IMG/VR virus record: IMGVR_UViG_2582580933_000014
DNA from: a virus
Taxonomy: Duplodnaviria; Heunggongvirae; Uroviricota; Caudoviricetes
Direction: 5' to 3' (one strand)
Length of the DNA: 4,239 bases
A model generated the notes under the pieces. It searched no databases, was not told the DNA's origin, and saw only the letters and a list, made by a program, of their open reading frames with translations. Below are positions 1 through 4,239 of this stretch, piece by piece. A program made the position numbers and the translations under genes. Within the stretch, counting starts at the first letter, position 1, and the number at the start of each line of letters is the position of its first letter.

Positions 1-46
1 TGATGACGCACCGGCGACAGGCTCGGGTGGTTTAACAATTACAGAT

Positions 47-700
47 GTGATGGCTGCGCAGGGGATGGTGCAGTCGAAAGCACCGCTTGGGTTTGCCTTA
101 TTCCTGGCAAAAGTTGGTGTTCAGGATCCTCAGTTTGCGATTGAAGGTCTGCTCAATTACGCGATGGCACTGGATAACCCGACATTGAACAAATTGAGTG
201 AAGAAACCCGGCTACAGATCATTCCTTACCTTGTGAATTTTGCCTTTGCTGATTATTCCAGGTCTGCGGCAAGTAAGGCTCGCTGTGAGCATTGTGCTGG
301 TACTGGATTTCATAATGTATTGCGCGAAGTGGTGAAACACTCCAGAAGCGGGGAGTCTGTTATCAAGGAAGAGTGGGTGAAGGAACTATGTCAGCATTGT
401 CATGGTAAGGGAGAAGTCAGCACAGCGTGCAGAGGGTGTAAGGGTAAAGGTATTGTCCTGGATGAAAAAAGAACCCGGCTTCATGGCACGCCTGTTTATA
501 AGATTTGTGGGCGTTGCAATGGAAACCGGTTTAGCCGTTTACCAACCACACTGGCGCGGCTTCATGTCCAGAAGCTGGTACCAGACCTGACGGATTATCA
601 GTGGTACAAAGGATATGCAGATGTCATTGATAAACTGGTTACAAAGTGCTGGCAGGAGGAAGCTTACGCTGAAGCACAATTGAGAAGGGTGACGAGATAA
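47..700 (+). CDS. Q-like late-gene antiterminator (candidate), carrying four CxxCxGxG cysteine repeats; the reading frame is open to the window start, so the true start may lie upstream
   Basis: 217-aa ORF ending TAA at 698-700. Four CxxC motifs each followed by Gly-rich residues (CEHCAGTG, CQHCHGKG, CRGCKGKG, CGRCNGN), a DnaJ-type zinc-finger pattern. Position directly upstream of a promoter/terminator leader and a lysis cassette matches the lambda Q - pR' - tR' - lysis layout. Assignment is by context and motifs, not by a homology search. No convincing Shine-Dalgarno before GTG 47 or ATG 50. Confidence 0.55.
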   Translation: MMAAQGMVQSKAPLGFALFLAKVGVQDPQFAIEGLLNYAMALDNPTLNKLSEETRLQIIPYLVNFAFADYSRSAASKARCEHCAGTGFHNVLREVVKHSRSGESVIKEEWVKELCQHCHGKGEVSTACRGCKGKGIVLDEKRTRLHGTPVYKICGRCNGNRFSRLPTTLARLHVQKLVPDLTDYQWYKGYADVIDKLVTKCWQEEAYAEAQLRRVTR

Positions 701-731
701 GCGATTTTCGCCGAAGATAACGACATAATGC

Positions 732-760
732 TTGTGTTTCTCAAAAAATATGGATAAGAT
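732..760 (+). promoter_or_regulatory. Putative sigma70 late promoter (pR'-like): TTGTGT - 17 bp - TAAGAT
   Basis: -35-like TTGTGT at 732-737 and -10-like TAAGAT at 755-760 with a 17-bp spacer, 30 bp after the stop of the Q-like gene. Predicted start near 767 would give a leader of roughly 60-65 nt ending at the terminator at 808-831. Motif match only. Confidence 0.3.
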
Positions 761-787
761 TTTCTCAACGATGGGGCTTGTGTATCT

Positions 788-804
788 ATCGTTGAACGAT
801 TTTT
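788..804 (+). other. Small palindrome ATCGTTGAACGAT followed by TTTT, inside the predicted leader transcript
   Basis: 13-bp palindrome at 788-800 (ATCGTT g AACGAT) followed by a T-run at 800-804. Could be a short RNA hairpin (5-bp stem, 3-nt loop) or a protein-binding site. Confidence 0.3.
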
Positions 805-807
805 ACG

Positions 808-831
808 ACCTCGCTATTGCGAGGTTTTTTT
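808..831 (+). terminator. Rho-independent terminator (tR'-like)
   Basis: Stem ACCTCGC (808-814), loop TATT (815-818), stem GCGAGGT (819-825), running into 7 T (825-831); a second T-run follows at 836-842. Classic GC-rich hairpin plus U-tract. Confidence 0.6.
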
Positions 832-868
832 ATGGTTTTTTTCTATTCAATCTACATCAAAATCAATG

Positions 869-877
869 TGTTATAAT
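869..877 (+). promoter_or_regulatory. Candidate extended -10 promoter element (TGtTATAAT) for the moron gene at 915
   Basis: TG at 869-870, consensus TATAAT at 872-877, downstream of the terminator and 38 bp upstream of the ATG at 915. No good -35 was seen, which extended -10 promoters can tolerate. Confidence 0.3.
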
Positions 878-914
878 GTTTTCTGTAAAACAACATTAAA
901 AACAGGAGAACATT

Positions 915-1184
915 ATGAAACTGACCTCTATCCATCTTGAAATACTACGTCGAGTGAATGAATTGCAGCCAAAGGATTCTAGAATTCAGGCTGCATCATT
1001 ACCTCATCTCTCAGCAAAAGAGGTTAATTTTGCTATTTCAGATCTTGCTGATATAGGTTTTATCGATGTTATACGAAGCAAATCTGCCGAAGGTGGATTG
1101 ATTGCTAATGAGATAACGTCAAAAGGTTTTGCTTTTTTGAGTGAGATTGGCGCTGAAAAAAATTCATCGATGAGCACTCATTGA
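915..1184 (+). CDS. Small (89 aa) hypothetical protein with a winged-helix-like pattern; possible DNA-binding regulator
   Basis: ATG at 915 preceded by a strong Shine-Dalgarno AGGAGA (903-908). No transmembrane segment. Alternating hydrophobic periodicity (HLEILRRVNEL ... LSAKEVNFAISDLADIGFIDVIRSKSAEGGLIANEITSKGFAFL) resembles helix-turn-helix plus beta-wing, judged by eye. AT-rich composition unlike the flanking phage genes. Confidence 0.6.
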   Translation: MKLTSIHLEILRRVNELQPKDSRIQAASLPHLSAKEVNFAISDLADIGFIDVIRSKSAEGGLIANEITSKGFAFLSEIGAEKNSSMSTH

Positions 1185-1198
1185 TTTCTGCTTCAATC

Positions 1199-1216
1199 GG
1201 CTGCCAATTGGCAGCC
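1199..1216 (+). promoter_or_regulatory. Perfect 18-bp palindrome GGCTGCCAATTGGCAGCC (operator-like site or terminator-less stem-loop)
   Basis: GGCTGCCAA is the exact reverse complement of TTGGCAGCC. Lies 15 bp after the stop of the 915..1184 gene and is not followed by a T-run. Confidence 0.45.
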
Positions 1217-1381
1217 TAAACTGTAAAGTGAATTTAAAATCGCCTACAATTGATGCTTAAATTTTGTTCTGTATCATCTGCAGGTTTAGGGATATCACAG
1301 TAGCTTTCTGACAAGAAGAGTTCTTTTCTTCTACCAATGAAGTGGTTATGTTAACCTGCGCTAAATCGAGACTGGTGCGGA

Positions 1382-2188
1382 GTGGAATCGAAAGTGTCAT
1401 ATTTTTACAGAAGCAAGAATATTTCAGGTGTTTCTATAAATGAAGATAGCTTGATTAGCTTAAGCACGGCAATTGTCGAACGCTGCGTTAAAATGAATGA
1501 GCAAGCTCAAAAGGAAAGTAGGGAAGTTTGTGCTCAATGTGTTTTTTTTATTTTGTTCGATGGTAAGGGATATAAAGTTGATTCTATCGGTGAGCTTGTG
1601 AAATACTTTAGACAGGCCACTAGGATTGATCAAATAATTTTTACTATTGAAACTTATCAAAGTCGACAGTCTAACAGGATGAATGGATCTTGGATGGAGC
1701 TACGAATTGATGAGAGGAATTCAAATAGCAGCACAATGATTGTAGCATCGGAAGATAATGAGTGGGTTGACTCGTTATGGATTACGATTCAGGATTTACT
1801 TAACAAGTGCAAAAATAAATTTAGATTTTTTAGAACAGCTTGGACTATGTTAAGTATCCAGATTTCAGGTGTGACAGTTGGCTTTTTGCTTAGCTTATGG
1901 ACAGCCTCAAAACTGGCGCCAAAACTATCAATCGATGGTGCATTTGCTTTATCATTTATTTGTATCTTTATTTTGTTTTCGAACTTATGGAGCTTTGCTA
2001 TTCCATTAATAATTAAGCTTATCGACTTTTTGTTTCCTAGTGTTAAGTTTGTTATTAATGGTAAAAATTACTTTCACTGGAGTGTCCAGGCTATAATTGG
2101 AGCGATTGCCAGTGCGGTTATATTATATTTTATTAGCTCCATGTTGCTTTTTGCATTAGAAATGTTAAATAGCATCATTAAGAAATAG
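1382..2188 (+). CDS. Hypothetical membrane protein: soluble N-terminal domain (about 150 aa) plus about three C-terminal transmembrane helices; start codon uncertain
   Basis: 807-nt ORF, TAG stop at 2186-2188. Hydrophobic stretches ISGVTVGFLLSLWTASKLA, GAFALSFICIFILFSNLWSFAIPLIIKLI and VQAIIGAIASAVILYFISSMLLFALEML in the C-terminal third. Possible starts are GTG 1382, GTG 1394 or ATG 1493, none with a strong Shine-Dalgarno. A -35/-10-like pair TTGATG (1250-1255) - 16 bp - TATCAT (1272-1277) sits upstream. Strongly AT-rich. Confidence 0.6.
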   Translation: MESKVSYFYRSKNISGVSINEDSLISLSTAIVERCVKMNEQAQKESREVCAQCVFFILFDGKGYKVDSIGELVKYFRQATRIDQIIFTIETYQSRQSNRMNGSWMELRIDERNSNSSTMIVASEDNEWVDSLWITIQDLLNKCKNKFRFFRTAWTMLSIQISGVTVGFLLSLWTASKLAPKLSIDGAFALSFICIFILFSNLWSFAIPLIIKLIDFLFPSVKFVINGKNYFHWSVQAIIGAIASAVILYFISSMLLFALEMLNSIIKK

Positions 2189-2221
2189 TTAATGAATTAG
2201 TTATAATTACATCAATTCTAT

Positions 2222-2245
2222 GGCTGCCAAATGGTGGCCTTTTTT
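2222..2245 (+). terminator. Rho-independent terminator closing the moron
   Basis: Imperfect hairpin GGCTGCC AAAT GGTGGCC (2222-2239; 7-bp stem with two G-U pairs) followed by TTTTTT (2240-2245). Matches the upstream palindrome at 1199-1216 at 15 of 18 positions. Confidence 0.5.
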
Positions 2246-2296
2246 ATTCCTCTCATTTCTATTTCTGAGAGGACTCACTGCAATAAGAGGTGGCTA

Positions 2297-2683
2297 ATGT
2301 CCGATCCGATTTCCGGCACAGGGTTAGCTGGTGGAGCCCTAACGGGCGCTAGTATTTATGGACTGCTGACCGGAACTGATTACGGCGTTGTATTTGGCGC
2401 ATTTGCAGGGGCTGTATTCTATATAGCAACAGCAGCAGATCTGAGTGCATCGCGTCGACTGGCATATTTTATCGTGTCATATATTGCTGGGATCCTTTGC
2501 TCTGGGTTGGTTGGCTCCAAGCTGGCAAACTTGACCGGATACAGTGATAAACCTCTGGATGCTATTGGTGCCGTAATCGTCTCTGCTTTAGCCGTTAAAA
2601 TCCTGACGTTCCTGAATAATCAGGATATCGGCTCGCTGGTGGCGCTCATAACGCGCCGGGGAGGTTCAGGTGGAGCTAAATGA
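2297..2683 (+). CDS. Holin-like small membrane protein, first gene of the lysis cassette
   Basis: ATG at 2297 preceded by Shine-Dalgarno AAGAGGTGG (2285-2293); TGA stop at 2681-2683. 128 aa, Gly/Ala-rich with several hydrophobic helices (GVVFGAFAGAVFYIATAA, LAYFIVSYIAGILCSGLVG, AIGAVIVSALAVKILTFL) and a charged C-terminal tail. Lies directly upstream of the endolysin. The ORF-track start at ATG 2231 is inside the terminator hairpin and is considered spurious. Confidence 0.55.
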   Translation: MSDPISGTGLAGGALTGASIYGLLTGTDYGVVFGAFAGAVFYIATAADLSASRRLAYFIVSYIAGILCSGLVGSKLANLTGYSDKPLDAIGAVIVSALAVKILTFLNNQDIGSLVALITRRGGSGGAK

Positions 2684-2951
2684 CCCGACAGCAACTATTA
2701 ATGCGCTGTTATGTGCTTGTGTTGTTATTACTCTGATGTTTTATCGTCGTGGTGATTCGCGGCATCGTCCTTGGGTTTCACGTTTAGCCTGGCTGATTAC
2801 TGTTACATACAGTGCTGTTCCGTTGGCCTATCTCTGTGGGATTTATCCTCACTCCTCATGGCTCATTATCGTGGCGAATACTATTTTTCTTTCCGTGCTG
2901 GTGGCCGTCAGAGGCAACGTTGCACGTTTGGTTGATCATCTGAGGCACTAA
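2670..2951 (+). CDS. Second small membrane protein (93 aa, about three transmembrane helices); holin, antiholin or lysis-accessory protein
   Basis: GTG at 2670 preceded by Shine-Dalgarno GGGGAGG (2658-2664). Overlaps the upstream gene end and its TAA stop overlaps the endolysin ATG (TAATG at 2949-2953), indicating translational coupling inside the lysis cassette. Hydrophobic segments INALLCACVVITLMFY, LAWLITVTYSAVPLAYLCGIY and WLIIVANTIFLSVLVAV. Confidence 0.5.
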   Translation: MELNDPTATINALLCACVVITLMFYRRGDSRHRPWVSRLAWLITVTYSAVPLAYLCGIYPHSSWLIIVANTIFLSVLVAVRGNVARLVDHLRH

Positions 2952-3565
2952 TGAACCAACAATTATTTCAAAAGGCGGCTGGTATTAGTGCCGGGCTGGC
3001 TGCGCGCTGGTTTCCGCACATTGATGCGGCGATGAAGGAATTCGGCATTACAGTACCCGCGGATCAGGCAATGTTTATCGCTCAGGTAGGCCATGAGTCG
3101 ATGGGGTTTAGCGCCGTAGTTGAAAATTTTAACTACACACCATCTGCGCTGGTGGCGACGTTCGGAAAGAGGATCACACAGCAGCAGGCTGATGCCCTTG
3201 GCAGAACATCCGGACATGCAGCTCGTCAGGATGCTATTGCCAATCTGGTGTATAGCAACCGACTGGGTAACAAAGCCCCCGGTGATGGCTGGAAATATCG
3301 TGGTAGAGGATTAATTCAAATCACTGGCCTCCATAATTATCGCATCTGTGGTGCGGCGCTGAAGTTAGATCTGGTGACTTCACCTGAACAACTGGAACAG
3401 GAGCTACAGGCGGCGCGCTCAGCTGCATGGTTCTACACCTCTAAAGGCTGCATGATCTACGGTGCCGATATTAACCGTGTTACGCGCATCATTAACGGCG
3501 GTCTGAACGGTATTGAGGATCGTAAGGTCCGATACAACAAGGCGCGGGCGGCGCTGCTGGTATGA
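2951..3565 (+). CDS. Phage endolysin, glycoside hydrolase family 19 (chitinase-like lysozyme)
   Basis: 204 aa. The motifs FIAQVGHESMGF...VVENFNY and YRGRGLIQITGLHNY look like GH19 signatures, with two Glu residues (E49, E58) nine positions apart as expected for the catalytic pair in phage GH19 endolysins; this is from memory of the family, not a search. No hydrophobic N-terminal signal-anchor, so release is presumably holin-dependent. Start overlaps the upstream stop; Shine-Dalgarno GAGG at 2942-2945. Confidence 0.88.
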   Translation: MNQQLFQKAAGISAGLAARWFPHIDAAMKEFGITVPADQAMFIAQVGHESMGFSAVVENFNYTPSALVATFGKRITQQQADALGRTSGHAARQDAIANLVYSNRLGNKAPGDGWKYRGRGLIQITGLHNYRICGAALKLDLVTSPEQLEQELQAARSAAWFYTSKGCMIYGADINRVTRIINGGLNGIEDRKVRYNKARAALLV

Positions 3566-3954
3566 AGATGAGTTATTGGGCGCTCATTTTAACGTTTATT
3601 GCTTGTGTTGCTGGTGGTCTTGTCTGGTCAGCGAATCACTATCATGGAAAGTTTCTGGAGGAGCAGAAGCGTGCTGACGCTGCGGAACAGAGAGCTGATT
3701 CTACTGAGGCTATCACCGCGAATGTTCTGCGTACTATGGCAATAACGAACATCATTCAGGAGGCGAATCAACATGCAAAACAGCAGATCGCACTGGAGTC
3801 ACAGAGAACCCAGGAATATATCAAAGTGGCTGTTGCGAGTGATGATTGCGCTTCACGTCCTGTGCCTGCTACCGCTGCTGACCGGTTGCGGAAGTACGCG
3901 GACAGTTTACGTGAACATTCCGGCGGCACCACTGCCAGCCAGCCTGACTTCTGA
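3562..3954 (+). CDS. Rz-like inner-membrane spanin (i-spanin)
   Basis: ATG overlaps the endolysin stop (ATGA at 3562-3565). 130 aa with an N-terminal transmembrane helix (YWALILTFIACVAGGLVW) followed by a charged, Gln/Ala/Glu-rich helical periplasmic domain; sits in the Rz position after the endolysin. Confidence 0.8.
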   Translation: MKMSYWALILTFIACVAGGLVWSANHYHGKFLEEQKRADAAEQRADSTEAITANVLRTMAITNIIQEANQHAKQQIALESQRTQEYIKVAVASDDCASRPVPATAADRLRKYADSLREHSGGTTASQPDF

Positions 3955-4120
3955 AACACCGATTCCAATTATACCCAGTTCACTGACATATGGTGCTAGT
4001 CTGGAGTTGAATGTGGCTCTGTTGTCAGCGTTAGGACAATGTAATTTTGATAAAACCGGAATCAGAAATATTGAATCACGGCGCGCTATTTTGCATTCAA
4101 AGTATAAATATCCAGAGTGA
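3842..4120 (+). CDS. Rz1-like outer-membrane lipoprotein spanin (o-spanin), overlapping the 3' end of the Rz-like gene in another frame
   Basis: Internal ATG at 3842 of the 3773..4120 ORF gives MIALHVLCLLPLLTGC with lipobox LLTGC, followed by a Pro-rich region (NIPAAPLPASLTSETPIPIIP). Overlaps the last 113 nt of the Rz-like gene and extends 166 nt past it. At 92 aa it is long for an o-spanin, and both the start and the C-terminal tail are uncertain. Confidence 0.6.
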   Translation: MIALHVLCLLPLLTGCGSTRTVYVNIPAAPLPASLTSETPIPIIPSSLTYGASLELNVALLSALGQCNFDKTGIRNIESRRAILHSKYKYPE

Positions 4121-4239
4121 TGTTATTTATTATAAAGATATGATGCATAAAGTTTAGGTGCTCCAGCTTCTATAGTGTAATGTAAAAGCTTATAGACTGG
4201 CCCCCTGAATCTCCAGACAACCAATATCACTTATTTAAG

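What the first reader, a model, noticed from the sequence alone, without database searches (positions are those of the whole stretch)
840..2250. AT-rich two-gene moron inserted between the Q/late-promoter region and the lysis cassette
The segment from about 840 to 2250 is visibly AT-rich (roughly one-third G+C by eye) while the Q-like gene and the lysis genes are near 50% G+C. It is bracketed by intrinsic terminators at 808-831 and 2222-2245 and has its own promoter-like elements, which is the classic promoter-gene-terminator moron layout. The Q-to-holin junction is the locus where Stx phages carry stx and where other lambdoid prophages carry lysogenic-conversion or anti-phage cargo. Neither encoded protein (a small winged-helix-like protein and an N-soluble/C-membrane protein) was recognised as a known family from sequence alone, so this is the most likely place for an undescribed defence, exclusion or toxin module.
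Basis: partly seen in the sequence, partly recalled or inferred. Interest (0 to 1): 0.85.

Follow-up and report, generated by a model that had tools for sequence, protein, structure and literature searches.

The report
Two stacked prophage cargo genes
An AT-rich insert between a prophage's late-gene switch and its lysis genes holds two unrelated, separately mobile cargo genes of untested function: a small DNA-binding-like protein, and a membrane protein of an uncharacterised family that elsewhere travels as integron cassettes.

Summary
Window 832-2255 is 35% G+C against 49% in the flanks. It is bracketed by two real intrinsic terminators and sits between antiterminator Q and the holin of an E. 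coli prophage. Phages with about 95%-identical flanks carry a different gene in the same slot.

The "two-gene module" reading does not hold. Each gene occurs alone elsewhere.
- ORF1 (915-1184, 89 aa) is a borderline MarR-like winged helix. In Klebsiella and Citrobacter prophages its relatives are the only gene between Q and the holin.
- ORF2 (1394-2188, 264 aa) recurs directly before the holin in other prophage backbones, with different upstream neighbours.
- More distant ORF2 relatives sit in unrelated bacteria with no conserved partner. In 7 distinct loci they are integron cassettes with canonical attC sites.

ORF2 belongs to a rare family (230 representative clusters) with no Pfam, NCBIfam, PADLOC or PDB match. 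A confident model (pLDDT 94) shows a cytoplasmic α/β domain joined to three transmembrane helices.

The function is not shown. My best guess (about 0.4) is an autonomous membrane-acting phage-exclusion or abortive-infection protein. This is a classic moron layout carrying an uncharacterised but testable protein family.

The parts
1..700 (+). Antiterminator Q gene (lambda-Q family, ydfT-like); its 5' end lies outside the window
   Evidence: Pfam PF03589, E 4.9e-49. RefSeq annotates a 753-nt 'antitermination protein' ending at window position 700.
732..760 (+). Putative late promoter pR' (TTGTGT, 17-nt spacer, TAAGAT). Inferred, not tested.
   Evidence: Read by eye from the sequence. The region is conserved in sal3 and SKA5. 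The consensus scan did not pick it up. Placement is by analogy with lambda pR'/tR' (my own knowledge).
807..833 (+). tR'-like intrinsic terminator, marking the left edge of the cargo slot
   Evidence: 8-bp stem plus U7; -13.7 kcal/mol, z -5.2. Conserved in sal3 and SKA5, and homology ends just after it.
846..877 (+). ORF1 promoter-like element with a perfect extended -10 (TGTTATAAT at 869-877)
   Evidence: Sequence. Nearly the same 32-mer precedes the Citrobacter ORF1 homologue; the Klebsiella homologues have TGGTAAAAT. Not tested experimentally.
915..1184 (+). ORF1, 89 aa: a small MarR-like winged-helix protein (borderline assignment)
   Evidence: Sub-threshold DUF2513 and HTH_45 hits; phrog_32916, unknown function. 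The family profile matches the MarR wHTH core in PDB: 3f3x E 1.1e-3, 2eb7 E 3e-3. dN/dS is 0.21 against the Citrobacter homologue.
1199..1217 (+). Stable hairpin with no U-tract; a degenerate copy of the 2222-2240 terminator hairpin that probably allows read-through into ORF2
   Evidence: 84% identical to 2222-2240; -14.9 kcal/mol, z -4.3, followed by UAAACUG. In Citrobacter the intact version, with a T-tract, terminates the ORF1 homologue directly before the holin.
1336..1342 (+). GTTATGT, the left edge of the conserved ORF2 module; possibly a relic of an integron-cassette core site
   Evidence: Homology among three prophage backbones starts here. L011 has an exact GTTATGC, the same core site that bounds the environmental cassettes. 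The relic interpretation is an inference.
1394..2188 (+). ORF2, 264 aa: an inner-membrane protein with a cytoplasmic alpha/beta domain (residues 1-140) and three transmembrane helices (149-177, 183-213, 226-263)
   Evidence: The start codon aligns with the ATG starts of homologues and with RefSeq. AF2 model pLDDT 94.2, pTM 0.84. Positive-inside topology holds across 101 sequences. dN/dS is 0.16. Family of 230 representative clusters. No Pfam, NCBIfam or PADLOC match, and nothing significant in PDB or BFVD.
2222..2245 (+). Intrinsic terminator closing the cargo, upstream of the holin
   Evidence: 7-bp stem plus U6; -11.4 kcal/mol, z -3.0. Conserved after ORF2 homologues in L011 and L007.
2255..2296 (+). 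Right junction, where homology with sal3 and SKA5 resumes (TCTGAGAGGAC...) through the holin ribosome-binding region
   Evidence: Alignment.
2297..4120 (+). Lysis cassette: holin 2297-2683, second holin-family gene 2670-2951, GH19 endolysin 2951-3565, Rz-like i-spanin 3562-3954, Rz1/LysC o-spanin within 3773-4120
   Evidence: Pfam PF16931, PF05449, PF00182 and PF23793. Annotations in related phages and in RefSeq agree.

Best explanation
Window 832-2255 is cargo in the variable slot between the Q-dependent late terminator and the holin of a lambdoid-type E. coli prophage. It is not one two-gene system. It is two independently mobile single-gene morons stacked head to tail.

Module 1 is an extended -10 promoter, ORF1 (a minimal MarR-like winged-helix protein) and a hairpin. 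In other enterobacterial prophages this module alone fills the slot.

Module 2 is ORF2 with its terminator. ORF2 is an autonomous inner-membrane protein with a cytoplasmic TBP-like alpha/beta domain fused to three transmembrane helices. Its family spreads as integron cassettes in environmental bacteria and as prophage morons in Enterobacteria.

In this arrangement the hairpin after ORF1 has lost its U-tract. In the lysogen, ORF1 and ORF2 are therefore probably co-transcribed from the ORF1 promoter. That transcript would end at 2222-2245 and be insulated from pR' by the terminator at 807-831. After induction, Q-modified polymerase should read through everything, so both genes would also be the first late genes expressed.

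Most likely function of ORF2 (inferred, not shown): a self-sufficient membrane effector that protects the lysogen from other phages. One version blocks genome entry. In the other, the cytoplasmic domain senses an infection cue and the conserved polar face of TM1 drives oligomerisation and membrane permeabilisation (abortive infection). ORF1 most likely binds DNA as a small regulator; its target is unknown.
For: Slot and moron anatomy:
- Q and the lysis genes are identified.
- sal3 and SKA5 share flanks at 95-96% identity but hold an unrelated 85-aa gene; the breakpoints are at about 831 and 2255.
- The terminators are verified and the composition is deviant.
- The cassette is in only 41 of 5426 complete E. 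coli genomes, while this Q type is nearly ubiquitous.

Independence of the two genes:
- ORF1-family genes are the only gene between Q and the holin across three Q families and several holin families.
- ORF2 homologues at 78%, 79% and 52% identity lie directly before the holin, with a methyltransferase and/or an unrelated small ORF upstream.
- Homologues at 30-40% identity in Methylobacter, Gallionella, Thiobacillus, Nitrospira and Bacteroidota MAGs have no conserved neighbour.

Autonomy and mobility of ORF2:
- In 8 of 26 environmental loci (7 distinct; background 39 of 1040) the gene is bounded by GTTATGC and GCATAAC and followed by a canonical attC palindrome.
- The gene is AT-richer than its surroundings in 17 of 18 loci and in 26 of 29 further loci.

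Both are real genes: dN/dS is 0.16 and 0.21.

Structure: confident model; N-in topology, a conserved TM1 face (Q156, G159, F164, S167, A171) and an SNxW motif in TM2; no catalytic-looking motif.

Prior for defence:
- Lambdoid morons encode defence proteins (PMC11364771).
- At least a third of unknown mobile-integron cassettes conferred phage resistance, and about a third of those proteins have TM helices (bioRxiv 10.1101/2024.07.02.601719).
- Some homologues sit beside DpdE, an NsnA/PD-T4-2-like gene with HEPN, and toxin-antitoxin pairs.
Against: - No functional data of any kind exist.
- No PADLOC model matches either protein.
- Most neighbours of the environmental homologues are housekeeping genes. 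Recognised defence or TA genes lie within 5 kb in only 4 of the 16 loci surveyed. Enrichment is weak and was not tested statistically.
- The promoter assignments are consensus-based only, and promoter-like sites are not enriched in the window.
- In E. coli the two genes are always found together (41 of 41 genomes, at least 99% identical). A functional interaction in this particular arrangement therefore cannot be excluded.
- The enterobacterial clade has lost three charged residues that are near-invariant elsewhere (D7, R54, R80), so its activity may differ from the cassette clade.
- AFDB could not be searched, so a structurally similar annotated family may exist.
Confidence: 0.4

Rival explanations
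1. ORF2 provides a lysogenic-conversion or fitness function unrelated to phage. Examples are an orphan immunity protein against a membrane-acting bacteriocin or contact-dependent toxin, an envelope-stress or transport-related factor, or a host-interaction factor. It is carried as cargo in the same way as porins, Bor or Stx in this and neighbouring slots.
For: The same mobility evidence applies: prophage moron plus integron cassette, autonomous and AT-rich. Integron cassettes and morons carry many adaptive functions besides defence (my own knowledge of nmpC/lc, bor and stx). Most neighbours of environmental homologues are housekeeping genes. No defence model matches. A polytopic inner-membrane protein of this size is compatible with an immunity protein (inference).
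Against: No similarity to any known immunity, transporter or virulence family. The large conserved cytoplasmic domain is not typical of small pore-forming-colicin immunity proteins (my own knowledge). No toxin gene is linked to it in any locus examined.
Confidence: 0.27
2. One reading: ORF1 and ORF2 form one obligate two-gene system, such as a wHTH regulator or antitoxin with a membrane toxin or effector, acquired as a unit.
For: In E. coli the two are always together and nearly identical. They are co-oriented, share one flanking terminator, and the intervening hairpin lacks a U-tract, so co-transcription is likely. A small wHTH protein upstream of an effector is a common layout (my own knowledge).
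Against: ORF1 relatives occur alone in the slot in many prophages. ORF2 relatives occur without any ORF1-like gene in prophages, chromosomes and integron cassettes. The small ORFs upstream of other ORF2 homologues are unrelated to ORF1 (hhalign probability 0.1%). L007 and L008 differ by presence or absence of the methyltransferase with the same ORF2 homologue. The spacer is 209 nt, not the tight coupling usual for TA pairs.
Confidence: 0.1
3. ORF2 is an accessory lysis protein (antiholin, holin regulator or lysis-timing factor) that belongs functionally to the lysis cassette.
For: In every enterobacterial prophage examined it is the gene immediately upstream of the holin, on the same strand. 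It is a multi-TM inner-membrane protein. Under Q antitermination it would be co-expressed with the holin.
Against: A functional terminator separates it from the holin. It is paired with different holin families (PF16931 and PF04971). Phages with about 95%-identical lysis genes lack it. No isolated phage in a 50,697-genome collection encodes it. Most family members are in non-phage contexts, including integron cassettes. It matches no holin or lysis family in Pfam or PHROGs.
Confidence: 0.07
4. The cargo has no current benefit. It is selfish or decaying hitch-hiking DNA maintained by linkage to the prophage.
For: It is rare in E. coli (41 of 5426 genomes) and nearly clonal there. The function is unknown.
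Against: Both genes are under purifying selection over long divergence (dN/dS 0.16 and 0.21). The full-length architecture is conserved in about 230 clusters across phyla. The gene has been captured repeatedly by integrons and by different prophage backbones.
Confidence: 0.06

Closest known systems
Lambdoid 'morons' and lysogenic-conversion cargo in the Q-to-holin slot (stx in Stx phages; nmpC/lc porin genes in DLP12 and PA-2; the latter from my own knowledge)
   Same: Same position, downstream of pR'/tR' and upstream of the holin. Same promoter-gene-terminator layout, deviant base composition and presence/absence polymorphism between otherwise near-identical phages. Dual expression is expected, in the lysogen and under Q control.
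   Different: The encoded proteins have no similarity to any known cargo. Here two unrelated morons are stacked, and the second shares ancestry with integron cassettes.
Prophage membrane proteins for superinfection exclusion or abortive infection (HK97 gp15, P22 SieA, lambda RexB, T4 Imm; lactococcal AbiZ)
   Same: Prophage or moron-encoded inner-membrane proteins that act without enzymatic domains. This is what ORF2 would 'work like' under the best explanation (PMC11364771 cites gp15 and AbiZ).
   Different: No sequence similarity: the only PHROG matches are families of unknown function and there is no PADLOC hit. ORF2 has a 140-residue cytoplasmic domain that those small proteins lack. The function is untested.
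Integron gene cassettes of unknown function that confer phage resistance (BRiCs; bioRxiv 10.1101/2024.07.02.601719)
   Same: One clade of ORF2 homologues consists of single-ORF cassettes with canonical attC sites. About a third of BRiC proteins contain TM helices.
   Different: The window copy is not a cassette: it has no attC, only a possible GTTATGT relic at 1336-1342. No member of this family is reported as tested. I could not compare sequences with the published BRiC proteins.
MarR-family winged-helix regulators and DUF2513 (for ORF1)
   Same: The ORF1 family profile aligns with the wHTH core, including the recognition helix and wing, of MarR structures 3f3x and 2eb7. Weak DUF2513 hits recur in three family members.
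   Different: All hits are below curated thresholds. At 79-89 aa, ORF1 lacks the N- and C-terminal dimerisation helices of MarR proteins. The single-sequence structure model was uninformative (pLDDT 54).
TBP-like alpha/beta folds (AdoMetDC, BDI_3606 'TBP-like protein', DUF4468, RnlA NRD domain, PGM C-terminal domain)
   Different: The scores are low, sequence identity is 3-10%, and no functional residues are shared. None of these proteins is fused to a three-helix membrane anchor. Foldseek found nothing at E <= 1e-3 in PDB or BFVD.

Membership tests
Lambdoid moron / cargo of the Q-holin slot | Lies between the Q-dependent late terminator and the holin | tested here: met
   Q (PF03589) ends at 700, the terminator is at 807-833 and the holin (PF16931) starts at 2297.
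Lambdoid moron / cargo of the Q-holin slot | Dispensable: absent or replaced in otherwise closely related phages | tested here: met
   sal3 and SKA5 have 95-96% identical flanks and an unrelated 85-aa ORF in the slot. The cassette is in 41 of 5426 E. coli genomes.
Lambdoid moron / cargo of the Q-holin slot | Own transcription terminator | tested here: met
   2222-2245: -11.4 kcal/mol plus U6; conserved after ORF2 homologues.
Lambdoid moron / cargo of the Q-holin slot | Own promoter active in the lysogen | tested here: inconclusive
   A perfect extended -10 (TGTTATAAT, 869-877) is conserved in the Citrobacter homologue module. Consensus sites are not enriched and there are no expression data.
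Lambdoid moron / cargo of the Q-holin slot | Base composition unlike the surrounding phage genes | tested here: met
   0.35 against 0.49 G+C.
Obligate two-gene module (TA-like, or regulator plus effector) | The two genes co-occur across divergent relatives | tested here: not met
   ORF1 relatives occur alone. ORF2 relatives occur with other neighbours or none.
Obligate two-gene module (TA-like, or regulator plus effector) | Tight translational or operonic coupling | tested here: not met
   A 209-nt spacer containing a stable hairpin separates the genes. Co-transcription is still plausible.
Integron gene cassette | Single ORF followed by an attC site, with R'' complementary to the core site at the cassette's 5' boundary | tested here: met
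   Met for 8 of 26 environmental homologue loci, 7 of them distinct (GTTATGC ... GCATAAC plus a 55-105-nt palindrome ending in GTTRnnn), against 39 of 1040 background. This applies to the homologues, not to the window copy.
Integron gene cassette | attC present at the window copy | tested here: not met
   No GCATAAC or attC palindrome follows the stop codon at 2188. Only GTTATGT at 1336-1342 resembles a core site.
Known anti-phage defence systems (PADLOC-DB v2) | Profile match to any component model | tested here: not met
   No families match either protein at E <= 1.
Holin, antiholin or spanin lysis proteins | Profile match, or constant association with one lysis cassette type | tested here: not met
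   No Pfam or PHROG lysis family matches. ORF2 homologues are associated with two holin families or with none.
MarR-family wHTH (ORF1) | Significant profile match to the winged-helix DNA-binding core | tested here: inconclusive
   Family profile against PDB: 3f3x E 1.1e-3, 2eb7 E 3e-3, covering the wHTH core. Pfam hits are below gathering thresholds. The AF2 model was poor.
MarR-family wHTH (ORF1) | Flanking dimerisation helices (about 140-150 aa in total) | tested here: not met
   Family members are 79-89 aa and align only to residues 33-107 of a 144-aa MarR.
Membrane-acting phage exclusion or abortive infection (function, not homology) | Reduces infection by other phages when expressed alone | not testable with these tools
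   Requires plaque and liquid-infection assays.

The most novel reading that the evidence does not exclude
ORF2 founds a previously unrecognised family of single-protein, membrane-embedded anti-phage effectors: a cytoplasmic TBP-like sensor domain fused to a three-helix pore or anchor. The family is disseminated by two different capture systems, integron cassettes in environmental Proteobacteria, Nitrospirae and Bacteroidota and the Q-holin moron slot of enterobacterial prophages. The prophage copies would descend from a captured cassette, with the GTTATG core-site relic at the module's left edge as the trace.
Probability: 0.3. Interest if true: 0.7.

Novelty: new member of a known kind. Interest (0 to 1): 0.5.

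Why it matters
The Q-to-holin slot is where lambdoid prophages carry Shiga toxin and other conversion genes, so unknown cargo there deserves attention. This work turns a vague "two hypothetical proteins" locus into a defined experiment.

- ORF2 is a compact, autonomous, confidently modelled membrane protein of a cross-phylum family with no annotation.
- Both integrons and prophages have picked it up repeatedly, which is a sign of a portable adaptive trait.
- If it blocks phage, it adds a new single-gene defence family and a concrete example of gene flow between integron cassettes and prophage morons.
- If it does not, it is still a useful marker of how terminator hairpins serve as junctions when cargo is shuffled.
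- For annotation, it shows that ORF1-type genes are a recurrent "first late gene" of enterobacterial prophages.

Tried and rejected
- Rfam found nothing credible in the window.
- I considered a link between ORF2 homologues and ABC ATPases, seen in four loci. I rejected it because they are four different ABC types, on either strand, at a frequency expected by chance.
- I tested whether the 66-73-aa ORFs upstream of other ORF2 homologues are remote ORF1 relatives. They are not.
- I considered the inverted repeat 868-883/906-921 over the ORF1 promoter and start codon as an operator. It is not conserved in the Citrobacter module (by inspection), so I dropped it.
- My first two attC detectors were wrongly designed and found nothing. 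The correct test compares the core site upstream of the gene with the inverse core at its stop codon.
- The methyltransferase-ORF2 synteny looked like a possible two-gene system. However, L007 carries the same ORF2 homologue without the methyltransferase.
- A literature search for the RefSeq accessions and PHROG identifiers found nothing. DUF2513 has no functional literature in the library.
Full report
**What is in the window**

The 4239-base window is the late-control and lysis region of an E. coli prophage.
- It begins inside an antiterminator Q gene (PF03589, E 4.9e-49) that ends at 700.
- After the AT-rich block come a holin (PF16931, 2297-2683), a second holin-family gene (PF05449, 2670-2951) and a GH19 endolysin (2951-3565).
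- These are followed by an Rz-like gene (3562-3954) and an overlapping Rz1/LysC lipoprotein gene within 3773-4120.
- In strain F9792, an exact match, the region lies in a prophage with integrase, LexA-like repressor, HK97-type head genes and a tail sheath.

**Checking the observation**

The G+C content drops to 0.30-0.39 between about 700 and 2300, against 0.47-0.53 elsewhere. The segment 832-2255 is 0.350 and the flanks are 0.487.

The stem at 807-826 plus U7 folds at -13.7 kcal/mol (z -5.2). The stem at 2222-2239 plus U6 folds at -11.4 kcal/mol (z -3.0).

Promoter-like consensus sites are not more frequent than in shuffled sequence, so that part of the observation rests on other evidence. 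A perfect extended -10, TGTTATAAT at 869-877, is conserved upstream of the Citrobacter ORF1 homologue.

**It is cargo in a variable slot**

Salmonella phage 118970_sal3 and Escherichia phage SKA5 match both flanks at 95-96% identity but lack the middle. Homology runs through the terminator at 807-831 and resumes at about 2255. Between those points they carry an unrelated 85-aa ORF (phrog_3501).

The cassette occurs in 41 of 5426 complete E. coli genomes, always chromosomal and at least 99% identical. This Q type is present in most genomes, with homology typically ending at about 785-830.

**The two genes are independent modules**

ORF1 (915-1184, 89 aa) has only enterobacterial relatives, about 28 clusters that are mostly 79 aa.
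- In two Klebsiella phages and in Klebsiella and Citrobacter prophages, this small gene is the only gene between Q and the holin.
- This holds across three Q families (PF03589, PF06323, PF06576/PF06530) and several holin families. No ORF2 homologue is nearby.

ORF2 homologues show the converse pattern.
- At 78-79% identity they follow an unknown 200-226-aa gene and an N6/N4 methyltransferase, directly before a PF16931 holin.
- At 52% identity they follow an unrelated 66-73-aa ORF, with or without the methyltransferase, before a PF04971 holin.
- That small ORF is not an ORF1 relative (hhalign probability 0.1%).

At 30-40% identity the ORF2 family appears in Methylobacter, Gallionella, Thiobacillus, Methyloversatilis, Moraxellaceae, Thiomicrorhabdus, Nitrospira, Methylophilaceae and Bacteroidota assemblies. 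There is no conserved neighbour there.

**How the two modules were joined**

The Citrobacter ORF1 module has the same promoter-like 32-mer as the window. It also has the same hairpin terminator (GGCTGCCATTTGGTGGCC followed by T's), placed directly before its holin.

In the window this hairpin occurs twice. A copy without a U-tract lies after ORF1 (1199-1217, -14.9 kcal/mol). The intact terminator lies after ORF2 (2222-2245). ORF2 therefore sits between two copies of a shared junction hairpin.

Because the first copy lacks a U-tract, read-through from the ORF1 promoter into ORF2 is likely. This is an inference. A 17-mer containing TATAAT is also repeated, at 861-877 and 2191-2207.

**What ORF2 is**

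The start codon is GTG 1394. It aligns with the ATG starts of divergent homologues and agrees with RefSeq.

An exhaustive profile search of 1.84 billion representatives found 230 family members at E <= 1e-3, 127 of them at E <= 1e-30. Nearly all are 255-270 aa and match over their full length.

None of 101 members matches any Pfam family. The window protein has no NCBIfam or PADLOC match, and its only PDB sequence match is a non-significant one (E = 4.4). Its only PHROG matches are to families of unknown function. No isolated phage among 50,697 records encodes it.

The AlphaFold model built on the 101-sequence alignment is confident (mean pLDDT 94.2, pTM 0.84). It shows an alpha/beta domain over residues 1-140 and three long helices at 149-177, 183-213 and 226-263.
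- Charge distribution across the family gives an N-in, C-out topology.
- Conservation is concentrated on one face of TM1 (Q156, G159, F164, S167, A171), on an S196-N197-x-W199 motif in TM2, and on P215/F219.
- A few soluble-domain residues are also conserved (D56, G59, W124). There is no catalytic-looking motif.

The gene is under purifying selection (dN/dS 0.16).

**ORF2 homologues are integron cassettes**

In the Gallionella contig the homologue lies in a run of small same-strand ORFs next to an "integron cassette protein" (PF21648).

A specific test compared the core site upstream of the gene with the inverse core at its stop codon. It was positive in 8 of 26 environmental loci, 7 of them distinct, against 39 of 1040 background windows.
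- GTTATGC lies 20-35 nt before the start codon.
- GCATAAC overlaps the stop codon.
- A 55-105-nt imperfect palindrome follows, ending in GTTAGCC, GTTACCT, GTTAACT or GTTAGGC. This is a canonical attC.

The homologues are AT-richer than their surroundings in 17 of 18 loci and in 26 of 29 further loci.

The homology shared by the three enterobacterial prophage modules begins at GTTATG(T/C) (window 1336-1342; an exact GTTATGC in L011). This may be a relic of a cassette boundary, which is an inference.

**What ORF1 is**

Pfam gives only sub-threshold DUF2513 and HTH_45 hits. A 20-sequence family profile matches the winged-helix core of MarR-family structures (3f3x E 1.1e-3; 2eb7 E 3e-3) but not their dimerisation helices.

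The single-sequence structure model was uninformative. dN/dS is 0.21. "Small winged-helix protein" is therefore plausible but borderline.

**Function**

Nothing here demonstrates a function. The case for an anti-phage role of ORF2 is contextual.
- It is an autonomous, horizontally mobile, AT-rich membrane protein carried by prophage morons and by integron cassettes.
- Lambdoid morons are known to carry defence genes (PMC11364771).
- In a screen of mobile-integron cassettes of unknown function, at least a third conferred phage resistance. About a third of those proteins contain transmembrane helices (bioRxiv 10.1101/2024.07.02.601719).
- Some homologues sit near DpdE, an NsnA/PD-T4-2-like gene with HEPN, and toxin-antitoxin pairs.

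Against this, most neighbours are housekeeping genes and no PADLOC model matches.

I put about 0.4 on a membrane-acting exclusion or abortive-infection role. I put about 0.27 on another portable adaptive function such as immunity to a membrane toxin. The obligate two-gene, lysis-accessory and no-function readings each get lower values.

**Verdict**

It is wrong about the unit, which is two stacked single-gene morons rather than one two-gene module.

The layout is classic. The interest lies in ORF2's uncharacterised, cross-phylum, cassette-borne family and in how easily it can be tested.

Noticed in passing
window 4193-4239: The last 47 bases match thousands of chromosomal and plasmid sites in E. 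coli. In one plasmid they lie immediately upstream of an IS3-family transposase gene, so the window ends in an IS3-family (IS2-like, from memory) terminal repeat. The best-matching genome aligns only to 4192, so the IS insertion is specific to the source genome or a few relatives.
   Followed up: partly
L001 1350-1607 and L002 1350-1607 (sal3, SKA5): The alternative occupant of the same slot is an 85-aa protein (phrog_3501, unknown function, no Pfam match). It is yet another uncharacterised 'first late gene'.
   Followed up: partly
L011 4886-6831; L052 3760-5696; L008 2541-4488: In other enterobacterial prophages the ORF2 homologue directly follows a PF01555 N6/N4 DNA methyltransferase. The methyltransferases are 74% identical where the ORF2 homologues are only 52% identical. 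L007 has the same ORF2 homologue without the methyltransferase, so the pairing is not obligatory, but the synteny is unexplained.
   Followed up: partly
L041 and L048, about 20-50 nt downstream of the ORF1 homologue (locus position about 3765-3790 in L041): The terminator after the Klebsiella ORF1 homologues (ACCTCGCTTCGGCGGGGTTTTTT) is the same hairpin type as the tR' terminator just after Q in sal3, SKA5 and the window (807-831). Terminator hairpins seem to be reused as recombination junctions between cargo modules.
   Followed up: no
window 861-877 and 2191-2207: A 17-mer ending in GTTATAAT (82% identical copies) lies both at the ORF1 promoter and between the ORF2 stop codon and the terminator. 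The second copy would be a promoter-like site firing straight into a terminator. It may be a remnant of module shuffling.
   Followed up: no
ORF2 residues 7, 54, 80 (window 1412-1414, 1553-1555, 1631-1633): D7, R54 and R80 are 85-94% conserved across the family but are S, L and Q in the window protein. D7 and R54 are also replaced in the 52%-identity prophage homologue P0006. This looks like coordinated loss of a charge network (D7 and R54 lie on strands 4-9 and 47-55 of the model; their contact was not checked), or functional divergence of the prophage clade.
   Followed up: partly
protein P0086: A 2105-aa protein matches profile positions 136-180 of ORF2 (the pre-TM1 helix plus TM1) in 24 separate stretches, E 1.2e-49. 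It appears to be a giant repeat protein built from this segment, or a low-complexity artefact.
   Followed up: no
window 389-526 (Q residues about 115-160): The Q protein carries CxxCxGxG zinc-finger repeats that score just below threshold for the DnaJ central domain (31.4 against 32.7 bits).
   Followed up: no
L003 14774-16052 compared with window 3562-4120: In strain F9792, which has an identical cassette, the genes after the endolysin are different hypothetical ORFs rather than the window's Rz/Rz1 pair. Only 5 genomes match at least 80% of the whole window, while 41 carry the cassette. The lysis cassette's 3' half is therefore also mosaic.
   Followed up: partly
L016 6500-9836: The Gallionella contig shows an array of small same-strand ORFs: a PF21648 'integron cassette protein', the ORF2 homologue, then ORFs of 133, 166, 148 and 136 aa. 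The first three intergenic gaps examined contain core-site-like motifs. No integrase was seen within the stretch examined, and a DpdE-like helicase lies about 4.5 kb downstream.
   Followed up: partly

Follow-up and report, generated by a model that had tools for sequence, protein, structure and literature searches.

A probable winged-helix moron in the Q-to-holin cargo slot of lambdoid prophages

The window analysed here is a 4,239-nucleotide stretch of Caudoviricetes DNA (IMG/VR record IMGVR_UViG_2582580933_000014), and positions 846-1216 within it probably constitute a classical prophage moron composed of a promoter, one small gene and a terminator. Such a moron would be a horizontally mobile, low-GC cassette that combines an extended -10 sigma-70 promoter, a single small gene and an intrinsic terminator, and that occupies, in E. 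coli, Citrobacter and Klebsiella prophages of the lambdoid type, the variable slot for cargo that separates tR' from the holin gene. In the lysogen, the cassette would be transcribed from its own promoter, with a start near 884-887, and the 89-aa winged-helix protein that it encodes would then act in trans. This reading tidies the annotation of the region: what appeared to be an island of regulator, operator and effector would become two separate cargo genes, with the palindrome between them a decapitated terminator. Since the palindrome is then a leftover terminator stem, the small gene would be a fairly ordinary prophage add-on.

Gene order and the variable cargo slot

The window is E. coli prophage DNA in which Q, tR' and the cargo are followed by two holin genes, a GH19 endolysin gene and Rz/Rz1, and all features described below lie on the + strand. 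The 3' part of Q, the late antiterminator gene, occupies 1-700 (stop codon at 698-700), its start being upstream of the window. Q was identified by its matches to Pfam PF03589 (Antiterm, E 5e-49) and phrog_127, and RefSeq places a 753-nt 'antitermination protein' with the same end at this position. A tR'-type intrinsic terminator follows at 807-836, with an 8-bp GC stem-loop (807-826; fold -14.8 kcal/mol, z = -4.9) and a T-run; it was also found by a terminator scan. The right border of the slot is the first lysis gene, a PF16931 holin at 2297-2683, after which come the second holin and the remainder of the lysis cassette. Rfam and tRNA scans of the window returned nothing at threshold.

Between these borders the DNA is variable. 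Within 700-2300, only 700-830 is common to 246 other E. coli prophages (about 82% identity), and no DNA near-identical to 700-2300 was found in sequenced phages. GC content is 30-39% across the cargo (700-2250) versus 47-53% in Q and the lysis genes. Prophages of matching gene order carry other cargo in the slot, namely a 111-aa gene in SCU-122 and a 261-aa gene in ET791 and SCU-105, while a methyltransferase gene together with a gene for a transmembrane (TM) protein is found at loci L031 and L034. The 261-aa cargo protein of ET791 shows no homology to the TM protein of the window. A 12-bp inverted repeat flanking the 89-aa gene (860-871 and 1176-1187) is unconserved among homologs and is attributed to chance.

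Morons were defined by Cumby, Davidson and Maxwell (2012, PMC3594210), with HK97 gene 15 and lambda bor and lom as examples. Like these lambdoid morons, the cassette adds a gene to a gap that in related phages is closed or holds something else, its GC content differs from that of the surrounding genes, and it has a terminator of its own and a putative promoter for expression from the repressed prophage, both being read here from sequence. Variable presence is evident both in the differing cargo and in the varied Q and holin neighbours of the gene.

A small gene family at a fixed address

The 89-aa gene (915-1184; ATG at 915, TGA at 1182-1184) encodes a DUF2513-like winged-helix protein and is preceded by the Shine-Dalgarno (SD) sequence AGGAGA at 904-909, 5 nt before the ATG. 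The original prediction had called this ribosome-binding site the strongest in the window; the site is present, but Rz1 has AGGAGG at 3758-3763. By comparative criteria the open reading frame is a real gene, with a RefSeq entry (WP_000779379.1), a PHROG family of its own (phrog_32916, E 3e-61) and purifying selection among homologs (dN/dS 0.09-0.63).

Homologs of 28-58% identity occur in Citrobacter and Klebsiella prophages and on one metagenomic contig. In every case the gene lies between Q and the holin gene, and its neighbours include three Q families (PF03589, PF06323 and DUF1133-type) and at least four holin families. With the single 89-aa sequence as query, a word-indexed protein search returned near-identical copies only, and an exhaustive HMMER search yielded two further small homologs that are genuine. 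The HMMER search also returned five large repeat proteins (LRR, surface-repeat), which were all rejected as spurious once two of them had been read. The gene is carried by 41 of 5426 E. coli genomes (about 0.8%), many of them poultry or APEC isolates. Two degraded prophages with a truncated Q retain both the winged-helix (wHTH) gene and the TM gene intact, which fits Q-independent maintenance. A literature search returned nothing on WP_000779379 or on a moron for a winged-helix protein in the slot from Q to the holin gene, and for DUF2513 it gave a single unrelated paper. The family would be a previously undescribed one of small winged-helix morons in Escherichia, Citrobacter and Klebsiella prophages, with a fixed address and an unusually conserved promoter.

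A minimal winged helix with an acidic recognition face

The winged-helix assignment made in the original prediction is borne out by structure prediction, structural neighbours and weak profile matches, all of which agree. The AF2 model of the 89-aa protein (pLDDT 83, pTM 0.74) has the topology H-H-H-wing-H, its elements being a helix at residues 5-15, a short helix at 26-28, a helix at 34-46, strands at 50-54 and 62-67 and a helix at 69-84. In a Foldseek search against the PDB, the best 50 matches were all wHTH regulators, although these matches are weak (TM 0.5-0.66, E >= 4e-3), and a BFVD search with the model returned uncharacterised viral wHTH proteins only. The family profile aligned with MarR protein 3f3x over the whole domain (residues 33-107 of 3f3x, E 0.002), and MarR_2 was matched by 1 of 21 family members (E 0.076). 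DUF2513 was matched by 20 of the 21, with a best E of 2.5e-7. The protein of the window itself scores 21.8 bits against Pfam DUF2513 (E 2.4e-4), below the gathering cut-off of 29.6 bits; together with the matches of its relatives, this sub-threshold score marks it as a distant relative or borderline member of DUF2513.

As modelled, the product is a minimal MarR/PadR-like winged-helix domain comprising a helix, a helix-turn-helix, a beta-hairpin wing and a C-terminal helix. It shares with MarR, PadR, HxlR and DUF2513 proteins (HTH clan) the first helix, the H2-turn-H3 unit, the beta wing and the helix that follows, as well as the pattern xxTVxFAIxDLxxxGLV...ITxKG. However, MarR proteins of about 140-150 aa have additional helices that form the dimer interface, whereas the 79-89-aa members of this family consist of the core only, without N- or C-terminal dimerisation helices; the 89-aa protein therefore aligns with MarR by its core and falls outside that family. 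It also differs from the MarR, PadR, HxlR and DUF2513 proteins in scoring below Pfam gathering thresholds and in having an acidic recognition helix and wing.

This acidity extends through the family. Each of the 21 members has an acidic pI (4.5-6.9) and a net charge of -7 to 0. In all of them the recognition helix (H3) carries a net charge of -2 to -4 and the wing one of -2 to +1, compared with +3 for the aligned MarR wing in our own count from the 3f3x alignment. An acidic recognition helix and wing is atypical among DNA-binding winged helices, in which these elements are expected to be basic. DNA binding by the 89-aa protein is consequently not assured, and sequence-specific binding is given close to, yet short of, an even chance. 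Were it to occur, the best candidate site would be the conserved promoter block at 846-877, or sites beyond the window.

A protein-binding role for the 89-aa protein is a serious possibility, if a less than even one. In a specific form of this idea, which is rather unlikely, the cassette is the same but the acidic winged helix binds no DNA; it would instead bind a host protein, or one from a superinfecting phage, for example as an exclusion or host-modulating factor made in lysogens only. The uniformly acidic family, with its net negative recognition helix and non-basic wing, is consistent with this, as is the pattern of conservation, in which the start of helix 3 (positions 33-36 and 38) is variable and the buried core is conserved. 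Morons frequently encode exclusion factors (PMC3594210), and the late translational block proposed below would suit a product harmful to lytic growth. On the other hand, the close structural neighbours are all DNA-binding regulators, and in our reading of the alignment, typical backbone-contact positions are taken by the N-terminal Lys/Arg residues and by a conserved TSKG turn. Moreover, the promoter block conserved along with the gene could be an operator of the 89-aa protein.

A conserved promoter block

The block at 846-877 ends in the extended -10 element TGTTATAAT (869-877), which is the sole TGNTATAAT in the window and lies about 35 nt past the tR' hairpin and T-run. The TGnTATAAT element after tR' was therefore correctly read as a sequence feature in the original prediction. 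Chance alone would produce 0.26 such elements per window, and at least one occurred in 49 of 200 shuffles, so the extended -10 is by itself not significant. What argues for a promoter is its conservation. TGnTAnAAT stands 30-36 nt upstream of the ATG in all homologous loci examined, beside three families of Q, and this comparison supports the proposal of a separate extended -10 promoter downstream of tR'. The 32-nt block is identical to those of Citrobacter-type loci at 29-30 of 32 positions (91-94%), compared with 56-66% for the coding DNA, and synonymous sites are saturated (dS > 1) between lineages that share it. Among 5426 E. coli genomes, all 42 matches to the block lay upstream of the 89-aa gene family and nowhere else. 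A scan of species-representative genomes for TCAATCTACRTCAAAATCAA gave five matches, none of them followed by TGTTAYAAT or the gene; they lie in unrelated MAGs and were dismissed as chance.

The -35 region of the cassette promoter is poor, and a match to the IHF core consensus lies within the block at 861-873. Candidate explanations for the conservation of 846-868 are a regulator site, an IHF site and a recombination joint. The promoter, the start site and the terminator efficiency are all read from sequence and comparison.

Pairing between leader and Shine-Dalgarno region

The 5' leader of the 89-aa gene spans 878-914, with a probable start at about 884-887 and the SD at 904-909. Positions 878-886, 5' of the expected start, are complementary to the SD region at 902-910, and the resulting anti-SD stem is present in both the MFE and the centroid folds of the read-through context. 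In all, the MFE and centroid folds of five lineages, with differing arm sequences, contain the stem. Since SD-to-ATG spacing differs between lineages, MAFFT sets the 3' arms out of register and precludes a column-wise covariation test, and the stem was judged instead by per-lineage duplex statistics. The duplex reaches significance in lineages A-C (p 0.006-0.03 per lineage) but not in those of Klebsiella and L020 (p 0.16 and 0.28). A LexA box in the leader (CTGT...ACAG) was rejected; its spacing is 15 nt, not 8, and it is unconserved.

These features suggest that the two possible transcripts of the gene would differ in their translation. The transcript from the cassette's own promoter would have an A-rich, unstructured leader with a free AGGAGA SD. 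In pR' transcripts reading through under Q, and only in those, the 9 nt that follow the -10 hexamer could pair with the SD, and translation of the wHTH protein from this late RNA would be blocked. Such a block would make the wHTH protein lysogeny-specific, and SD occlusion in read-through RNA only suggests a simple way to confine a late-operon gene to lysogeny.

In IS10 and IS50, 'fold-back inhibition', reportedly described by Davis, Simons and Kleckner in 1985, is said to shield transposase translation from read-through transcripts. The proposed stem resembles that arrangement in that the partner of the ribosome-binding site lies 5' of the native start, and translation would be blocked only on transcripts entering from outside. 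It differs in that the mechanism is deduced here from sequence, and the outside promoter would be the phage late promoter pR' under Q.

A two-level reading would combine these observations, with a constrained and possibly IHF- or self-regulated promoter, anti-SD silencing on late RNA and an acidic product that binds protein, for example excluding superinfecting phages or tuning a host factor. The product would then be a lysogeny-only factor that needs to stay off during the phage's own lytic cycle. As a whole this combination is improbable. If an exclusion or host-modulating factor of this kind does exist, it is carried by about 0.8% of sequenced E. coli genomes.

The palindrome as a probable terminator stem

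A perfect 18-bp palindrome, GGCTGCCAATTGGCAGCC, lies at 1199-1216 and forms the left junction of the second cargo. It begins 14 nt past the stop codon of the 89-aa gene and is followed by TAAACTGTAAAG; as the original prediction had noted, there is no T-run. As RNA it has a 7-bp stem and a 4-nt loop (centroid -14.9 kcal/mol). Measured against intrinsic terminators, this copy has the stem-loop and lacks the U-tract (tail UAAACUGUAAAG). The variant at 2222-2239 also proved real: it reads GGCTGCCAAATGGTGGCC and is followed by TTTTTTATT, the palindrome copy being 84% identical to 2222-2240 (repeat D4). Here the hairpin, with two G·U pairs, and the T-run make up a functional-looking intrinsic terminator at 2222-2248. 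This element closes the cargo slot before the holin gene in many prophages, and in phage HK639 the homologous position is annotated as a terminator.

In the original prediction, the palindrome was an operator: the 89-aa protein, as a dimeric repressor or activator, would bind it and the 2222-2239 variant, autoregulating or controlling the TM gene in the style of a defence island. Several observations made this attractive. The protein has a wHTH fold, and the palindrome is perfect and lacks a T-run; when the window was shuffled by mononucleotides 2000 times, only 38 of the shuffles (1.9%) contained a perfect palindrome of at least 18 bp. Furthermore, the palindrome separates the two genes, with a promoter-like site (1250-1277) located 34 nt downstream of it, and the two genes occur together in 16 of 16 loci of this lineage. 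However, an operator should track its protein, and the dyad does not. Only the 1199-1216 copy is a perfect dyad. In all 10 other tabulated variants, stem position 4, and sometimes more, is G·U, which is paired in + strand RNA and mismatched both in the DNA dyad and on the - strand. A T-run follows the hairpin in all 13 other sequence variants, both behind wHTH homologs and behind other cargo. Prophages that have no wHTH gene carry the hairpin as well, behind unrelated cargo. Conversely, the diverged Klebsiella and L020 homologs (35-37% identical) have unrelated GC hairpins with T-runs at the equivalent place (CCTCGC-TTCG-GCGGGG and GCCTCAGC-CTGC-GCTGGGGC). The acidic recognition helix and wing, the frequent separation of the two genes (36 loci with the wHTH gene only, 10 with the TM gene only) and a negative PADLOC search further oppose the operator idea, which is thus highly improbable.

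Taken together, the T-runs, the G·U stems, the replacement of the hairpin and its occurrence without the gene identify the hairpin as the cassette's intrinsic terminator, and on this comparison the 18-bp palindrome is the terminator stem stripped of its T-tract. A hairpin and T-run of its own follow the gene in all homologous loci, and the 'empty' arrangement persists at L016 and L024, where the wHTH gene is followed by the hairpin, the T-run and the same holin gene. In the window, the first copy of the hairpin lost its U-tract because the second cargo was joined directly 3' of the stem. The T-less hairpin at 1199-1216 is now most likely leaky or 3'-stabilising, and the 2222-2248 copy would terminate both the wHTH and the TM genes.

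Terminators that bound the slot, as at the HK639 holin, likewise consist of a GC-rich stem of 7 bp with a 4-nt loop, followed by a T-run, just upstream of the holin module, and their stems are kept through G·U-tolerant and compensatory changes. Unlike them, the 1199-1216 copy has a fully Watson-Crick stem and no U-tract, as a relic would. The terminator hairpin common to the modules may serve as a junction for the exchange and stacking of cargo.

A second, independent cargo gene

The second module would comprise a spacer, the 264-aa TM gene and its own copy of the terminator, joined 3' of the first stem. The TM gene lies at 1394-2188 (RefSeq start GTG at 1394), and its product combines a soluble alpha/beta domain at the N-terminus with about three transmembrane helices at the C-terminus; tblastn found no match to it in phage genomes. 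Homology to other TM-gene loci extends over 1345-2319 at 82% identity and includes the right-hand hairpin. The lineage-specific spacer at 1217-1344 lies outside this homology, which begins at 1345, and a promoter scan found in it the promoter-like site TTGATG-16-TATCAT (1250-1277).

The two genes are found together at 16 loci, and the pair is restricted to one E. coli lineage with at least 99% identity. It follows that the wHTH protein is not a dedicated regulator of the TM gene, there being no co-occurrence outside this lineage. Nor does the layout resemble a defence island, as had been proposed, given that PADLOC gave 0 matches for either protein (E <= 1) and that co-occurrence is limited to one lineage. 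By these sequence comparisons, the wHTH and TM genes are two independent cargo genes stacked in the slot between Q and the holin gene.

It is very unlikely, although conceivable, that in this E. coli lineage the two genes now form one operon through the T-less hairpin, for example as an abortive-infection sensor/regulator with a membrane effector. Without a U-tract in the first hairpin, read-through into the TM gene is plausible, and 41 E. coli genomes, along with 12 IMG/VR contigs, have retained both genes intact, the prophages with truncated Q included. In addition, loci with a TM homolog of 51% identity (L037 and L038) have an unrelated small upstream open reading frame with a wHTH-like sequence pattern. 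That small frame, however, matches no family significantly. Across all its instances the pair is at least 99% identical and therefore represents one evolutionary event, and the two gene families are otherwise independent of each other. Furthermore, the genes stand 209 nt apart, the spacer between them contains a promoter-like site of its own, and known defence families are not matched.

Relation to other phage cargo

With the two genes regarded as separate cargo, the cassette departs from the known lambdoid morons in three respects. Its product is predicted to be a cytoplasmic winged-helix protein rather than a membrane or exclusion protein, its terminator in the window is split by the second cargo module, and its promoter block is far more conserved than its gene.

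The stx genes of Stx and other lambdoid phages are cargo between Q and the lysis genes. The cassette resembles cargo of the Stx type (context, PMC3430580) in its slot, which lies past tR' and ahead of the holin gene and in which both an own promoter and Q-dependent read-through are possible, and it is unlike such cargo in encoding a small putative regulator, not a toxin.

A probable winged-helix moron stacked with a second cargo gene

The element in the window is probably a moron, a phage accessory transcription unit, which encodes a DUF2513-like minimal winged-helix protein. Stacked next to it, across a shared terminator junction, is a second cargo gene that is independent of it. Two parts of the original prediction, a winged-helix fold and a separate promoter, stood; the palindrome as an operator and the control of the membrane-protein gene in a defence-like layout did not. 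What remains of value is an unusually constrained promoter and a possible lysogeny-only translational gate.

A prophage of E. coli F9792 contains the sequence of the 4,239-bp window at 100% identity. This prophage adjoins tRNA-Thr downstream of proBA; its early and late regions follow the lambdoid layout, and its tail genes are Mu-like. Segment 700–2300 of the window is found at an identity of at least 99% in 41 of 5,426 complete E. coli genomes and in 12 IMG/VR viral contigs. The gene for the late antiterminator Q (PF03589) runs up to 700 and is followed by the hairpin and T-run of tRʹ (807–833), the 89-aa ORF (915–1184), an 18-bp palindrome (1199–1216), a gene for a 264-aa membrane protein (1394–2188) and another hairpin with a T-run (2222–2248), downstream of which lie two holins, a GH19 endolysin and Rz/Rz1. 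The cargo region has a GC content of 30–39%, compared with 47–53% in the flanks. Between the T-run of the second hairpin and the holin Shine-Dalgarno (SD) sequence lies an inverted repeat, CCTCTCA-N10-TGAGAGG (2248–2272). Other prophages that share this holin gene conserve a shorter version (CCTCA-TTC-TGAGG), and the repeat may serve as a structured leader in the lysis transcript.

All features on which the original prediction was built can be read from the window at the positions reported: the AGGAGA SD sequence at 904–909, TGTTATAAT at 869–877 downstream of tRʹ, and the 18-bp palindrome, which is perfect, begins 14 nt past the stop codon and has no T-run. The SD sequence is not uniquely the strongest, as AGGAGG before Rz1 is equally good. 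The chance expectation of TGNTATAAT is 0.26 per window, and a perfect palindrome of at least 18 bp arises in 1.9% of shuffles. Taken alone, the SD sequence, the –10 element and the palindrome are not strong evidence. The 89-aa ORF is a genuine gene: RefSeq annotates it, PHROG gives it a family of its own, and dN/dS in its relatives is 0.09–0.63.

A minimal winged-helix protein

Single-sequence searches with the 89-aa protein recovered near-identical copies only, and HMMER, run exhaustively over 1.84 billion representatives, yielded just two genuine small homologs. Profile searching extended the family to about 20 clusters of 78–83-aa proteins, nearly all from Citrobacter, and tblastn added homologs from two Klebsiella phages. 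Several lines of evidence bear out the predicted winged helix. The family alignment carries a winged-helix signature (...xxTV(N/D)FAISDLAxxGLV – beta hairpin – ITSKGxxYL), and the family profile aligns over its full length with the winged-helix core of the MarR protein 3f3x (E 0.002). Pfam DUF2513 is matched by 20 of the 21 family members (best E 2.5e-7), with the window protein falling below the gathering score. Furthermore, AlphaFold2 run with the family alignment (pLDDT 83, pTM 0.74) gives the topology helix, short helix, helix, two-stranded wing, helix, and Foldseek's top 50 PDB matches are all MarR, PadR, HxlR or MecI-type regulators, at modest scores (TM 0.5–0.66, E at least 4e-3). Membership in MarR proper was rejected because the protein is a bare core without the dimerisation helices, and its score does not reach the threshold.

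All 21 members in the family alignment are acidic (pI 4.5–6.9). Their putative recognition helix has a net charge of –2 to –4 and their wing one of –2 to +1, whereas the aligned wing of 3f3x has a net +3 by our count from the printed alignment. An acidic helix with a non-basic wing is unusual for a DNA-binding winged helix. DNA binding is the default expectation from the modeled fold, but it is not secure.

A constrained putative promoter and a possible translational gate

TGnTAnAAT precedes the start codon by 30–36 nt in all loci, and in the lineages of E. coli and Citrobacter it ends a 32-nt block (846–877), (T/C)TCAATCTAC(A/G)TCAAAATCAA(T/A)(G/A)TGTTA(T/C)AAT, which is identical at 29–30 of 32 positions (91–94%) between the cassettes of the two. 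Between these lineages the coding DNA is only 56–66% identical, with synonymous sites saturated, the leaders are about 55% identical, and both flanks of the block (tRʹ and leader) differ. The comparison shows that constraint reaches beyond the –10 element. Across the 5,426 E. coli genomes, the block occurs only before the winged-helix gene family (42/42 matches). This exclusivity and the presence of TGnTAnAAT at every locus support the predicted dedicated, Q-independent promoter. In two degraded prophages (E. coli E3 and MS20649; locus positions 734–1501), Q is a truncated pseudogene and most of the early region is lost; the winged-helix, membrane-protein and lysis genes are intact. The IHF core consensus WATCAANNNNTTR is matched just once in the window, by AATCAATGTGTTA at 861–873 (chance 0.28 per window). 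This match overlaps the extended –10 element and is conserved in three lineages, making it a candidate IHF site as a post hoc lead.

The 9 nt directly after the –10 hexamer (GUUUUCUGU, 878–886) are complementary to the SD region at 902–910. When read-through RNA is folded, the MFE and centroid structures both show a longer stem, 873–886/901–914. Other lineages have different arm sequences and keep the pairing (GCCGC/GCGGC, CCUCUGGU/ACCGGAGG and a Klebsiella version), such that SD-arm pairing is found in five lineages with distinct arms each (equivalents in loci L008, L012, L016, L029 and L059–L070). Against random 10-mers, p is 0.006–0.014 in three independent lineages; in the Klebsiella and L020 lineages, the pairing does not reach significance. 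Transcription from an extended –10 promoter is expected to start about 7 nt past the hexamer, so mRNA made from the cassette's own promoter would lack the 5ʹ arm, which only transcripts from pRʹ would carry. The anti-SD stem would thus form only in pRʹ read-through transcripts, which suggests that translation of the winged-helix gene is blocked on late RNA. If real, this block would mask the gene on late transcripts, which are abundant, and leave it translated in lysogens. As deduced here from sequence, the logic is that of fold-back inhibition in IS10.

The palindrome as a probable terminator stem

Every winged-helix homolog has a GC hairpin and then a T-run downstream. Citrobacter-type loci have the same hairpin as the window, GGCTGCC-ATTT-GG(C/T)GGCC, followed by TTTTCTATTT or TTTTTTATT. 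Among the 14 sequence variants collected, the window's 1199 copy is the only one with a fully Watson-Crick stem and the only one without a T-run. In each of the 10 other variants tabulated for stem pairing, T4 pairs with G, and some additionally have G5-T or T3-G; these pairs are G·U in the + strand RNA and mismatches in a DNA dyad and in the – strand RNA. Loops vary as well (AATT, AAAT, ATTT, ATTC, ATAT, AAGT, TTCT, ATCT). In the Klebsiella phages and L020, whose proteins are 35–37% identical to that of the window, the hairpin sequence differs (CCTCGC-TTCG-GCGGGG, or GCCTCAGC-CTGC-GCTGGGGC) and a T-run is again present. Moreover, the GGCTGCC hairpin and T-run also stand behind unrelated cargo in prophages without any winged-helix gene (L002/L003, L031–L036), and the corresponding site of phage HK639 is annotated as a terminator. 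Judged by these comparisons, the element behaves as an intrinsic terminator because its structure is conserved and its sequence is not, its pairing is strand-specific and a T-run follows. The proposed operator was a misreading, given the strand-specific G·U pairing, the T-runs and the prophages that have the hairpin without the gene.

A mobile cassette between Q and the lysis genes

In every recovered locus, the winged-helix gene directly follows a Q gene and its terminator and directly precedes the first lysis gene. Beyond the lineage of the window, this applies to 36 loci; Citrobacter, Klebsiella, E. coli strain 1943, IMG/VR and one metagenomic contig are their sources. The neighbouring genes belong to three unrelated Q families (PF03589, PF06323 and DUF1133-type) and at least four holin families, which argues that the cassette is mobile as a unit. 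Other cargo fills this slot in related prophages whose surrounding genes are the same: a 111-aa gene, a 261-aa gene, or a further gene with an N6_N4 methyltransferase and the membrane protein. An extra gene, deviating GC content and an own promoter and terminator are the hallmarks of morons (PMC3594210), and the window cassette shows these properties, its promoter being a predicted one. Just past the lysis cassette, related prophages carry a GrlR-family regulator gene (L002 4978–5298, L029 4301–4621), a position that is another cargo slot holding a putative regulator.

An independent membrane-protein gene

The winged-helix and membrane-protein families occur together only in one lineage of at least 99% identity (16 loci). 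Elsewhere, 36 loci have the winged-helix gene alone and 10 the membrane-protein gene alone, as confirmed by a six-frame profile search, and this distribution contradicts the proposed control of the membrane-protein gene by the 89-aa protein. A functional pairing formed recently in E. coli is improbable. Neither protein matches PADLOC defence models; since the families are mostly apart and no such match was obtained, the reading as a regulator of a defence island is unsupported. The membrane protein matches nothing in Pfam or NCBIfam, and AlphaFold2 models it with a confident N-terminal domain plus about three transmembrane helices, with no convincing structural neighbour found.

Loci L016 and L024 have a simple state, in which promoter, winged-helix gene, hairpin and T-run lead into the same holin gene, and window 2240–2312 aligns with the part of their sequence that begins at the T-run and reaches into the holin gene. 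Positions 1345–2319, including the right-hand hairpin, are homologous to other membrane-gene loci at 82%; 1217–1344 is unique to the window. As an imperfect direct repeat (D4), the two hairpin copies are 84% identical, and a short similar stretch (TCAAT...) precedes each. Because of the simple-state loci, this homology and the D4 repeat, the membrane-protein module appears to have joined, with its own copy of the shared terminator, immediately 3ʹ of the winged-helix cassette's stem, which would have removed the first hairpin's U-tract. RNA polymerase probably reads through the relic hairpin (1199–1216), which may add stability to the 3ʹ end upstream; the copy at 2222–2248 is the presumptive working terminator.

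Where the homolog of the membrane protein is 51% identical, the locus has a small 66/73-aa ORF upstream (L037 2096–2296, L038 2188–2409) with a winged-helix-like sequence pattern (...ISEGCCQLILTQLVMAGLAV...); by HMM it is unrelated to the 89-aa family, and it has no significant Pfam match. At three loci (L031 2003–3941, L034 1925–3806, L038 2541–3614), a gene for an N6_N4 DNA methyltransferase precedes the membrane-protein gene and is itself preceded in L031 and L034 by a gene for a 200–226-aa protein. The methyltransferase and membrane-protein arrangement could be another cargo system in the Q–holin slot.

Follow-up and report, generated by a model that had tools for sequence, protein, structure and literature searches.

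Several small, polytopic inner-membrane proteins are carried by phages as cargo and are thought to act at that membrane against other phages: lambda RexB, P22 SieA/SieB, T4 Imm and HK97 gp15. The membrane protein analyzed here resembles them in being a non-essential type of phage cargo at the inner membrane. It differs from them in having no Pfam, PHROG or PADLOC match to these proteins, in containing a large structured cytoplasmic domain, in being encoded in the late operon rather than in the immunity or early region, and in needing no RexA-like partner.

Other systems join a sensor to a membrane module. CBASS Cap14/Cap15, Pycsar PycTM, the type II Thoeris TM-Macro ThsA and type III CRISPR Cam1/Cap1 are sensor-plus-transmembrane (TM) effectors of signaling defense systems; PMC10808066 and PMC12642688 are related papers. 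The likeness to the present protein lies in the combination of a soluble domain with TM helices; in those effectors the soluble domain binds a ligand, and the helices, two to four in number, oligomerize and depolarize the membrane. Their TM helices are N-terminal, however, and they have a partner enzyme for the nucleotide signal, whereas the helices here are C-terminal and no partner recurs. The pairing of an adjacent cyclase, TIR or Cas10 generator with a nucleotide-binding sensor domain, as expected of a signaling effector, was not found.

As for genomic setting, the closest parallels are morons of the Q-holin slot, such as stx and an orphan N6/N4 DNA methylase. The shared features are the location after tR', low GC content and presence/absence polymorphism, along with a boundary terminator and transcription by Q-modified polymerase. 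For Stx, PMC8065619 describes co-transcription with the late genes. Unlike these morons, the gene studied here encodes a membrane protein of unassigned function, and its own promoter is only a candidate. P2 LysA, P1 LydB and T4 RI are also comparable in being late-expressed and encoded beside the holin, several of them as membrane proteins; in contrast, the present family accompanies unrelated holin types, occurs mostly outside phages and has no family match. The AdoMetDC-like/TBP-like alpha-beta sandwich (PDB 2iii, 1vr7, the N-domain of 3c6k, and 4jhy) is also among the closest known systems.

The whole stretch of DNA analyzed (4,239 bases, hereafter the window) covers late regulation and lysis in a lambdoid Escherichia coli prophage. 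Over 4,192 nt it is 100% identical to a complete-looking prophage of strain CFIAFB20190172, which contains integrase, repressor, Q, lysis, terminase, capsid and contractile-tail genes. The window contains the following features:

1..700, + strand: 3' part of the Q antiterminator gene, truncated by the 5' end of the window (PF03589 Antiterm, 4.9e-49; phrog_127, 3.1e-91)
701..833, + strand: conserved late-promoter/qut region ending in a tR'-type intrinsic terminator (hairpin 807-826 plus T run; terminator scan)
869..877, + strand: TGTTATAAT, a perfect match to the extended -10 element and candidate promoter for the cargo region (sole match in the window; 0.26 expected by chance)
915..1184, + strand: 89-aa winged-helix gene (phrog_32916, 2.9e-61; weak DUF2513/HTH_45 matches)
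1199..1216, + strand: intergenic hairpin separating the two cargo genes, strong but lacking a U tract (-15.7 kcal/mol, z = -3.1)
1394..2188, + strand: membrane-protein gene, 264 aa (phrog_30208; RefSeq WP_001459463, 'hypothetical' or 'membrane domain protein')
2222..2245, + strand: intrinsic terminator, 3' boundary of the cargo slot (terminator scan and hairpin folding)
2297..2683, + strand: holin (Phage_holin_8), first gene past the cargo slot (PF16931, 1.5e-34; phrog_198; RefSeq start)
2670-2951, + strand: second holin, in the lysis cassette (2670..4120; this and the next three by profile matches and RefSeq)
2951-3565, + strand: GH19 endolysin, in the lysis cassette
3562-3954, + strand: Rz-like gene, in the lysis cassette
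3773-4120, + strand: Rz1/LysC gene, in the lysis cassette

The Q coding sequence in RefSeq starts 52 nt upstream of the window. We take the region 701..833 to be PR'/qut from the organization of lambdoid phages; its terminator at 807-833 has a hairpin of -14.8 kcal/mol (z = -5.7). Within positions 701-2296, this region alone is common to hundreds of other E. coli prophages and to the Stx2c, SfV and mEp460 phages; altogether, sequence in common with other prophages is confined to the ~130 nt that follow Q and to the holin leader. A low-GC block (30-38% GC versus about 50%) lies between tR' and the holin and contains the 89-aa gene and the membrane-protein gene. The ~1.4 kb from the tR' region to the holin leader is present in 41 of 5,426 complete E. 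coli genomes, and in another E. coli prophage (L119) the slot is filled by a different cargo gene, on the opposite strand, but is bounded by the same hairpin and holin leader. Because the block is sporadic and other cargo fills the same slot elsewhere, the membrane-protein gene is cargo in the classical Q-holin slot of a lambdoid prophage. The base composition (34% GC versus 48-51% in the flanks) deviates in the manner of a moron, as does the presence/absence pattern. A moron is expected to have its own terminator; the one at 2222-2245 belongs also to the slot boundary, and the promoter at TGTTATAAT is possible, though not significant.

The open reading frame 1394..2188 is a real gene under selection, with dN/dS of about 0.12 in all of its regions. 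In the initial annotation it extended from 1382 to 2188; an in-frame reading frame of that extent exists, but the start is most likely the GTG at 1394, which gives a protein of 264 aa. RefSeq places the start there, distant homologs have an ATG at the aligned position (MANYSR.., MAKYLR.., MASYFR..), and the codon at 1382 is GTA in a 77% identical relative. A later start at M38, adopted in the PHROG profile and by some gene calls, was also considered. Codons 1-37 have a dN/dS of 0.13, compared with 0.11 and 0.12 for the remainder of the gene; purifying selection acts on them as it does elsewhere in the gene, and the M38 start is therefore ruled out, as it is by the alignment.

The same annotation described a weak translation start and a possible promoter belonging to the gene itself, and these two proposals fared differently. 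The start is indeed weak (a GTG, with GGAG 11 nt upstream of 1394), and a good Shine-Dalgarno sequence is absent in every phage-clade relative examined. The proposed promoter, TTGATG-16-TATCAT at 1250-1277 on the + strand, is present as a sequence with a 9/12 match, but sites of this quality occur at chance frequency (6 in the region, versus 5.3 +/- 2.1 in shuffles), and it lies upstream of 1345, where DNA homology to relatives begins, and thus outside the conserved unit. The element TGTTATAAT at 869-877, located 38 nt upstream of the ATG at 915, just past tR' and ahead of the 89-aa gene, is better placed and suggestive as a promoter, although statistically not significant. Across the phage-clade copies there is no convincing case of a conserved promoter of the gene's own.

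The protein belongs to the same family as phrog_30208 (PHROGs v4, function unannotated), which it matches at 8.5e-162. The PHROG profile begins at residue 38 of the longer reading frame and thus lacks the conserved, selected N-terminus. A word-indexed homolog search gave only 9 clusters; an exhaustive profile search raised the total to 230 clusters at 50% identity with E <= 1e-3, including 126 with E <= 1e-30. Nearly all of the 230 are 255-270 aa long and match end to end, with the same arrangement of an N-domain followed by three TM helices. An alignment of 92 of these sequences was used for several comparisons; it was too diverse for locus scanning, for which smaller alignments were used.

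Searches against described families returned little. The window protein has no match in Pfam (E <= 0.1) or PADLOC-DB v2 (E <= 1), and Pfam, PADLOC, NCBIfam and PHROGs gave no named family for the 92 relatives, only singleton matches at noise level; the same is true of the PADLOC '2TM' and 'TIR' effector models. There is no significant profile match to known Abi, Sie or defense families (including RexB, SieB, Imm and the Abi Pfams), no match of the window protein to holin or antiholin families among the Pfam and PHROG lysis families (one relative scores 0.019 against Phage_holin_3_3, which is noise), and no match of the sequence profile to the PDB; overall, neither sequence nor structure gave a link to a characterized Abi, Sie or defense effector. 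No homolog turned up when 50,697 phage genomes and 72,556 plasmids were searched in translation; no isolated phage or plasmid carries the gene, and therefore no phenotype has ever been reported. Literature searches on the accession, the PHROG identifier and defense hotspots in the Q-holin slot found nothing specific. The family, its fold and its partner-less design of N-domain plus three TM helices are undescribed in the databases and literature searched.

The overall layout proposed in the initial annotation, with a hydrophilic N-terminal part and a hydrophobic C-terminal third containing three helices, agrees with our results. On the Kyte-Doolittle scale, residues 1-148 average -0.40 and residues 149-264 average +1.24, a split (z = 4.2) that was reached in none of 20,000 permutations. 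Charge-free runs occur at 148-172, 182-207 and 225-255, and family-averaged hydropathy has three peaks. The AlphaFold model, made with the 92-sequence alignment (pLDDT 93.9, pTM 0.83), has residues 1-138 folded as an alpha/beta domain, which is followed by a short basic helix and then by three long ones at residues 149-177, 183-213 and 226-263. Hydropathy, the family profile, the charge bias and the AlphaFold helices all indicate an integral inner-membrane protein with three TM helices. Averaged over the family, there are 3.5 K+R ahead of TM1 and 3.3 in the loop joining TM2 to TM3, as against 0.55 between TM1 and TM2, a distribution that gives an N-in, C-out topology. The parts of the protein are then as follows:

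1394..1813, + strand: cytoplasmic alpha/beta domain, residues 1-140
1814..1837, + strand: basic juxtamembrane segment KNKFRFFR, residues 141-148 (family mean K+R 3.5; short helix 142-147)
1838..1924, + strand: TM helix 1, residues 149-177 (Q156 and a small-residue zipper, G159/G163/S167/A171)
1940..2032, + strand: TM helix 2, residues 183-213 (mid-membrane motif S196-N197-x-W199)
2033..2068, + strand: basic cytoplasmic loop, residues 214-225 (F-P215-x-x-x-F219; short strand 217-219; K+R 3.3)
2069..2182, + strand: TM helix 3, residues 226-263, the least conserved part

Near-invariant positions of the N-domain in the family are D7, R54, D56, G59, A75, E79, R80 and W124. In TM1, Q156 is conserved at 97% and the small residues G159/G163/S167/A171 at 96/63/90/95%; in TM2, N197 is conserved at 91% and W199 at 98%; and in the cytoplasmic loop, P215 is conserved at 96% and F219 at 97%. 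Judging from this pattern, the conserved polar and small residues within the TM helices suggest helix packing or a polar pathway rather than a passive anchor.

Our single best reading, which we put forward tentatively and as short of an even chance, is that of an inner-membrane protein acting in phage conflict, by abortive infection or exclusion. It draws on the architecture, autonomy, mobility and neighborhood of the family. The 264-aa protein comprises a cytoplasmic alpha/beta-sandwich of ~140 aa that is linked through a basic juxtamembrane helix to the three long helices of the TM module. The TM module may self-associate through the TM1 small-residue zipper together with the polar Q156 and S196-N197-W199, and the cytoplasmic domain, docked against the basic loop between TM2 and TM3, could control or localize the module. 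In conflicts of phage with host or of phage with phage, the protein might act on the inner membrane in either of two modes, collapsing membrane integrity (abortive infection) or blocking the entry of a competitor (exclusion). The analysis establishes the gene, its start, the topology, the family, its autonomy, the slot and the selection, whereas oligomerization, gating and an anti-phage effect of any sort are inferred. The effector layout suggested in the initial annotation is thereby kept with respect to the cytoplasmic domain, the three-TM module, the weak start and the cargo status, and given up with respect to the gene's own promoter. Against an effector stands first of all the lack of a link to any characterized one.

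The phage copies give a more particular picture. They are monophyletic in a neighbor-joining tree (bootstrap 24/40) and have 29-34% GC amid surroundings of 46-57% GC. Wherever the flanking sequence is long enough, the gene is the last one before the holin, and this position holds across four Q families, at least two unrelated holin/endolysin types, and down to 32% identity:

Window locus: Q of PF03589; holin_8, holin_3_7 and GH19
L002 and L012: Q of PF06323; same lysis type as the window
L006 and L007: Q of PF06530; Phage_holin_2_1 and Phage_lysozyme
L120: Q of phrog_753; the membrane-protein gene is the only cargo

One clade of the family is long-term cargo between tR' and the holin in enterobacterial lambdoid phages. 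In lambdoid phages, late-operon genes past tR' are transcribed by Q-modified RNA polymerase. Since the membrane-protein gene lies between tR' and the holin, it must be transcribed by this polymerase along with the lysis genes, and it is translated poorly, from a GTG or with a poor Shine-Dalgarno sequence. As judged by position, the best-established expression of the phage copies is during lytic growth, within the Q-dependent late operon, and not in the lysogen, where the gene may nonetheless be expressed. A late-operon position without a conserved promoter is not the classic setting for a prophage-encoded Abi or Sie gene, and it counts against the conflict effector, as a defense gene is needed in the lysogen.

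The location can instead be taken at face value: made together with the holin, the protein could perform a late-phase phage function. It might modulate the phage's own lysis, by acting on the proton-motive force or the holin trigger or in the manner of an antiholin, or it might exclude superinfecting phage at a late stage. We consider this unlikely. It would account for the fact that all phage-clade copies with enough flank precede the holin in the Q-dependent transcript, even at 32% identity, and for the absence of a conserved promoter; the weak translation signals would hold a membrane-active protein low until late, and the phage clade has diverged at N-domain residues that are conserved elsewhere. 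However, the holin classes that accompany the gene are unrelated (Phage_holin_8 plus holin_3_7 plus GH19 versus Phage_holin_2_1 plus Phage_lysozyme), and a specific holin partner is therefore argued against. In addition, the family is found mostly in non-phage loci that lack lysis genes, the Q-holin slot is a general cargo site occupied by unrelated genes in other prophages, and no holin or antiholin family is matched.

All phage-clade copies lack D7, R54 and R80, while D56, E/D79 and the TM motifs are kept. Because these three near-invariant N-domain residues are lost, the function of the phage clade may differ from that of its chromosomal relatives, and the altered N-domain is a further point against the conflict effector. 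By analogy, the phage clade could be a derivative of a bacterial membrane effector without the sensing residues, made from the late operon and serving in counter-defense or self-immunity by neutralizing a related host effector or protecting the induced prophage. The monophyly of the clade (24/40), its uniform loss of the three residues with retention of the TM motifs, and a late-operon placement like that of ati, the Q-controlled counter-defense gene of phi80 (PMC11364771), are in keeping with such a role. But no canonical family member that might serve as a target was found in Enterobacteria, the lost residues may form only a structural salt bridge, and the argument is purely one of analogy, so that we consider the proposal very unlikely.

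A broader scenario combines several of these elements and seems to us quite unlikely. It holds that a new single-gene membrane defense effector with a new fold was captured once by lambdoid phages, stripped of D7/R54/R80 and long kept at the head of the late operon for use by the phage, silent in the lysogen and firing with Q. The captured effector might then set or trigger lysis by proton-motive-force collapse, shut out late superinfection, or neutralize a related host effector.

Within the window, the 89-aa winged-helix gene at 915-1184 raises the question of a toxin-antitoxin (TA)-like pair, in which its product would repress or neutralize the membrane protein. The arrangement is of the right kind, with a small DNA-binding gene immediately preceding a membrane gene of potential toxicity; the genes are found together in all 41 E. 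coli genomes, and they may share the promoter at 869-877. Set against this, the relatives have a methylase, other open reading frames or nothing upstream, the non-phage members have no recurrent neighbor, and the two genes are separated by 210 nt that include a strong hairpin (1199..1216, which the terminator scan did not call as a terminator). The pairing is not conserved, and a type II TA pair was rejected; in more general form, we regard the TA-like explanation as extremely improbable.

Most of the family resides outside phages. Defense or TA genes lie within 1-3 genes of the family member in 6 of 9 long non-phage loci, a raw count with no matched background. In the long loci the gene stands alone within small variable islets, in these settings:

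L036: AbiEi/AbiEii, RhuM and YafQ/RelB adjoining
L038: DUF6088/AbiEii and a PDC-S27 ATPase adjoining
L039: Panacea-type TA adjoining
L018: Gp49/HTH_37 pair (HigB/HigA-like) adjoining
L034: conjugative element, with the gene between a TIR-effector-like protein and an SpbK-like TIR protein
L040: PDC-S08 candidate directly downstream
L019 and L033: gene solitary among housekeeping operons

The 140 nearest-neighbor open reading frames from 51 further metagenome loci, again with no matched background, include both housekeeping genes and defense-type genes (type IIG R-M, AbiEii, NERD, SoFic, a type I S subunit and PDC candidates), and no recurrent partner family was found among them. GC content of the gene averages 7.8 points below that of the flanks (48 loci). 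The family is a stand-alone, sparsely distributed, horizontally mobile accessory gene without a fixed partner, and an enrichment of defense neighbors is suggestive.

The same neighborhoods can be read in another way, since they are circumstantial for a conflict effector and many loci are flanked by housekeeping genes. The protein could be an accessory membrane protein with no part in conflict, acting in lysogenic conversion or in an envelope or stress function, or being near-neutral cargo in variable regions. The many housekeeping neighbors (HSP90, ribonucleotide reductase, purine synthesis, nuo, nusA/infB) fit this reading, as do the raw-count nature of the defense-island association and the failure to find a functional motif or known fold. 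It is harder to reconcile with the strength of purifying selection and the constancy of the architecture over about 230 clusters, with a sporadic, AT-skewed, single-gene distribution typical of conflict genes, and with the defense or TA neighbors in 6/9 long loci. We consider it doubtful, but the most serious of the alternatives.

Prophage cargo encoding a membrane protein that possibly acts in phage conflict is an already known kind of gene. If the anti-phage membrane action is true, the family would constitute a new partner-less sensor-plus-three-TM effector family, without structural precedent, spanning E. coli prophages and the defense islets of many environmental bacteria. If the gene is inert cargo, the value of the analysis is limited to better annotation (start codon, topology and family definition). 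The phage clade, which has kept the Q-holin slot and a high AT content and lost the N-domain residues, is a tractable case of lambdoid domestication of mobile membrane genes, and also bears on the role of late-operon cargo other than toxins.

Two neighboring genes were considered as functional partners of the membrane protein in phages and rejected. The usual upstream neighbor in the enterobacterial phage clade is an orphan N6/N4 DNA methylase, which is deleted in the window, a remnant in L006, and absent from L120 and from all non-phage loci. The 89-aa winged-helix gene is lineage-specific, and the loci of relatives carry the N6/N4 methylase or other genes instead. The terminator at 2222-2245 was likewise rejected as private to the membrane-protein gene, as it also bounds the slot of the other cargo in L119. 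This terminator is conserved in L002, L012 and L031; L006 and L120 have an unrelated hairpin plus T run, and a hairpin plus T run is located 3' of every phage copy.

In the cargo slot, the low-GC stretch between the tR' terminator and the holin, the following elements of the window can be distinguished:

869-877, perfect extended -10 element TGTTATAAT, directly 3' of tR'
915-1184, gene for an 89-aa winged-helix protein (phrog_32916; weak DUF2513)
1199-1216, hairpin GGCTGCCAATTGGCAGCC, no T run
2222-2239, hairpin GGCTGCCAAATGGTGGCC, with T6

The ATG of the 89-aa gene lies 38 nt downstream of the extended -10 and is preceded by a strong Shine-Dalgarno sequence. Because the hairpin 3' of this gene has no U tract, the element may drive lysogenic expression of the entire cargo block. 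The two hairpins have sequence in common, and the one at 2222-2239 is found again in another E. coli prophage (L119), at the boundary of a different cargo gene; both may therefore be recombination joints of the slot.

In enterobacterial phages, the usual gene 5' of the family gene encodes an orphan N6/N4 DNA methyltransferase, which has been wholly lost from the window. One sub-clade also carries a conserved ORF of 65-73 aa (MLNQNDMTE...), the first in the cargo region and 5' of the methylase; it looks winged-helix-like, and BLAST found no similarity between it and the window's 89-aa protein. In loci with relatives of the gene, these neighbours are:

L002 4886-5941, L007 2541-3614, L012 4760-5806 and L016 936-1973, methyltransferase
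L006 2330-2415, methyltransferase remnant, part of the C-terminus only
L006 2096-2296, L007 2188-2409, L009 49-246 and L016 582-782, 65-73-aa ORF

Within the N-domain of the 264-aa protein, D7, R54 and R80 (codons at window 1412-1414, 1553-1555 and 1631-1633) are 86-95% conserved across the family and may form a salt-bridge network or ligand site. All members of the phage clade, found in the Q-holin slot, replace them jointly (D7 by S/N, R54 by L/Y/T/W, R80 by Q/K/S). The family copy P0003 (L012/L013, about 5890-6696) is annotated only from the equivalent of M38, the shorter start used by the PHROG profile; its reading frame upstream of that point appears to be interrupted, and the prophage is decayed 3' of the holin.

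Neighbours of distant family members in non-phage loci were compared with PADLOC models. Matches were obtained to a CBASS-type TIR effector (1.6e-9), SpbK (6.9e-31), PDC-S08 (1e-124) and PDC-S27 (1.8e-175), and neighbours of 1,686 and 1,071 aa gave none. The matching genes are:

L034 8797-9468 and 14919-15818
L040 1035-2000
L038 3612-5096

Among the 92 aligned relatives themselves, PADLOC's 'Effector TIR' model (PDLC00730) matches one at E = 1e-4, and models of the '2TM effector' type match two others with E-values near 0.01. All of these matches are probably compositional.

Downstream, window 2297-2951 holds two holin-family genes, Phage_holin_8 and Phage_holin_3_7, overlapping by 14 nt, one of which is possibly an antiholin. 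RefSeq annotates the Rz1/LysC gene (3773-4120) but not the Rz-like i-spanin ORF that overlaps it (3562-3954; phrog_214, 4.6e-45).
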